A DNA stretch of 64,000 nt from a virus: IMG/VR virus record IMGVR_UViG_3300050821_018577, positions 114,859 through 178,858 of that record, one strand, 5' to 3'. The notes under the pieces were generated by a model. That model ran no database searches. It was not told the DNA's origin and was given only the letters and a program-made list of their open reading frames with translations. Position numbers and translations under genes: made by a program. How positions within the stretch are numbered: the first letter of the stretch is position 1; every line of letters begins with the position of its first letter. Positions 1 through 64,000 of the stretch are shown here, piece by piece.

Positions 1-1
1 G

Positions 2-466
2 TCAGAAGCCAGTGCCACCGATATCACGGCCAAAGAATTAGGCAGACAGGCAGCGATCGGGGATGCAGCGGCTACCGCTGCAATTGAAGCGGCATGGCTC
101 GGTCCTGCAGCGGCCATTGCCGCAGCTGGTGCGGTAGAGGGAGCTCTGCAGGGGATCACGACATTTGAGGGCGGCGGTATCGTTAAAGCTGGCCTCCATG
201 AAGGTGAAATGGTGTTGCCTGCGCATCTTTCTACCTTCGTTCAGACAGCGGCCGCAGAAGCAGGCCGGGCCGGGCCGCCAGGTCCACAAGGGGCCAGCGG
301 CGGCCGCGGCGGTGATATGCACTTCCATCTCCCAACACATATCGGCGAGTTGAAGGCCTGGGATGGAGCTTCTGTGCGCTCCGCGCTCATGGAACATGGG
401 GATCTGGTTGGAAGCATCGCGATTGCTGCGGTTAAACGCCATTTCAGAAGCAATGGAGTGGATTAG
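2..466 (+). CDS. tape measure protein, C-terminal part (truncated by window start)
   Basis: Frame open from nt 2: Ala-rich, then FEGGGIV..LHEGEMVLP; directly upstream of distal tail genes. Confidence 0.75.
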   Translation, partial: SEASATDITAKELGRQAAIGDAAATAAIEAAWLGPAAAIAAAGAVEGALQGITTFEGGGIVKAGLHEGEMVLPAHLSTFVQTAAAEAGRAGPPGPQGASGGRGGDMHFHLPTHIGELKAWDGASVRSALMEHGDLVGSIAIAAVKRHFRSNGVD

Positions 467-1162
467 ATGTCAAACGTCGTATTTCCAACGCTAAAAGGTT
501 TGACATGGGGCCTGAAATTTAGAGATGAGTTCTTCACTCTTATGCAAGCGTCGACTGCTCCGGGCTTTGAAACTCGCGTCTTGCTCGGACCGGACCCGAT
601 TATTCATTTTGAGTTGGTCTACAATTATTTGCGGCAAAAAAGTTATACCACTAGCTTTGGTATCTATCAAAATTCAAGCGATGAGATTGCGATTTTGCGC
701 GGATTCTTCCGTGCCCGAAACGGCGATTTCGATTCGTTTCTTCTGTCACTCCCGACCATCACTCAAAATAATGCCGACGGAACCATAACGGGACAGACGC
801 TCACGCCCGATGCCAACAACATCGCGCCACTAGTGGTGATCCGGGAAACCTACAGCGAAAGCATTTATGAAGCGTTCGGGGTGAACAGTAATCCAGGAAC
901 AGCGCCTGTAGTCAAAAAAGACGGAACACCGCTGCTATCAGGCACGGATTATAACTTCGTCGGACCAGGTTTTTCGCTTGCCGGCGTCACCTATCCTGGA
1001 TTGGCAGTACAATTCATCACGGCTACAGGTGGCCACGTCATGACTGCCGATTTCAGTTGGTACTATCGCGTGCGCTTCGAACAGGGCAACCAGGAATTCG
1101 AGTTATTCCTCGCGCTGTTATATTCGGCGCAAAAAGTTCAGCTTGTGACCACGAGGGTTTGA
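467..1162 (+). CDS. distal tail protein, DUF2460/GTA-like
   Basis: N-term FPTLKGLTW; position after tape measure. Confidence 0.7.
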   Translation: MSNVVFPTLKGLTWGLKFRDEFFTLMQASTAPGFETRVLLGPDPIIHFELVYNYLRQKSYTTSFGIYQNSSDEIAILRGFFRARNGDFDSFLLSLPTITQNNADGTITGQTLTPDANNIAPLVVIRETYSESIYEAFGVNSNPGTAPVVKKDGTPLLSGTDYNFVGPGFSLAGVTYPGLAVQFITATGGHVMTADFSWYYRVRFEQGNQEFELFLALLYSAQKVQLVTTRV

Positions 1163-2098
1163 ATGCGGGCATTCACTGCGGGAGACGGAAGCAATTCTAC
1201 GGCGGCGGTCCTGACGTACTTGGCCGCGCATCGCCAATTGCATATCACCGACCTTTTCGTGATTTCGACGGCTCCCAACTATGCTAGTTTTTATCTTGGG
1301 CAGACTTTCTATGTGACTTCCTATCCGTCATCGCTGACGTGGAATTTCCGCGGCACATTCAAAACGGGTGTGATTGAACGCAATGAAGTTGAATCAAAAA
1401 TCGGTTTGGAAGCCGACAAACTCGAAGTGACTTGGGCCCCACAGAATACCGACATTCTCGATGCATCGCTGACAGTATTGGCAGGATTTCATTCCGGAGT
1501 CTTCGACAACGGAACGCTCGAACTGTGGCGCTGTGTGATGCCGACGATTGGCGATTGCAATACCCTCGGTGCTTGCCTGCTTTTCAGTGGCCGCATTGGA
1601 AACATCGAGCCGGACCGGCTAAAGGTCAAGATGACGGTAATGAGCAGGCTGGAAGTTCTGAACCAAATGGTTCCCACCAATCTAATCGAACCCACCAACA
1701 TCATTGCCCAATACACGACTGGACAGGTTCTGAAAAACGGGCCATCGGCATTCAGTTTGGTCGCCGGTACCACGGCGCAAGTGCTCGTTGCGGATCCGGT
1801 AGCGGCGCCTGGAGGCTACACGCCGCAAAATGATACGTGGGATTTTGGCTATGTGATGATGACGGGAGCCGGCAAGACCGGAGGGTCGTTCCGTGGAATT
1901 CAGCAGCAGACCTATAACGGAACGCATCATCTCTTTTATCTTTACGAAGCGTTGCCCATAACTCCGTTGGTCGGCGATACGTTCAACGCTTTCATTCTAG
2001 TGCCGCGCGACCAAGGCGGGGCCGTGACGCAAGGAAGTATCTATCAAGGATTTCCATTTGTTCCGCAACCCATCAATTCTCCTATAGGGCTTGGATGA
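1163..2098 (+). CDS. tail hub protein, DUF2163/BR0599-like
   Basis: LFSGRIGNI, C-term YQGFPFVP; GTA-like tail gene order. Confidence 0.7.
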   Translation: MRAFTAGDGSNSTAAVLTYLAAHRQLHITDLFVISTAPNYASFYLGQTFYVTSYPSSLTWNFRGTFKTGVIERNEVESKIGLEADKLEVTWAPQNTDILDASLTVLAGFHSGVFDNGTLELWRCVMPTIGDCNTLGACLLFSGRIGNIEPDRLKVKMTVMSRLEVLNQMVPTNLIEPTNIIAQYTTGQVLKNGPSAFSLVAGTTAQVLVADPVAAPGGYTPQNDTWDFGYVMMTGAGKTGGSFRGIQQQTYNGTHHLFYLYEALPITPLVGDTFNAFILVPRDQGGAVTQGSIYQGFPFVPQPINSPIGLG

Positions 2099-2586
2099 CC
2101 ATCGATATTCGAGAACAACGGCAGGCTGTGGTACGCGAGGCTCTTACCTGGCTCCGCACGCCATTCATGTACGACCAATGCGTTAAGGGTGTGGGAGTGG
2201 ACTGCGGCCGATTCCTCGCTGCTGTATTCAACAATGCCGGAGTCAAGAGAATCGATATCGCGAAATTGCCGCATATCCCGCCGGGCTGGTTTCTGCACAA
2301 ACAAAAGGATGCACCGAGTCCTTACCTCTCGGCAATTTTGACCTACTCCGTTGAATACAATCTCGCACCTGGGCAAATTCCGGAAGTCGGAGACATCGTG
2401 CTTGCAAAAGAAGCTCGCGATTGGGCACACGGGGCGATCGTGGTGGCATGGCCTAAAGTTATCGGGTCGGCCTACGAGCACTGCGTCACGTTGTGGGAAA
2501 ACATTCATACCAGCCCACAATATTCCCATCGTGAATTGAAATTCTTGAATCCTTGGGACCTGGCTGCCGGAGGAAATAATGATTAA
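2095..2586 (+). CDS. NlpC/P60 tail-associated peptidase
   Basis: ALTWLRTPF..GVGVDCGRF catalytic Cys; AHGAIV His. Confidence 0.85.
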   Translation: MTIDIREQRQAVVREALTWLRTPFMYDQCVKGVGVDCGRFLAAVFNNAGVKRIDIAKLPHIPPGWFLHKQKDAPSPYLSAILTYSVEYNLAPGQIPEVGDIVLAKEARDWAHGAIVVAWPKVIGSAYEHCVTLWENIHTSPQYSHRELKFLNPWDLAAGGNND

Positions 2587-5500
2587 AGCAGGCACGCCAG
2601 GGGCCTCCTTGGCGTCGCAGTATCATGGAATTCAAGTAAGCAATTCCGTCTACGGCAAGACCGTCAAATTGCTGTACGGGCTTACGCAAGCAGCTCCCGA
2701 CTTGATTTGGTACAACGATTGGAAAACTGGAAGCTCGCCAAGCAATCAACTGCTGGCATCGCTCTTGCAGGGCGGAGGCAAGAAAAGTTCAAAAGGAAGC
2801 AAAAAAGGTAGCGTCAAATATTATTCCGCAGCGGTCGACCTATTGATTGGACACGCTCCGATTCTTGGAGTGTTTTCCGCGTGGTACAACAACCAGAAAT
2901 TGGCAGTGGTCATCAACAGCGCCTCCGGCTTGATTAGCGGTGGCTCGTTTACCTTTGTTCCAGCGAATCAGCCAAGCCAAATCGTTGTCGGTTTCACAGT
3001 CGGAGGCTCCCCGTATCAGGTGACCGAGCCGAATTTCGTTGCCGACCGCCGCGTACGTGACGCCACGCTTGGAGATAATTTCTACCTTGGACGCGCCAAT
3101 CCATCCGGTTTACCAGGTCCAAATCAATACACGGTCACAAGCGGTGGCCTGTACACTTTCAATGCCGTACAGTCCGGTCATTCGCTCAGGATCACCTATT
3201 TCACTTCCGCTTCCGGAAGTCCTTCGACTTTAGTGGGCATTCTAGCCGTCAGCATTCACGAGGATTTTACTGCGGCGTTTAACGATTATGGCGCGCCAGG
3301 TTCCATAACACAGTATGGAACTTGGGAACGCCCGCTATGGAATGCGGCCTTTGCTGTGCCAGGCCGCATCGATTTGGGCGCGCCGCATGCCCGCGACCCC
3401 TACACATGGGCTTGGGACGGCGTGACCCCGGCTGTGACTCTCCCGACCGCGCTAAACGGAAAAGCTATCACCGTCTATTACGGAACGCCGGTTATCTTGC
3501 GGTCAGACGGCACATTGTTCTCGGCGACGCATACGCCGCTCAATGTTCTGAACTTGCAATTTGAACAGATACTGGGCTCCGGATCCGAATACACGAATTT
3601 TATCGCCCAACAAATACTTCAAAATTGGGCGGCCGGCGCCGGGTCGGTCCGTTTCGACCTTGGCGTGTCGAACAGCATGCCGAATTTGAATTTGGAATGT
3701 ATCGGAGCATTCACGCAATGGCCGAACGGAGACTGCGATGTCGTGGATATGATTGCCGACATTGTAGCGAGCGGTCCGTTATTCCTCACCCCATCTGGCG
3801 GAAACAGCGATTTAGACCATGCAACCACGAAGACTGGTGCCGGGTTATCGCAAGCCGGAGGCGTGCTTCCAACCGTAGTGGATGCGCCTTCTGGCACGCC
3901 TGAACTCGAAGTGATGGTCACTACGACAAGCCAAGGCCAGCCACAATCCCCTGGCACGTTTTTTGCTTTAACGCAAGTCGTGGGCGCTACCCGCGTCTAC
4001 AGTTTTTCTTCGTTCGTCGGTCCTGCTCCAGTAGCCGGGCAAACGGTCAGCATTGCGAATTTTGCCAACGCCGCCAACAACGGCCTCTTTACCATAACGG
4101 TGGTAACTGGTAACTCGAGCGGAGGAACCTTTACCGTTGGTAGCGGATCGCAAGTAAATGAAACGACGGCTGCGCAAGGATACTCTCCGGACGCTACTGC
4201 ATTCGTGTTGACTCAAGTAGTCGGCTCCACGAAGACGTATTCTTTCTCTTCCTACACTGGGTCAGTTCCCGTCGGCGTTGGACAGTATGTAACGATTACC
4301 GGATTTACTAACACTGCCAACAATGGCTTTTTCCCCATAACCGCATTTACCGGAACATCCACCGGAGGAACGTTCACCGTCGGAAGCGGGTCGCAGGTAA
4401 ATGAAACACACGCCGCGACGGCTTCGACTGGCTGGCAAGAAGTCACCAGTCTTCCGATTTGGTATCAATTATTGAATTCCACTGCTCCTGTCAGCGTGGT
4501 TCAGCCCTATTCGTCCAGCCTCGGGTTCCCGACAGCAAACGTAAACTTTGCGCAAGTTCTTGCATGGTTTGGCGCAACTGGCGGCAATCCCATTTGGACA
4601 CAACATTCCAGTCGTACCGGGTCCAATTCAGCTTCTTACACATTAGGACCTTTCACGCCGACTGCAGGCGAAACTCTATTGTTGATGTTCAGATTGCGCG
4701 ACCTGGGCTTCGGCTTGTTCACGAGCCCATGCGTATATTCGGTAACGGATGACCAGGGGAATCTTTGGAATCTGATTGCCAACGTTTCCACTGTGGCCGG
4801 CGGTGGCAGCAATCCTGGCGCGCAGACAATGCTTTTCATGTGTCAAGGACCAGCCCTAGTATCTACAACCGTCACCTGCCAACAAACCTCCGGACCAACT
4901 GCTGGCAACGTGAGCGACATAAATTATTTATTTGGCATTACGAATTTCGCGTCCGCCACGGTCACACCCATCGGTCATGGAGTGAACTGCAACACGTATG
5001 GAGCGGTCCAAAGTTCAGCGGGCTCCACGACTTCTCCGGGGAATGGCCTTCTACTCACAGGGCTTGAGCAAGTGCGGGCTTGGTGTCGGGCGAACGGAAT
5101 TTCTGGCGCGCTCACACAGGATGCACAGCGGTCGGCAAAGGATATGGTCGACGAATTACTGACCGTTGCAAACGCAGCACCAGTCTATTCCGGCGCTACG
5201 CTTAACACCATCCCTTACGATGAGGTCAGCAATGCCGGTGGAGGGTTGGTCTACACCGCATCCACAGCAGCAGGTCCGGTTGCAAATCTTGCCGACCAGG
5301 ATTTCGAGAACGATGATGGCAAGACGCCTCCAGTATCGTTTTTGCGGAAGCGCCGTGCGGACTGCGATAATGTGGTCTCTATCGAATTTCTTGACCGTTC
5401 GCTCGATTATTCCAAGAACACGATTTCCGAGGTTGACCAAAAGGCAGTCACGCTCTATGGCCCGCGAAAAGGTGGAACGCTTTCGGCGGCCGAACTTGGC

Positions 5501-6502
5501 GTCAATGTCCCAAGCGGTTCGAAATCATTGTCCAGCATCCGCAGCACAACGGTGGCCCAAGCCATTGCTTCCATCCTGGTGAAACGTGGCGCTGCCGGCG
5601 TCAACCAATTTCAATTCACCGTCAAGCAAGAATGGCTTGGCCTCGAGGCCATGGACCTGGTAACGATTACCGATAGTCGTCTTGGAATATCACAATTGCC
5701 CGTCAGATTACTTAGCGTCAAAGAAACGCCGAAGCGCACCCTGAAATGCGTTGCTGACCAATTCGTCTATGGCTTGAATCATCCGAGCGTGCTGCAAACT
5801 ACCGCTCAAACAGGAACCATTATCGTCTCCAATGTGGATCCAGGTTTGGTCAATACGCCCATCATTTTCCAGCCCACGGCAGCGATGCTTGGTCCAGGCG
5901 CTGCTCCAGAATTGTGGTTTCTGGTTTCCGGCGCTGACACAAACTATGGCGGCTGTATAGCGAATCTGTCATTGGACGGTGGTGTGAGTTATCCAACCGT
6001 TCTCGGAACGATTGGCCCCGCCACGACTGGTGTGCTGACAGCGAATTTTGCGGACCACGTTGACCCTGACACAACCAATACATTGGCTATTGACCTGACA
6101 GAATCCGGAGGGGCGCTCTCCACGCAATCACAGCCAGTCGCGGATAGTTTTGGCGACCCTTGCTATCTTGCGGGATCTGACGTCTACCATTGGGAAGTGA
6201 TTTGCTATACCGCTGTGACCCTCACGAGTGCGGAACATTATTCTCTGGCAACCTACATACGCCGCGGTGTCTTGGGAACTGCGCACACCGCACATACCAC
6301 GGCGCAACGATTTGCGGCAATCGATGGAGCGCTGTTCCGAGTTTCCATGCCGTCGACGTGGGTTGGTCTCACGCTATATTTCAAATTTCAGGCATACAAC
6401 AAACTGGGCGGCCAAATAAATTCGCTGGCCAATTGCACTGCGTATACATTCACTCCGTTGGCAGCCTATCTGCCCGGCGGGTTTTATGTGAACGGGAGCT
6501 AA
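2579..6502 (+). CDS. tail tip / host-specificity protein (1307 aa)
   Basis: Size, synteny, C-term LYFKFQAYNKLG typical of this tail family. Confidence 0.8.
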   Translation: MIKAGTPGASLASQYHGIQVSNSVYGKTVKLLYGLTQAAPDLIWYNDWKTGSSPSNQLLASLLQGGGKKSSKGSKKGSVKYYSAAVDLLIGHAPILGVFSAWYNNQKLAVVINSASGLISGGSFTFVPANQPSQIVVGFTVGGSPYQVTEPNFVADRRVRDATLGDNFYLGRANPSGLPGPNQYTVTSGGLYTFNAVQSGHSLRITYFTSASGSPSTLVGILAVSIHEDFTAAFNDYGAPGSITQYGTWERPLWNAAFAVPGRIDLGAPHARDPYTWAWDGVTPAVTLPTALNGKAITVYYGTPVILRSDGTLFSATHTPLNVLNLQFEQILGSGSEYTNFIAQQILQNWAAGAGSVRFDLGVSNSMPNLNLECIGAFTQWPNGDCDVVDMIADIVASGPLFLTPSGGNSDLDHATTKTGAGLSQAGGVLPTVVDAPSGTPELEVMVTTTSQGQPQSPGTFFALTQVVGATRVYSFSSFVGPAPVAGQTVSIANFANAANNGLFTITVVTGNSSGGTFTVGSGSQVNETTAAQGYSPDATAFVLTQVVGSTKTYSFSSYTGSVPVGVGQYVTITGFTNTANNGFFPITAFTGTSTGGTFTVGSGSQVNETHAATASTGWQEVTSLPIWYQLLNSTAPVSVVQPYSSSLGFPTANVNFAQVLAWFGATGGNPIWTQHSSRTGSNSASYTLGPFTPTAGETLLLMFRLRDLGFGLFTSPCVYSVTDDQGNLWNLIANVSTVAGGGSNPGAQTMLFMCQGPALVSTTVTCQQTSGPTAGNVSDINYLFGITNFASATVTPIGHGVNCNTYGAVQSSAGSTTSPGNGLLLTGLEQVRAWCRANGISGALTQDAQRSAKDMVDELLTVANAAPVYSGATLNTIPYDEVSNAGGGLVYTASTAAGPVANLADQDFENDDGKTPPVSFLRKRRADCDNVVSIEFLDRSLDYSKNTISEVDQKAVTLYGPRKGGTLSAAELGVNVPSGSKSLSSIRSTTVAQAIASILVKRGAAGVNQFQFTVKQEWLGLEAMDLVTITDSRLGISQLPVRLLSVKETPKRTLKCVADQFVYGLNHPSVLQTTAQTGTIIVSNVDPGLVNTPIIFQPTAAMLGPGAAPELWFLVSGADTNYGGCIANLSLDGGVSYPTVLGTIGPATTGVLTANFADHVDPDTTNTLAIDLTESGGALSTQSQPVADSFGDPCYLAGSDVYHWEVICYTAVTLTSAEHYSLATYIRRGVLGTAHTAHTTAQRFAAIDGALFRVSMPSTWVGLTLYFKFQAYNKLGGQINSLANCTAYTFTPLAAYLPGGFYVNGS
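3955..4425 (+). repeat. two tandem ~78-aa repeats inside tail tip protein
   Basis: LTQVVG..YSFSS..ANNG.F.IT..TG.S.GGTFTVGSGSQVNET occurs twice. Confidence 0.85.
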
Positions 6503-6505
6503 AGC

Positions 6506-7747
6506 GTGCCGATTACCGGAACAACATCAACAGAAGCGAATTTGAATGATACGACGCCGGCCGCACCAGCACTAGCGACAAACGTGAAATGGCAGGCAAG
6601 CGCGCCATACCCCGACCCCAACAATGCCGCTTTTCAAGTAAGGGACATCAGCGCCTACATTATCGGTTTTTTCGCATGGGGCGGAGATGCTTCGGACGGT
6701 TCCGTCACTTTTGACGGCACGACCACTATCCTTGGATTGGTTCCATCCAGCAGCGTGTACACGATGACCCGGGATATTTTCTGTGTGAATATCACCGTCA
6801 ATTCCGGCGTCACTATCAAGACGGGGAATTATGCGATTTTTGCCACTGGCATTGTGACCGTGAATGGCACGGTGATGAATGATGGCCAAGCCGGAGGCGT
6901 TGGTGGTGCCGGTGGACCAGGAGGAAGCGGATCGGGTGCCGGAGGCAGCGCCGGAAGCGCAGGCGCCACAAGCTCCACCGGGTCCGATGGCCATTTTACG
7001 CGTCCTACCTCAGCAGTAGCTGGTGGAGTAGGCGGCGCTGGCCAAACAACCATAGGCTCGCAAGCGCCAGGCGCTACAGCCGGCAATGGCCCTAGTTCCG
7101 GGAATGCTTTAGACAATTTGGGATCCTCCGGTACGACCGGCGCGTCTGGTGGCGCTGGCGGAGCTGGCGCGTCAGGAGCCGGTGGAGCTCTCCAAACAGG
7201 TGGAGCCGGAGGAGCTACGTCGACGAGCGCGCAAGCTGGCAGAAATCCATCCTCGGCTGTGCGGGGCGCCAGTTCAACCAATGGTACCCTCAAACCATAT
7301 CAACCATCGAATGGCTGCGATGGAGGGTCTGCTGGCGGTTCTGGCGGCGGCGGCGATGGAACAAACTTGGGCGGCGGCGGAGGTGGCGGCGGGGGAGAAG
7401 GTGGCACTGGAGGGTTGCTGTTGATTGCCGCGCAATTTATCGTTGTCGGCGCGACCGGAGTAATTTCGTCGAAAGGCGGCGCCGGCGGGAATGGGGGTGC
7501 CGGTGGGTCTCCGCTGCAAGGCAATACCGGTGGTGGTGGCGGCGGAGCAGGCGGAAGCGGCGGTACCGGAGGCATCGTGTGGTTGATTTATCACACGTTG
7601 ACCAACGGTGGGTCCATCACAGTTGCTGGCGGTGCGGCCGGAACGCATGGCGCAGGAGGCACGAAAAATGGAACCGGAGTGAACGGGAATAATGGATCCG
7701 ATGGTCCGGCTGGAACGACCGGAAATTTAGTTCAACTTGTATGTTAG
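6506..7747 (+). CDS. glycine-rich tail fibre-like protein
   Basis: GGAGG repeats; end of tail operon. Confidence 0.6.
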   Translation: MPITGTTSTEANLNDTTPAAPALATNVKWQASAPYPDPNNAAFQVRDISAYIIGFFAWGGDASDGSVTFDGTTTILGLVPSSSVYTMTRDIFCVNITVNSGVTIKTGNYAIFATGIVTVNGTVMNDGQAGGVGGAGGPGGSGSGAGGSAGSAGATSSTGSDGHFTRPTSAVAGGVGGAGQTTIGSQAPGATAGNGPSSGNALDNLGSSGTTGASGGAGGAGASGAGGALQTGGAGGATSTSAQAGRNPSSAVRGASSTNGTLKPYQPSNGCDGGSAGGSGGGGDGTNLGGGGGGGGGEGGTGGLLLIAAQFIVVGATGVISSKGGAGGNGGAGGSPLQGNTGGGGGGAGGSGGTGGIVWLIYHTLTNGGSITVAGGAAGTHGAGGTKNGTGVNGNNGSDGPAGTTGNLVQLVC

Positions 7748-7792
7748 CTTCTATATGGAAACTTTTTATGGAAGAATCGACTAGAGTGAAAC

Positions 7793-8353
7793 ATGAGCGT
7801 GGATGCGATTTCTCAATCAAGAGCGGACCAGCTGCATCCGGTAGCCCGTGCGCGTATTCTGGCAACGATCGAGGATTGCGCGGCGGCGGGCATTTACCTG
7901 CGGCTAACCCAAGGCCTACGTACTCAGAACGAACAGCACACTCTCTACATTCAGGGACGACAGCCGCTCGATGTCGTGAATGAGGCCAGGGCAGCAGTCG
8001 GATGGGCCTCCATCACCGAGGACCAGAATCGCGAAGTGACCAACGCCGACTTTTTTCAGTCCATGCACTGCTACGGTCTCGCCGGTGACGTCGACCCATC
8101 CGAAGGCACGACCATGGCGCCATTCAATCCCGATTGGGACGTGCAAGACGCAGAGTGGCAGAAAGTGCTCGCAATCGCGGCATCCCACCAACTCGCCGAA
8201 GGCGCCAAATGGACTTCCGTGAAGCGCGACTATCCACACCTCTATCCACATGAGTTGGATGCGAATCCAACACAGGAAATGCAGCAGACTCTCAAGGATG
8301 CCGGGCTCGACGCCGTATGGGCTGAATTGGATACGGTGCTGCCGCGCCCGTAA
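7793..8353 (+). CDS. endolysin, M15 L-Ala-D-Glu peptidase-like
   Basis: QGLRT..EQ..LY.QGR, SMHCYGLAGD (SxHxxGxAxD), DYPH. Confidence 0.85.
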   Translation: MSVDAISQSRADQLHPVARARILATIEDCAAAGIYLRLTQGLRTQNEQHTLYIQGRQPLDVVNEARAAVGWASITEDQNREVTNADFFQSMHCYGLAGDVDPSEGTTMAPFNPDWDVQDAEWQKVLAIAASHQLAEGAKWTSVKRDYPHLYPHELDANPTQEMQQTLKDAGLDAVWAELDTVLPRP

Positions 8354-8371
8354 AATAGCAAATTATTGTAG

Positions 8372-8400
8372 TTGACATGGATAAGGCACTGTCTTACAGT
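8372..8400 (+). promoter_or_regulatory. sigma70-type promoter
   Basis: TTGACA-17 nt-TACAGT upstream of ATG 8411. Confidence 0.7.
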
Positions 8401-8410
8401 TCTTCGCGCC

Positions 8411-8563
8411 ATGCCAAAACAGGATGAGACGATTACCTTCCGGTGTGGAGCACAATTGAAAAAAGATTTGGAAAAAGAGGCCGAGCGCCAAGATTTGACG
8501 CTTACCCAACTTCTTCGCAGAATTATCCGCAAACATCTTGGAGCAAAAGACGGGAGAAACTAA
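8411..8563 (+). CDS. ribbon-helix-helix (CopG/Arc-like) regulator
   Basis: MPKQDETITFRCGAQLKKDLEKEAERQDLTLTQLLRRII. Confidence 0.7.
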   Translation: MPKQDETITFRCGAQLKKDLEKEAERQDLTLTQLLRRIIRKHLGAKDGRN

Positions 8564-9664
8564 ATGGCGAATGAAACGACGGCGACCAAGAAGCAGGACG
8601 ACCCCGTTGTCAGTATCATCCGGGTTGGCAAGCCCAATCTTGCGGCTCGGTTGCCGAAAGGGATTGACCCTGACCGTTTCATTCTCGGCATCCTCACGGC
8701 GATTCAAAAGAGTAAGGCCAATGCCCAGCCCGGCAAGAGCTTGGCGGATTGCGACCCGAACAGTGTGTTGCTAGCCGCTTACGATGCCGCCGAAATCGGT
8801 TGCAGCCTAAGTCCTGCCCTCCAACTTGGATGGATCATTCCTTACGGCAAGGAAGCACAATTCCAGCCGTCCTACCGGTTCTTTATCCAGAAGGCTTACG
8901 AAACGAAAGAAGTGAAAACGTTCTACGCCGAAGTGGTTTATGCTGGCGACAAGATTGAGCGCCAATTCGCGCCCAAGAGGAATCTGTTTCATGCGATAGG
9001 TGACGGCGAACGTTCCAAGAACACAGCGATTGGCGCTTATGCCTTCATTCAATTCAATGACGATACTGTCGATTGGGAATATATGACCGCCGAGCAGATT
9101 GGTCGGCATCAAAAACATTCCAAACAGCCAAATAGTTTGATGTGGACCACCTTCTGGGAAGAGGCTTGGCGGAAGACTACTGTGCGCGTATTGGCAAAAC
9201 GTTTACCGCTCAAGAATCGCGACCTTGAAGGATTGGTCGAAATGGTCAATCGAGACGCCGAGCGCGACCTGACTATCGATATCGACAAAATCGTTGAACC
9301 ATCCATCCCGCGCCGGATGTCGGAAACAGAGAAGCCGGCAGAAAAAACGGCTGCGGCCGAGTCCAACCAGCCAGTCGACGAAAAACCCAAAGAGGATCAA
9401 GGCAAGACCGCAGAGGCTGCCGCCGCACCTGCGTCTGCAGCCGGCGCACCCGCAGCTGGCTCTATGTTCGATGACGACAAAGACCCTTACGCGACGCCAG
9501 CGGCAATTTCCGAATTTTGGGATAAGGTGTTTGCCGCCAACTGGAAGAAAAACGATGTGATGGAATTTCTCAAGAAAACCTTCGACGTGACGGCGGTGAA
9601 AGACCTGCGAGTATCTCAACTTAACAGCGCCGCAGAGGCTATGGTCAAAGAGAAGAAGAAGTAG
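8564..9664 (+). CDS. recT: RecT-family ssDNA annealing protein
   Basis: LADCDPNSV..AAEIGCSL..GWIIPYGKEAQFQPSYR; W..F.EEAWRKT.VR.LAK.LP. Confidence 0.85.
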   Translation: MANETTATKKQDDPVVSIIRVGKPNLAARLPKGIDPDRFILGILTAIQKSKANAQPGKSLADCDPNSVLLAAYDAAEIGCSLSPALQLGWIIPYGKEAQFQPSYRFFIQKAYETKEVKTFYAEVVYAGDKIERQFAPKRNLFHAIGDGERSKNTAIGAYAFIQFNDDTVDWEYMTAEQIGRHQKHSKQPNSLMWTTFWEEAWRKTTVRVLAKRLPLKNRDLEGLVEMVNRDAERDLTIDIDKIVEPSIPRRMSETEKPAEKTAAAESNQPVDEKPKEDQGKTAEAAAAPASAAGAPAAGSMFDDDKDPYATPAAISEFWDKVFAANWKKNDVMEFLKKTFDVTAVKDLRVSQLNSAAEAMVKEKKK

Positions 9665-10332
9665 TGCTCCCGCGCGGTTGCAGCTTCGTTGAGTCGACGC
9701 ACGCGTACACGATGGAAGGCCGCTCCGTCCCGTCGTGCACAAGAATTTTAGACCATGCCGGACTCGTTTCCTACGACATGGTTAGAAAAGATATTTTGGA
9801 GAGGAAGTCCACCATCGGAACCCTAGTTCATCAGGCGACGCATTATTACGACGATGGGGATTTGGATTGGTCTTCTTTCAAGGAAGATAATCCGGCCGAC
9901 CAGGAGACCAAAGGCCGCGTCGAGGCCTGGGCCAACTTCCGCTCCGATACCGGTTTCGTTCCACGGCTTAAAGAAGAACGCTACATGGCCATGCTCAACG
10001 GCATGACATACGGATTGACGGTCGACCGCGAAGGTTTGATGCATGGACAGGAAGCCATCATCGAAATCAAGAACGCGGCAACAAAAGAGGACTGGTGGGC
10101 AATCCAGCTCGCCGGCTATGCGCTCGGCGTGCCGGATGTTGGTAAGACCGGCCGTTCGCCACGCGCGCTTTTCGCCCGTCGGCGCCGTATGGCCGTACAG
10201 CTTTTCCCGGACGGTCGTTATAAGAAATACGATTTCGTCGACCCGCAGGATGCCGAAGTGTTCATCTCGACTCTTCACATCACCACCTGGAAATTAAACA
10301 AGGGCAGTGAATTGCGGAAGATAGAGGAATAA
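9664..10332 (+). CDS. PD-(D/E)xK exonuclease (RecE partner-like)
   Basis: PSCTRIL, GTLVH, TVDR..IIEIK, QLAGY; adjacent to recT. Confidence 0.7.
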   Translation: MLPRGCSFVESTHAYTMEGRSVPSCTRILDHAGLVSYDMVRKDILERKSTIGTLVHQATHYYDDGDLDWSSFKEDNPADQETKGRVEAWANFRSDTGFVPRLKEERYMAMLNGMTYGLTVDREGLMHGQEAIIEIKNAATKEDWWAIQLAGYALGVPDVGKTGRSPRALFARRRRMAVQLFPDGRYKKYDFVDPQDAEVFISTLHITTWKLNKGSELRKIEE

Positions 10333-10333
10333 C

Positions 10334-11032
10334 ATGGCCACCCAAATGCCAGTGGTAGTGCTCGACCGCAAGAAAATCGAAGAGATACAGACGAGCGTAC
10401 CGCAATTATTGATACAGGCCCAAGAGCTCACGGTGGAGAACGTGGAGGATTTCGTGGCCGCTGGTAGCCTGTTGAATGTCATCGATGCGCGCAAAAAAAG
10501 CATATTCGAGTTTTTTGAGGAGCCGGCGAAACAGGCAAACAACGTCCACAAATTCATTACCTCGCTGCGCACCACACTGGTCTCACCGCTGCTTAAAGCA
10601 GAAACACTTATGAAGGACCGGCGCCGCTACTTTCGCGCCGAAGAGGAGCGCAAGCGGCTGGAAAAAGAAGAAGCGGAACGCCAAGCCGCCAAAGCAGAAC
10701 AGGAACAGAGAGCCTTGCAGCATGCTGCGGAGATGGAATCGATCGGGGAACACGAAGCCGCCGATTTCATCATTGACCAAGCGGCGGCCGCGCCGCCGCC
10801 GCCCGTGGTTGTCCCGAGCACGATTCCGAAAGAGCAAGGCCATTCCTTTCGCAAGGTCTGGAAATTCCGAGTCACCAATCCAGCCCTTCACAAAAAGGAG
10901 TTTTTGATTCTGGATGAATCCAAGGCGCAAGCTATCGTTTCTAAGCTCGGGCCGGATGCTGCGGCGATTGTCGGCGGGATCGAAGTTTACTCCGAAGAGC
11001 AGGAAATTGTGCGAGGGAGAAAGAATGGCTGA
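10334..11032 (+). CDS. coiled-coil phage protein (Gp157-like)
   Basis: Charged coiled coil, RKVWKFRVTN near C-term; recombination module. Confidence 0.45.
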   Translation: MATQMPVVVLDRKKIEEIQTSVPQLLIQAQELTVENVEDFVAAGSLLNVIDARKKSIFEFFEEPAKQANNVHKFITSLRTTLVSPLLKAETLMKDRRRYFRAEEERKRLEKEEAERQAAKAEQEQRALQHAAEMESIGEHEAADFIIDQAAAAPPPPVVVPSTIPKEQGHSFRKVWKFRVTNPALHKKEFLILDESKAQAIVSKLGPDAAAIVGGIEVYSEEQEIVRGRKNG

Positions 11033-11393
11033 GGAACGCTGTCCAGAATGCTTAGGCCATCGCGGGCTTCCTAGAATGCTCCACGACAGGGATGAGCCGC
11101 GGGAATGCGCCAATGAATTTCATAAGACGTTGGCGCCTGTCATAGAAATGCCTTTGTCCGTGACAGAACCTACAACGGAGCCAGTGCCATCCGCGCAGCC
11201 GCCTGGCACCAAACCAATCTGCCCTTATTGTAGCTGCGAGGGTAAAGTTGTTGGTTCGATGACGACGCTTGGGTCGGCGGCAGCATCTTTCAAGGTCATG
11301 GCTGTTTATTGCGCCAGTTGCCACAAGTATCTAGGGTTCTTCCAGCCACTGAGTTTGGAAATGATGCCACCGCCAACACCGGGAGTACATTGA
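11025..11393 (+). CDS. hypothetical Cys-motif protein
   Basis: RBS plus ATG 11025; CPEC, CPYC, CASC. Confidence 0.55.
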   Translation: MAEERCPECLGHRGLPRMLHDRDEPRECANEFHKTLAPVIEMPLSVTEPTTEPVPSAQPPGTKPICPYCSCEGKVVGSMTTLGSAAASFKVMAVYCASCHKYLGFFQPLSLEMMPPPTPGVH

Positions 11394-12055
11394 TGGCCGT
11401 AAAAGGTAAGACGTTTGATGGGCCGTTGGACCCTGTAGAAGATTTCAACCAGCCGACAACTGTGCCGGGATCTCCTGCCTCGGAGCAGATAGGCAAATCG
11501 ATTGAAGAACAAGCGCAGGACTTTGCGGACAAAGTCGCCGGCCCGCGTGAGCCGGAACAGCAAATGCTTCCAGGTGTCGAGTCGGTTCCCGACACTCCGC
11601 AATTCATTCGCAACAAGCAAATGTTCGCGGATTTTGTCGAGGCAGTCCTGGCGCGCGATAAGGATGATGGACCGCTCCTGAAACTCAAGTTTTCCTTTAT
11701 GCTCACGCCGGAACATGAAGCCTATCTCCCGGGAGAAGTTGTCGGCGCATGGAGGATCGTGAAGATGGGAGGCTGTAAGCGATACGACATCATCGACATG
11801 CCGCCGCAGACTATCACTATCAACGAGGTTCCAGACGACGAGGAAGTAACGGACGTCAAAATCGTGAGCGCGGTAATTGAAAAGCCGTCGCTACAGTTCA
11901 TCGAGGAATCTGGCAGCGGCAAGAATAAATCCGGTATTCGCTTCTCGTTTACGGCGGTCACCGGCCGCGATGATGACCCCATGGAATTTGCTATTCAGCA
12001 CGATGGCGATGGCGTGTGGATCACGCTCGCAGCAACGGAGCCTAAACTTTTATGA
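11393..12055 (+). CDS. hypothetical acidic protein
   Basis: TGATG coupling to previous gene. Confidence 0.6.
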   Translation: MAVKGKTFDGPLDPVEDFNQPTTVPGSPASEQIGKSIEEQAQDFADKVAGPREPEQQMLPGVESVPDTPQFIRNKQMFADFVEAVLARDKDDGPLLKLKFSFMLTPEHEAYLPGEVVGAWRIVKMGGCKRYDIIDMPPQTITINEVPDDEEVTDVKIVSAVIEKPSLQFIEESGSGKNKSGIRFSFTAVTGRDDDPMEFAIQHDGDGVWITLAATEPKLL

Positions 12056-12212
12056 AGAGCGAGCCCAGTTTCGTAACAACTCACACCTGGACGTCGGCCT
12101 ACAGGCTGGCGAAATGCGAATGCGGAAAGCAAACAACGGGCATCCTGAAAAATTTGGCAACCGGAAAGAAGAGGCCGTTCTGCTCGGAGTGTGCTTTTAA
12201 AAAAGGGTTTCG

Positions 12213-12431
12213 ATGAAAAAGAAGCGTCGCAGATTTTCAGCCATGCGGTTTCGCAAAAACGACCCGGGCCACAACGTCTTGGTTGCAGTGAATCGTTGGG
12301 TACGCGCCAACGGTGGAAATCTTGTCGTCATCGGCGGTATCGAAGTTCAGGATTGGGCCGAAGGATTAGGAAAATTCAAAGTTGCAATTCCGTGCTTGGG
12401 CAAGAAACCAGTCAAGAAGGAGGGAGAATGA
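12213..12431 (+). CDS. hypothetical protein
   Basis: ORF with ATGA overlap to next gene. Confidence 0.5.
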   Translation: MKKKRRRFSAMRFRKNDPGHNVLVAVNRWVRANGGNLVVIGGIEVQDWAEGLGKFKVAIPCLGKKPVKKEGE

Positions 12432-13093
12432 AAATTGAACCATATCCGTTGACCTGGCCCGAAGGTTGGCCACGAACACTGCTTCGGGACCGCCAGAAAA
12501 ACGGCCAATGGAAAGACACGCTACTGCAAAGCCTCGATAAACTCAGGAAGGAAATGGCAAAAATGAAGTCGTTGTCATTTGTAATTTCCTGCAACATCCC
12601 GCCGAGCGGTCCAGTAGTGGATGACGCTACCGGAAAACCATTGAACTACAAATTCCAGGACGTGCCCGCACCCGCGGATACCGGAGTCGCGGTGTGGTTT
12701 TCGCGCCAGCAAAAGGATGACTACTCCTGGCAAGAAACCCTGCACATCCCATCCCCGGCTCCGTCCGAGAAGGAAATATGGGATGCCTTCAAAAAATATG
12801 CCGCGCAGTACCACCCCGACAATCTACGCACTGGCGATGTCAACATCTACATGCGCTACGACGAAGCAAAAAAAAGAGCGTTACGCTTCATCGCCCGCAA
12901 GACCGGAGCCGAGTTTCAGCAGTGCGTGGCAATCGATGTCTTTGAAGAAGTAAAGTGGAACCTGCGCGCCGTGCAGATGTCGCTCGGTTATATGCGCGGG
13001 TTAGAGAACTGCGGAGGAGCGGCGATCCTCGAGCGCGCCATGGAATCTTTTATCGCCATCCCGGAGAAAGCCAGTGCCACATCCACAACTTGA
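12428..13093 (+). CDS. phage J-domain-containing protein
   Basis: PYPLTWPEGWPRT N-term; WQETLHI..HPD J domain. Confidence 0.75.
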   Translation: MKIEPYPLTWPEGWPRTLLRDRQKNGQWKDTLLQSLDKLRKEMAKMKSLSFVISCNIPPSGPVVDDATGKPLNYKFQDVPAPADTGVAVWFSRQQKDDYSWQETLHIPSPAPSEKEIWDAFKKYAAQYHPDNLRTGDVNIYMRYDEAKKRALRFIARKTGAEFQQCVAIDVFEEVKWNLRAVQMSLGYMRGLENCGGAAILERAMESFIAIPEKASATSTT

Positions 13094-13583
13094 AGCTCCC
13101 AAAACTCAGCCATCGGTCGAGGAGGTGATTGAGGAGCGCGATGACCTACGGAGGCAACTCCGCGGCCTCAAGGAAGAACTCCGCGAAAAAGAGGAGCAAC
13201 TGGAAGCAGCACGCTCTGGCTCGGTCGCTGCAGTGAAGGCGCTAAAGAGTCTACGTATCGTGTTAGAACCAATACACAAGGCGCTCAAGATGGTGTTCGG
13301 TGAACTGGATGCCGCTGGAATCGAAACCGAGGGCCAATCTGAATCTATCTCCTCTTCTCCCGGCACCCGCTCAAATCTCAAGTGGGAATCTTGGAGGCAA
13401 CGCCTCGGAGGCCGTAAGGCAGAATTTATTGACCTCCTGTTAGTGCATGGAGAGATGAGTCATAAACAATTGGGGGCAGCGAATCATTGCAGCTACCAAA
13501 CGTCCGTGGATACCATTGCGGCCTTGAATAAGGCTGGGATCATCCACAAAAGCGGTGGTAAGTTTTCCCTGAAAGATTTATAA
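13074..13583 (+). CDS. coiled-coil plus winged-helix-like protein
   Basis: Heptads, then LLVHGEMSHKQLG..GIIHKSGGKFSL. Confidence 0.55.
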   Translation: MPHPQLEAPKTQPSVEEVIEERDDLRRQLRGLKEELREKEEQLEAARSGSVAAVKALKSLRIVLEPIHKALKMVFGELDAAGIETEGQSESISSSPGTRSNLKWESWRQRLGGRKAEFIDLLLVHGEMSHKQLGAANHCSYQTSVDTIAALNKAGIIHKSGGKFSLKDL

Positions 13584-13732
13584 GCCTCATGGATTCATAG
13601 GATTAAAAGTGTTCCGCGGGAAGAAGTGGCTAAAGAAAAGGAAAACGGTCGAGCAGATAATACACATTCGTTCCGAGGCGTCCAAGAAGGGCTGGCGGAC
13701 ACGAAAGCGGATGATTACAGCCAGGAGAAACA

Positions 13733-14014
13733 ATGGAACTAGAAATCCTTCATAACATGCAGGGCGACAAAAAGCGTGCGTTTGACACCACGACGCCGGA
13801 AGGGCGTCGGCAGACCCAGGCCGGCATCCGGAAGATGATTCGCGAAGGCACGGCGGTCTTCCTGGAACGCGGAAAGAAAACCTATCGCGTAACCGGTTTC
13901 GACGACGCCAAGAATCGATTGCTCGTTCGGGTCGAGGCGCGGGGCAAAGAGGCTGTGCGTGCTCATCCGGAGAAAGGCCGAAAGACTGCTGTGCCGCCTA
14001 GGGCCGGAGGCTGA
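13733..14014 (+). CDS. small protein ending in Gly-Gly
   Basis: RBS AGGAG; C-term VPPRAGG. Confidence 0.65.
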   Translation: MELEILHNMQGDKKRAFDTTTPEGRRQTQAGIRKMIREGTAVFLERGKKTYRVTGFDDAKNRLLVRVEARGKEAVRAHPEKGRKTAVPPRAGG

Positions 14015-14016
14015 CC

Positions 14017-14385
14017 GTGCGACCAGCATCCGAAAGACGGAGAGCTCGCCATCCCACCAAGATGTTGAAGAATATGCAGCGTCTCGGAATCGATGGCGAC
14101 CGCAGAAGTGATGTAGTGGACCCAATGCCGCTGATGGTCCGTTACTTGGATGGCAAGCCCGCCTTGACGAATGACGAACGTGAAATCTTACTGTTTGCAC
14201 TTTACATGGAGAGCATTAAGAAAAAAAACGGACTGGCTTCCAAAGCTCTAAAGCAATTAAAAAAAGGGACATCGTGGCTGAGAATATCGAAGAACTCCGG
14301 CAAGAAGTTGCAGAGAGCCAGAAGTTTGACGTGGACGCTTTTCAATTCCCACCGAACGTCCCGCTCGCGCTACAGGAAGAACTGA
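14017..14385 (+). CDS. hypothetical protein
   Basis: GTG ORF; 3' end overlaps next gene by about 110 nt. Confidence 0.4.
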   Translation: MRPASERRRARHPTKMLKNMQRLGIDGDRRSDVVDPMPLMVRYLDGKPALTNDEREILLFALYMESIKKKNGLASKALKQLKKGTSWLRISKNSGKKLQRARSLTWTLFNSHRTSRSRYRKN

Positions 14386-15179
14386 AAAGAGATTTCAAAT
14401 TCTCCCAAGAAGTACAACGCATGGTTTTGGACCTCGCCGAAAAAATACACACCGGCGAGAACACGATGACTTGGGAAGATTTGCAGAATGCCATCAATCA
14501 ACTGGCCCTAGAGAAACTTGGGACCGAATACGGATTACCACTGCCTTCCATGTATGCGATGAACAGACAGATGGTGATGGCCAAAGGCGTTCCGCTTCGC
14601 CACGTTATCGAACGGCCGGCCAGAACGGAATTGGAAGAAAGCCTCGCTGGCAAAATCAAGGTTCGTAATTCCTGGAGTAAACTCGGCGACGCAGAAATCG
14701 CTATCGTCGAAACGGAGGAAGGCCCATTTGCTTTCCCGCGCTACCACGCCGGCTGGCGCTTGCAAAAACTTCTCGATACCTCTTTTCTTCGTTCCGGAAC
14801 GTCACAAACCGCCGAGGCTGAACTGCGCGCAATGGAATCGCTTAAACAGCGAATCAATAATCGCCAATGGGAATCGTACATCCTGAGCGGAATTTTCCCA
14901 GAAAAATCGGAGAGGTCGGACATCCATTATTTTTTTCGCAAAGGCTATCCCACAATCGCTGCCAGCTATCACGAGGGAATCAAACCAGGTTATGACCAGG
15001 GCCATATACTCGCTTGTTTGTGTCTCCATCCAATTGGCTACTACCAGGGCTCCTACTGCGGCATGATGTGCCCGACCGACGAAGTGATTTGCCATCTCCT
15101 TCTTATGAGGTCAGACGAACGCAAGTATTGGAGTCAATGCGGTCAATGGTCCGCATCTGACCCACGCAGCGGCATATGA
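14274..15179 (+). CDS. conserved phage hypothetical protein
   Basis: C-term CLCLHPIGYY..CPTDEVICHLLLMR motif. Confidence 0.65.
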   Translation: MAENIEELRQEVAESQKFDVDAFQFPPNVPLALQEELKRDFKFSQEVQRMVLDLAEKIHTGENTMTWEDLQNAINQLALEKLGTEYGLPLPSMYAMNRQMVMAKGVPLRHVIERPARTELEESLAGKIKVRNSWSKLGDAEIAIVETEEGPFAFPRYHAGWRLQKLLDTSFLRSGTSQTAEAELRAMESLKQRINNRQWESYILSGIFPEKSERSDIHYFFRKGYPTIAASYHEGIKPGYDQGHILACLCLHPIGYYQGSYCGMMCPTDEVICHLLLMRSDERKYWSQCGQWSASDPRSGI

Positions 15180-15403
15180 GAGAAAAACTTCTACAGTTCC
15201 TCAGAATGCTTGAGCGTGCCATGGTTCCGCCGGTCGGCTGCCACCATTCGCTTACGTACAGCCTGTATGAAGGCGAAGAATTTTTGTGTCTGCAAGTGTG
15301 GATGCCTGGACCGCGCACATTTTTTCTCGTTGACGGCGACCTGGAAAGACCAGCCGAGGATCTCGTTTCGGAAATCCTAGAACTGTGCAAGGAGCCGGCA
15401 TGA
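15176..15403 (+). CDS. hypothetical protein
   Basis: ATGA-coupled ORF. Confidence 0.55.
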   Translation: MREKLLQFLRMLERAMVPPVGCHHSLTYSLYEGEEFLCLQVWMPGPRTFFLVDGDLERPAEDLVSEILELCKEPA

Positions 15404-15603
15404 GCGAAGAACGAGACTTTTCTGTATATGTGACGGAGCAATTTTCATTACCAGAAGGCGTAATTTATATGCACTGGCCTGACCGAATGAGCGAGGAAAG
15501 TTTCAAGGATGTTCGCAAATGGCTAAAGCTCATTGAGCGAAAAATGAAACGGCGAAGCCTTATGGAAACATTCGTGGAAAAGGTAAGTCATGCAGAGCGA
15601 TAA
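15400..15603 (+). CDS. hypothetical protein
   Basis: ATGA-coupled ORF with RBS. Confidence 0.55.
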   Translation: MSEERDFSVYVTEQFSLPEGVIYMHWPDRMSEESFKDVRKWLKLIERKMKRRSLMETFVEKVSHAER

Positions 15604-16144
15604 GTCAACATTTCCTGTTGGCGTCTCCATTTTGCTCGTCAATCGAGATGGCCGCGTAGCCCTCGGATGGCGACCGGTGAACATACCGGCTGGCGGATTC
15701 CTGTCAACGCCTGGTGGACGGATCGAAGAAACCGAACATCTCGAAGAGACGGCGGCGCGAGAGCTCGAGGAAGAAACTGGCGTGCAACTCTTGCCGACAC
15801 AGTTCAAGATTCTTGGATTCAAAGAACATTTCCGGTTCACTGGCCACTACTTCATGATTTATGTTGCCGCCTACTACGATGGACAACTCAAACTCAAAGA
15901 GCCCGATAAATGTCTCGGATGGGATTGGTGGAAACTAGAAGAGATTCCGGCTGACCGTTGCACGGAACCACCTGACATCCTCGCCATGCTTGCCAAACCG
16001 GTAGAGACTGCAACGTTACTGGATTTTATACAGGAATCTATCGCGGTATTTCGGAAACAGCCTGATGGCACGCTGACGTGTAAAGCATGCGCCGACTTGT
16101 TGGATAGGATCATCGGTCGCGCGCGCCAAGCTGAAAGTATATGA
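15590..16144 (+). CDS. Nudix hydrolase
   Basis: Nudix box GGRIEETEHLEETAARELEEETGV. Confidence 0.9.
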   Translation: MQSDKSTFPVGVSILLVNRDGRVALGWRPVNIPAGGFLSTPGGRIEETEHLEETAARELEEETGVQLLPTQFKILGFKEHFRFTGHYFMIYVAAYYDGQLKLKEPDKCLGWDWWKLEEIPADRCTEPPDILAMLAKPVETATLLDFIQESIAVFRKQPDGTLTCKACADLLDRIIGRARQAESI

Positions 16145-16521
16145 AAACCTACGAAGTGACGCGGAGCACGTCCGGGCAAATCGGCGTGCTCGTTCATCAT
16201 CACGAAAACAGGATTCGCAACGCCACACTGCTCAAGCATTGCGTGCTGCATTCGCCTGACGGCTTCGAGACGGGATATTCAGGGTCCGGCCCGAGCGATT
16301 TAGCGGTATCGATTCTCGCCGACCATTTCGGCGTTGCTCCTGAACGCATCGAACGAGTCTATAAACAATCGTGGGGCGTTAGCGACAATCTTGCCGGCAA
16401 AGTGTTTCATCTCCATCATCATTTCAAGGCACATTTCATCGCGCCGCGAAAATTAGAAAAAGGCGAATCCTATCAAATTTCTGGTGACGATATTGCTGCC
16501 TGGATTAGCGACCAACAATGA
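16141..16521 (+). CDS. DUF6166-like protein
   Basis: HSPDGFETGYSGSGPSDLA motif (recalled family). Confidence 0.6.
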   Translation: MKTYEVTRSTSGQIGVLVHHHENRIRNATLLKHCVLHSPDGFETGYSGSGPSDLAVSILADHFGVAPERIERVYKQSWGVSDNLAGKVFHLHHHFKAHFIAPRKLEKGESYQISGDDIAAWISDQQ

Positions 16522-17291
16522 CATCCTTTGCAATCAAAAATATGAGCCCGACAATCGTTTGTGCGGACTGCGGCAATGAAGCACAGAGGACTGGTCCTCG
16601 CCAAAAATATTGCAAGTCATGTTCAGATACGAGAAATGAAAAACGCCAAACTAAATGGGCAAGAGAACATCGGCCTTCTAAAGAACAGATGAATGCACGG
16701 ACTGCAGCTCTCGCACCAGAAATTCGCAATCGCGGTCTTGAAGAGAATAGGAAAAACGCTACAGGGTCCTGGACACCACAACAGCCAGAGCTCGCCTGGG
16801 TTGTGCGAGTAGCTATTCCATTCGACCCTGCGTTTTCAAAAAATCGTGTTTATTCCAATAATGGCAAAGGACACGTTTCTTTGCGAGATGAAGCGCGCAG
16901 AGCTCGCGAGTCTCTCATGTGGACGTTAAAAGAAGCTCTCCGTGGAGTACAAATCGCACAGCGCAAGACGTGGCTGGATATTTTTGTCCAGAAACCACAC
17001 CATCTCGGTGACGCTATAAATTTTATCGATAACGTGTGTGATGCCGTAAAGGATTCGATTGGAGTAGACGACAGATGGTTTTCGATTCGAATGCTTGATT
17101 GGGAAATTGTCTATGAAAACCCAAGAATCTTTGTTGGTATCGGTCAAGAATCTAACGTAGCGACCAGAATTTGTTCGACATGTGGACAACCGCGTACTTT
17201 TGAAGAATTTACGCGGAATGCGCATGACAAACTATTTGGTACAAGCAGAATATGTAAGATTTGCATGAACAGTCCTAATGCACGCACTTGA
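16518..17291 (+). CDS. RusA-like resolvase with Zn-finger flanks
   Basis: GDAINFIDNVCDAVKDSIGVDDRW acidic motif; CxxC at both ends. Confidence 0.55.
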   Translation: MTSFAIKNMSPTIVCADCGNEAQRTGPRQKYCKSCSDTRNEKRQTKWAREHRPSKEQMNARTAALAPEIRNRGLEENRKNATGSWTPQQPELAWVVRVAIPFDPAFSKNRVYSNNGKGHVSLRDEARRARESLMWTLKEALRGVQIAQRKTWLDIFVQKPHHLGDAINFIDNVCDAVKDSIGVDDRWFSIRMLDWEIVYENPRIFVGIGQESNVATRICSTCGQPRTFEEFTRNAHDKLFGTSRICKICMNSPNART

Positions 17292-17399
17292 GCCGGCTGT
17301 AGAGATTCTGGTATGGGAATTACCAAAAAAGGACTATGATGGCAACGCCCAGAGCGGAACCCCTATTACACCGGCCATGGCAAGACCAAAGGAGAAACC

Positions 17400-18026
17400 A
17401 TGATTCTAATGAACCGCCGAAAGATGTTACTTGCGACTGGCACGGGTGGACTCGCGCTCGCGACAGTCGGACTTAGTGAAGGATGCAACGCGAGCAGTTG
17501 GATCACGACAGCTATCAATGACCTTCCGACGATTCTTTCCATCGTGGAAAGCATCATCGGGATCGTTGGCGCGGCACAAGGGTCCGCGGACCCCGCAGCT
17601 TTGGCGCTAGCGCAAAAGCTGGCCGGCGAAGCGAACACGGATCTGCAAACCCTGCAGGCCATCATCAATGGCTACAACGCCAGCCCGACCAAGACCACCG
17701 ACCTACAGAAAATCGATGCGCTGCTTCTGTCTGTGCAATCAAACCTGGCAGGTGTCGAAGGTGCATTGCACATCACCAGTCCGGCAATTCAAGCAGCCAT
17801 TTCCGCGGGGATCAGCGCGGCGCTGGTCATCATCGTTGCCTTGCAGTCGCTCATCCCGCCTCCGGCCGTTCCGGCTCCTGTGCCGGCACCGGCGGGCGCA
17901 ATACGCCAGAATCGTCACGCGGAGCTCTATGCCGCGGCAAAGTCTGGCTCGCAAGCTGCGGTCATCAAGGCCGGCTACAACACGGCTTTGGCGGCTGCCG
18001 GAGCATCGCAGTTTGCCGTACGGTAA
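17400..18026 (+). CDS. Tat-signal lipoprotein
   Basis: NRRKML twin-Arg, hydrophobic core, LSEGC lipobox-like. Confidence 0.65.
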   Translation: MILMNRRKMLLATGTGGLALATVGLSEGCNASSWITTAINDLPTILSIVESIIGIVGAAQGSADPAALALAQKLAGEANTDLQTLQAIINGYNASPTKTTDLQKIDALLLSVQSNLAGVEGALHITSPAIQAAISAGISAALVIIVALQSLIPPPAVPAPVPAPAGAIRQNRHAELYAAAKSGSQAAVIKAGYNTALAAAGASQFAVR

Positions 18027-18111
18027 CGAACCTGGGTAAAAATTGCGCTAGTTTGCACGCGCCTATCGGGAGCGCGGCCCAATTCCCGAGAGAATTTAAT
18101 AGGAGGAGCGC

Positions 18112-18957
18112 ATGCTCGCACTGAGTCCGGCAGGACGTCGCTATGGATATCTCCGGGACGTTCCGGACCATCGCGACTTTGGCATCTCCAATCTTGAAGG
18201 TTTCAAATCCGCCCTTGGAGTATCAAACGTCGACCTGGAATCGTTCTGCGGCCCTGTGCTCGACCAAGGCCAGGAAGGATCCTGTACGGCGCATTTCGGA
18301 GCTGGCGTTCGCGCTTTCCTTGCGAACAAGTATCAAACGCAATCAGTCGAGTTTTCGCCGGCCTTTCTTTACTACCTGGCCCGGCAGATGGACAATTTCT
18401 ATTCGGCCAACAATCGCTGGGCGACCAATGATGAGCTCAAGGCTTTCATTGCGGCCAATCCAGCCGTCGATGATGTAGGCAGCTTTGGCCGAACGATTTG
18501 TCGCGTCTTGAATCAATTTGGCGCATGCACTCGCGCCACTATGCCCTACACTCCTGGCGATTTTTCAACGGCGCCCAACGATGCGCAGTATGCCGAAGCA
18601 TTGACCTACAAAGGCGGCGCTTATCATCGGCTGAACACCGTGGCGGACATGAAGTCCTGTCTCGCGTCCGGCTACACGTTTGGCATCGGATTCACGGTCT
18701 ATGAATCCTTTGAAAGTGACCAGATGGCCAAGGACGGCTTGTGGACGCCAGACGCAGCCAACGAGCGAGTCCTAGGCGGTCATGAAGTGGAAGCGATCGG
18801 TTTCGATGATTCCGTGAACAGCGGCTCGTTCAAGGTCCGAAATTCCTGGAGCGCGACCTGGGGCGCGAAAGGAAACTTTTTCTTGCGCTATGTCGACGCG
18901 GCCAATTCCAATATTTTGCAAGACGCGTGGCTTCCGCATCTCGGAAAAGCATGGTGA
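18112..18957 (+). CDS. papain-like cysteine peptidase (C1A)
   Basis: DQGQEGSCTA (Gln/Cys), GGHEV (His), VRNSWSATWG (Asn). Confidence 0.9.
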   Translation: MLALSPAGRRYGYLRDVPDHRDFGISNLEGFKSALGVSNVDLESFCGPVLDQGQEGSCTAHFGAGVRAFLANKYQTQSVEFSPAFLYYLARQMDNFYSANNRWATNDELKAFIAANPAVDDVGSFGRTICRVLNQFGACTRATMPYTPGDFSTAPNDAQYAEALTYKGGAYHRLNTVADMKSCLASGYTFGIGFTVYESFESDQMAKDGLWTPDAANERVLGGHEVEAIGFDDSVNSGSFKVRNSWSATWGAKGNFFLRYVDAANSNILQDAWLPHLGKAW

Positions 18958-19086
18958 AGAAGTTCATTGAATTATTGCGACAACTTTTTCGTGGCGAACG
19001 CATCTGTCCGGCATGTAAAGTTACCGTTGACGGCCACGGCGATGCCCGCCATGAATCTAGTTGTCCAAACGTGAAGGAGTGGAATT

Positions 19087-19575
19087 ATGGACGCGACTGC
19101 AACTTCTGAACAGCGGCAAATCGAGATAAGAAACATAGCTGCCCTCATCATCAACGCTGGAACAGTCTCGGTCAACGAAGCGCGCGAACTGCTGGACCTC
19201 TCTGAACGGCCGGCTTTATTCGGTCAGCCGAACTGGAATAATTATTCCAGTTCTGTTTCGATACCGAATGTTACGACAGGCGATTGGATGGTCGACCCTC
19301 CAGGCATGACCGTTATCCCTAGTGCTGGGCCAGTGACCACCGTTCCTGCGTTGCCCAATGGCTTTACGGTTTGGCCTGTCAATCCTCCAGCGACTCTTCC
19401 ACCACCGCGGCCGCCGGTCTGGAATGAGCAAATAGATTTCGAGAGAATGCAAGCCTTGCTGGCTGGCATCAATCAATCTCCCGCAAAGCCAAAAAGAAAA
19501 AGAGCTCCAAGGCGCAAGGTGGCGATAGAGGTTGTTCCACTCGATGCCAAGCGCAGGATCCGGCTCGAGGACTGA
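19087..19575 (+). CDS. hypothetical Pro-rich protein
   Basis: ORF with RBS; C-term IEVVPLDAKRRIRLED. Confidence 0.55.
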   Translation: MDATATSEQRQIEIRNIAALIINAGTVSVNEARELLDLSERPALFGQPNWNNYSSSVSIPNVTTGDWMVDPPGMTVIPSAGPVTTVPALPNGFTVWPVNPPATLPPPRPPVWNEQIDFERMQALLAGINQSPAKPKRKRAPRRKVAIEVVPLDAKRRIRLED

Positions 19576-19614
19576 CCCTTTCCCACAGCGAAACTTAGCC
19601 TCTAAAAATAAGTC

Positions 19615-19644
19615 TTGACAAGCGATTCCGTAACCGTTTACGCT
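19615..19644 (+). promoter_or_regulatory. sigma70-type promoter of the ncRNA array
   Basis: TTGACA-18 nt-TACGCT, 8 nt upstream of first array unit. Confidence 0.55.
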
Positions 19645-19652
19645 GATTTTGC

Positions 19653-19773
19653 TCCTGGTACTGTGTTGCTTACATGTTAGCTCAATGGTAGAGCAACTGC
19701 CTTCAAAGCAGTCGGTTGCCGGTTCAAATCCGGTACACGATTCCCCGTAAGGGGAGCAGCGCGACATCCAGGA
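19653..19773 (+). ncRNA. Y-RNA-like unit A (non-permuted tRNA core, UCA anticodon loop)
   Basis: TCCTGG/CCAGGA closing stem, TACTG..TACATG and CGACAT motifs, D-anticodon-T arms inside. Confidence 0.75.
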
Positions 19774-19856
19774 ACACTTTTCGGTGCGTTTCGTTTGTTG
19801 CGACCAATTCGACCGGATTGTCTCATACGCCGGACTACAAATTATGAGACAGCTTT

Positions 19857-20000
19857 TGACCGTTACTGCAAGCGGATACATGCGTGGCGCAAGCCACATC
19901 AAGGTTCGACTCCTTGGTCCCGCTCCATCTATGCGGGACTGGCCGAATGGTAGAGGCACATGCTCCCGAAAGGGAACATTCCGCAGGCGACATACGGTCA
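19857..20000 (+). ncRNA. Y-RNA-like unit B (YrlA-type, class II tRNA mimic)
   Basis: TGACCGT/ACGGTCA stem; variable-arm hairpin, T arm, closed acceptor GTCCCGC/GCGGGAC, D arm. Confidence 0.8.
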
Positions 20001-20007
20001 TTGATTT

Positions 20008-20121
20008 TGGCTGTTACTGAACTGAGGCTACATGACTGTGGGCGAATAGCCCACCCCCCTCCACCAACGATGGGGGGGCCGTGCAAGCGGGACTATTGAA
20101 ACCTCAATCGACATACAGCCA
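20008..20121 (+). ncRNA. Y-RNA-like unit C (hairpin payload)
   Basis: TGGCTGT/ACAGCCA stem, same motifs, C-run/G-run hairpin. Confidence 0.75.
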
Positions 20122-20130
20122 TTCTTTCTT

Positions 20131-20271
20131 GGACGGTTACTGAACGAAGCCTACATGACATCCCGGGGCGGATAGCCTCGGCCCCCGCCAACTATCGGGG
20201 GCCTCGGAAAGCCGGCGCTAAACACGCCGGTCGGATGAGGATCTATTGCAAGCTTGGTCGACATACCGTCC
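20131..20271 (+). ncRNA. Y-RNA-like unit D (hairpin payload, paralog of C)
   Basis: GGACGGT/ACCGTCC stem, same motifs. Confidence 0.75.
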
Positions 20272-20279
20272 TCGGTTGT

Positions 20280-20425
20280 GGCGGTTACTGTTTCGGGCTA
20301 CATGTCAATACAACGTTGAAGTCGTGAGTTCGAATCTCACATTCGCCGCCAAGAAGTTTTGGCGAATTAGCTCAGTTGGTAGAGCGCAACGCAAGACAGC
20401 AGTACATCCCGAACGACATACCGCC
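20280..20425 (+). ncRNA. Y-RNA-like unit E (YrlA-type permuted tRNA)
   Basis: GGCGGT/ACCGCC stem; T arm GTGAG-TTCGAAT-CTCAC, acceptor ATTCGCC/GGCGAAT, D arm. Confidence 0.85.
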
Positions 20426-20433
20426 CTTAGAGA

Positions 20434-20572
20434 TTGGCGCTTACTGTGTTCGCTTACATGTCCATTGGAGACCGAGGTCGTTGGTTCGAATCCAACCGCC
20501 ACCTTCGGGTGGCGTAGCTCAGCGGTAGAGCGCGTAGGCCGAAAGGCCACTAGCGGATCGACATAGCGCCAA
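20434..20572 (+). ncRNA. Y-RNA-like unit F (YrlA-type permuted tRNA)
   Basis: TTGGCGCT/AGCGCCAA stem; T arm, acceptor CGCCACC-TTCG-GGTGGCG, D arm. Confidence 0.85.
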
Positions 20573-20578
20573 CTAATC

Positions 20579-20651
20579 TTGGCCTTTACTGTGTTGGGCT
20601 TACATGACTGTTAATCATTCCCGAAAGGGAGCCCAGCCGATATAAGGCCGA
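20579..20651 (+). ncRNA. Y-RNA-like unit G (minimal, 73 nt)
   Basis: GGCCTT/AAGGCC and GTTGGGCT/AGCCCAGC stems, TACTG, TACATG, CGATAT. Confidence 0.7.
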
Positions 20652-20744
20652 CTGAATTTACGACGCGCATAGCGCAACCCGTAAATCGCAGTACGGCGCC
20701 GGGCCCAGTTAGGCCCGGCGTCTTGTTTCAAAGGGAGAAAAACG

Positions 20745-20981
20745 ATGGGTGGCAACAAAACCGATGTGGATGTGACGAAAGTATCTCCTCCAATTGCAAC
20801 ATTGTCCGACAAATACGCACAAGCACAGCTTGCGCTGCGGGATCTCCTGAACTTTTTCGACCATCCGGATATCGGCCAATGGACACCGACCGACATTTCG
20901 CGGCTGAAAGAGATTCGAGAAATCGCCGGCCAAACTGAGCAGGCTCCTGCGGTCGAAGCGACTCCAGTTTCAGGCGAATAA
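20745..20981 (+). CDS. hypothetical protein
   Basis: RBS AAGGGAG, ATG 20745. Confidence 0.6.
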   Translation: MGGNKTDVDVTKVSPPIATLSDKYAQAQLALRDLLNFFDHPDIGQWTPTDISRLKEIREIAGQTEQAPAVEATPVSGE

Positions 20982-20988
20982 TTTCTGT

Positions 20989-21064
20989 GGTAGGAGAAGC
21001 CAAACGGCGCGGCTCGTGACTGTGAATCACGGTTTAGCGGGTTCGACTCCCGTTTCCTACCCCA
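20989..21064 (+). tRNA. tRNA-His(GTG) with encoded G-1:C73
   Basis: Cloverleaf, loop CTGTGAA, CCA. Confidence 0.9.
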
Positions 21065-21071
21065 ATTTTCT

Positions 21072-21146
21072 GGCGTCATCGTCTAGTGGCTAGGACGTTG
21101 GCTTCTCATGCCGAAAACGCGGGTTCGACTCCCGTTGGCGCCTCCA
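21072..21146 (+). tRNA. tRNA-Glu(CTC)
   Basis: Cloverleaf, loop TTCTCAT, CCA. Confidence 0.9.
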
Positions 21147-21158
21147 AAGGTAAAGCAA

Positions 21159-21740
21159 ATGCCGAAGTCTGACGACAGATTTTATCTGATGGAGATGTCG
21201 AATCGCCCTGCGATGTGGGGCGACATCGGCTCGCTTTTGAAGCTCGAAGGCGTAGTCATCGGCGGTGGCGGCGCGCGAGAGATTTTGCTTTTACCGTGCA
21301 GCGAGCCAATGAAGGCAGAGACGTTGGACTATTCCGTTCACGAATTGTCCATCGAGGAGTGGTCAGATTGGTTGCAGCGCAGCGACAATCCAGAAGTTCT
21401 TGTCGGCCCAAGTTTGACCGGTCCGCAAGGCGCAACGCTGCCGAAGATTTGGCATCGCAAACTGCGTTACGAGATTTCCGGCGCGGTCCAGCAAAAGGTT
21501 TGGGCTGCGGACCATTTCCGATGCTGCTATTGCGGAGTGGAGATGGGAAAAGCCTTGATGACCATCGACCATTTTGTTCCATTGGAACAAGGCGGCAAAA
21601 ACGATGTGACAAATTATCTGTCGAGTTGCAAGCCGTGCAACAAAGCAAAAGGTTCACTGGCTCCAGATGTTTTTCTGGCGGGTCGGCCGAATCTGTTCGA
21701 GACATTGAAAAACTATTTGGCGAATCGAAAAATTTCCTAG
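21159..21740 (+). CDS. HNH endonuclease
   Basis: CCYCG..TIDHFVPLEQGG..N..SCKPCNKAKG. Confidence 0.85.
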   Translation: MPKSDDRFYLMEMSNRPAMWGDIGSLLKLEGVVIGGGGAREILLLPCSEPMKAETLDYSVHELSIEEWSDWLQRSDNPEVLVGPSLTGPQGATLPKIWHRKLRYEISGAVQQKVWAADHFRCCYCGVEMGKALMTIDHFVPLEQGGKNDVTNYLSSCKPCNKAKGSLAPDVFLAGRPNLFETLKNYLANRKIS

Positions 21741-21750
21741 GAGAAGAAAC

Positions 21751-22068
21751 ATGCCGGATAAAATCACAGTATCGGAAGCGTTGACGTGGCAAAAGACGTT
21801 GAAGGAACGCCATGCGGAACTGGTGAACCTGCGCAATTCCAACGCGTACCGCGAGCGGACCTTTTACGGCAAGGATAGCGACAAAGAGCGCGTGACCGAG
21901 CCGCTGTATGACCCGAAGGCCCTGGATCGGACGGTCTCGACCCTGGCGCGCGAGATGCGTTTGCTTGATGAGGCCATCAAGCGCAGTAACGCCTCGACCG
22001 AACTTGCCGGGTACCTGCGTGATGACGCGGTGCTCGGGGAACTCGAAGCTCCGGCTACGAAGTCGTAG
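21751..22068 (+). CDS. coiled-coil protein, DIP1984-like
   Basis: EALTWQKTL..PLYDPKALDR..LDEAIKRSNA (recalled family). Confidence 0.55.
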   Translation: MPDKITVSEALTWQKTLKERHAELVNLRNSNAYRERTFYGKDSDKERVTEPLYDPKALDRTVSTLAREMRLLDEAIKRSNASTELAGYLRDDAVLGELEAPATKS

Positions 22069-22080
22069 CCGATTCCGTGC

Positions 22081-22290
22081 TGGCGTAATGCGATATGTGG
22101 GTAGTCTAGCGGACCGGAGACGCGATAAACATTCCGGCGCTGTGGCGACGATTCGCTGCTCAGTACAACTCGCTCTGAAAAGAGCTAAACGGTTCATACC
22201 GACACTTGTTGATTCTGAGTAGTTGGTTGTTCGTTGTCACCGTAATTTTTAATTGATTGACTCTACCGACTATCGGGTTGCATTACGCTG
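22081..22290 (+). ncRNA. unassigned structured RNA (~210 nt)
   Basis: 13-bp closing stem plus nested 7-, 10- and 8-bp helices and a GAAA tetraloop hairpin. Confidence 0.65.
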
Positions 22291-22314
22291 GCGCCAAAAA
22301 GAAAGCGGTGAGAA

Positions 22315-23556
22315 ATGAAAGCATTCCATTGGGCCTTTGTGGTTTTGCTGTTTGCGATGCCGGTGCGAGCGCAGGACTGCGGCAGCATTGTCGTGGACCA
22401 GGCTGGTGTGTTCAAGCCGACAGAATTTGCAGCAGTCGTCGATGCCAGTAACAATCTCATTGACAATGGCGCGGATGTCCGCGTGCGGACAGTTGGCCCC
22501 ACGTCGAATCTCGATATCGACGAGAAAAATTTAGAGCGCGTTTGCCAATCGTGGCAGTCTCCGAACGGAGGCCGAAAGAGCACGCTCATTGTGCTGATGG
22601 TGTCGCCGCAAAGCCACAAGGCTGGCATCTATATCGGTGAATCGTGGAAGCCGGCGCTGGCTGCTCATTGGAATCGAATCAAGACCGACTACATGAACCC
22701 GCATTTCAAGACTGGTGACTTTGCGGGCGGCTTCATTGCGACGGAACAGCAACTTGCGGCTAGGATCACGGCCTCACGAGATGAAGCGATTCATCCGGCG
22801 GTCACGACCACTACGACCGTGAATCAAGCGGAGGACCTGTCTGGACTCTGGAGGGTATTCGGGTGGCTCATTGTTCTCGGCGCTATCGGTGTTGCTATTT
22901 GGATGGCCGTTAGCTTTTTGAAGCAGAGACGCAAAAGCGACCAGGAACTAAGAGAAGCACAACGTCGTGCGATTGACACCAAGGCCCGGGCAGCGGAGTT
23001 GCTTAAAACAAAGGCCAGCGACTATCCGAAGCTGGATGAAGCGTCCCAGGAATTTGCGCGACTGAATACTTCTATCCGTAATGACCCGTACGCGGATGAT
23101 TTAGCGGTCGAGGAGTATAACGTCATCGCATCGCAGTACCAGAACGTGGTGGACATGCTGAGTGGACAATCAGAAAAACCGTATGTTCCACCGCCTGGCA
23201 TGGGAGCTGATTTTGTACGGCAGAAGGCTACCAAGACTACCAAGAAGCATCGGCCAGCCTCCAGCGATACAGCGGCTTCACAAACCGCAGCGCCCTCAAC
23301 GGCTGGCGGCTTCCCGGTACCCATTATTATAGAAGAGCCGACAATCATCGAAGAACCGCGAAGGCGTGAACCGGACCCGGAGCCACAGCCAGAACGAAGC
23401 TCGCGGCGCAGTTCAGATGACGACGGCGGAAGCGGCGGCGGGTCGAGCAGTTGGGCCGATACATCCAGTTCGAGCGATTCCGGCTCCAGTGACAGCGGTG
23501 GCTCATCGGATTTCGGCAGCAGTGATAGCGGCGGTGGAGGCTCTTCGGATTATTGA
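22315..23556 (+). CDS. TPM-domain membrane protein with Gly/Ser-rich tail
   Basis: Signal peptide, VVDQAGVF..F.TGDFAGG, one TM helix, GGGGSSDY end. Confidence 0.8.
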   Translation: MKAFHWAFVVLLFAMPVRAQDCGSIVVDQAGVFKPTEFAAVVDASNNLIDNGADVRVRTVGPTSNLDIDEKNLERVCQSWQSPNGGRKSTLIVLMVSPQSHKAGIYIGESWKPALAAHWNRIKTDYMNPHFKTGDFAGGFIATEQQLAARITASRDEAIHPAVTTTTTVNQAEDLSGLWRVFGWLIVLGAIGVAIWMAVSFLKQRRKSDQELREAQRRAIDTKARAAELLKTKASDYPKLDEASQEFARLNTSIRNDPYADDLAVEEYNVIASQYQNVVDMLSGQSEKPYVPPPGMGADFVRQKATKTTKKHRPASSDTAASQTAAPSTAGGFPVPIIIEEPTIIEEPRRREPDPEPQPERSSRRSSDDDGGSGGGSSSWADTSSSSDSGSSDSGGSSDFGSSDSGGGGSSDY

Positions 23557-23564
23557 GGCAGTAA

Positions 23565-23996
23565 ATGGAACGCAGAATTCAACTACAGAATGCCGACAAG
23601 AGAACGGTGAGCACGGATGCCCTAGAAACCTTGGGGACCATCATCGACGAAACTGCCGGACGCGACGCCATTCATTTGGCGGTTGAGCCCGTTGTGGCCG
23701 CGCATATGCTGCGGCCCGGCGACGATGTTGGTTTCGTTGAGGGTGGAGTTGGCTACTGCGAAAATCCCGTAGGCATCGTTGACCCATTTCTAAAAGAGCG
23801 ATGGGTTCAGAAAGGCCAGAGATTCTGGCTGGTAGTGTATCCGCGTCAGATTACGTCGCTGCGCCATGTCTGGACGCATCCAGCGTTTGAGGAACACAAG
23901 AACGCACCTACGCAGTCAAAAGCAGAATCAGAAGCATGGCTGCGGCATAACAGGTCGTGGCATCGATTGACCGGCTCGCCTTTCCCAAAAGCCTAG
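23565..23996 (+). CDS. conserved phage protein, N-terminal part (possibly split gene)
   Basis: RDAIHLAVEPV..VGIVDPFL..ITSLRHVWTHPAF. Confidence 0.65.
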   Translation: MERRIQLQNADKRTVSTDALETLGTIIDETAGRDAIHLAVEPVVAAHMLRPGDDVGFVEGGVGYCENPVGIVDPFLKERWVQKGQRFWLVVYPRQITSLRHVWTHPAFEEHKNAPTQSKAESEAWLRHNRSWHRLTGSPFPKA

Positions 23997-24071
23997 GACG
24001 TGGGCTGGCGTGCGCCAATGCGACCACTCTTTCAGAGCTAGGACGATGCAGTTTCAGTTTCATGCACCAAG

Positions 24072-24386
24072 ATGCAGGATGCCAAACCGCAGTTCACTTT
24101 CAATTTCGAGAAAGGAGACACGCATGAGGCGACCACCAGGTCCACGAGTCGGGCGGCCGTCCGACCTGCCGCCAGCGTTCGTACTCGGCCTTCGCCACAA
24201 ACACGGCACAAAAATGCGGTATCTTATGGCGCTCCTGAGTGGAGCCTTGAAGAAGGCTATCTGAACTTTGTAGGCAGAGACGCCCATGGCGAAATTCCGC
24301 CTGAATTTTGGGACCATGTAGAAGTTGTAACTGAAAAAAAGATTCCAACGAACAAACGGGCCAGTTATTTTTCATGTGGTTGCTAA
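24072..24386 (+). CDS. probable C-terminal part of the same family, same frame as 23565
   Basis: GRDAHGEIPPEFWDHVEVV..YFSCGC. Confidence 0.45.
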   Translation: MQDAKPQFTFNFEKGDTHEATTRSTSRAAVRPAASVRTRPSPQTRHKNAVSYGAPEWSLEEGYLNFVGRDAHGEIPPEFWDHVEVVTEKKIPTNKRASYFSCGC

Positions 24387-24403
24387 AAAAAGGAGAATCG
24401 AAA

Positions 24404-25081
24404 ATGTCTTTCTTGGCAAAACTTAGAGTAGTCACTCTGGCAAACGTCCACGATTTGTTGGACAAGGCCATTGACTTAAACTCGCCCTCGGTCATCCGGC
24501 AGTACACCCGGGACCTTGAAGATGCCCTGGACCGCATGAAAAACGAAGCGGCGGTCCAGGCCGGCACAGTGCGCACGTTGCAGCGCGAGAAAATAGAACT
24601 CGACGGGCGGATCAAGACCACCGAAGTCACCATCCAGCATCTTGTGGAAGGTGGCCATTCCGACCTGGCGCGACCGAAAGCGGCCGACCTTGTGCGTATG
24701 CGCGCCCACTTTGCGGAAGCGGACGGCAATATCGCCACGGCTCAGAAGTCCTCGCATGATATCGACGTGGCGGTCGCCAACCTCGAGGCCAAACATGCTG
24801 AGATGGTGGACCATGTGCGCCAGCTCGAAAGTCTCGACCGGGACACCAAGGCCAAAGAGGATTCCAAGCGAGCTCTGGCCGCAGCTGGCCGGCTCGTTCA
24901 AGGCGGAGCGGACGTCTCGGTCGACGATGTGGAGTCCAGAATGAAGCGCAGGAACGATATTGCCACCGAAGGATTCAATCGCGCCCTCGGCGATGCTGCT
25001 GTGCAGGAGAATCCGGAAACCAGCGCGGCGGTCGATGATGTGTTGGCAGAATTCACCAAGAAGAAGGATGCCTTCGCATGA
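24404..25081 (+). CDS. pspA: PspA/IM30 family protein
   Basis: [21 protein letters not shown]; long coiled coil, 225 aa. Confidence 0.75.
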
Positions 25082-25335
25082 AAAAAATCGCCAAGGAATT
25101 GAACATCGACAAACGCGTCAAGGAAATCATCGTCGAGCACCTCGGCGTTGGCGTTAACGAAGTTACCGACAATGCATCCCTCGTGGACGACCTTGGCGCC
25201 GATTCTCTCGACCAAGTAGAACTCGTGATGGCGATCGAGGAGGAATATGACATCGCCATACCCGATGAGGAAGCAGAGGAAATCAAAACCGTTCAACAGG
25301 CGGTGTCCTGTGTGAGCAAGAAAGTTGGCAAATAG
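25078..25335 (+). CDS. acpP: acyl carrier protein
   Basis: [30 protein letters not shown] with phosphopantetheine Ser. Confidence 0.92.
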
Positions 25336-25337
25336 TC

Positions 25338-26951
25338 ATGAAGAACGAAAGTGGGCTAAGTAAGAATCAAATTATTGCTGAGCTAACGAAGAGTCCGCAC
25401 GGCGCGTTGCACGAATACATTCCGACCGCCAAAGCGGCCGCGGAACAGCATGGCGAATTTTTCGCACACCTGATTTCCTGGAACCGCGTCAAGGGCCAGG
25501 TTGACGACGCAAAACTGGCGTTGCCGGCTGTGTCCTTGTTCGCATCCGGATATCCCGAGGAGTTTGTAGAAAACTCGCTGGCCCATCTGACCATGCTCAA
25601 TCCGCGCGACATGCTCAAGGTCCTGCGTTTTGTTCTCGACCTTCGCGCTGGCAAGGCAGCGGTTATCGAGAAAACGACAACGGTTCGCGGCGGCAAAAAA
25701 CAGCTACAGAAGAAATTGACCTACGTGGCTGTGCCGGCCATGCGTCTGCGCAGTTTGACGCGATTCTCGGACGTGCTTGCCATTTCCTTGCTCGAACGCG
25801 AGAAGAACTGGCCGCGCTGGGAACGCACTATGCTCCAGCACCGCAGAGTGCTCCAGGAGTTGTTTGGCATCCTGCACGTCAAGCCGAATAACCAGAAAAC
25901 CAAGGCATGCTTGTACCGTTCGGACAAAGTCGACGGCAAGCGGATCGATTTGCCGTATCCCCAGGGCGGTCTGTTTGAGGCCGTCAGCCATCTCAAAGAC
26001 ATGAGCGCCGCAGAAGCGGCCGGAACCATTATGACACGCAAGATTCCGTTCCTGGTTGCGCTCGGAGCACTCGGCCCGAAGTCCAAGGAACCGGATCTCG
26101 TGTTGGCGCTCATCAAATCGATGACGGCAACCGAGCTCGTCACCAACACCAAGATGCTCGAGGATTTGGGCATCAAGACCAATCCGGCATTGCGCGGCGC
26201 TTTCCAGGAAGCTCTCGAAAAGGCCGGCAAGAGCAAAGCGAATTTGCTCAAGACCACAACGGCCGCAGAAGCCATGGACGATGAAGATTTGAAAGCGCGT
26301 CTACAAGGTCTGCAAGAGAAGCAGATTCAGGCGCACGGCGGAATCGATGGCAATTGGCTTGTGCTCGGCGACAAATCGCCAAGCATGGCTCACTCCGTTG
26401 AATTCGCCAAAGAAGTTGCCGGCACACTGACCAAGATGGTGAAAGGTCGCGTATGGCTGGTGTTCTTCGACAGCCTTCCAATGACTGTCGATGTCACCGG
26501 CCTGACCTTGGACCAAATCAAGAAGGCCACGAAGCACATCGGAGCCGGAGGTTCAGGCACATCGATCGGAGCCGGCTTGCAGCGTATGCTTGATGAAAAA
26601 GCGGAAGTCGACGGCATTGCAGTTGTGAGCGACGGTGGGGAAAACGGCACTCCGTACTTCGCTCAAACGTATCAAAAATATTGCAAGCTATTCGACAAGG
26701 AGCCAACGGTGTATTTTTATCAGTGCTCCGGCGACCACGATGTGTTCAGCAATTCGATGAAGTCTGCCAATTTGGACATGCAGACTTTCGACCTGCGCAA
26801 TGCGTCACCGGCTGACCGCTACAGCTTGCCGAATTTGGTCAGCACTATGCGTTGCAATCGGTACAGCATGGCCGACGAAATTATGGCCACAAAACTTTTG
26901 CAGTTGTCCGATGCTTACAAGCACGGCACTGTGAAAACAGCCAGCGCATAA
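25338..26951 (+). CDS. Ro60/Rsr-like TROVE-vWA RNA-binding protein
   Basis: 537 aa; helical N-term (TATELVTNTKML), C-term vWA LVLGDKSPSM, GTSIG, VVSDGGEN. Confidence 0.75.
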   Translation: MKNESGLSKNQIIAELTKSPHGALHEYIPTAKAAAEQHGEFFAHLISWNRVKGQVDDAKLALPAVSLFASGYPEEFVENSLAHLTMLNPRDMLKVLRFVLDLRAGKAAVIEKTTTVRGGKKQLQKKLTYVAVPAMRLRSLTRFSDVLAISLLEREKNWPRWERTMLQHRRVLQELFGILHVKPNNQKTKACLYRSDKVDGKRIDLPYPQGGLFEAVSHLKDMSAAEAAGTIMTRKIPFLVALGALGPKSKEPDLVLALIKSMTATELVTNTKMLEDLGIKTNPALRGAFQEALEKAGKSKANLLKTTTAAEAMDDEDLKARLQGLQEKQIQAHGGIDGNWLVLGDKSPSMAHSVEFAKEVAGTLTKMVKGRVWLVFFDSLPMTVDVTGLTLDQIKKATKHIGAGGSGTSIGAGLQRMLDEKAEVDGIAVVSDGGENGTPYFAQTYQKYCKLFDKEPTVYFYQCSGDHDVFSNSMKSANLDMQTFDLRNASPADRYSLPNLVSTMRCNRYSMADEIMATKLLQLSDAYKHGTVKTASA

Positions 26952-26992
26952 AAGCTGGCATGGAACTAAATCTAAGAAAGGAGAATAAGAGC

Positions 26993-27298
26993 ATGCTCAG
27001 TGTATTGAAGTCTTTTACCTCGAATGCACGGTTTGAAACGGAAGAGCTTGTTGAGCTCTCCGCCTTCGGCCGGCTGCTTGAGGCAGAATTCAAACAGCTG
27101 GGCGTTGAAACTCCCGAATGGCTTGGCAATCAATTGAAAGCCGTCACTCGGGAAATCAAGACGCGAAACGCTGATGCCATTGCGAACAAAATTCGCTCGG
27201 CAAAGGCTCGTCTTGCAGCGCTCGCAACACCCGATGAGCGTCGTGCCGCACTCAACGACGAAATCAAGAAACTCGAAGAACAATTCGCTCAGGCGTAA
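26993..27298 (+). CDS. hypothetical coiled-coil protein
   Basis: RBS AAGGAG; follows Ro-like gene. Confidence 0.6.
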   Translation: MLSVLKSFTSNARFETEELVELSAFGRLLEAEFKQLGVETPEWLGNQLKAVTREIKTRNADAIANKIRSAKARLAALATPDERRAALNDEIKKLEEQFAQA

Positions 27299-27429
27299 GC
27301 ACCGCCTGACGTGTCCATGTCCCTGTGGTCGCAAGTTTTGGCCACGCCTCCACAGGGACGGGACACCCATGCAAACGTATTTTTCCGACTCCTGCAAAAA
27401 TCGAATGGCCCAGGCCAGGTTTCGCAAGA

Positions 27430-27978
27430 ATGGCAAAAAGCGACAAGGTCTTAATCATAGGTCCCATGCTCTCCCCAGGCATCATCCTCATTAGCCCCAA
27501 ATATCCGCATAATGTGGCGGCCACTATCCGTGCGTGTTCCTGCTTCGGTATTCCCTCCTTGTTCTGGACCGGCTCCCGCGTGAACCCTAGCCAATATGAC
27601 CGGCTTCCGCGCGAAGAACGCATGAAGGGCTATCGGGATGTGACGTGGATCCACAGCGACAGGCCATTCGACCATTTTAAGAATATCTGGCCAGTCTGCG
27701 TTGAGATTCACGAAGGATCGGTCGCACTTCCTGATTTCGTTCATCCCAAAAATGCAGTGTACGTTTTCGGTCCGGAGGATGGCGGCGTTCCCCAGGTGAT
27801 GCGGCGCCTCTGTTTTTCCTTTGTGCACATTCCATCATTCCATTGTCTGAACTTGGCTGCCGCAGTCAATGTAGTGCTCTACGACCGGGCGATGAAGGAA
27901 CATCCGGCGGCGAGCATGAACGTCGCTAAGCACGAGGTCCGCGGAGAGATTCCAATGCCCGGATGGGATGGAAAGTGA
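27430..27978 (+). CDS. SpoU/TrmH-family (SPOUT) RNA methyltransferase
   Basis: PKYPHNVAATIRAC, YVFGPEDGG, IPSFHCLNLAAAV. Confidence 0.88.
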   Translation: MAKSDKVLIIGPMLSPGIILISPKYPHNVAATIRACSCFGIPSLFWTGSRVNPSQYDRLPREERMKGYRDVTWIHSDRPFDHFKNIWPVCVEIHEGSVALPDFVHPKNAVYVFGPEDGGVPQVMRRLCFSFVHIPSFHCLNLAAAVNVVLYDRAMKEHPAASMNVAKHEVRGEIPMPGWDGK

Positions 27979-28104
27979 AGTTTGTTTTAACATAAGCGTT
28001 ACTAGAATAAGTACAAAAGATTTATAGAATATGGTTTATTTTTCCGTTAGCCTTGCCGTAGTCGGCCGAGTCCGGAGAAGTTCCCGGAGCGAGAGCGGCT
28101 TGTT

Positions 28105-28344
28105 ACGAGCAAAATCAAACGCATCTTCTATGCCATCTGGCTCTTCCTATTAGTTCTTCTGTCTGGATGTTCTGCTGCCAAACGTCCTCTTGCTGCCCAC
28201 GTCGTGGTACCGCGTCCGTGTCTCATCAAAATGGAGTTGACTGACCAGAGTGAATGCCACGGTCCGGATTCGGCTCATCTGATTTGTGGCAACGTCACCA
28301 TCACCCGCAAAACCGATTGCGAGCAATTGGCGGTGGAGCGATGA
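28105..28344 (+). CDS. small lipoprotein, start codon unclear
   Basis: KRIFYAIWLFLLVLLSGC lipobox; ATGA-coupled to next gene; absent from ORF track. Confidence 0.5.
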   Translation, partial: TSKIKRIFYAIWLFLLVLLSGCSAAKRPLAAHVVVPRPCLIKMELTDQSECHGPDSAHLICGNVTITRKTDCEQLAVER

Positions 28345-28577
28345 ATTGCTGCGTCTGTAAAAAGAATCCCAAAGTTCAAGGGCTGCAGCTTTGCCAATCT
28401 TGCGTGCGCAAATTTATCAAACATGATTCGACCTCGAAACCGTTTCTGGATCCGCCGAAGCCTGAACCGACTCCCGACATTCGCGGCAAGAACAATAACG
28501 ACAGCGGCCGCGGGCTCGAAATACCAGAAGCCACTTCCGCTGCAGGCGTACCTCTACCCAAACGCGCCCATGCCTGA
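28341..28577 (+). CDS. small Zn-finger-like protein
   Basis: CCVC..CQSC. Confidence 0.5.
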   Translation: MNCCVCKKNPKVQGLQLCQSCVRKFIKHDSTSKPFLDPPKPEPTPDIRGKNNNDSGRGLEIPEATSAAGVPLPKRAHA

Positions 28578-28588
28578 TACAATGCCGC

Positions 28589-28665
28589 TGCGCGGTGGAG
28601 CAGCCCGGTAGCTCGTTGGGCTCATAACCCAAAGGCCGTCAGTTCAAATCTGACCCGCGCAACCA
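28589..28665 (+). tRNA. tRNA-fMet(CAT)-like
   Basis: Initiator-type body, GGG/CCC anticodon stem, CCA; 1:72 is paired U:A. Confidence 0.9.
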
Positions 28666-28682
28666 AATTTTGGAGAGTAACA

Positions 28683-28967
28683 ATGCCCCACTACGCAGAC
28701 GGTACGGTCGCAAAGGTTGGAGACCTGGTGCAGATTGTTGCCGCGAACCAATCGCAGAAAGTGCTTGGCGCTCTGGTTTCTATTACTCCGGGATCGACGA
28801 GCTGCAACGGCCAAGTGCTTCCGTTTGCGCGGAAGTACGGCGATTATGCGTGGGTGCCAGTTGCCTCTCCGTATCTCGATTGCATCACAATCTCCGATTT
28901 GCTTCCGGTCGCGCCGGTCGATACCCGCGTGCCCGCGGAACCCGCCACAGCACCAGTCCCGGCATAA
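28683..28967 (+). CDS. hypothetical protein
   Basis: RBS GGAG, between tRNAs. Confidence 0.55.
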   Translation: MPHYADGTVAKVGDLVQIVAANQSQKVLGALVSITPGSTSCNGQVLPFARKYGDYAWVPVASPYLDCITISDLLPVAPVDTRVPAEPATAPVPA

Positions 28968-28974
28968 CAAACTT

Positions 28975-29048
28975 CGGGCCATAGCTGGAAGGTCAAGCAC
29001 AGCGTTTGGGACGCTGCGAATCCCGTTCGATTCGGGATGGCCCGACCA
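28975..29048 (+). tRNA. tRNA-Pro(TGG)
   Basis: Cloverleaf, loop TTTGGGA, CCA. Confidence 0.85.
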
Positions 29049-29055
29049 ATCTTGT

Positions 29056-29130
29056 AGGGGAGTAGCCGAGTGGCAAGGCGCTCGTTTCGGGTGCGAGAGA
29101 CCGGGAGTTCGATTCTCCTCTCCCCTACCA
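29056..29130 (+). tRNA. tRNA-Pro(CGG)
   Basis: Cloverleaf, loop TTCGGGT, CCA. Confidence 0.88.
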
Positions 29131-29133
29131 CTT

Positions 29134-29700
29134 TTAATTGAGCCCCGGCCGCGCATTGGCTGGAAGCCGCTTGGTCATCACAACCTGCAGGTCGGTCGCA
29201 GCATTGACGTAGTGTTTGAGCCAGAACGAGCGCGTCTCTTCGTTGCGGCCGGCCGTATCGGCTTCCACGCTGTACCCATAGGAAAAATCGAAGTCGCAGG
29301 CTACCTGGTATTCGATCCGGTTTGTTTCGCGCCATTGCTTGTTGAAATAGAGAAAGCTGGCCTCGCAAATCGGCGGCCAAGCGTGCATGAAATCCTGGAC
29401 GGCACGCATGTGATTGTAGTAGGGCACCGAAAGAGACAGCTTGCCGGTCGGAATCAGAAGTCGGTAAATCTCGTCCATAAATTTTCCGCGCAAGTGGCCC
29501 GGGACTAGATGGAACATATGCTCACAGACAATCTCTTCGACCGTTTCATCAGCATATTGAAAAGAAGGAAACGAAGATTTGTCGAGGCCTAGGTCAATCT
29601 TCGTGAAACCATCTGGCACGTTGCCACGGCCAAAATAGAGTTTGGATTTTACCAGTGGTAATACCGCCACGGCTTTTTGTTTGTGATTTCCCTTTACCAT
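29134..29700 (-). CDS. class I SAM-dependent methyltransferase-like
   Basis: LYFGRG..GFTKIDL, VEEIVCEHMFHLV, H..QDF.H.WP. Confidence 0.7.
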   Translation of the reverse strand: MVKGNHKQKAVAVLPLVKSKLYFGRGNVPDGFTKIDLGLDKSSFPSFQYADETVEEIVCEHMFHLVPGHLRGKFMDEIYRLLIPTGKLSLSVPYYNHMRAVQDFMHAWPPICEASFLYFNKQWRETNRIEYQVACDFDFSYGYSVEADTAGRNEETRSFWLKHYVNAATDLQVVMTKRLPANARPGLN

Positions 29701-30383
29701 ACGATTCCTGTACTTGGGTCATAATGACCGACGCGCACGCGCGTATCGCAAGCGAATCGGAAACCGTGGCCGGCTGCAGTGTTGTAGAACCAGAGGTCTT
29801 GCGAAAAGCATTTATCCTTTTCCTGCACGGTCTTGAACCAGGGCTTTGGCATCTTCTTGAACATCGCAATCTTAAAGAGGTTGAAGCCCATTCCGAGGCC
29901 GTTGCAATGCTGCAAGGTATCGGGCCGCGGAACTTGCGGAATGAAATTACGCGGCATGACTGTAGGATCTCCATAAATCATTGGCTGGCCGGCCTCGCCT
30001 TTGGTCCAATAGAGCCCGCCGACGCCATCATACTGTTCCATGCCTTCGTATAATTTAATGAGGCCGTCCGGAGGTGGAATGTTGTCGTGCTCTACGGTGA
30101 GCAGATATTTGAATTTTGCGAGCGCAGGATTATCGAGGATCATTTCGACCGCTTTGTTATAAGCATCGCCCACTTCCATATCGGTTAGGAAGATGGGCCC
30201 CACAAATTGCTGGTTCATCGGCCGTTGCAAACCAATCCAGGACGAAACCACTTTGGCATCGAGTTTTCCGGTGGGGCTTGGCGTGACCCAAACCGTGGAA
30301 AGGTCCTTGTAGCTCTGGCCTTTGACCAGCCGGTTGATGGACTTGTCCAACTGCTGATTGTGAAAACCGATGTCGCCGCTCAT
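29694..30383 (-). CDS. GT-A fold glycosyltransferase-like
   Basis: LLTVEHDNIPP, GMGFNLFK, SQDLWF..D.RVRVGH. Confidence 0.75.
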   Translation of the reverse strand: MSGDIGFHNQQLDKSINRLVKGQSYKDLSTVWVTPSPTGKLDAKVVSSWIGLQRPMNQQFVGPIFLTDMEVGDAYNKAVEMILDNPALAKFKYLLTVEHDNIPPPDGLIKLYEGMEQYDGVGGLYWTKGEAGQPMIYGDPTVMPRNFIPQVPRPDTLQHCNGLGMGFNLFKIAMFKKMPKPWFKTVQEKDKCFSQDLWFYNTAAGHGFRFACDTRVRVGHYDPSTGIVW

Positions 30384-30901
30384 TCTTCGTCCTTAATTTG
30401 GATCCGGCGCTTGCCATCCAGGACAAGCGTAGCCCATTCCTCGGATGGTTTGACAATATCTTTCGCAGCTTTGTCCTGCATGCACCGGCGGCATTCACAA
30501 TCCGCCCCGTGAGCCAAGACGAACGATGTTCCGGGATGGCTTGACCCTACAAACGGAAATGGAAATGTGGTCGCCGTAGCTGCATAAGACATCGTTGAAA
30601 ATTGCTGTGGCAACCCTGTCACCGTTCGTAATGGTCCCCAACAACCGTCGACGGAAACTGCACTAAGTGGCGGGTCGGGAACAACGCCGAAGCCAGCGCC
30701 GAAGCCGCTCGCCGCTCGCTGGTCAGGAACTATGTTGTAGTCCTCTGTCGGCCTAACCGGAAGTGGCACGTCTCCAGGAGTATTTGTTCGTGCAGGTCTT
30801 AAAAACGGATTGCGTGCGATAGGTGCGACCTCGGGGCTGTGAACATTTGCAGTGTCTGGAGGATTTACTCGTCTCGGTCTGCGTTTCCAGAATGCTGTCA
30901 T
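30380..30901 (-). CDS. hypothetical Pro-rich protein
   Basis: ATGA-coupled ORF; C-term VLDGKRRIQIKDEE. Confidence 0.55.
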   Translation of the reverse strand: MTAFWKRRPRRVNPPDTANVHSPEVAPIARNPFLRPARTNTPGDVPLPVRPTEDYNIVPDQRAASGFGAGFGVVPDPPLSAVSVDGCWGPLRTVTGLPQQFSTMSYAATATTFPFPFVGSSHPGTSFVLAHGADCECRRCMQDKAAKDIVKPSEEWATLVLDGKRRIQIKDEE

Positions 30902-31395
30902 TTAGCGACCAGTTCCACGCCGTATTGCAAACAAAGAGCTGTCCAAGGTTCCAATACTTGCTGGGTAGGATACCACGAACCATCCTCTTCGCGGTCAAGG
31001 GGCATAGCGACTCTGACCCATTTTGCGTCAAGGATAATAACAGCGAGAATGCTTCTGCTTTCGCAGACCAGCCGGACGGCCCTTTGCACGGGGACGCTTC
31101 GTGGGATCGACGGAATGTAGTTGCCGATGTTCCCTCCCAATTCCTCAAGTACGGACTGAAATGTGTCCGGCCGGTGAATATCCTCGCCATCGAGATAGGG
31201 GCAGCGGAATACGCGGCAATTGTGTGGATATTGTTCGTCATTGTGAATGGCGCAACCTTCAAGCTCAAAGTCGCAATGTGTTTGGGCAGGTTTCAGAATT
31301 TTTAGGTCGGGATGTTGCGGAATGTCCTCGACCGCGAACGACCAGCAGCAGAATGAACAACCATCGCATTTAGACATCTCGTTCACTGCGCACAA
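30898..31395 (-). CDS. YkgJ-like Cys-cluster protein
   Basis: CDGCSFCC..HC..GCAIH..P..CRVFRC. Confidence 0.65.
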   Translation of the reverse strand: MCAVNEMSKCDGCSFCCWSFAVEDIPQHPDLKILKPAQTHCDFELEGCAIHNDEQYPHNCRVFRCPYLDGEDIHRPDTFQSVLEELGGNIGNYIPSIPRSVPVQRAVRLVCESRSILAVIILDAKWVRVAMPLDREEDGSWYPTQQVLEPWTALCLQYGVELVAK

Positions 31396-32120
31396 AATAA
31401 CTGAATCGTAGCCTGTTTAGGAGTTCCGTTCGTCACGGTGATTTTGAATCCAAGGATGTCGTAGGCCGCGACTGAGGTAGTCCATCCAGTCAGTGTCGTA
31501 CTATAGATTGCCGTTCCTGTCGAAATGGCCGGGGTGGCTGACGCCGTGATTGAGGCCGTAGGAACCGCAGTGCCAGTCGCTATTTTTAATACGTCAATCG
31601 TCAACGTACCAGCGTCAACCATGATGGCCCAGCCCACAATGGTGCACGAAAATGGCACGGTTAGGTATCCGACTTGGTTCACAACAAGCGCGGAAGCGCT
31701 CGTGGCGTTCGCGTCTCCAAACGCGAATCCGATTGCGCGGACCGCTCCGACGCCGCCTTGCGTTGTGTAGTTTGTTCCGTCGTCGTAGACTTCCACCGCC
31801 ATGTTGGTCGTCAGCGTGATAGACGCTGCGCCGTTGACCGTTCCCGAGGATGGGCTGAGTGTCAGCGTACCAAGGCCGATATTCTTAAGCTGGAACACCG
31901 TGCCAGTCGGGCAGGTCGACGCCGTCGGCAGGGTATAGGTGTACGCGCTCGCGCTGTTGACAACAACCAGCTGCAACGATTCCGCGCACGTGCCCGAATG
32001 CGGCGAACCAGCAGTTAACGTCGTCACGCCATTGACCATACGCGAGACATTCTGTGCAAATAGCGATGGCGCAGCGAGAACACACAATAGTAGAAACTTC
32101 AAAGCGTTTTTCATTTTCAT
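31383..32120 (-). CDS. beta-rich structural-like protein with signal-peptide-like N-terminus
   Basis: TGATG coupling; MKMKNALKFLLLCVLAAPSLFA; T.TLP.A..DGTNY. Confidence 0.65.
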   Translation of the reverse strand: MKMKNALKFLLLCVLAAPSLFAQNVSRMVNGVTTLTAGSPHSGTCAESLQLVVVNSASAYTYTLPTASTCPTGTVFQLKNIGLGTLTLSPSSGTVNGAASITLTTNMAVEVYDDGTNYTTQGGVGAVRAIGFAFGDANATSASALVVNQVGYLTVPFSCTIVGWAIMVDAGTLTIDVLKIATGTAVPTASITASATPAISTGTAIYSTTLTGWTTSVAAYDILGFKITVTNGTPKQATIQLFCAQ

Positions 32121-35100
32121 CAACTCCCTGCCAAACAAAACCACGGCTGGTTGAAAACCTGCGACCCGCTTATCGTGATATTTGTCGAAGTCAAAGTGAT
32201 GGCTGCCGGGATGCCTCCGGTGGACATGATGCCAGCTAAGAACTGCGATGGGAAGGCGGTACTGAAAACACTTCCGGTATTTTGAACGCTAAAAACCGTA
32301 TCGGCAGGATTAATCCCGGTCAGCGTCGTGCTTCCGAGAGCTGCAAGACCTACGTTGGTTACGGCCGACAACGACCCGCTTGCGGTAAAGAACGACCCCG
32401 CGAGCAATCCGCCTGAGCTGAGAACGTTGATTCCTAATGTCCCGGCATTGCTCAAGACAGAAACCGTGGTCGTGCCGGTGATATGAGAACCGGCCACTGT
32501 TCCGAGGGTCGATACGATATTAGAATTTGCGCTAGCACCGACCAGCGCGATAGTTTCCGATTTTGCCGTGCCCGTTGCGGAAATGGATGCGGCCGAATTG
32601 AATGACGACAACGAACCAGAGGAAGCACTGATAGTGAAAGCGCTGGCGTTTCCGGAAGTCGATAAGGCCAAGAACGCGGCGCCATAAGAACTGATTCCGG
32701 TCACAGCCGAACCGGCGACCAATCCGCCAGACGTATTTACGCTGGCAACCGATGGCGCAACTGTGAAAGCGGTAATCGCTGTCGAAGTCGAGGCGGTGAG
32801 GGCCGATGCTGCCAGCAAGCCGCCAGAGGACATAGCACCCAAGGTGGCCGAAGTGACGCCGGTGGCCGCGGCGACCTGCGTGGTGCTGGTGAACAATCCA
32901 TCTGCGCCATACAGCGATACCGACCAATTGGTGCTCGACGCCGAAAAATTCAATAAGTGCCCGACAACATATTCGCCAGCAGTTGTGCTAGTGGAACCAA
33001 AGGTCATCGGATGGACCAGCGGTCCCGACCAGCCACCTTGGAACTGCGTTAGCGATGTCGCTCCGGCCGTTGTAGACGTACCGCTCGACCAGGACCACGA
33101 ACTGGAGATGCTAAGCACGGAAGTCAATTGCGTGCTGTTCACAAAGGAATAGAGCACAAGCGATTGACTCATTTGGCCGGCGCCGGAGTTGGTGACGGCG
33201 AACGAGATGTTATGCGCCAGGTCCACTTCGGTCAGTGTCATAGCTGCGGGTAAGAAGACTCGCTGGAGCAAGAGCGAGCTCCCGAAGCTGTTGGCTGTCG
33301 AAGTCGCTCCGGATGTGACCACCCCGCTCACCTGAACGTTATTGACCATGCCAAAGCTATGATTTTGGAAAATACTAATCTTGGATGCCAGCGAATCGTT
33401 CAGTCGTCTGGTTGTCAAAGCCCCGGCAGAGGTAACTCCAATAGTCCAGAGATACGATGGACTTTTGATTATGAAGCCGGTTGGATTCGCACCGCTGAAC
33501 GTGGTGGAGGTTGTTGTCAGTGCTCCCGCAATGCTGACGCCAACAATCCAAGATGTGGTAAGGCCGGCATCGTCCAGTGTGAGCGTGCTCAGATTGCCGT
33601 ATGTAACGGTAGCGGTGTGCAACACGCCGTTGTCGTCAATCGTCACCGACCAGAGAACGCTGTTGGAATCCTGCAATATGAGGGAAGTCGGGACCGTCGG
33701 AGCAGGACCGATGACCGTCACGGCAGGGTTGGTGCTGAGTTGTGACAATGTGATGTTGCTGCCGGCCACAAGCGCGAATGCGGAAGAGGAAGCTGTATTC
33801 GCGGTGCCGCTTGTGGCTCCTCCGCTGGTCGTTGTAACCGACACTAGCGTCGAGTAGCTGCTGGCCGACACAGAAATAGTCATCGAGTTCACAGCTGTAG
33901 CTGTTTGCAAACTGACATTGGCACCCGCCGCAAAGGCCAAGGACAATGCTGTTCCGGCGATACTCGTTCCCGATGCACTGAAAGTGTTTGTTCCTGCCGC
34001 CCCGGCGCCAGGGGCTGGCCCGATAATCGTGATGGAAGGATTTGTGCTCAATTGGCTCAACGTGATGTTGCTGCCAGCCACCAAAGCGAACGCCGATGAA
34101 GAAGCCGTGTTTGCGGTACCGCTCGAGGCTCCGCCCACCGTCGTACTAATCGAAACCAAAGTTGAATAGCTGCTGGCGGAAATTGTAATGGTGCTGGCCG
34201 CTTGGCCGATGCCAATGTTGGCGCCTGCGGAAATCGACATCGCGCCTGTCGACCCGTTGAGACTCGACACAACGCTCGACCCGGAAATGGAAACAGTCAT
34301 GGCTCCTACGGCCGTGGCAGTTTGCAAGCTGATGTTCGCGCCAGCCGCCAGGGCTAGAGAAATAGCCGTCCCCGTAATGCTCGTCCCGGATGCGCTTATC
34401 GTTTGCGTTCCGAGCGGAACGGCAGTCTGCGAATAAGAAATCACCCCGCCGGTCGTACTCAGTCCGAGGCCTCCACCGGCCGAATAGGTTGGCCCCAAAA
34501 TAGACAGTACGCTGCTGGTAGTCGATGCCGTTCCAATGGTGGTGCTTTGAGAAAGAACGAATGGGGAGATAGCCTGAAAAAATACCGTGCCATTGGTGAT
34601 GACAGAGCTGGTGCCCGAAGTATTTCCCGAGATTTGAATCGCGGAGATACCAGGTTGTATTGTTTGCGCAGCGTCGGGTGCTACTGAAAGTTGCAGCACT
34701 CCAGCGCCGTTTGAGGAAACAGTTAGATTTACCCCAGACACGGTGATCGGTCCCGAACTCAGCGAGCCGCTAGGGCCGATACTGCTTACGATGTTGCCTT
34801 GCAATGTTTGTGAATAGGAAATCGTGCCGCCAGTGGTGCTCAAGCCCAGACCGCCGCCTGCGGAATATGCTGGCCCGAAAATAGACAGCACGCTGCTGGT
34901 AGTTGACGCCGTTCCCGTGGTAGTGCTCTGCGACAATCCAATCGGAGAAACGGCTTGGACAAATACGGTGCCGTTGGTAATGACTGAACTGGTGCCGGAT
35001 GTGTTGCCAGACATTTCGATAGCTGAAATGCTCGGCTGAATGGTTTGCGCGGCGGCACTCAATTGAAGAACGCCAGCGCCATTTGAAGAGACGGTCAAAT

Positions 35101-37255
35101 TCACTCCGGATACAGTAATTGGACCGGAGCTTAACGAACCCGATGGTCCGATACTGCTGACGACGCTTCCCGAAGTAGCGTAGGAAATCGACCCGCCGGT
35201 CGTACTGACCAGCAATCCAGCACCAGCACTGAAAGCCGGCGCGAGGATCGACAATATATTGCTGGTAGTCGAATTGGCTCCTACGGTTGTGCTTTGCGAC
35301 AGCACCATAGGGCTGACGGCCTGCAAAATCAGCGTGCCAGTCGCGATAACAGAAGATGTTCCGGAAGTGTTGCCGGACATCTCTGCGGCCGAAAGGACAG
35401 CCGGCGTGGTTGCTGCATAGCTGATGGTGCCGCCCGTCGTGCTGACGCTGAGGATCCCGCCGGCGCTGTAAAGCGGGCCAGCATAGCTAATCGTTCCACC
35501 AGTCGTGCTCACGGCCAGTGGCGAGGCCGCAGAATAAGCCGGGCCAAACACCGACAGCACGTTGCTCGTCGTCGAATTGGCGCCGATAGTGGTGCTTTGC
35601 GACAAGCCAATTGGTGAAATTGCCTGGAGATAGAGCGTGCCCGTCGATACAGCGGAGCTTGTCCCGGAGGTGTTGCCGGAAATCTGTACAGCAGAGATGA
35701 CGGTCTGCGGAGACGGTCCGACAATCGAGACGGTGAGCGAACCAACACCTGTCGCGGTTTGCAAGGTAATGTTCGCGCCCGCTGCCAACGCCAGGGAGAC
35801 GCCGGTTCCGGTCACGTTGGTGCCGGCGGCGCTCAAAGTTTGCGTGCCAGCCGCACCCGCGCCACCAGCACCGCCAATAATCGTGACCGAATTTAGGCCC
35901 GCGCCAGTTGTCTGTGACAGCGTGATATTGCTGCCAGCGCAAAGGATCAATGCCCCGGAAGCGATAAGCCCCGACGCTCCGGAGGTTGCGCCGCCACCGG
36001 ACGCGCTAATTTCCGCAGCCGACAAAAACACCGAAGAAAGGGAAAGACTGACCGAACTGGCGCCAGTGGTTAATCCAAGTCCAGCGCCTGCTGCCAGCAC
36101 CATCGTTCCCGTGCTCGAGGCCAAACCGCTTGGCGAAACGGCATTCTCGCCGCTCACAGAAACAGTCATGGCTCCTACGGCCGTGGCAGTTTGCAAGCTG
36201 ATGTTCGCGCCAGCCGCCAGGGCGAGAGAGATACCCGCCGCAGTGACGCTGGTTCCGGACGCGCTTATCGTCTGCGTTCCTGGAGCGACAGTCGTGTTCC
36301 CGCTAATCCCGATGACGTTTGCGCCGCTACTGGAAATCGTGATGCCCGGGCCGGCCGAAAATGAAATCGACCCCGCGCTAGTGGACGTCCCGGCTCCCAC
36401 CGCGTTGACGAGATTAGCAGGCGCGCTGATGCCGATGACACTGGCTCCGCTGCTGGAGATGGTGATATTGTTGCCGCCGGAAATCGAAATCGAGCCAACA
36501 CTTGTGGACGTTCCTGCGCCCAGGGCGCTTACGCCCGCTCCGCCACCGCCTGCCGCGCCGACAATCGTGATGGATTGCGAATTCTGACTGAGTGAGATAT
36601 TGCTGCCGGCGACCAACTTTAAGGTCGCGATTTGCGCGGAGGTTCCACCGATGACACTTCCGCCGACTGCGGAATCTGCGGAAACGTAAATCGACGCGGC
36701 CGATGGAGATGGGCCCAAGACCGTAATTGAATTCGCGCTGGTGCCAGAATTCTGAGAAAGCGTAATGTTGCTGCCGGCGCAGAGGATCAGGCCACCCAAC
36801 GCAATGCTGCTGGCGCCTAGTGTTGTGCCTCCGCCGGATGCCGATATGGCGAAATCGGTGATTAGTTCGAATACCGAGCCGCCCACCAATTGTTGCGTTA
36901 CGGAAAATAACAGAGGAGCGGTTACAGGAGACGCGAGCCAAACTTCACCGACTACGCTGCTGGCCGGAAATAATTCACCGGACCGCCATCGATAGGTTTC
37001 CCCGGCAGAAACCAGCGTGGTTACACCATTATCGAGAACGTAGAAGGAAGATGGCGCAGTCTCGTCCTCAATGACCTGTTTGATGTCGACGAAATTACAC
37101 GGGACGCTAGCGACGACCAGTTCTGGTTCGTTTAGGACGGCGAGATAGAAGGTATCTGCCACATATGGATGATTGCAAAAAAAGCATTCACTGGCGAGAT
37201 TTTTTGCTACCATCGGTGACGTGAAAGAAGCAGTCAACGCGGCGGCAATAGCCAA
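32120..37255 (-). CDS. giant Ser/Gly/Thr/Ala-rich repetitive fibre-like protein (start uncertain, possibly 37162)
   Basis: 1711-aa ORF with many AG.NI.L and ISASGT repeats. Confidence 0.75.
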   Translation of the reverse strand: MAIAAALTASFTSPMVAKNLASECFFCNHPYVADTFYLAVLNEPELVVASVPCNFVDIKQVIEDETAPSSFYVLDNGVTTLVSAGETYRWRSGELFPASSVVGEVWLASPVTAPLLFSVTQQLVGGSVFELITDFAISASGGGTTLGASSIALGGLILCAGSNITLSQNSGTSANSITVLGPSPSAASIYVSADSAVGGSVIGGTSAQIATLKLVAGSNISLSQNSQSITIVGAAGGGGAGVSALGAGTSTSVGSISISGGNNITISSSGASVIGISAPANLVNAVGAGTSTSAGSISFSAGPGITISSSGANVIGISGNTTVAPGTQTISASGTSVTAAGISLALAAGANISLQTATAVGAMTVSVSGENAVSPSGLASSTGTMVLAAGAGLGLTTGASSVSLSLSSVFLSAAEISASGGGATSGASGLIASGALILCAGSNITLSQTTGAGLNSVTIIGGAGGAGAAGTQTLSAAGTNVTGTGVSLALAAGANITLQTATGVGSLTVSIVGPSPQTVISAVQISGNTSGTSSAVSTGTLYLQAISPIGLSQSTTIGANSTTSNVLSVFGPAYSAASPLAVSTTGGTISYAGPLYSAGGILSVSTTGGTISYAATTPAVLSAAEMSGNTSGTSSVIATGTLILQAVSPMVLSQSTTVGANSTTSNILSILAPAFSAGAGLLVSTTGGSISYATSGSVVSSIGPSGSLSSGPITVSGVNLTVSSNGAGVLQLSAAAQTIQPSISAIEMSGNTSGTSSVITNGTVFVQAVSPIGLSQSTTTGTASTTSSVLSIFGPAYSAGGGLGLSTTGGTISYSQTLQGNIVSSIGPSGSLSSGPITVSGVNLTVSSNGAGVLQLSVAPDAAQTIQPGISAIQISGNTSGTSSVITNGTVFFQAISPFVLSQSTTIGTASTTSSVLSILGPTYSAGGGLGLSTTGGVISYSQTAVPLGTQTISASGTSITGTAISLALAAGANISLQTATAVGAMTVSISGSSVVSSLNGSTGAMSISAGANIGIGQAASTITISASSYSTLVSISTTVGGASSGTANTASSSAFALVAGSNITLSQLSTNPSITIIGPAPGAGAAGTNTFSASGTSIAGTALSLAFAAGANVSLQTATAVNSMTISVSASSYSTLVSVTTTSGGATSGTANTASSSAFALVAGSNITLSQLSTNPAVTVIGPAPTVPTSLILQDSNSVLWSVTIDDNGVLHTATVTYGNLSTLTLDDAGLTTSWIVGVSIAGALTTTSTTFSGANPTGFIIKSPSYLWTIGVTSAGALTTRRLNDSLASKISIFQNHSFGMVNNVQVSGVVTSGATSTANSFGSSLLLQRVFLPAAMTLTEVDLAHNISFAVTNSGAGQMSQSLVLYSFVNSTQLTSVLSISSSWSWSSGTSTTAGATSLTQFQGGWSGPLVHPMTFGSTSTTAGEYVVGHLLNFSASSTNWSVSLYGADGLFTSTTQVAAATGVTSATLGAMSSGGLLAASALTASTSTAITAFTVAPSVASVNTSGGLVAGSAVTGISSYGAAFLALSTSGNASAFTISASSGSLSSFNSAASISATGTAKSETIALVGASANSNIVSTLGTVAGSHITGTTTVSVLSNAGTLGINVLSSGGLLAGSFFTASGSLSAVTNVGLAALGSTTLTGINPADTVFSVQNTGSVFSTAFPSQFLAGIMSTGGIPAAITLTSTNITISGSQVFNQPWFCLAGS
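34290..34354. repeat. 65-bp perfect direct repeat, copy 1
   Basis: Identical to 36159-36223. Confidence 0.9.
36159..36223. repeat. 65-bp perfect direct repeat, copy 2
   Basis: Identical to 34290-34354. Confidence 0.9.
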
Positions 37256-37652
37256 GAAGCTCCGGTCTCGGCCGGCTCCTGAGTGCGAGGAGTGTCAAGC
37301 CAAAACCATGCAGCTTGTTGGGGATGGAACGCTTCGTTGTACTTCTTGCGGACACCAACAAGGTCCTACACCGCAAGTGTTGCTCACAACCGATGCAGCT
37401 AGCGCCGAGAATTATCAGCAGCCGCATACTGGAGCTCCGGTAAGAACACCCAGCGTAGGCGGGCTGCCCATCGGCATCAACGCATTACAGATTGGCCCGA
37501 CCGTCGCGCATTTCGAGCAACCCGATTACCGCGCGCCGGCTGCCGTGAAAGGCGTTGCAGACTATCCCATGTACGCCAACGCCAATGCGTTGCAAATCGG
37601 TCCGACACCAGCTAAACGCTACGTGCAGCCTGGCGGGGATCCGCGGGGGTAA
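37173..37652 (+). CDS. Zn-ribbon protein with QPDYRAP/DPRG tail
   Basis: CEEC..CTSCGH; internal NALQIGPT duplication; start uncertain. Confidence 0.55.
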   Translation: MQKKHSLARFFATIGDVKEAVNAAAIAKKLRSRPAPECEECQAKTMQLVGDGTLRCTSCGHQQGPTPQVLLTTDAASAENYQQPHTGAPVRTPSVGGLPIGINALQIGPTVAHFEQPDYRAPAAVKGVADYPMYANANALQIGPTPAKRYVQPGGDPRG

Positions 37653-37653
37653 T

Positions 37654-37866
37654 ATGAGTTTCAACCCGAATCCGATGGGGATCACTGGTCCGACGTCGCC
37701 GGCCTGGAAAGAGCAGAACGATTACCGCGCGCCGGTCGTTAACGCCAACGTTGTCAGCTATCCGATTGCCACCAATGTACTGCTGTTGACTTGGCCGTTG
37801 CCAATTTACGTGAATCCCGTGAGCGTCAAGGACGACCCGCAAGGAACCATTCGCGGCGGTAGATAA
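37654..37866 (+). CDS. small DYRAP-DDPQG family peptide 1
   Basis: MSFNPNP..NDYRAP..KDDPQG. Confidence 0.65.
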   Translation: MSFNPNPMGITGPTSPAWKEQNDYRAPVVNANVVSYPIATNVLLLTWPLPIYVNPVSVKDDPQGTIRGGR

Positions 37867-37912
37867 TGCTTGACGTGCGGCGCAAGAATCGTTCATCATA
37901 GGGGGTAAGTTT

Positions 37913-38104
37913 ATGGCGAATTACATACAGCCCGACTTCCGCATTCCGGCAGGCGCCGGCGTGTCTGTATTGATTGAAAAAGCGGAACTCAATCTTGACC
38001 CAGGGCCGATACCACCGCCGCATTTTATCGACCCGGTGACAAGCAAAGATGACCCACAAGGAACGGTCGTTGCAGGAAAGAGCGGAAAGGGAGGACCAGG
38101 ATAA
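37913..38104 (+). CDS. small DYRAP-DDPQG family peptide 2
   Basis: MANYIQPDFRIP..KDDPQG. Confidence 0.7.
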   Translation: MANYIQPDFRIPAGAGVSVLIEKAELNLDPGPIPPPHFIDPVTSKDDPQGTVVAGKSGKGGPG

Positions 38105-38319
38105 TGGCAAATTACGTACAACCCGACTACCGCGCACCCGTCAACGGCGCTTCGGTCCAGGTCGAAAGCATCGTCAATGCCCTAATCGCGAGTCCTGTGC
38201 AGTCGCCTGCCTTTATTGAACGCGTCACACCGCTAGACGACCCCCAAGGAAACATTAGGGTCGGTAAAAGCGGCAAGAAGCCCATCACCGGTGCGACGCG
38301 AGCTCAAGGCGTCAATTAA
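38104..38319 (+). CDS. small DYRAP-DDPQG family peptide 3
   Basis: MANYVQPDYRAP..LDDPQG; TAATG coupling. Confidence 0.7.
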   Translation: MANYVQPDYRAPVNGASVQVESIVNALIASPVQSPAFIERVTPLDDPQGNIRVGKSGKKPITGATRAQGVN

Positions 38320-38330
38320 AACAAATTTCC

Positions 38331-38407
38331 GGGCTCGTAGCTCAATTTGGGAGAGCGCCTGCCTTGCAAGCAGGAGGCAGCCGGTTCGAGACCGGCCGGG
38401 TCCACCA
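38331..38407 (+). tRNA. tRNA-Ala(TGC)
   Basis: G3:U70, loop CTTGCAA, CCA. Confidence 0.92.
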
Positions 38408-38416
38408 TTTTTATCT

Positions 38417-38540
38417 TCGCGGTGCTGCGAACGGTAACGTCGCAGGGTGAACAAAACCTCTCAGGGACAAAGGGCGGGCAACCGTCAAATGGCGTAAACT
38501 GAGAGAAAAGTAGCCGAGATTTAATTACCCTTCACCGCGA
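38417..38540 (+). ncRNA. unassigned structured RNA (~124 nt)
   Basis: TCGCGGTG/CACCGCGA, CTGCGA/TCGCAG, AGGGTGA/TTACCCT and CTCTCAG/CTGAGAG helices. Confidence 0.55.
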
Positions 38541-38561
38541 TAGTTCTTCGTAAAGAAGAAA

Positions 38562-38637
38562 CGCCCTGTGGTGCAACGGCTTAGCACACAGGCCTTTCAA
38601 GTCTGAGATGCGGGTTCGATTCCCGTCGGGGCGACCA
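38562..38637 (+). tRNA. tRNA-Glu(TTC)
   Basis: Loop CTTTCAA, CCA. Confidence 0.88.
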
Positions 38638-38650
38638 ATTAAGTTTCTGC

Positions 38651-38726
38651 TGGGGCGTGGTCCAACTGGTAGGGCAGGACACCGTTAATGTCTAGGGTGA
38701 AGGTTCGAATCCTTCCGCCCCAGCCA
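38651..38726 (+). tRNA. tRNA-Asn(GTT), C33
   Basis: Loop CCGTTAA, G73, CCA. Confidence 0.88.
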
Positions 38727-39086
38727 ATTTTACGGAGGTTGTATTGAGCAGGCCGCGAGATGCAATGAGCAACTGGCTGAAAATTACTTTGGCCGTATCG
38801 GGAGGATTCATCCTGGGAATGTTTTGGGCCATGCTGGGCTGCCGATATTCGATGCATCACTAACTGGAGGACGTCATGGCTGTTATTCTGAATTCGAAAT
38901 TTGCAACCCCAGAAGATGTTGCAAAAGCATTAGGCGTATCAAAGACCCGGCTGAAATGGTTGCTGCGCTTGACGGACAGGAAGCGGATCTCGGAAACAGA
39001 ACGCCGCAGACGAAACGCAAAACAGATGCGCAGGCGGCGCCGGCTTTGAGCGCGAAGTATGGCCGAAGATAGTAAAAAAGTTTCTT

Positions 39087-39162
39087 GGGACTGTAGCTCA
39101 GTCGGCAGAGCCTCCGCCTTTTAAGCGGAACGTCGCGCGTTCGATTCGCGCCAGTCCCACCA
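39087..39162 (+). tRNA. tRNA-Lys(TTT)
   Basis: Loop CTTTTAA, CCA. Confidence 0.92.
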
Positions 39163-39167
39163 AGTTC

Positions 39168-39243
39168 GGGCGCGTAGCTCAGTGAACAGAGCCTTCGGCT
39201 CTTAACCGAAACGTCGTGGGTTAGATTCCCACCGCGCCCACCA
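39168..39243 (+). tRNA. tRNA-Lys(CTT)
   Basis: Loop CTCTTAA; T loop TTAGATT; CCA. Confidence 0.88.
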
Positions 39244-39250
39244 AGTTTGT

Positions 39251-39325
39251 TGGCGAATCGTCCAACTGGAAGGACCTGAGATTTTGGATCTCAGTATCGG
39301 GGTTCGAATCCCTGTTCGCCAACCA
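39251..39325 (+). tRNA. tRNA-Gln(TTG)
   Basis: Loop TTTTGGA, CCA. Confidence 0.88.
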
Positions 39326-39327
39326 AC

Positions 39328-39402
39328 TGCCCGGTCGTTTAATTGGTAGGACGTCGGCCTCTGGAGTCGACTATGAACGTTCGAGTCGTTCCCGGGCAGC
39401 CA
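39328..39402 (+). tRNA. tRNA-Gln(CTG)
   Basis: Loop CTCTGGA, CCA. Confidence 0.9.
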
Positions 39403-39416
39403 AATTTAGGAGGCAG

Positions 39417-39629
39417 ATGCCTGAGCAGAAACTTCAAATGATTCTTGAGCGGGTTCATCCTGGAAGCGAGCCTCGATGCTTTAGGCTGTGGGCTTGCCGC
39501 GGAGAAGGGCATGGATGTAAGCGGAACGAATTTCGTAAGAGCAAAGTGCATTGCGATGATTGTGTTCAAACTCGGGACGAAGAAACTATAAACGCCCTAC
39601 TTGCTCGAATGAGTAGAGGAGATGCATAG
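39417..39629 (+). CDS. small Cys-rich hypothetical protein
   Basis: RBS AGGAGG; several Cys incl. HCDDC. Confidence 0.55.
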   Translation: MPEQKLQMILERVHPGSEPRCFRLWACRGEGHGCKRNEFRKSKVHCDDCVQTRDEETINALLARMSRGDA

Positions 39630-39638
39630 GATTGGAAG

Positions 39639-39962
39639 ATGAGCGACGAAAAGAAACCACTAACCGAGGAGCAGCTAAAAAAGAAGTTGCGAAACATTCG
39701 GCCGGAGAATATTGTTCCTGCCGATGACACAGAGGTTCTCAAACACGAGAAGTCGCTGGACCGTATCCTTCGCGCAATGGGCGAGATTGCTGAATGCGAT
39801 TGGCGCTTCGATACTGTGTTCATCAGCGACCTGTCGAGTGTCGGAGATTTTCTTCACGAGGAAAGTGAGCTGGCAACGCTTTCAACGAAGCTCGGTGTCG
39901 CAGGGATCAGCAGAAGGGATAGCCTGGTGGACATCGCGATGCGTGTCGAACCGAAGCAGTAG
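39639..39962 (+). CDS. hypothetical protein
   Basis: ORF between tRNAs. Confidence 0.55.
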   Translation: MSDEKKPLTEEQLKKKLRNIRPENIVPADDTEVLKHEKSLDRILRAMGEIAECDWRFDTVFISDLSSVGDFLHEESELATLSTKLGVAGISRRDSLVDIAMRVEPKQ

Positions 39963-40155
39963 CCATGCTTGAATTTTTAGGCTCGCAACCGGATGGCAGG
40001 AGAGAGTATAAATGCTCCGAGTGCAAACGCGATTTCGAGATTCGTGGATGGAAAGAAACAGTCGATGCGGACGACCCGGCAGACGAAGAATTGGAGGATC
40101 CAACCTGGTGCCCGTTTTGCGGAACAGGTGGAACGAAATGAACAAGAGATTCAAA

Positions 40156-40231
40156 GCCGCCGTAGCTCAGATGGCAGAGCACTCCATTCGTAATGGAGAC
40201 GTCAGTGGTTCGATTCCACTCGGTGGCCCCA
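40156..40231 (+). tRNA. tRNA-Thr(CGT)
   Basis: Loop TTCGTAA, CCA. Confidence 0.92.
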
Positions 40232-40247
40232 ATTTAGAGGCGATGCC

Positions 40248-40541
40248 GTGAGTACCCTCTCCAGCCCCAGAATTGGCGACGTTGTAGAGGTGACGACCGG
40301 CAGTCCGCCACTGACAGTTGTGGCTCTTGGAGAAACAGATTTTACAGCCCGGTGGCTCACGTACAATACCGAGGCGCAGCGCCAGGAGCGAATCAAAAAG
40401 GATTGGCCGCTTTTCGGGGAAGCATCGTTTGCTTACGACCGCATCAAGAGAATTTGTGGGAGGAACGATGGCCAAAAAGCCAATCAAAATTGGAACCGTT
40501 GTGCGATTGAACAGCGGCGGCCCGCCAATGACTGTCGTTAG
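40248..40541 (+). CDS. YodC/DUF2158-like protein
   Basis: IGDVVEVTTGSPPLTV..W. Confidence 0.45.
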   Translation: MSTLSSPRIGDVVEVTTGSPPLTVVALGETDFTARWLTYNTEAQRQERIKKDWPLFGEASFAYDRIKRICGRNDGQKANQNWNRCAIEQRRPANDCR

Positions 40542-40638
40542 ATTCAACGATACGCATGTCGCGGTAATTTGGGTTAGCGGCGCGATGGTGCAAAAAGCAA
40601 CATTTCCTCGGGAATGTATTAGGCTGGAGGAAAAATGA
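40468..40638 (+). CDS. YodC/DUF2158 family protein
   Basis: IGTVVRLNSGGPPMTV..W..F. Confidence 0.7.
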   Translation: MAKKPIKIGTVVRLNSGGPPMTVVRFNDTHVAVIWVSGAMVQKATFPRECIRLEEK

Positions 40639-40643
40639 AATTA

Positions 40644-40718
40644 GCCGGGATAGCTCAACGGGTAGAGCAGCGCATTGGTAATGCACAGACAGCGGTTCGA
40701 GCCCGCTTCCTGGCCCCA
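40644..40718 (+). tRNA. tRNA-Thr(GGT)
   Basis: Loop TTGGTAA; one C:A mismatch in anticodon stem; CCA. Confidence 0.85.
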
Positions 40719-40962
40719 AAGTTCGAGAGGGTGAAGCGCAGACTGCATTATTGCATCGGCTGGGTCGGCGTGAAGCTGTGCAATTTCTCGCGGTATCGGC
40801 CGATAACCGAAATGGAATGCGCAAGCTCAATTCAGTATGCGAGCGCCATGATTGCCTACATGGAGATGCACGGCCAGAAGTCAGCCGGCGAATGGCAGTT
40901 GCGCCAATTTCACAGCTGGATGAACGACATCAAGCAAGGCGCACTGGTCAACTGAGTTTCGA

Positions 40963-41037
40963 GCTAGGCTAGTTCCAATGTAGAACGACACATTTGTAAT
41001 GTGTGCGATCGGGGTTCAAGTCCCCGGCCTAGCCCCA
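40963..41037 (+). tRNA. tRNA-Thr(TGT)
   Basis: Loop TTTGTAA, CCA. Confidence 0.88.
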
Positions 41038-41097
41038 AAGTTTGCAGTAAGCGGGCCGGCGGCGCTAAGGAGGCGCGACAGCGACACCCGCTGAAAA

Positions 41098-41173
41098 GGG
41101 CGCGTAGCTCAGTGGGTAGAGCACGCGGTCGATAACCGCGCGGTCCCAGGTTCGATGCCTGGCGCGCCCACCA
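41098..41173 (+). tRNA. tRNA-Ile(GAT), C33
   Basis: Loop TCGATAA, CCA. Confidence 0.9.
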
Positions 41174-41183
41174 AAAAGTTTCC

Positions 41184-41258
41184 GGCCCTGTAGCTCAATG
41201 GAAGAGCGGCTGAGTTCTAACCAGCGCGTTGAGAGTTCGAGTCTCTCCGGGGTCACCA
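41184..41258 (+). tRNA. tRNA-Arg(TCT)
   Basis: Loop GTTCTAA, CCA. Confidence 0.85.
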
Positions 41259-41263
41259 CTTTC

Positions 41264-41337
41264 GCGGGTGTCGTCTAGTGGTAAGACACGTGGTTGCCAT
41301 CCACGAAACGCCGGTCCGATTCCGGTCGCTCGCTCCA
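41264..41337 (+). tRNA. tRNA-Gly(GCC)
   Basis: Loop TTGCCAT, U73, CCA. Confidence 0.88.
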
Positions 41338-41347
41338 GATTGGAGGC

Positions 41348-41575
41348 ATGATGTTCATCGTGGTCACAAGGATCCTGAAAGGGCGCACGCCGCAAGAGCG
41401 CACGGTCAAGTGTGCGGTCAACACCGAATTGGTGGCATGGGCTGAACAGACCGGGTGCGGATTTATTCTTGTGAAGATGGCAGGGGACCTTCCGGACGTT
41501 GAAGTCGTAGACGATGAATGGGCCAGTTTAGTTGACAAGCTGGCCGGCCCTGACCATACGGGAGTCAGGCCGTAA
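41348..41575 (+). CDS. hypothetical protein
   Basis: RBS GGAGG, between tRNAs. Confidence 0.55.
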   Translation: MMFIVVTRILKGRTPQERTVKCAVNTELVAWAEQTGCGFILVKMAGDLPDVEVVDDEWASLVDKLAGPDHTGVRP

Positions 41576-41582
41576 AAAGTTT

Positions 41583-41655
41583 GCGGGTATGGCCGATCGG
41601 TAAGGCGTCGGTCTTCCAAGCCGACTAAGGGGTTCGACTCCCCATATCCGCTCCA
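41583..41655 (+). tRNA. tRNA-Gly(TCC)
   Basis: Loop CTTCCAA, U73, CCA. Confidence 0.88.
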
Positions 41656-41660
41656 AATGT

Positions 41661-41867
41661 TCTCGGTGCCTAGCGTGGTCAGGCACGGACTCGGGAGGAA
41701 ATGACTGGTGGAACTGTGGGAGGGTCGGCGGATGCAAGCCTTGGGCCGAGGAGCCGTCCGAAGTACAAAACTCCGTAGAGAGGCTTGGTCAGACTTCCGC
41801 AAACGTTCTGTACCCACGCACTGGACAGGCCGCTATAATGCCCGAGGGTTATAACTAGGCACCGGGA
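41661..41867 (+). ncRNA. unassigned structured RNA (~207 nt)
   Basis: 13-bp closing stem TCTCGGTGCCTAG/CTAGGCACCGGGA plus several internal complementarities. Confidence 0.65.
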
Positions 41868-41938
41868 CAAATTTAGGGTATAAGTATAGAATCAGCCATG
41901 TCGAGAAGATGCGGTCGTATCGACGTGGACATTACCGC

Positions 41939-42013
41939 AGGAGAGTAAGATAACGGTAGTCGCCGGGTCTCCAAAACCTTGGAGTGGGGGTTCGAATCCT
42001 CCCTTTCCTGCCA
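41939..42013 (+). tRNA. tRNA-Trp(CCA)
   Basis: Loop CTCCAAA, G73, CCA. Confidence 0.85.
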
Positions 42014-42206
42014 AAGTTATTTGGTGCCGTGATGGAGGTTACGAACAAGAAGCCATGTTCGAGCGGAAAGCGAAAGATTCTTGACAGGCCTTCCGCAGAA
42101 GCTTCGGCTGAGCGGCGCACTGAGGCATTCGGACCCAGATTCGTTTATAAGTGTGGGGAATGCGGCTATTATCATTTGACAAGCCGCCGCCAGCCACGGA
42201 GTCGCA

Positions 42207-42845
42207 ATGAGCAACGTGCGGATCACGAAAGAAGGGCTGAAATATTTTGAAGGTGACAGCGTCGAGCTGGTTCGCACGTTTCTCGGTAAGTTGCGTTGTA
42301 CCTGCGCGATTGACCTGGGCGTGACGCTTGGCGATATCTTTGCGGCCGTTGAACGAGACAGGCCGTTGAAACATTTTATTGGCGGCTACTCCTGGTGCGA
42401 TATGGACGCATTCCACCAGGAGGCCAAGCTGCCATCGGCGAAACCTTCGGACTTGTTGTACATCGATGTTTCATCGCATTTTGAGTTCGGAGAAGGTTGG
42501 ATTATCGACGTGCATGGAATCGGCAAAGATGAGCACGCTATGGGAAACCGTTCTTACGCAATCGATTTCACGCCGGTCAACGATTTAGCGCATTTGGAGG
42601 TACGATTGACTGAGGAATGTGCCGTCTTTGACGAGAATTTAAAAGAGATTGGCAAATCCAAGGTTTATTTTTCCTTGCTCGACGTTCTTGGCGAGATTTA
42701 TTTTGAGGTCAGCTTCCATGGCAATCCGCGAGACAGGAACGAAAAGTCCGCAGAACTATTGCAAGCGGTAAAAGAGATAGAATCCGGCGAAGCGAAGCTT
42801 ACGCCATGGGAGGATCTGAAACCCAGCAAGACGACAGTAAATTGA
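42207..42845 (+). CDS. hypothetical protein
   Basis: 212-aa ORF between tRNAs. Confidence 0.6.
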   Translation: MSNVRITKEGLKYFEGDSVELVRTFLGKLRCTCAIDLGVTLGDIFAAVERDRPLKHFIGGYSWCDMDAFHQEAKLPSAKPSDLLYIDVSSHFEFGEGWIIDVHGIGKDEHAMGNRSYAIDFTPVNDLAHLEVRLTEECAVFDENLKEIGKSKVYFSLLDVLGEIYFEVSFHGNPRDRNEKSAELLQAVKEIESGEAKLTPWEDLKPSKTTVN

Positions 42846-42849
42846 GTTC

Positions 42850-42935
42850 GGGCCCTTGGCGTAATTGGCAGCCGCAGCTGGCTCAAAATCAGCCGCCCTA
42901 GTGGCGTGAAGGTTCGAGTCCTTCAGGGCCCACCA
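42850..42935 (+). tRNA. tRNA-Leu(CAA)
   Basis: Long variable arm, loop CTCAAAA, CCA. Confidence 0.92.
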
Positions 42936-43086
42936 AATTCAGGAGAAGCAATGGTCAAGAGAGTTAACGAGCAAGCCAAGAAAAAAGCGGCAAGGCAAAT
43001 CGCTGAAATCGCATACAGTTACTTGGCACAACTTCCCGAGGCGGAACAGGAGCGCCGAATAGAACGTATTGAGAAAATAAAGATTC

Positions 43087-43162
43087 GGTCCCGTCGTCCA
43101 ACTGGATAGGACATCGGCCTCCGGAGCCGACGACCGCGGTTCGACTCCGCGCGGGACCGCCA
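43087..43162 (+). tRNA. tRNA-Arg(CCG)
   Basis: Loop CTCCGGA, CCA. Confidence 0.92.
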
Positions 43163-43182
43163 TGAATTTGCGGAGGATAACG

Positions 43183-43431
43183 ATGACGAAACGGCCAATC
43201 GAACCGAGGGACCGATACCAGGAGGGCCAATCGGCTGAGCCGCAACCAGATGTTCATGACACCATCACTGGCGGTGTGCCTGGCCAACAAGTCATGCAAA
43301 CCACGGAAGTGAAGGCTCCTGAACCTGAGACGAAATCAGTGCAGCCAGCGTGTGGCGAATGCGGGAGTACGGCCATCGAGATTAGCGGCGGGATCCGCCA
43401 TTGTACGAAGTGTGGCCATGCATTCGCTTAA
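43183..43431 (+). CDS. disordered protein with C-terminal Zn ribbon
   Basis: PACGECGS..GG..CTKCGHAF. Confidence 0.6.
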   Translation: MTKRPIEPRDRYQEGQSAEPQPDVHDTITGGVPGQQVMQTTEVKAPEPETKSVQPACGECGSTAIEISGGIRHCTKCGHAFA

Positions 43432-43440
43432 AAGAGATTT

Positions 43441-43515
43441 GCTTCCGTCCCGTAATGGATAACGGCCCTGACTACGAATCAGGTCATGGAGGTTCAAGTC
43501 CTCTCGGGAGCACCA
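43441..43515 (+). tRNA. tRNA-Arg(ACG)
   Basis: Loop CTACGAA, CCA. Confidence 0.9.
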
Positions 43516-43524
43516 GATTGTCAT

Positions 43525-43600
43525 AGGGGATTCGCCAAGCGGTCTAAGGCACTGGTCCTACAAACCAGCATCCCGAGTTCGAATCTCGGATCCCCTACCA
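43525..43600 (+). tRNA. tRNA-Val(TAC), C33, Gln/Cys-like body
   Basis: Stem CTGGT/ACCAG, loop CCTACAA, A73, CCA. Confidence 0.75.
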
Positions 43601-43607
43601 AAAGTTT

Positions 43608-43692
43608 GCGCGAGTGGCGTAATGGCAGCCGCGGCAGTCTTAGGAACTGCTGTCCTTGTGACGTGGAGGTTCGACTCCTCTCTCGCGCACCA
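43608..43692 (+). tRNA. tRNA-Leu(TAG)
   Basis: Long variable arm, loop CTTAGGA, CCA. Confidence 0.92.
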
Positions 43693-44292
43693 GTTTAGGA
43701 GCAGAAAATGAAACCGCAGAACAAAGCAGAAATCCGGAAAGAAATTGCAGCGCGTAAACGGATCAACCGGAAAGCGGAACGCAAACAATTCGGATGCACC
43801 GTTCGCGTGACCGTGAAAACGGCATGAGCTACATCATTCCGATTCTTCTTGCGGTTCTGGTCGCGCGCATCGGGAGATTCTTCGCTTCAACCGGTAGCAC
43901 GCGCCCTGAGCATTGGGAGAAAACGTGGCGGTGCGATTCGACAACCGAAGTTTCTTCGTGTGGCGCGATATGTCATCGCATTCGTGGCCATTGGGGCTCG
44001 CATCGTACTGCATCGAGCGGAGCGTTGGGCTGGTATCATGAATGGAAAGGTGAAGGCAAAGTCGTCCGCGTTATAGGGCTCGGGAAAACATATGAGGTCA
44101 GGGACCGTCACTACGGCGGAGGCACTTGCGTATAGAACCTTACTTGCGCTGGCATCCAGTGACGGGCGGTTATGTGGGGCAAGCCGAAATTTGTGTCATG
44201 GCCTCGCGCATTCCTGATTCTGATTGTTATCACGAATTGAATCGGCTTACGATGGAGAGGGTCCACGAAATTGCGTTGGAAGATAAAGTTTC

Positions 44293-44380
44293 GGGAAAGA
44301 TGGACGAATCGGCTAAGTCCACCAGTCCGTAAAACTGGCGCTCTGCGAGCATGTGAGTTCAACTCTCACCTTTCCCACCA
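44293..44380 (+). tRNA. tRNA-Tyr(GTA), C33
   Basis: Long variable arm, loop CCGTAAA, A73, CCA. Confidence 0.88.
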
Positions 44381-44394
44381 GTTGGAGGTTTGTT

Positions 44395-44568
44395 ATGAGC
44401 CATGAAGTTTTAATCAGGCGCACGATTTACGTTTCGGAATGCGAATGCGGCAGCCGCGAAGAACGCACAGAGAATCCGCCAAAAGAGCGCCTGTGCCCAT
44501 GCGGCAAGTGGGTGCCGTTCCAAGAAGTTTCTTACACCGGCCCGGAATTGGCGAAAATCAAACTTTGA
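44395..44568 (+). CDS. small Zn-ribbon-like protein
   Basis: RBS GGAGG; CECG..CPCG. Confidence 0.55.
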   Translation: MSHEVLIRRTIYVSECECGSREERTENPPKERLCPCGKWVPFQEVSYTGPELAKIKL

Positions 44569-44643
44569 CCCAGGTTAGCTCAACGGCAGAGCTCCGGCTT
44601 GAAGCACCGGCGATTTTCGGTTCGACTCCGAGGCCTGGGACCA
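44569..44643 (+). tRNA. tRNA-Phe(GAA)
   Basis: Loop TTGAAGC (G37), CCA. Confidence 0.85.
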
Positions 44644-44781
44644 TTTTACTCGCGCACCGTTCGCCGTTCGAGTGCGCGGGCATTAACGGCGCGTTGAGCA
44701 ACCAACGACATTGGCCAACCACAAACCTCGTGATATGTAGGGGTGACAGTCGGGAGAGACCGGCAAACGATTGGAGGATCG

Positions 44782-45378
44782 ATGCTCAAACAAATTAGCG
44801 CCGGATTCCTGTTTTTGTTTCTGGCCGGCAGCGCCTATGGCCAAGCGATGCAACTGCCTCCGGCTGGCGACCCATGGTGGGATTCCGATGCAGGCCAAGG
44901 GTTCATTGCCAGTTATGAAGGCACGCCGTGGTTTGAAGCGCTGGCATCCATGTCGAACTGCGACCAATCGTTGTGGAAGCATGTCTACAAGCCGAAGCGC
45001 CTGGTCGTAAAAGCTGCGTGCGTCACGGTGACGGGAACGATCGAGGACGCCACAGCCACAGAAAAGACCCATCACAAGGATGGCCAGCGCCACGAAGGGG
45101 ATGGTGACGGCCACGGATGGCTGAAACTAGACCCCGGCCAGGAGCAATATCTCAATGCAGGCAATAAGAGCAACGAAGGCGGAAATCTGGTGTTTGAGGT
45201 CATCTGCCAGTTTCCGGTCCGCCAGGCCGATGCCAAGGCCGCCTGCAAGGGTTATAAGAATACGGTGAAGATACCGCCGGTAGGGTCGCATGTTAAAATC
45301 ACTGGTCCCTGGGTGCAGGATAAAGAACACCAGAAGTGGTTCGAGATTCATCCAGTGACGAAGATAGAAGTGATTTGA
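44782..45378 (+). CDS. exported protein
   Basis: Signal peptide; YKPKRL..C..V.G, HEGDGDGH, WFEIHPV. Confidence 0.65.
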   Translation: MLKQISAGFLFLFLAGSAYGQAMQLPPAGDPWWDSDAGQGFIASYEGTPWFEALASMSNCDQSLWKHVYKPKRLVVKAACVTVTGTIEDATATEKTHHKDGQRHEGDGDGHGWLKLDPGQEQYLNAGNKSNEGGNLVFEVICQFPVRQADAKAACKGYKNTVKIPPVGSHVKITGPWVQDKEHQKWFEIHPVTKIEVI

Positions 45379-45382
45379 TTTC

Positions 45383-45458
45383 GGTGGCGTGGAGGAAAGG
45401 CTAACTCACTTCCCTGTCACGGAAGAGACTGCGGGTTCGAGCCCCGTCGCCACCGCCA
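45383..45458 (+). tRNA. tRNA-Asp(GTC)
   Basis: Loop CTGTCAC, G73, CCA. Confidence 0.9.
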
Positions 45459-45466
45459 AATTCTGA

Positions 45467-46102
45467 ATGGTCAGAGGAACGCACAACCTGTTTGGCGACG
45501 AAGCGGACGCTCTTGTTGCCGTGGAACGTCAATTGGAGTTCCTTGCGCACTATGAGAAATTCCAGAGATTCATTCCGAGTAGTTTGGTGGAAGCATCGCT
45601 GCTCGATGGACAGACCGGAGACAACCGTGTTTTCCGGTTCAAGGATCTCGGCGACCGCGAATTGATGCTGCTTCCAGAAGTTACTGGAGTCGCGCGCCAA
45701 TGGTTTCGTGAACACGGAAAGGCGCTGCCGAAGCCGGTCAAGCTCTATTACACGGCGCGCTGCTATCGCTATGACCGACCGCAACGCGGACGCTATCGGG
45801 AGTTCACGCAGTTCGGTATTGAGATGATGCCGTCGAACGGCGCTGGGCCAGCAGAGATACTGCCTCGATGGCTGGATTATCTCGGCCTGTTTTATGAATT
45901 TCGCGATGGTGTCGACCGCGGGCAGGCGTATTATAGCCGTAGCGGCTTTGAAATTTGGGCGGCAGGAATGCAAATCGCCGGCGGCGGCCCCTACGGAGAG
46001 GGCGCCGGCTTCGCCATCGGGATCGAGCGGCTAATGATTGCGCTCGAGGAACAAAAAGTTTCTGGCTCTGTAGCTCAGTCTGGAAGAGCAGCGGGCTCAT
46101 AA
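45467..46102 (+). CDS. minimal HisRS/HisZ-like class II aaRS catalytic core
   Basis: LPEVT, CYRYDRPQRGRYREFTQFGIE (motif 2), RGQAYY, GGGPY, GFAIGIERL (motif 3); no anticodon domain; 3' end overlaps tRNA. Confidence 0.85.
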   Translation: MVRGTHNLFGDEADALVAVERQLEFLAHYEKFQRFIPSSLVEASLLDGQTGDNRVFRFKDLGDRELMLLPEVTGVARQWFREHGKALPKPVKLYYTARCYRYDRPQRGRYREFTQFGIEMMPSNGAGPAEILPRWLDYLGLFYEFRDGVDRGQAYYSRSGFEIWAAGMQIAGGGPYGEGAGFAIGIERLMIALEEQKVSGSVAQSGRAAGS

Positions 46103-46140
46103 TCCGCGCGTCGTTGGTTCAAATCCAACCGGAGCCACCA
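46064..46140 (+). tRNA. tRNA-Met or Ile2 (CAT)
   Basis: Elongator body, loop CTCATAA, CCA. Confidence 0.88.
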
Positions 46141-46155
46141 GTTCGGAGAAGTCAG

Positions 46156-46341
46156 ATGGGTTTATTCATAAAAGAGATAGACACGGAATGGCATTTCGGC
46201 GAACCAATTCCAATTATCCGCGAGAGGGTTGTCACCTTCCAGGCAGATGGCCATGAATTGGATCTCATCCTTGCTGCGATGAAACGGACGACGCGACCGG
46301 TTATCGATGTGGAACCGTCGCCGGCAGTTCCGCATTCCTAA
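46156..46341 (+). CDS. hypothetical protein
   Basis: RBS GGAG, between tRNAs. Confidence 0.5.
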   Translation: MGLFIKEIDTEWHFGEPIPIIRERVVTFQADGHELDLILAAMKRTTRPVIDVEPSPAVPHS

Positions 46342-46348
46342 AAGTTTT

Positions 46349-46434
46349 GGAGAGGTGTGGCGAATGGTAAGCCAACGGTTTGCTAAATCGTCGTGCGAAA
46401 GCACATGCAGGTTCAAGTCCTGTCCTCTCCGCCA
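46349..46434 (+). tRNA. tRNA-Ser(GCT)
   Basis: Long variable arm, loop TTGCTAA, G73, CCA. Confidence 0.9.
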
Positions 46435-46593
46435 GCTATGAAGATAAAGATACTCGGTCTGCTTCCGCCCAAGCGTTTCATGAAGCGGTTTCGCCGCGAG
46501 CAAGAGATTGCGAAAAAGATTACGGCGAAGCTGAAACGTGATAAGATTCGGCCATGACAAACGAATCATCATCGCACTCTCCATCGAACCGGT

Positions 46594-46681
46594 GGAAGAG
46601 TGGCCGAGGTGGTCAAGGCGCTAGTCCCGAAAACTAGTTCACCTTCGGGTGTTGTGGGTTCGAACCCCACCTCTTCCTCCA
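46594..46681 (+). tRNA. tRNA-Ser(CGA), C33
   Basis: Long variable arm, loop CCCGAAA, U73, CCA. Confidence 0.85.
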
Positions 46682-46751
46682 TTTATCTTTCCTGACACTA
46701 ACAAAAAGGTTTTCTTGACTTTGGAACGAAAATTGCCCAATGATTGCGTCC

Positions 46752-46976
46752 ATGGCGCAAATAGCGCCCAGGGCAATCAGCCTAGACGTTCACCGCATGA
46801 AGCTCTCGCCAGAGAGCCAGGCCCGAGTTATCCATCTTCTGTTTGTCAATGAATTAAGCGTGGACATCGTAGCCCAGCGCATGGGTGTCGGCAAAAGCAC
46901 AATTCGTAGAATTCAAATGGCGCATTGTGAGAAAGTGGATGCGCGAAAGCATCTTGACAATGGCGATAGACGCTAG
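46752..46976 (+). CDS. small helix-turn-helix protein
   Basis: LSVDIVAQRMGVGKSTIRRI. Confidence 0.65.
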   Translation: MAQIAPRAISLDVHRMKLSPESQARVIHLLFVNELSVDIVAQRMGVGKSTIRRIQMAHCEKVDARKHLDNGDRR

Positions 46977-46993
46977 CCACGTTATCGTATAGG

Positions 46994-47587
46994 ATGCCAG
47001 TCATGTCAGAACCTGTAGTTCGAACGGTCCCGATCGCGGATCTTCTGCCCGACCCTGAAAATCCAAATAAGGGCACTGTCCGCGGCAGAAAACTTCTTAA
47101 GAACTCTTTGAAGAAACTTGGCGCTGGCCGGTCGATTTTGGTCGACAAAAACTTTACAACTGTGGCAGGCGCGAAAACGCTTGAAGAAGCAAAAAAGGAA
47201 GGATTCGAACGCGTCACTGTAATCGATACCGACGGGAAAACGCTCGTCGCTGTACGTCGTACCGACCTGGATACCGGCGACAAAAAAGCTCAAGAGTTAG
47301 CAGTTGCCGACAATGCAGTAGCATCATTTGACTTATCCTGGGATGCGGAAGTTTTGAAAGAGAGCGAAGCAGACCTAACTGAATATTTTGAGCCGCTGGA
47401 GCTCGACCGGCTTTTGAACGATGGCAAAAATAGCCGGCAGCCCAACACGATTGATTTGCAGCCGCCGCCAAAAAAGGTTTGGATCCTGCTCGGCATACCG
47501 TTCAATCGATTCGACGTTGTGCAAGAACACCTCGCGGCACTTGAGGCCGAAGCGGAAATCTCGGTGCAAAGCGCGAGAGACAAATAA
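46994..47587 (+). CDS. ParB-like N-terminal domain protein
   Basis: LLPDPENPN..SLKKLGAGRSILVD..VAG..LAVADN. Confidence 0.7.
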   Translation: MPVMSEPVVRTVPIADLLPDPENPNKGTVRGRKLLKNSLKKLGAGRSILVDKNFTTVAGAKTLEEAKKEGFERVTVIDTDGKTLVAVRRTDLDTGDKKAQELAVADNAVASFDLSWDAEVLKESEADLTEYFEPLELDRLLNDGKNSRQPNTIDLQPPPKKVWILLGIPFNRFDVVQEHLAALEAEAEISVQSARDK

Positions 47588-47599
47588 CGGAGGCAAAGA

Positions 47600-47935
47600 A
47601 TGGCGACGAAGCGGCAGACGCGCGAGACGCAGACCATTGGGTCAGAGGACGTCGGGTCCCTTGAATCGTTGGATCCGTCACTGACGAAAGCAGAGGAAGA
47701 ACCTGGTCCCGCAACTGTGCCAGAGCCGGAACCATTGCCGACCAAACAGCCCCCGGCACAAAAGGCTCCCGTTCCAGAAGTGCCTGTCGTGGTGGATAAA
47801 GCTCCGATAGCTCCTCCACCGAATCCTTCGGCACCGGTTGTAGTTGGCCCAGCCTGCCCGAAGTGCGGCAGCGGGGCGCTCGGCGTCGCCGGAGGAATGA
47901 ATCGTTGTAATCAATGCGGTCATTCTTGGGAATAA
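47600..47935 (+). CDS. disordered protein with C-terminal Zn ribbon
   Basis: PACPKCGS..GG..CNQCGHSW. Confidence 0.65.
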   Translation: MATKRQTRETQTIGSEDVGSLESLDPSLTKAEEEPGPATVPEPEPLPTKQPPAQKAPVPEVPVVVDKAPIAPPPNPSAPVVVGPACPKCGSGALGVAGGMNRCNQCGHSWE

Positions 47936-47943
47936 GGAAATTT

Positions 47944-48423
47944 ATGAAAACGATGAAATTAGCAGTGCTGTTGAGTTTGATGTCTTTGGCTCCGCTGGCG
48001 TTTTGTCAGGAGAAGCATGAATCTCCGGCTCCCGTCACGCAAACACAGACACAGACCGCAAACGGTGGCCAAGCAACAGCCAGCAGTTCGGGACAGACCA
48101 ATTCTCAGGTCAGCGAGGTCCGTGTTCCGCATCAGGCTCCGGCCGTCCTCGCGCCGGATGTTTTCCCGACCGCGCCATGCCGTGTTGCTGTCAGCGTTGG
48201 TGGATCGTTTGTGATGGGCGGTGCCGGCGTCGGCGTAAGCAAAGACGACAAAGAATGCGAGAAGCGCGAAACGGCCCGGCTGGCCAGCGCCTTGGGACTC
48301 AGGGAACTTGCCGTCAAGCTGGTATGCAGTACCAAGGTCGCCAGGAAAGAGGCCGCAGAAGAGTGCGAAAGATTGCGGCACCATCACTGGACCGAGGAAA
48401 ACTCCATCACATTCCCAAATTAA
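47944..48423 (+). CDS. exported protein
   Basis: Signal peptide, paired Cys. Confidence 0.55.
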   Translation: MKTMKLAVLLSLMSLAPLAFCQEKHESPAPVTQTQTQTANGGQATASSSGQTNSQVSEVRVPHQAPAVLAPDVFPTAPCRVAVSVGGSFVMGGAGVGVSKDDKECEKRETARLASALGLRELAVKLVCSTKVARKEAAEECERLRHHHWTEENSITFPN

Positions 48424-48531
48424 GATGCTGGTAATATCCGTTAATTAGTTATTACAGAGTTACCAGTTACTTCCATTCGATGTAATAATACCTCAGAGTA
48501 TACTTCTAGTAGTGCCTCTCGGTAATTCTGT

Positions 48532-48560
48532 TTGACAATACTTACCCACTAAGTTATAAT
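48532..48560 (+). promoter_or_regulatory. perfect-consensus sigma70 promoter
   Basis: TTGACA-17 nt-TATAAT after an AT-rich stretch. Confidence 0.85.
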
Positions 48561-48668
48561 ATGTCTGTAAGTGTGTAGTGCGTCTTGACTCCCTGTCGCA
48601 GCAAGATACAAGCGACAGGGAGACGGAGATGAAACGACATGGCAATGTCAGCAAGAAGCAGAAAGGAA

Positions 48669-48965
48669 ATGAACAAGCTGAGGGAGTTGATTTGGTGGGT
48701 TCTGTCTACTCCCAAACCGAGCAACAAATGTTTCTTCTGCAAGAAAACGTTGTTGACGGACGAGCAACTGGAAATGATTCGCGATGGTTGGGTCCGCTTT
48801 GGAAACGCCACTGCGCCGCCAATGGACCTGGATATCACCCTTCACCACATAGACGGGAACCATGAGAATAATGACCCGAAAAATGTAGCGCCATCCCACA
48901 CTAATTCCTGCCACAAACCGCATCATGCCAAAGAGGTCTTCCGGAAATACAGGGAGGCCGCATGA
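48669..48965 (+). CDS. HNH-motif protein
   Basis: CFFC..LHHIDGNHENN..N..HTNSCHKPHH. Confidence 0.6.
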   Translation: MNKLRELIWWVLSTPKPSNKCFFCKKTLLTDEQLEMIRDGWVRFGNATAPPMDLDITLHHIDGNHENNDPKNVAPSHTNSCHKPHHAKEVFRKYREAA

Positions 48966-49183
48966 ATCCCATCGCCATTCTCAGTTCACGTCTCGAAAAA
49001 GCGATACGGAAATTTGTCGTCAATTCCGCTACTGACCGTCGGCGTCGCTATATCGTGACCCGCAAATCCGCCAACAAATGGCAGTGCTCCTGCCCGCGAT
49101 GGATCTTCGGAGTCAAGCAACCTGATGGGACCCGGCGCCGCGAAAACTGCAAACACATTCTTTTTGTGCGGAGGGCTGCATGA
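48962..49183 (+). CDS. SWIM zinc-finger protein
   Basis: WQCSCP..CKHI. Confidence 0.7.
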   Translation: MNPIAILSSRLEKAIRKFVVNSATDRRRRYIVTRKSANKWQCSCPRWIFGVKQPDGTRRRENCKHILFVRRAA

Positions 49184-49719
49184 AAAAAGGAATGGTAGGC
49201 AGTCATGGACAACCGGCGAACCTGAAAGATGCCGTCATCCGAACGAAGCAAGACGCATTCTTTTTTCTGGACCGTATTCATCGCCATTTCCTAGACTCTG
49301 GCAAGAAAGATTGCCAGGTGTTCGACAATCCGCGCGAAGCGAGCGCCGTCCTTAACAAACTGATTCGCAAGGTCTCTCAGAAGTGGGTGCGCAATCGCAA
49401 AACATCCACAGAGAACCTGCAAACGTTTCGCCGGATGCGCCGTGTCCGTCGCCGTGTCCAGTACAAGGATACCTTGCAAGTGTTCACAAAGGCGACCGTG
49501 CCAGCGATGCGCACAGCATTGCCGTGCATTCATGGCCAGGGTTTTCTACGCAAGCGCGTCGCCGTTTATCCGTATCGTCCTATGGACACCTTTTTCCCTT
49601 TGCACCGCGTCAATGTGTATCGCCAAGGAAAGCGATTCGACGTAATCGATGCCTGCTGCAACATTCCGATTCTCGCCGGGCTCACGCTGCAAGGGCTCAA
49701 GAAAGTGGTGCAGTGGTGA
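49180..49719 (+). CDS. hypothetical basic protein
   Basis: ATGA-coupled ORF. Confidence 0.55.
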   Translation: MKKGMVGSHGQPANLKDAVIRTKQDAFFFLDRIHRHFLDSGKKDCQVFDNPREASAVLNKLIRKVSQKWVRNRKTSTENLQTFRRMRRVRRRVQYKDTLQVFTKATVPAMRTALPCIHGQGFLRKRVAVYPYRPMDTFFPLHRVNVYRQGKRFDVIDACCNIPILAGLTLQGLKKVVQW

Positions 49720-49837
49720 TTCTTACAATCTGGATGGACGGCTGCCAAATCGAAGGAACCTACGAAGAGATTCGGCGTCTCTTCGATTTAATTCTACAGC
49801 AAGCCGTTTTGGAGGCCGGGATAATCCCGTGCCCCTC

Positions 49838-50308
49838 ATGAACCGGATATCCAATTGGAACGCAAAAAAGCGTAACGCCTGTCTCAGCGAATTCCGCCGC
49901 ATGGTCCGCGGTAATCGCCGAGAACAGGTCCAGAATGCCATCGAAGCCGGCCGGTCCTTGGCCAAGCTATTGGACGACGCGCGAATCGTTTTGACGGGGA
50001 TCGATGACGTGCAAATGAAACGGTACCTCAGACGGTATGCCGTCGTTGCGAATCTCAAGCACGTAACCTATGCCGTCGCGACGGGCAAGCTAAACCGTCG
50101 CATGTTGGAGCAACGCTTGAACCGCAAGTTTCCGGAGCATTGGTTGCCGAGCGGAAAATTGCGATTGGTCGACCGGTGCCTTCTCTGCGCCAAGCGCACT
50201 TGCCGCTGCGTTGTGGTGCCTGAGCGCAAGCCGAAACAGCGCAAGCCGTCGAAGCGCCAGCACGCACTTGTGGGGAAAGTGGTTTCCGTTCGTGGCTTGA
50301 ATCTATAA
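49838..50308 (+). CDS. hypothetical basic protein
   Basis: ATG 49838 in long ORF. Confidence 0.5.
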   Translation: MNRISNWNAKKRNACLSEFRRMVRGNRREQVQNAIEAGRSLAKLLDDARIVLTGIDDVQMKRYLRRYAVVANLKHVTYAVATGKLNRRMLEQRLNRKFPEHWLPSGKLRLVDRCLLCAKRTCRCVVVPERKPKQRKPSKRQHALVGKVVSVRGLNL

Positions 50309-50324
50309 AAGAACAGGAGATGAA

Positions 50325-50540
50325 ATGGAACACATTGTTGCCTATGAATTGGTGTTGAGAATCCCGGTTGGTATCAATGCACAAGAAAGAATCAAAAAGG
50401 TAGCAGTTTGTATGGATTCAATGCTTCCGGACATTGCGAAGCGCGTACAAGCAGCAATTGACTCCAAAGGGCCCATCAATATCGAAATCCCTGTCAGTAA
50501 AACAGTGGTTAGCTTGGGAGATTTCAAGGAGAACCAATAA
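50325..50540 (+). CDS. hypothetical protein
   Basis: RBS AGGAG. Confidence 0.55.
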   Translation: MEHIVAYELVLRIPVGINAQERIKKVAVCMDSMLPDIAKRVQAAIDSKGPINIEIPVSKTVVSLGDFKENQ

Positions 50541-50890
50541 TGGCAACAATCTCTGCTGCACCAAAAGAAGTCGGACCTGTGCCACAGTTCGACCACACGA
50601 AACCATACAAAGAACATGAGAAGGCCATGGCGACGTTCATTAAGAAGGTTGAAGTCTGGGCAAAGAAGAACGGCAGCAGCGAACTAGCTGGAAAGCAAAT
50701 CCGGTTCCAAGTTGCCGATGGTTACGCACAGTACGTCGTTGTTTCACTCACACCTGTCAAACTCATTCATCTGGCGATTGGAGACGCTTGGGAATTTCAG
50801 TATGCCAACCGCTTGAGGGCTGCGGATATTCGCGAACAAGTTCGTCGCGAAGATGCGCTCGACAGGATCTTTCAAAGCGGTCCCGCGTAA
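50540..50890 (+). CDS. hypothetical protein
   Basis: TAATG coupling, RBS. Confidence 0.6.
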   Translation: MATISAAPKEVGPVPQFDHTKPYKEHEKAMATFIKKVEVWAKKNGSSELAGKQIRFQVADGYAQYVVVSLTPVKLIHLAIGDAWEFQYANRLRAADIREQVRREDALDRIFQSGPA

Positions 50891-50924
50891 GTCACGGAGT
50901 CAACGAACTACCAAAGGAGATGAA

Positions 50925-51665
50925 ATGAAAATTCTGGAAATCCGACTTTCAGTACCCGATTCTGTCAGCGCGAGCGATTTGCAAGACCTGGGCGACGAAA
51001 TGCAACAATCGCTGCCAGTGGACTGCGAGCAGAACGGCATGGAAGTCCACAACGTGACTTATGAAGTCAGGCCCGAAGCGAAACAAACAATCACCGTGGC
51101 GCTGGACCTGCAACCCAAACAAAGGCGTTACAATCCAGTTGAACACCACGGAACGCGTCGCTACCACGCACTACGTCATTTCTTTGAGGACATTGGATAC
51201 AAGGTCCTAAAAATCTCCGCCATCCTGCTCATCTGTGTGGCCGGCAGCCGTGGACAACAGGTTCGAAGCACTATAGAAGCGCCTAAAGCAAAGCCTGTCA
51301 TCGCGTCACACAAATTCGACAAGCGCGTGTTCTTTACCGGGATCGGATTGCTCGCAGCCGCCAAAACCGCCGATGCCGTCACGACCCGTCAAGTCTTGGA
51401 CCGCGGCGGATACGAACTGAATCCAGTTTATGGTCGACATCCTTCTCCGGCCAGACAAGCCGGAATCAATGCCGCTTTTTTCATTGGACAATCCGCCTTG
51501 TTCTATTTGACAGAACGTAATCGTCACGCATGGGTCCGCTGGACCGGTCGAGTTTGGTTTGGAGCCGTAATCGTAAACCACACGCAACTCGCTGTTTGCA
51601 ATTCTGGAATCAACGTCCACAGTTCCGCTTCGACCGCGTGCCGCAATTTCATGCCCGGGCTATAA
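50925..51665 (+). CDS. membrane protein with DUF5658-like C-terminal part
   Basis: ADAVTT..L..GGYELNPV.G; hydrophobic segments. Confidence 0.5.
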   Translation: MKILEIRLSVPDSVSASDLQDLGDEMQQSLPVDCEQNGMEVHNVTYEVRPEAKQTITVALDLQPKQRRYNPVEHHGTRRYHALRHFFEDIGYKVLKISAILLICVAGSRGQQVRSTIEAPKAKPVIASHKFDKRVFFTGIGLLAAAKTADAVTTRQVLDRGGYELNPVYGRHPSPARQAGINAAFFIGQSALFYLTERNRHAWVRWTGRVWFGAVIVNHTQLAVCNSGINVHSSASTACRNFMPGL

Positions 51666-51690
51666 AGTTTCTTTGAAGGGAGAAACTGAA

Positions 51691-52011
51691 ATGAGGATGA
51701 CGCTATCAGACAAGAAAATCGAAATACGTAAGCCATGGAGACGGATCGACCAACGGCGGCAGAAACCACTCACATTCTTTGACAGTTACCATTCACGCTT
51801 GTACGCTTTGGCGTATCGTCATGGCGTGCCGCCCGCCAGCCTCAAAGGATTGCTCGAAGATGCTTTCGGCAGGCCCGATGCTCCGCCCGTTGAACCACAA
51901 GCGGACATCGCTCTCAAGAAACTGGCCAAGATGAATGTGGGGCCCTGCGAACTAAACTGGCTGTTTCAATACCATATTGTGCCGGAGGGAATCGATGACC
52001 GACTCGGATAA
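51691..52011 (+). CDS. hypothetical protein
   Basis: RBS AAGGGAG. Confidence 0.55.
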   Translation: MRMTLSDKKIEIRKPWRRIDQRRQKPLTFFDSYHSRLYALAYRHGVPPASLKGLLEDAFGRPDAPPVEPQADIALKKLAKMNVGPCELNWLFQYHIVPEGIDDRLG

Positions 52012-52444
52012 CCTGGCTTCCCTAAACGCACCAGAAGCACGGACGCGGCATGACTTCGCCACCGTCGCAGGCACACTTGGCCTGGCCACGCTCATCCTGA
52101 TTGCGATGCTCGGCGTGGTCATCATTTGCGCCGCGATGCATGGAGCAACGACCGCGGTGCGACCGTGAGGCTGGTCTGTCTTATTTCGACGCGGGAAGTT
52201 ATCCACCTGAGCACAACGTTTGTATATCCACCGATTCCAGTCCGAACTATGGATTGGAGCGCAATCGATGAGAATACCTATGACGCCAGCTACGAAGGCG
52301 AGGATGAATCCGGAGAACACTGGTCGCAAGGCCCACACGGAACAGGAACGACCGAACAAGAAGCAATCGATGTTTTGTTCGACCAAATCGAAGAGGCAAG
52401 CTGATGAAAACATGGACAATTAGTTTCGGTAAATCCAAACGCAT

Positions 52445-52711
52445 ATGCTATACCCACTACCACGCCGAACAGTTTGCCAGGGCGCTACGCCTGAACGGTA
52501 CGCCATATACGCTAAAGGAACCGACATGAAAAGGCGCCGTCGTCGCCGTTTGGCTACCTTCACACCAGCCGAAGAGAAGGTCTGGCAGTTCGCCTTCGAG
52601 TATCATCTGACCACCAGTAAGCAGGGCCAGGATAGGGCCTGCAACCGCGCTTGGCGAGACGTGCAAAAAGAATTTCCACGACTCAAAAACTACGATGGAG
52701 CTCGGCCCTGA
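52445..52711 (+). CDS. hypothetical protein (start uncertain)
   Basis: ORF track. Confidence 0.45.
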   Translation: MLYPLPRRTVCQGATPERYAIYAKGTDMKRRRRRRLATFTPAEEKVWQFAFEYHLTTSKQGQDRACNRAWRDVQKEFPRLKNYDGARP

Positions 52712-52761
52712 ATCAAGCGTAGCGTGTGACGCCGAACACCGCAAAAGGGAGAAACGAAAAC

Positions 52762-54345
52762 ATGGCACCTTCTTTTATCGAGCAATTTAATTCAGCACGT
52801 CGAGCCTCGGCACCGCTGGTTCTAGTGCGAACGCCGGACGGTGAAGCAACCATGAAAACCATTTCGATGAACAAATTCAACGCCAGTTCGGCGATGATTC
52901 TCCACGATTGCGTCCGTGGAATCAGGCCAGTGAACAACCTAGCTGCGAGCAAAGCCATCGTCCAGAAATTGGCTCCCACTGATGACAAACAGAGGGAGAT
53001 TGCCAATCCGGTAGAGATGTTGGCTCAAGCGCACCGGATGGAGAAAGAATCAGTTCTGTTCATGGCGAACCTGCATCGTTTTTTCCAGGACCCGCAAATC
53101 GTCCAAGGCATCGCCAATCTGCGCAGTGCTTTCAAGCAAGACACGCGCACCTTGGTGATTCTGTCTCCGGACGCCACGCTCCCTCCGGAAATCGCCCAGG
53201 ACGTTGTGATGTTGGATGAACCGTTGCCCAATGCCGCGCAACTTGAAGGGATCGTACTGGAGACGTATAAAGCCGTTAGCCAGCTAGCCCCGGAAGATAA
53301 ATTCATGGCTCGCGCCGTGGACGCGCTTTGCGGTCTTGCCGCTTTTTCCGCAGAGCAAGTCTGCGCCATGAGCATCGGCAAGAGTGGCCTCGACCTTGAC
53401 AGCTTGTGGGAGCGCAAGCGTCAGCAAATCGAACAGACGCCCGGCTTGAGCGTATGGCGCGGCAAAGAACGCTTTTCCGATATCGGTGGCTGCGGAAACA
53501 TCAAGCAATTCTTGTCGGGCATCCTAAACGGTAAAGAACGGCCGCGCGCCATCGTCTTTCAAGATGAAATCGAAAAGGCCCTCGCCGGCGCCAGTGGCGA
53601 CCTCAGCGGCACGACGCAAGAGCTCCTGGGCAGTCAGTTGTCCTTCATGCAGGATCATAAGTCTACCGGGCTGCTACTACTCGGCGTCCCGGGCGCTGCC
53701 AAATCCGCGATTGCCAAAGCCTTTGGAAATGAAGCCGAAATCCCGCTCATCCAATTTGACATTGGCTCGATGAAAGGTTCGCTCGTAGGCGAGAGCAACG
53801 CCAATATGCGAACCGGCCTTAAGGTAGTCGAAGCTGTCTCGCAGGGCCGCGCTTTGTGGATCGCTACCTGCAACAATATCGATAATCTTCCGCCGGAACT
53901 GCGACGCCGGTACGTGTTCGGCACGTTCTTTTTCGATTTACCGACAAAGGCAGAACGCGAAATGATTTGGAACATCTACTTCGAGAAATTCCAAATCAAA
54001 GACCGAAAGAAGCCCATGGAAGAGGGTTGGACGGGCGCAGAAATCGAAAATTGCTGCGTCATCGCAAATAAACTGCAAATCACTCCAGTGGAAGCAGCCA
54101 CTTACGTTATCCCACTCGCGCAGAGCGATAAGGACAGGATCCGTAAACTACGCAACGAAGCAAGTGACCGATATATTTCCGCTGCCTATGCTGGTCCGTA
54201 CAAAGCGCCGGCCGGGCTCGACCCGGAAGAAGAACCCGCCATGCTTGTGGCTGTAGGAATGATTCAACCGAAGGGACGCAAAATCAATATTGGCGACCTG
54301 GAAGGTGACGGCGGTAAGAGCAAAAAGAAAGAACCCGTCAACTGA
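52762..54345 (+). CDS. Ycf46-like AAA+ ATPase with rearranged core
   Basis: DEIEK, GVPGAAKS, SLVGES, IATCNN, LPPEL, GWTGAEIE. Confidence 0.85.
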   Translation: MAPSFIEQFNSARRASAPLVLVRTPDGEATMKTISMNKFNASSAMILHDCVRGIRPVNNLAASKAIVQKLAPTDDKQREIANPVEMLAQAHRMEKESVLFMANLHRFFQDPQIVQGIANLRSAFKQDTRTLVILSPDATLPPEIAQDVVMLDEPLPNAAQLEGIVLETYKAVSQLAPEDKFMARAVDALCGLAAFSAEQVCAMSIGKSGLDLDSLWERKRQQIEQTPGLSVWRGKERFSDIGGCGNIKQFLSGILNGKERPRAIVFQDEIEKALAGASGDLSGTTQELLGSQLSFMQDHKSTGLLLLGVPGAAKSAIAKAFGNEAEIPLIQFDIGSMKGSLVGESNANMRTGLKVVEAVSQGRALWIATCNNIDNLPPELRRRYVFGTFFFDLPTKAEREMIWNIYFEKFQIKDRKKPMEEGWTGAEIENCCVIANKLQITPVEAATYVIPLAQSDKDRIRKLRNEASDRYISAAYAGPYKAPAGLDPEEEPAMLVAVGMIQPKGRKINIGDLEGDGGKSKKKEPVN

Positions 54346-54347
54346 CT

Positions 54348-54731
54348 ATGAACCAAGAAATCTGTCTCTATTGGTCCGTAAAGCACTGCGAGGAAGTGGA
54401 TGGCAACTTCCATTTCCTCATTGCGCCTATCGGCTACCTCCGGACAGATGGCACTGTCCGCACCGAACAAACCCAACGTCAAGTCGTGCGCAGGAGTGAC
54501 GGTGAATGGGCTTGCAGTTGCAGTACTGGCTCCATTGCCGAAGGACCTGAGTTCATTAAATTTGCCTGCGGACATATTTACCGCGCCTACGTGTATTATC
54601 GCAACATGCTGGTGCACAGCGCCCAAATGAAAGAGAAAGTCAAGACGATGGCTGCAGGAATGAAGCAGCTTAACGAACCGGCAGTTCTACCGCTCGACGC
54701 AAAGCGTAAAATCAGAATACAAGAGGAGTGA
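54348..54731 (+). CDS. SWIM-like zinc-finger protein
   Basis: WACSC..ACGHI. Confidence 0.55.
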   Translation: MNQEICLYWSVKHCEEVDGNFHFLIAPIGYLRTDGTVRTEQTQRQVVRRSDGEWACSCSTGSIAEGPEFIKFACGHIYRAYVYYRNMLVHSAQMKEKVKTMAAGMKQLNEPAVLPLDAKRKIRIQEE

Positions 54732-54946
54732 CCATGTATCCTACGGTGAAACTGATTGGCCTGCGCAATGCGGAATTGCTCGTCCATCTGCACCGACAGG
54801 ATGAAGTGAACGCCGACATGGTCGAGCTCTATCATCCTGGCGGGGACCCTGTCAGCTTGAACCGTGAGCAATTCGATTCCATGGTGGCCTGGGTCCACCA
54901 GCAATTCGATGTACTGGCTCAGAAGGGGGCACCGACCGTCCATTGA
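54728..54946 (+). CDS. hypothetical protein
   Basis: ORF with RBS GAGGAG. Confidence 0.5.
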   Translation: MTMYPTVKLIGLRNAELLVHLHRQDEVNADMVELYHPGGDPVSLNREQFDSMVAWVHQQFDVLAQKGAPTVH

Positions 54947-54999
54947 ACTTAGGCTCTTAGTTTAGTAGAATCCAAATCGCAGTTGAAAGAGAGGAATCA

Positions 55000-55389
55000 A
55001 TGAGTCACACAGTTGACATGCGAGTTTCAATTCTTGATTTAGAAGCACTCAAGGCATCGTGCGAACCGCTCGGCCTGGAATTTCTGGAGAACAAAAAGAC
55101 CCATCGGTCTTACAGCCCGGAACCGTGCGACCATGCAATCCGCGTTAAGGGCAACTCCAACGCCTATGAAATCGGCGTTCAACAAAACAAGGTCGGCCGC
55201 GGTTGGACCTTGAAAGCGGATGCGTGGCAAGGTGGCCACGGCTTGATGGACGCGATCGGTGGCATCAGCGCTCCGAAGATAAAGCAAGAGTACGCCCTGC
55301 AACTCTCCGCGCGAAAAATTCCTCGCGGCTTCCGGACACAACGCGTGGTCACCGCCAACGGCCACGTCCAGCTTCGCTGCTCACGGTAA
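55000..55389 (+). CDS. DUF1257 (Ycf35-like) protein
   Basis: MSH..I.DLEAL..LG; YEIGV; near AAA gene. Confidence 0.75.
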   Translation: MSHTVDMRVSILDLEALKASCEPLGLEFLENKKTHRSYSPEPCDHAIRVKGNSNAYEIGVQQNKVGRGWTLKADAWQGGHGLMDAIGGISAPKIKQEYALQLSARKIPRGFRTQRVVTANGHVQLRCSR

Positions 55390-55422
55390 CGGAACGGCTT
55401 CGACGAGCCGAAGGAGATTCCA

Positions 55423-55707
55423 ATGTGCATGTGTGGCGACACGCATTGTTCCAGTTGTGGTCCAGCTCAGGGCAATTGGAAGTGCATCCTCTGCGGCGCT
55501 TGGGCCGACGATTGTTGCGAGCATATCGATGAAGAAACCGGCCAATACAAAGAGGAGTTCAAGGAACAAGTCGAAGCCGCGTTCGCAGCAGACCGCGATG
55601 CAACAGCGGCAGAGGCCGCAGAATGGGAGCGAGAATCAGACGCATCGAAGCACGCCGATGCCGGCTGGATGAATGACGTGCGTTTTGGCACCGACCCGGA
55701 AGAATAA
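55423..55707 (+). CDS. small Cys-rich acidic protein
   Basis: CMCGDTHCSSCGPAQG. Confidence 0.55.
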   Translation: MCMCGDTHCSSCGPAQGNWKCILCGAWADDCCEHIDEETGQYKEEFKEQVEAAFAADRDATAAEAAEWERESDASKHADAGWMNDVRFGTDPEE

Positions 55708-55735
55708 AATCTAACGATTAAGGGAGAAACAGAAC

Positions 55736-55921
55736 ATGCAGGAAATCATTGTCGATGTAGCACCCGACGGCAGTGTCGTTATCACGACCAAAGGCTTCCG
55801 AGGCAAATCGTGCAAGGAAGCTACCGCCGAACTTGAAAAGGCGCTCGGCACGGTTGTAAAAGACACGCCGACACCAGAAATGAACTTGCAAGAACAAACC
55901 CATGTCAAGGCCCGGGCATGA
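55736..55921 (+). CDS. DUF2997 family protein
   Basis: I.V..DGSV.I...GF.GKSC..AT..LEKALG. Confidence 0.8.
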   Translation: MQEIIVDVAPDGSVVITTKGFRGKSCKEATAELEKALGTVVKDTPTPEMNLQEQTHVKARA

Positions 55922-56190
55922 CCGACTTCATCATCGACGTAGCGCCGGACGGACGGATCCGGGCGATTTACGACGATGCCTTGGCCGAACTGTTCGCTCA
56001 AGGCGAAACCACTATCCGCCGCGCGAGTAATGTCGAACCGCATCCAGATGGCGGCTGGCTCGCCGATATGTCACCGAGCGGTGGCCCTATTCTTTACGGT
56101 CCTGACGGTAAAGGCTTTCCGTTGCGGCAGGCAGCTTTGGATGCCGAGCGCGCGTGGCTTGAAGAAAAGTTGTTTGGGAGGCGCAGTTGA
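55918..56190 (+). CDS. hypothetical protein linked to DUF2997 cluster
   Basis: IRRASNVEP..W.ADMSP.GGP..F..R..AL.AE..WL. Confidence 0.65.
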   Translation: MTDFIIDVAPDGRIRAIYDDALAELFAQGETTIRRASNVEPHPDGGWLADMSPSGGPILYGPDGKGFPLRQAALDAERAWLEEKLFGRRS

Positions 56191-56483
56191 GCACGGTAAT
56201 TAACTGGACCTGCCCAAACGGCCATGAAAACCAAGAGGTCGTCAATTCACATCAACGCAACTGGACAGGCCCCGTATGCGGCCAGTGCGGCGCGCTCGGG
56301 GAAAAGAGCGACATCACCTGCCAGGATGTCATAGACGGCAAGGAATGCGACGACCGAGGATTGTCTTACGACCAACTGTGCGATTCCTGTAAGCAGTATT
56401 GGATGAGGGTTGCGGACGGAACGCACAAAAGTCCCGAAGAATGCCTCACGGAAATACAATCGTGGAAGGCTCCTCATGCCTAA
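56187..56483 (+). CDS. Cys-rich hypothetical protein
   Basis: CPNGH, CGQCG, CDSC. Confidence 0.5.
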   Translation: MSTVINWTCPNGHENQEVVNSHQRNWTGPVCGQCGALGEKSDITCQDVIDGKECDDRGLSYDQLCDSCKQYWMRVADGTHKSPEECLTEIQSWKAPHA

Positions 56484-56811
56484 CTTCACCATCCAAACCA
56501 CGACCAAATCGCACTGCGGTCTTTGTCATGGTTATCTGGACCTGCTTTGCGAGGACGACCGTAAGAAAAGGCCTCTCATGTTCTTCATTTGCTGGCCTTG
56601 CCGACGTGTCACAGTTGCTGGCGTTGGCGAAATTACAAGAGAAGGCGAGCCGCTTCAATTCAATGACCATCAGTTGAAGTGGATCATGTGCGTCATCGAA
56701 GAGTTGGTCATGGCCGGCGGTAAGCCCGGCGATTCTACCGTCGCGCTCCAGAACCTCCGGCAACTCATCAAGGAACGAGACAACCTCAAAGCGCAATTGA
56801 CTCCGTACTAA
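56476..56811 (+). CDS. hypothetical Zn-binding protein
   Basis: CGLC..CWPC. Confidence 0.5.
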   Translation: MPNFTIQTTTKSHCGLCHGYLDLLCEDDRKKRPLMFFICWPCRRVTVAGVGEITREGEPLQFNDHQLKWIMCVIEELVMAGGKPGDSTVALQNLRQLIKERDNLKAQLTPY

Positions 56812-56851
56812 AATCGGTCCTGCATAAAAACTTCATACAAGGGAGAAAACG

Positions 56852-57904
56852 ATGAGAGCAACAGCAAAGAAGTCGGCAGCCGTGTCTGCGGGCTCGGCGG
56901 CACGCAAAGCCTGGGAGACCAGACGCGCAAACGGAACCGCGCCCAGCAAGTCGCCAAGGCCGCCAATAAAATTGACACCGCTTGCGCCTATCAATTTGCC
57001 AAAGAACGTGAAGGCCATTCCGGTCGAGCAAATGCTGTCCAAAACCGTCGTATTGGTTTTGACCATCAGCGGAATCGGCAATCGCCGCAAGGTGGATCCG
57101 AAGATGATTACCGTTGATGCCGACAAAGCGTGGCTCGGCGTCACCAAGAAACTGTATGAGTCCGAAGAACTGGACGAAATCAATTCCATCGGCAACGAAA
57201 CCCGTATGTGGGTGGAGAGCCGCGCCCTGCCATCGAACATCAAGCGTGGCGTCCATCTGTTGCCCGTTGAATTCATCGAAGAAGTGGATGCCAAGATGAA
57301 AGATGGCAACGCCCGTCGCGTTCCGCTGGTCGAAAAAATGATTCGCCGCGTAAAGGAATATCAAGCCAACGCCAAGGCCAGGCTCAATAAGCTATACGAT
57401 GAAAGCCAATATCTCACCCCGGCGCAACTCCGCGCGGCCTTTGACATCAGATGGCGTTACGTGTGGGTGGACAGCGCCAAGCAACTCGAATCGGTCAGCC
57501 CTGAATTGTATGCCGAAGAATGCAAGAAGGCCCAGGCTGCCGGCGTTGAACTGCGCGAATCGATTCAACAATTGATGCGTGCGGAATTCATGGAAAAACT
57601 TAACCATTTCATCGACCGATTGAGCCCGAACGAGCATGGCGAGAAAAAGAGTTTCCGTGAAGGATCCATCGACAAGTTTCGGGAATTCTGCAAGATATAC
57701 AATCCGCGCGACATCACCAACGACGTGCAGGTGCGCACATTGGTTGAGCACGCCGAGTCACTAATGGGCGACGTAGACGTTGACAGCCTTCGTAACAACG
57801 ATGATTTGCGCAAGCACATTCGGACGGGTTTTGAAAACATCAAGAATGCGTTAGACCCGCTGGTGGTTGACAAGCCGCACCGTCGCATCATCATCGAAGA
57901 GTAA
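56852..57904 (+). CDS. DUF3150-like protein
   Basis: RBS AAGGGAG; VLVLTISGIG.RRK, helical body (recalled family). Confidence 0.55.
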   Translation: MRATAKKSAAVSAGSAARKAWETRRANGTAPSKSPRPPIKLTPLAPINLPKNVKAIPVEQMLSKTVVLVLTISGIGNRRKVDPKMITVDADKAWLGVTKKLYESEELDEINSIGNETRMWVESRALPSNIKRGVHLLPVEFIEEVDAKMKDGNARRVPLVEKMIRRVKEYQANAKARLNKLYDESQYLTPAQLRAAFDIRWRYVWVDSAKQLESVSPELYAEECKKAQAAGVELRESIQQLMRAEFMEKLNHFIDRLSPNEHGEKKSFREGSIDKFREFCKIYNPRDITNDVQVRTLVEHAESLMGDVDVDSLRNNDDLRKHIRTGFENIKNALDPLVVDKPHRRIIIEE

Positions 57905-57908
57905 TTCC

Positions 57909-57937
57909 TTGCTTTTTCCTAGACCCTAAGTTATAAT
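57909..57937 (+). promoter_or_regulatory. sigma70-type promoter
   Basis: TTGCTT-17 nt-TATAAT; shares CTAAGTTATAAT with the 48532 promoter. Confidence 0.7.
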
Positions 57938-57983
57938 CCAGACACTCCATTCCTTACATTAAGCGAGTGCCGAAAGGAGAGCC

Positions 57984-58337
57984 GTGATAAAGGGCGCTAT
58001 CTTAAAGGATGGTCACTATGCCGTGCGCTACGGTGAGTATTGCCGCTTGATTTGGCTGCGAACGCAGAAAGTCGGCAGGAAGGGTGCCCAGAAATACGGC
58101 AAGAGGTACAGACGAATTCTTGCCTACAAGCGCGGCGACGGATGGGAAGACTTCGCATTCCTGAACGACGATGGCTCCCTAAAGATGTATCACAGTTGCA
58201 AGCGTACATGGACGCCAGAACAGTTGGCCGCTATCCAATCCGGGATCGATGCAATCCGTGTAGCGCCCGGAGTAGCGCAGCAGTTGTATGAAGAAGTCAC
58301 AGAAACGGCAAAGGTGAGAGCCGAAAATCTCGCCTAA
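57984..58337 (+). CDS. hypothetical protein
   Basis: RBS AAGGAG, GTG start. Confidence 0.55.
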   Translation: MIKGAILKDGHYAVRYGEYCRLIWLRTQKVGRKGAQKYGKRYRRILAYKRGDGWEDFAFLNDDGSLKMYHSCKRTWTPEQLAAIQSGIDAIRVAPGVAQQLYEEVTETAKVRAENLA

Positions 58338-58357
58338 ATTTATTTAAGGGAGAAACG

Positions 58358-59203
58358 ATGGCTACAAAAGTGTGGTCTGGTTTTCTGAATTTTGGCCTAC
58401 TTTCCATTCCATGTGTTCTGAACGTCGCGGCCCGCAACAAACGCGTAGACCTGAATACGTTCCACGTCGCATGTAACACGGCAATCAAGATGCCGAAATG
58501 GTGCCCGCGCTGCCAGGTCCAACTGCAACCAACAGAAACTTATCGCGGTTTCGACGCTGGCAAGGGCAAAGGTGTTGTGCCACTGACTGACGAAGAAATG
58601 GAAGCCATCACGCCGACGACCGAAAAAGTGATGGAAATCCGCGAAGTCGTGAACTGGAAAGACGTGGACCCGATTTATCTTGCTGAAAGTTTTTACTGCG
58701 TTCCGGACCCGGCTGGCGCCAAGGCCTATTCGCTGCTCGTCCAGACCTTGAAAGAAACGGGCCGCGTTGCAGTGGTGCAACTGACAAAAGGTTCTCGGGA
58801 GCACGTCGCCATTCTTCGCCCAAAGGGGAATGGACTTGCGTTGAATTACTTGTGGTATGAAACCGAGATTGCGCAAGTTGCGGAATTTAATGACCTGAAA
58901 GCAGTCACGGTGAGCGCCGCCGAAATGAAACTCGCCAAACAACTCGTCGAGAGCTTGGTTTCGGACTTCACTCCGTCGCAATACGAAGATAGCTACAACC
59001 AACGATTGAACACTTTGATTGCATCGAAGTTGGACAAAGCCGTTCAGCCGCCGACGCCGGTCAACGTTCCCAAGATGGCGGCAACGGTGGATATCTCCGC
59101 AGCCTTGGAAGCCTCGCTCAAAGCGCCTAAGCGCAAACCGCCAACAGCCGTGGCACCAGAGCAGCCGGCCAAGGGCAAAGGCAAAAAGACAAAAGCGGCC
59201 TAA
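58358..59203 (+). CDS. ku: Ku DNA-end-binding protein
   Basis: VWSG.LNFGLLSIP, VDPIYLAESFY, AY.LL..TL, EMKLAKQL, YEDSY, VDI.AALEASL. Confidence 0.92.
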   Translation: MATKVWSGFLNFGLLSIPCVLNVAARNKRVDLNTFHVACNTAIKMPKWCPRCQVQLQPTETYRGFDAGKGKGVVPLTDEEMEAITPTTEKVMEIREVVNWKDVDPIYLAESFYCVPDPAGAKAYSLLVQTLKETGRVAVVQLTKGSREHVAILRPKGNGLALNYLWYETEIAQVAEFNDLKAVTVSAAEMKLAKQLVESLVSDFTPSQYEDSYNQRLNTLIASKLDKAVQPPTPVNVPKMAATVDISAALEASLKAPKRKPPTAVAPEQPAKGKGKKTKAA

Positions 59204-59293
59204 CGACTTTACCTTGGATGCCTTCCCATGTCAGAGCCAAGGTAGTGGCAGACGGGCGCCAGGAAGTCCCGTCATCACTTCTAGGAGAATCAT

Positions 59294-59536
59294 ATGATTC
59301 CATTGGTGAATGCAGACTTGTCCATTCCGGAAGGTGCTGTCTGTCAAGAAGCATCGCCCATGAGCGTCTCCAGATACATTCCATGTGGCCAGCCTGCCGT
59401 GGCCATCATCGATAATGGCGATGGGCGACCGTACTATATGTGCGGCCCATGCGCTTCCCACAACGTTCTCAATCGCCGTGCGAAGGTCGTGGCCGAGAAG
59501 GAGACCAATGGGATTCCAAACCACAATCATCATTAG
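59294..59536 (+). CDS. small Cys-rich protein
   Basis: CQEA..CGQPA..YMCGPCA.H. Confidence 0.5.
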   Translation: MIPLVNADLSIPEGAVCQEASPMSVSRYIPCGQPAVAIIDNGDGRPYYMCGPCASHNVLNRRAKVVAEKETNGIPNHNHH

Positions 59537-59858
59537 AAATGATGCGCTCGGCGACATTGAGCGGAACCCTTCACAATTTGTACAGAATCTCATTCTCGCC
59601 ATACAGGAAATCTCTGGCGTGCCCGAAGGCCTGGATGTTCCATGTGGCCATCACGGAAATGTGGCACGCGTGGTGGAATGTCACCATTCTGACAGCACGA
59701 CTATCATTGCCTCCGGTGGATCGACAGCCGAACTTCTGGCGACTGTAAACGGATGGCGATGGCCAGATAAACAAGAAAAACTGTCTGCCTTCATCATTGC
59801 GCTGGTGGATGCGAAAGTGGATGCGAAAGTAGAGTTGCAGCGGAAAGGAAAAGCATGA
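59508..59858 (+). CDS. hypothetical protein
   Basis: RBS AAGGAG; MGFQTTIII.NDAL. Confidence 0.6.
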   Translation: MGFQTTIIIRNDALGDIERNPSQFVQNLILAIQEISGVPEGLDVPCGHHGNVARVVECHHSDSTTIIASGGSTAELLATVNGWRWPDKQEKLSAFIIALVDAKVDAKVELQRKGKA

Positions 59859-60415
59859 ACGACGAAACCGTACGGGATCTGGCTGCCAAAACGAAGTACA
59901 CCCTGTTCACAAATATTTCCTTTGTCCAACAAGTCGAAAAGGACAAGCCTCCCATGCGCCTCGATTGCAACGCCATCCTCATCGAAGAAGGGGCCATCGG
60001 CATGTTGGAACCTACTCACAACAGGGTCCGCGGATTCGGTGCCGACCCGGCTTGGCCCGTGTTCACCTATTGGCTGCCGCAAGGCCCTGTCGCCTACTCT
60101 CTCGACAAGAAAGAGGATAAATCAACACTGTTCATCGGTTCGCGCAAGAACGCCAAACCGCGACCATTATTCAGCGGCTCGCTTTTGACCATCACAAATG
60201 GACCTTCCTTTTTTCTGCAAATCGAGAACGCCGACCATCCCCTGGATATTTTTGAGCGCGTTGGCGACATCGAAGATGTCTGGTTTCAACTGGAAAATCG
60301 AGTAGCCCGATATTGGACCGCGCCATTCATGCCTCACAGCACCTATGGTCCTCCCGAGGACACCTTGCAACGTCTCAATACACAACTGCGCCACAAATTG
60401 GCAGACTTGCGATGA
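59855..60415 (+). CDS. hypothetical protein
   Basis: ATGA-coupled ORF. Confidence 0.55.
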   Translation: MNDETVRDLAAKTKYTLFTNISFVQQVEKDKPPMRLDCNAILIEEGAIGMLEPTHNRVRGFGADPAWPVFTYWLPQGPVAYSLDKKEDKSTLFIGSRKNAKPRPLFSGSLLTITNGPSFFLQIENADHPLDIFERVGDIEDVWFQLENRVARYWTAPFMPHSTYGPPEDTLQRLNTQLRHKLADLR

Positions 60416-60891
60416 AAACCGTTATCCCTGATTTCCTGGCGCATCTGCCTGTCCACCGCGGTCTACCTGTGCCGTTCACCGCCATGTGGGTCAATGGAGA
60501 GCCAGACTTTCGCGTGGTGGACTTCCCGAAACGCCTGCGTTGCGTCAATGAGCGATTGTGCGCCATCTGCGGTAGAACGCTCGGCGAATATGCCTGGTTT
60601 ATCGGTGGACCGAAGTCTCTCGAAGTCTCGCATCTGTTCATGGATCCGCCGCAGCATGAGCATTGCGCACGCTTCGCCATCGCCACTTGTCCGTTCCTGA
60701 ATGGCACGGTAACCGAAACAAACCGCACCAAGCCGATTCCGGTCGAAGCGAGCATCGACCCGCTTATCAGCCCGACACGCAGCGACAAAATCGGGATGCG
60801 CCGGTCGAAAAAATATCGGCTGGTCAACGCCGCTGGCCACGCGCTTATCGAAGTGACCCGATGGTATGGCTTGCCGGTATGGCTAGCTTGA
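60412..60891 (+). CDS. conserved Cys/His phage protein
   Basis: RGLPVP..LCAICG..WFIGG..PPQH..CA.FA...CPFL. Confidence 0.65.
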   Translation: MKTVIPDFLAHLPVHRGLPVPFTAMWVNGEPDFRVVDFPKRLRCVNERLCAICGRTLGEYAWFIGGPKSLEVSHLFMDPPQHEHCARFAIATCPFLNGTVTETNRTKPIPVEASIDPLISPTRSDKIGMRRSKKYRLVNAAGHALIEVTRWYGLPVWLA

Positions 60892-61026
60892 ATGACCGTG
60901 CCTGGCGTTGCGAAAGATGCGGTTGCTGGCTCCAGGTCATTTGCCTTGACAAGAGAGTGGAATGCGCCAACTGTGGGAGCCGCGCCATTTCTAAATCGGA
61001 AGTGAAGTGGCACGGCCGAAAGCGTT

Positions 61027-61443
61027 GTGAAAGCTGTTGCCACTATTGCGACAAATGCCCGAAGGCTGAGAACTGCACGACAGAAAGGAGTAGCCGTGAA
61101 GCGCCAACTACTAACCTGCCATGACGCGGTTAAGACCAAGGTACAACACACGAAGCCTTGCTCGGACTGTCCTTGGGCGCGACGTTCCCTTCCCGGGTGG
61201 CTTGGCAATAGTTCCGCCGAAGAGTGGATCGAGCTCGCATACAGCGAAGGCTATTCCGAATGCCATACGACCGACAAACGTTGCGCAGGGTTCGCTATCT
61301 TTCAGGCGAATATCTGCAAGGTGCCTCGTGACCCTAGAGCCTTTCGGCTTCCGCCGGACACGGAGGTCTGTTTTGCGAATAGCTCGGAGTTTCTAACTCA
61401 CCACAATAGAACAGGAGAATCAAAATGGAAGGGTCGATGCTAG
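61027..61443 (+). CDS. Cys-rich hypothetical protein (start uncertain)
   Basis: KPCSDCPW..CH..CAG. Confidence 0.55.
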   Translation: MKAVATIATNARRLRTARQKGVAVKRQLLTCHDAVKTKVQHTKPCSDCPWARRSLPGWLGNSSAEEWIELAYSEGYSECHTTDKRCAGFAIFQANICKVPRDPRAFRLPPDTEVCFANSSEFLTHHNRTGESKWKGRC

Positions 61444-61658
61444 TCGCAAGTCAACTGTATAACGTATTGGGTTGTTTCGGAGCCGACAAAGACGAGAAAG
61501 GCAAATTCATCGTTCGCGGAAACATTACTTCGTTCCTGGGTGCCGGCGACGAATTTGTCATCGACGCTACCGCCGAATATCGCCGTCAGGGGCAGTGGTG
61601 CAATCTCCTCCAAGCCGTCAAGGTGACGTCGTACCACATGCCCATCGAAGTGTATTAG
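61425..61658 (+). CDS. hypothetical protein
   Basis: RBS AGGAG. Confidence 0.5.
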   Translation: MEGSMLVASQLYNVLGCFGADKDEKGKFIVRGNITSFLGAGDEFVIDATAEYRRQGQWCNLLQAVKVTSYHMPIEVY

Positions 61659-61694
61659 CGGCAGCGCGAGCCTGGAATCGCGCACAAGGGAGAA

Positions 61695-62114
61695 ATGATG
61701 CCAAAAACGAAGTTGGTGTTCAAAGGGGCCGAAGTCCGCAAGCTGCTCGATGATTCAAGAAAAGCCAAGGAACGCACCGTACCCTACGTGGGTGTCGTCA
61801 AGGGCACGCCAGTCGGCCTGATTCTCGTTAAAGACGATGGCGTGTATCTTCTGTCCAATTCCAACAGCAAGGAAACGCCAGCCACGACCGGGCTCATCGC
61901 CTACGCGAAAGGCTACGACGCTCCAAGCAAGCTGGATCGCCTTGACGCGCGCGGAGAGCAGTATGACAAAATCCGCCGCGATGTGGGCGGCGATGACTTT
62001 GGCGAAGCCGTGAACATTAGTGACGCCACCGACAAACTGATTGTGCCCGGGATGGACTTCATTCTCTATCTGACGCCGAACAAAATAACCATCCAGATTC
62101 GCAAGGCTGCGTGA
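61695..62114 (+). CDS. DUF3085 family protein
   Basis: LILVKDDGVYLLSN, AYA.G, GGDDF.E. Confidence 0.8.
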   Translation: MMPKTKLVFKGAEVRKLLDDSRKAKERTVPYVGVVKGTPVGLILVKDDGVYLLSNSNSKETPATTGLIAYAKGYDAPSKLDRLDARGEQYDKIRRDVGGDDFGEAVNISDATDKLIVPGMDFILYLTPNKITIQIRKAA

Positions 62115-62246
62115 CATGAAAGGCCCAAAAGACGGTAAATACTCATGCGGCTGTGTTTGGTCTCTTGCCGGCTTCTGGCTCTATATCTGCCCACGACATA
62201 ACCGCAAACGTCGGAAGCGCAAGCCGATGACGCTGATAAATGGAAG

Positions 62247-62723
62247 GTGAAGATGCGTGGCAAACGAGTGTTCACCGTCCGCAGTCGGTTTGCAAAAGAC
62301 GATGTAGTTTTCCAAAAAGGCGTGTCAGTACCGCTCACCGTGACAGGAATTAGTATTTCCATCGGATATGAAACCGATGACGACCGCTTTTTCTCCGCTG
62401 ACGAACTGCGTCTAGCTCCGCGGAATTACAGAGGAAAGGCTCCCGAACAGAAGAAGGAGAAGGAAATGCTACTTACCTATGGTCAGATTGGCGACCTAAT
62501 CGATGCCCTGCAATTCGCAGTGCGAGCACGACAGGAGTATTTGCGTACCAAATTTTCTTTACTCGCTCTCAAGGACCGCGGACGACATCTGGAACCAAAC
62601 GAAAAAGAGAAGTACGTCGAATGGACTGCGCAGATTCGACGCTATCGTAACTTGCGTCGTTATCTTTTGCAGGCAGAGGAGAAAGCAAATCTTCCGAAAA
62701 GGAAAAGGAGCAGGTCATGCTGA
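62247..62723 (+). CDS. hypothetical protein (start uncertain)
   Basis: ORF track. Confidence 0.45.
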   Translation: MKMRGKRVFTVRSRFAKDDVVFQKGVSVPLTVTGISISIGYETDDDRFFSADELRLAPRNYRGKAPEQKKEKEMLLTYGQIGDLIDALQFAVRARQEYLRTKFSLLALKDRGRHLEPNEKEKYVEWTAQIRRYRNLRRYLLQAEEKANLPKRKRSRSC

Positions 62724-63184
62724 AAACAACTTCACCGAAAACGAGTTGGTTGGACACAATCAAGGCCGGGGATTCTATATGGATTGGCATTCACGCCGAC
62801 GACCACCGCCGCATCGAGAAAGTCTCTCGTCTGACGGAGACGCAGATTGTCACTGGCGTGAACTTTGGTGCTAGCCGCTACCAACGCAAGAATGGCCGTC
62901 CGATTGGTGGCAGAACGTATTGGATCACTGGCATCGCAACCGAAAAAGACATTCAAGAATACAACGCGAAGCTGGCAGCCCAGCGCGAAGAATCGAAGCA
63001 CCGTGCCGAAGCTGAAAAACAAATCGAGGCCAAGCGCAAGGAACTCGATACGCTGTTCAACGGTGTCGCCTTCGTTCGTCCGGACAACGATAAGTGGGTC
63101 GTCGAGTTTGAGCCGGCGAACGAATCCGCAGTACGGGCATTAGCCGAGTTGGCGACAGGTCTTGAGGTAACTCAAGGGAGTTAA
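62717..63184 (+). CDS. hypothetical protein
   Basis: RBS AGGAG. Confidence 0.6.
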   Translation: MLKTTSPKTSWLDTIKAGDSIWIGIHADDHRRIEKVSRLTETQIVTGVNFGASRYQRKNGRPIGGRTYWITGIATEKDIQEYNAKLAAQREESKHRAEAEKQIEAKRKELDTLFNGVAFVRPDNDKWVVEFEPANESAVRALAELATGLEVTQGS

Positions 63185-63268
63185 ATCTTAGAGAAAGGTG
63201 GGTGGTTACTTAGTTGTGGCCGACCGGGGGAGCTTGCTGACTCTCCCGGTCCTAAAAAAAGGAGAAAC

Positions 63269-63790
63269 ATGACCCGCACCGAATTTGGGTTTGAGCGCAC
63301 AACCTGTGCCTGCAATGTTTGTGTGCTCAACTGTCGAGTTATGCCGGGCTATCTGATTCCAGCCGACCTGGAACGAATCATTCCACCTTACGTCGATTCG
63401 TTCCTTTGGGCGCAGGAGAATCTACTTGCTTCTCCTGGTGCTCTGGTCATGAACTCGCAAACTGGCCGCACCTTCCGCATTGGCACGCTAGTTCCGGCCA
63501 TCAAAGCCGATGGTGGTGGATGTATCAATCTGACAAAGGATGGCCGATGTAAGATTCACCAAATCGCACCATTTGGTTGCAGTTTCTTTGATTGCGGGCC
63601 CGAGCCTCCTGGACTGGCATTGGAAGGTGTATGTGCTGTTCAAGATGCTCAACGCGACCCATTGAGCCGCTACGCGCGGATCTGGGCCCATCTGTACCAC
63701 ATGGGCCGCGTGCAAGAGCGTGCCGAAGTGCTGCGCGAGAGAATGCGAAAGGAGTTGAACTATGCCGGAACCACGCACACGATTGAGTGA
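63269..63790 (+). CDS. YkgJ-like CxxCxxxC cluster protein
   Basis: CACNVCVLNC..PG.L, GC..L..GRC.IH..APFGC.FFDC. Confidence 0.65.
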   Translation: MTRTEFGFERTTCACNVCVLNCRVMPGYLIPADLERIIPPYVDSFLWAQENLLASPGALVMNSQTGRTFRIGTLVPAIKADGGGCINLTKDGRCKIHQIAPFGCSFFDCGPEPPGLALEGVCAVQDAQRDPLSRYARIWAHLYHMGRVQERAEVLRERMRKELNYAGTTHTIE

Positions 63791-64000
63791 GCGTTATAAG
63801 CCGGACACCATTGATATCGACATCGCTGGTAACTGCGCCTACTTTGGCAGGAACGCCGAGAAATATTTCTACGACAAAGACCTACGCGAGTACATCGACC
63901 ATTTGGTTGAGTCGGCAAAGCGCAGCACCAATCACCATTTCGTTGTCGAAGGAACCATCACCCGGGCGGCACAGACCCGACGATTGGACGCGCTCGGCTA
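63783..64000 (+). CDS. hypothetical protein, truncated by window end
   Basis: TTG-start frame MSERYKPDTID.. open to the end. Confidence 0.4.
   Translation, partial: MSERYKPDTIDIDIAGNCAYFGRNAEKYFYDKDLREYIDHLVESAKRSTNHHFVVEGTITRAAQTRRLDALG

Follow-up and report, generated by a model that had tools for sequence, protein, structure and literature searches.

The case for a class II aminoacyl-tRNA synthetase functioning in nature as a bare catalytic core has so far rested largely on engineered fragments and urzymes. Histidyl-tRNA synthetase (HisRS) without its anticodon-binding domain, and even without the insertion region, still activates histidine, as is the case for the Ncat fragment (residues 1-320) and for the engineered E. 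coli HisRS urzymes 1-4 of 119-145 aa (PMC3060492). In the solved tRNA complex of T. thermophilus (Tt) HisRS, the tRNA contacts both subunits and the insertion domain (residues 172-228) clamps the CCA end; mutants in the insertion contact residues R197 and K209 retain at least half of wild-type activity (PMC4357726). A natural precedent for minimal class II cores is offered by the GlyRS-B alpha-like 'urzymes' from a genome database (PMC11602164). The subject of this analysis is a HisRS-like protein, here called mini-HisRS, from a phage. As far as the papers show, it is a known enzyme in a new architecture, widespread, annotated only automatically and apparently undescribed: no description of a short phage HisRS was found in the literature, jumbo-phage papers included, and neither PHROGs v4 (best E 0.19) nor PADLOC holds a family for it.

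The window analysed here (64,000 nt) is the final 64 kb of a 178,858-bp IMG/VR record which is rated complete by CheckV and whose source assembly comes from soil metagenomes. Among the sequencing runs listed, the phage occurs in three DNA runs, all from soil, and in no RNA run. The record encodes a tail-tip protein, RecT and 34 tRNA genes. As the initial annotation had stated, mini-HisRS sits between tRNA genes, with tRNA-Asp upstream and tRNA-Met overlapping its 3' end:

45383..45458, + strand: tRNA-Asp(GTC), its 3' end 8 nt upstream of the mini-HisRS ATG
45467..46102, + strand: mini-HisRS ORF, 211 aa; residues 1-199 are the conserved core and residues 200-211 a read-through into tRNA-Met
46064..46140, + strand: tRNA-Met(CAT), sharing 39 nt with the 3' end of the mini-HisRS ORF
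20989..21064, + strand: tRNA-His(GTG), the sole one in the phage, with encoded G-1 (20989), C73 and CCA

The mini-HisRS frame lacks its own stop codon, continuing for 12 codons into tRNA-Met and ending at a TAA in the anticodon loop. The gene of its closest relative, the copy at locus L169, likewise overlaps a tRNA, in that case tRNA-Ile (gene end 1729, tRNA start 1706). Cutting of tRNA-Met by RNase P would strip the stop codon and leave a non-stop mini-HisRS mRNA. No Shine-Dalgarno motif was found before the ATG, where the CCA of tRNA-Asp is only 8 nt away (45459-45466). Such motifs precede ~47% of the phage's long ORFs compared with 17% of random sites, and the L169 copy has a GGAG upstream. 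A promoter and terminator scan of 42000-47200 gave counts at chance level. The same tRNA array contains, between tRNA-Phe and tRNA-Asp, another 211-aa ORF (44743-45378) whose N-terminus resembles a signal peptide and which matches no Pfam family. The phage also carries tRNAs with stop-codon anticodons, namely CTA (called Pyl), TCA (called SeC) and a four-base CCTA (C1 47038-47297 in the genome and 19671-19744 in the window).

Residues 5-125 of mini-HisRS match Pfam PF13393 (tRNA-synt_His; 1.5e-12), and NCBIfam hisS (TIGR00442) matches in two stretches (2.9e-30, 105.6 bits; 85.4 bits in the genome search) without reaching its curated cut-off of 286.75. The hisZ profile (TIGR00443; 1.8e-16, 60.1 bits) falls under both its own cut-off of 271.65 and the hisS score. 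The scores lie under the curated cut-offs because about half of each profile is without a counterpart in mini-HisRS. Phmmer alignments against the PDB pair residues 3-133 and 134-199 with 6-145 and 240-323 of S. aureus HisRS (1qe0), and residues 2-124 and 132-196 with 6-135 and 240-319 of T. thermophilus HisRS (1adj). From the jump to ~240 and the end at ~323 it follows that mini-HisRS has neither the insertion region nor the C-terminal anticodon-binding domain, and these gaps, together with the 211-aa length of the ORF, bear out the original description of a ~200-aa HisRS core without either domain. Set against P0145, the closest full-length relative (423 aa, HGTP_anticodon), mini-HisRS is missing 148 to ~240 and 325-423. 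It has thus lost the insertion domain, one flanking helix-strand unit and the entire anticodon-binding domain; the gap of ~95 aa between motif 2 and HisA equates to T. thermophilus 136-239. Pfam finds no HGTP anticodon-binding domain (PF03129) in the protein, nor in the whole phage genome.

An ORF that runs into tRNA-Met, has no Shine-Dalgarno motif and scores under the family cut-offs might be taken for a decaying, functionless fragment of a captured hisS gene, trimmed by tRNA insertions. We give that reading almost no credence. The comparison with the L169 copy (84% identical, dS near saturation) yields a dN/dS of 0.06, which shows purifying selection, and the same architecture recurs in over 100 clusters of 185-260 aa and in 80 viral loci, with no full-length intermediates. 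The first protein search returned 122 clusters, mostly of 185-225 aa or shorter through a late start call. Matches of 145-170 aa were considered as a possible split form and set aside, since most are members of this family whose start codon had been called late. Among 1.84 billion representatives, a profile search recovered several dozen single-stretch proteins of ~190-285 aa, merging at lower ranks into two-stretch, full-length HisRS of ~400-460 aa. IMG/VR holds 94 confirmed loci, and all 80 of the 80 that were kept have short ORFs (145-277 aa as called, 180-290 codons from stop to stop), many of them on contigs of 250-675 kb. In a quick, unrooted maximum-likelihood tree, 60 short proteins fall on one side of a branch (SH-aLRT 99) from the 40 nearest full-length HisRS. 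Several ESM Atlas clusters, each with at least 50 members of 170-225 aa and automatic names only, come from Uroviricota, Pseudomonadota, Acidobacteriota and candidate phyla. Longer members were examined as possible informative fusions and rejected, since what lengthens them is a domain-free extension at the N- or C-terminus, or an intein: in P0143 (564 aa), an intein with a LAGLIDADG endonuclease is inserted after the motif 1 region of a mini-HisRS. Close copies occur in quite different contexts, and the structural model is confident and compact (see below). Judged by its selection and distribution, mini-HisRS is a maintained family and not a remnant.

The initial annotation had reported that motif 2, the RGxxYY and GGxY loops and the GIERL motif are kept, unlike in typical HisZ; all of these were found. 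The active-site elements are as follows:

45656..45685, + strand: motif 1 strand with the histidine alpha-amino contacts (R64...L68 L69 P70 E71 V72 T73), equivalent to T. thermophilus 74-83; P70, E71 and T73 are invariant in 37 relatives
45749..45823, + strand: motif 2 with its loop (Y95...R101 Y D103 R104 P Q106 R G R109 Y R111 E F113 T Q115...E119)
45917..45934, + strand: HisA loop RGQAYY (R151-Y156), aligned with RGLDYY of solved HisRS; R151 and Y156 are invariant, G152 and Y155 at least 90% conserved
45980..45994, + strand: HisB loop GGGPY (G172-Y176); G172, G173, G174 and Y176 are invariant
46001..46033, + strand: motif 3 GAGFAIGIERL (G179-L189), aligned with solved HisRS and including the ATP gamma-phosphate arginine R188; G179, G181, G185 and R188 are invariant

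Motif 2 reads CYRYDRPQRGRYREFTQ (residues 99-115) and GFAIGIERL occupies residues 181-189. Across the alignment of 37 relatives, whose identity goes down to 32%, the invariant positions are P70, E71, T73, Y95, R101, P105, Q106, G108, R109, R111, E112, F113, Q115, G117, E119, R151, Y156, G160, E162, Q169, G172-G174, Y176, G179, G181, G185 and R188. With T. thermophilus numbering taken from the phmmer alignment and residue roles from the tRNA complex (PMC4357726), the motif 2 block corresponds to R112, E114, R115, Q117, R120, R122 and E130. The histidine pocket residues T83, E130, Y264 and G304-F305 are covered by conserved columns (here T73, E119 and G181-F182), and the ATP-binding arginines are also among the invariant ones. 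Mini-HisRS thus has the class II motifs 1-3 with catalytic arginines, the HisA and HisB loops, and the Thr, Glu and Gly-Phe pocket residues by which HisS is recognised.

The residues that contact the end of the tRNA are kept as well. At the A76 and G-1 5' phosphate contacts, Tt E114 is D103 (D/E in the family), R115 is R104 and R122 is R111, while Tt R7 is R3. The cross-subunit G-1 pocket loop, DRGGR in T. thermophilus, is D-L-G-D-R here (F-K-D-L-G-D-R, before the motif 1 strand) and F-x-D-(K/R)-G-x-R family-wide. Tt E64, which was reported to be essential for aminoacylation, is R54 in mini-HisRS and Q in distant members. From the conservation of these residues, and from the adjacency of tRNA-His genes described below, we infer that mini-HisRS activates histidine and aminoacylates tRNA-His.

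The hisZ match, and one ESM Atlas cluster auto-named as an ATP phosphoribosyltransferase regulatory subunit family, could be taken to point instead to a non-catalytic regulator or sensor, acting like HisZ with HisG or like the HisRS-like domain of GCN2, which would bind histidine or uncharged tRNA and steer host metabolism or the stringent response. The hisS profile outscores hisZ by far, and R101, R151 and R188, which are ATP-binding or catalytic, are invariant. Such catalytic residues commonly drift in HisZ, which also retains the insertion region. Nor is there a HisG: the complete 178,858-bp record gave no PF01634 match, in line with what the initial annotation had noted, and the control search was positive in 14 of 14 control genomes. 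We therefore consider a regulatory role highly improbable.

An AlphaFold2 model built with the 37 relatives is confident (pLDDT 91.5, pTM 0.87) and shows a compact class II sheet, so that the structure prediction suggested at the outset returned a HisRS-like fold. In the PDB it comes closest to E. coli HisRS (1htt/1kmm; TM by query 0.83), with catalytic domains of PylRS ranking next. Modelled as a homodimer, mini-HisRS scores 0.85, compared with 0.00 for the best of three controls; the mark is reached by 20 of 30 proteins solved as same-chain pairs and by 1 of 23 solved as single chains, and, since HisRS dimers have already been solved, the pass may reflect memorised structures. Three dimer runs agree in at least 96% of contacts with a partner pLDDT of at least 84, and place the interface at residues 1-17, 33-42, 54-66, 75-83 and 93-112. 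The modelling supports, but does not show, homodimerisation. Ncat HisRS of E. coli, according to what Augustine and Francklyn reportedly found in 1997, is far less active and monomeric. Among small phage proteins in BFVD, K7QJG2 (Escherichia phage phAPEC8, 190 aa), A0A6J5M2P2 (222 aa) and A0A2I7SAH4 (185 aa) have class II synthetase-like cores that match at a TM by query of 0.6-0.67 and 11-16% identity, and may represent further families of mini synthetase cores.

The predicted interface, consisting of the N-terminus and the motif 1 region, is that of the HisRS dimer, and the solved complex has tRNA touching both subunits. Mini-HisRS might then act via the host HisRS, forming a heterodimer through the motif 1 interface either to borrow the host's anticodon-binding domain in trans or to poison or retune the host enzyme. 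We think this quite unlikely. Identity to cellular HisRS is only ~30%, a mere poison would not need invariant catalytic residues, and, because the family occurs in phages of very diverse hosts, a single interface would need to suit many host enzymes.

To describe the gene neighbourhood, all ORFs within 5 kb of the gene were clustered in 65 non-redundant loci. None of the neighbouring protein families is conserved as a partner, the most frequent one being present in 6 of the 65. Families found near the gene include the PF09414 RNA ligase (6 loci), other class II synthetases (4), Metallophos_2 (4) and also homing endonucleases. tRNAs lie within 10 kb in 44 of the 65 loci, and the nearest one is tRNA-His in 11 of these 44, where 2.8 would be expected (Poisson-binomial P about 1e-5, uncorrected for the shared ancestry of loci). 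In five loci (L015, L017, L019, L023 and L042) tRNA-His starts 7-55 nt past the mini-HisRS stop, and in L066 it is likewise the nearest tRNA. The tRNA-His genes that adjoin mini-HisRS encode G-1 opposite C73. In the present phage the tRNA-His is 24 kb upstream and not adjacent; its C73 faces a G at 20989, just as the initial annotation had said of its G-1:C73 pair, its CCA is encoded, and it is the presumed substrate. The survey of tRNA-His co-occurrence proposed there thus gave an excess of tRNA-His as nearest tRNA, but some phages with the gene have no tRNA-His: a complete 92.6-kb phage yielded no tRNA at all in a tRNA search, and two others have tRNAs with no tRNA-His among them. A phage-encoded tRNA-His is therefore not required, and in such phages a host tRNA-His or another acceptor must serve.

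These phages lend some weight to an acceptor other than tRNA-His for the activated histidine, be it a small molecule, a protein or another RNA (cf. GluQRS, EpmA and AsnA), or to a reaction of His-AMP with ATP giving Ap4A-type dinucleotides. The active site is whole while both accessory tRNA-binding domains are gone, and some copies lie close to phosphoesterase genes. Chromosomal copies outside any phage or tRNA context occur in Pseudomonas, Chromobacterium and Myxococcales; those of Pseudomonas (L094 4965-6992 in Pseudomonas cerasi, and similarly L095, L097 and L100) are flanked by a GNAT acetyltransferase and a Metallophos_2 phosphoesterase and adjoin a TauD dioxygenase and a type VI secretion IcmF gene, with no tRNAs nearby. 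As noted above, Metallophos_2 is also near four phage loci. Class II synthetases make Ap4A, and ApaH is a metallophosphoesterase. Against such an acceptor, the whole family retains the motif 2 loop arginines and acidic residue at the G-1 phosphate and A76, residues that a tRNA-free enzyme could do without, the link to tRNA-His genes is significant, and no carrier protein or partner is conserved (best neighbour family 6 of 65). We regard this alternative as unlikely; were it correct, mini-HisRS would be a new truncated synthetase paralogue with some other product.

The suggestion that mini-HisRS might charge cleaved tRNA halves fared poorly. The present phage encodes no PF09414 RNA ligase, and elsewhere the association is weak (an RNA ligase within 5 kb in 6 of 65 loci). 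One of these cases is the 642-kb phage LR756502 (L005 2319-4579), in which a 210-aa copy has a PF09414 RNA ligase gene on both sides; there, the flanking ligases may tie mini-HisRS to tRNA repair.

A genomic setting that fits the charging of tRNA-His is that of Sinorhizobium phage Phosso (469 kb), whose 196-aa copy (XYS97181.1) is annotated as 'histidyl-tRNA synthetase' and lies 276 nt downstream of a G-1:C73 tRNA-His. The phage carries a second tRNA-His, of host type, at ~429.2 kb, with no G-1, G1:U72 and A73:

PV764938 (loci L004 and L170), 3746-3820 and about 429192-429265: the tRNA-His genes of Phosso

Several jumbo loci (also L013, L015, L017, L019 and L028) have such a second tRNA(GUG) without G-1 and with G1:U72 and A73, and in the jumbo phages with both kinds the G-1:C73 tRNA-His tends to adjoin mini-HisRS. 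The pattern of no G-1, G1:U72 and A73 has been published for Rhizobiales, Rhodobacterales, Caulobacterales and Parvularculales; Rhizobiales, the order of the Phosso host, are among the groups with members that lack G-1, and Caulobacter HisRS is 250-fold poorer at charging E. coli tRNA-His than at charging its own tRNA-His (PMC3064791). Given this difference, a phage tRNA of the G-1 type would do little for the phage unless it came with an enzyme to match. Because a G-1:C73 tRNA-His lies near the gene and a host-type tRNA-His is carried too, the arrangement in Phosso suggests a self-contained enzyme/tRNA pair. No full-length HisRS was found in five jumbo phage records (three rated complete and the complete Phosso genome among them); the same five contain other class II synthetase-like frames, at least two of which match the anticodon-domain end of the profile. 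In Thalassospira and Pararhizobium, copies of the gene sit within tRNA arrays. A search of the Pararhizobium genome that used a G-1-less tRNA-His as query did not reveal the host's own tRNA-His. The array near mini-HisRS in Pararhizobium sp. BT-229 (L089 4324-4401) includes a tRNA called His(ATG) by ARAGORN and two tRNA-His(GTG) of differing acceptor types.

An alphaproteobacterial host lacking G-1 was also considered for the present phage, and is unsupported by the relatives of its tail-tip protein: the sole named ones are Acidobacteriota MAGs (37% identity), and matches to cultured phages are at ~30%, to Pseudomonas, Brevundimonas and Acinetobacter phages. The host is probably an acidobacterium rather than an alphaproteobacterium, in which case mini-HisRS would here supplement the host HisRS and not replace it. 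The rationale of an orthogonal pair fits Phosso and some jumbo phages, and not demonstrably the present one.

Taking these lines of evidence together, we lean towards mini-HisRS being a dimeric, anticodon-blind enzyme that charges G-1:C73 tRNA-His. In this scheme a homodimeric class II core, which has dispensed with the insertion and anticodon-binding domains and retained the full histidine/ATP site and motif 2 loop, would form His-AMP and pass the histidine to tRNA-His, reading the tRNA by its acceptor end only, through G-1:C73 and its 5' phosphate. The substrates in the present phage would be its own tRNA-His (20989-21064) and probably host tRNA-His too, and the outcome would be a supply of phage His-tRNA that does not depend on the host enzyme. 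Anticodon-blind charging had been put forward in the initial annotation; residue invariance, tRNA-His adjacency and the Phosso pairing speak for it, and it stands as a reading of sequence and genomic context. More tentatively, mini-HisRS and its G-1:C73 tRNA-His could constitute a portable and self-sufficient histidine-decoding cassette. Its ~200-residue, anticodon-blind enzyme would read only the -1 pair and would let phages use their own tRNA-His whatever the host, even in alphaproteobacteria where HisRS no longer recognises G-1.

If tRNA-His is indeed charged, a class II synthetase works naturally as a bare catalytic core of ~200 residues. That histidine permits this would be explained by the identity of tRNA-His residing in the acceptor end, which makes an anticodon domain unnecessary. 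Such an enzyme and its tRNA would offer genetic code engineering a very small anticodon-blind pair; if the cassette reading holds, the pair would be orthogonal ready-made, and its enzyme would to our knowledge rank with the smallest natural aminoacyl-tRNA synthetases. Large phages would have a common, unrecognised member in their translation module. Phosso can be cultured and lends itself to a test, since its host's synthetase would not be expected to act on the phage G-1 tRNA.

With canonical HisS (TIGR00442; 1KMM, 1QE0, 4RDX), mini-HisRS shares the class II fold, motifs 1-3, HisA/HisB, the histidine pocket, the motif 2 loop arginines, the G-1 pocket loop and, as predicted here, the motif 1 dimer; in motif 2 it has the GRYREF wording of archaeal-type HisRS. 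It differs in its length (~200 as against ~420 aa), in its shorter loops between HisA, HisB and motif 3, and in the replacement of Tt E64 by R or Q. HisZ (TIGR00443) is likewise a HisRS paralogue without an anticodon-binding domain, but has 300-390 aa and HisG as its partner, whereas mini-HisRS is found without HisG, has invariant catalytic residues and scores 45 bits higher with hisS than with hisZ. The catalytic domain of PylRS (2Q7E and others), the next-best structural match (TM by query 0.73, sequence match 7e-6), is also a compact class II core; its amino acid pocket is different, whereas mini-HisRS has histidine-specific residues and the HisA/HisB loops. PylRS is also anticodon-blind. 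The GlyRS-B alpha-like proteins concern another amino acid and a single genomic record, whereas mini-HisRS is a broad phage and bacterial family linked to its tRNA. The term 'urzyme-like', used in the initial annotation, is loose: class II urzymes as defined by Carter and co-workers have 120-145 residues, comprise motifs 1 and 2 and in some cases motif 3, and have nothing between motifs 2 and 3, whereas the core here is 199 aa, keeps motif 3 and between the two motifs retains HisA, HisB and three further strands, so that its size lies between the 320-aa Ncat and the 119-145-aa urzymes. The HisRS-4 urzyme consists of residues 10-134 and motif 3, and its N-terminal block is nearly that of mini-HisRS (PMC3060492). 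Compared with these engineered proteins, mini-HisRS is natural, conserved and under selection, and it keeps the HisA/HisB loops that the urzymes do not have while dispensing with the insertion that Ncat retains.
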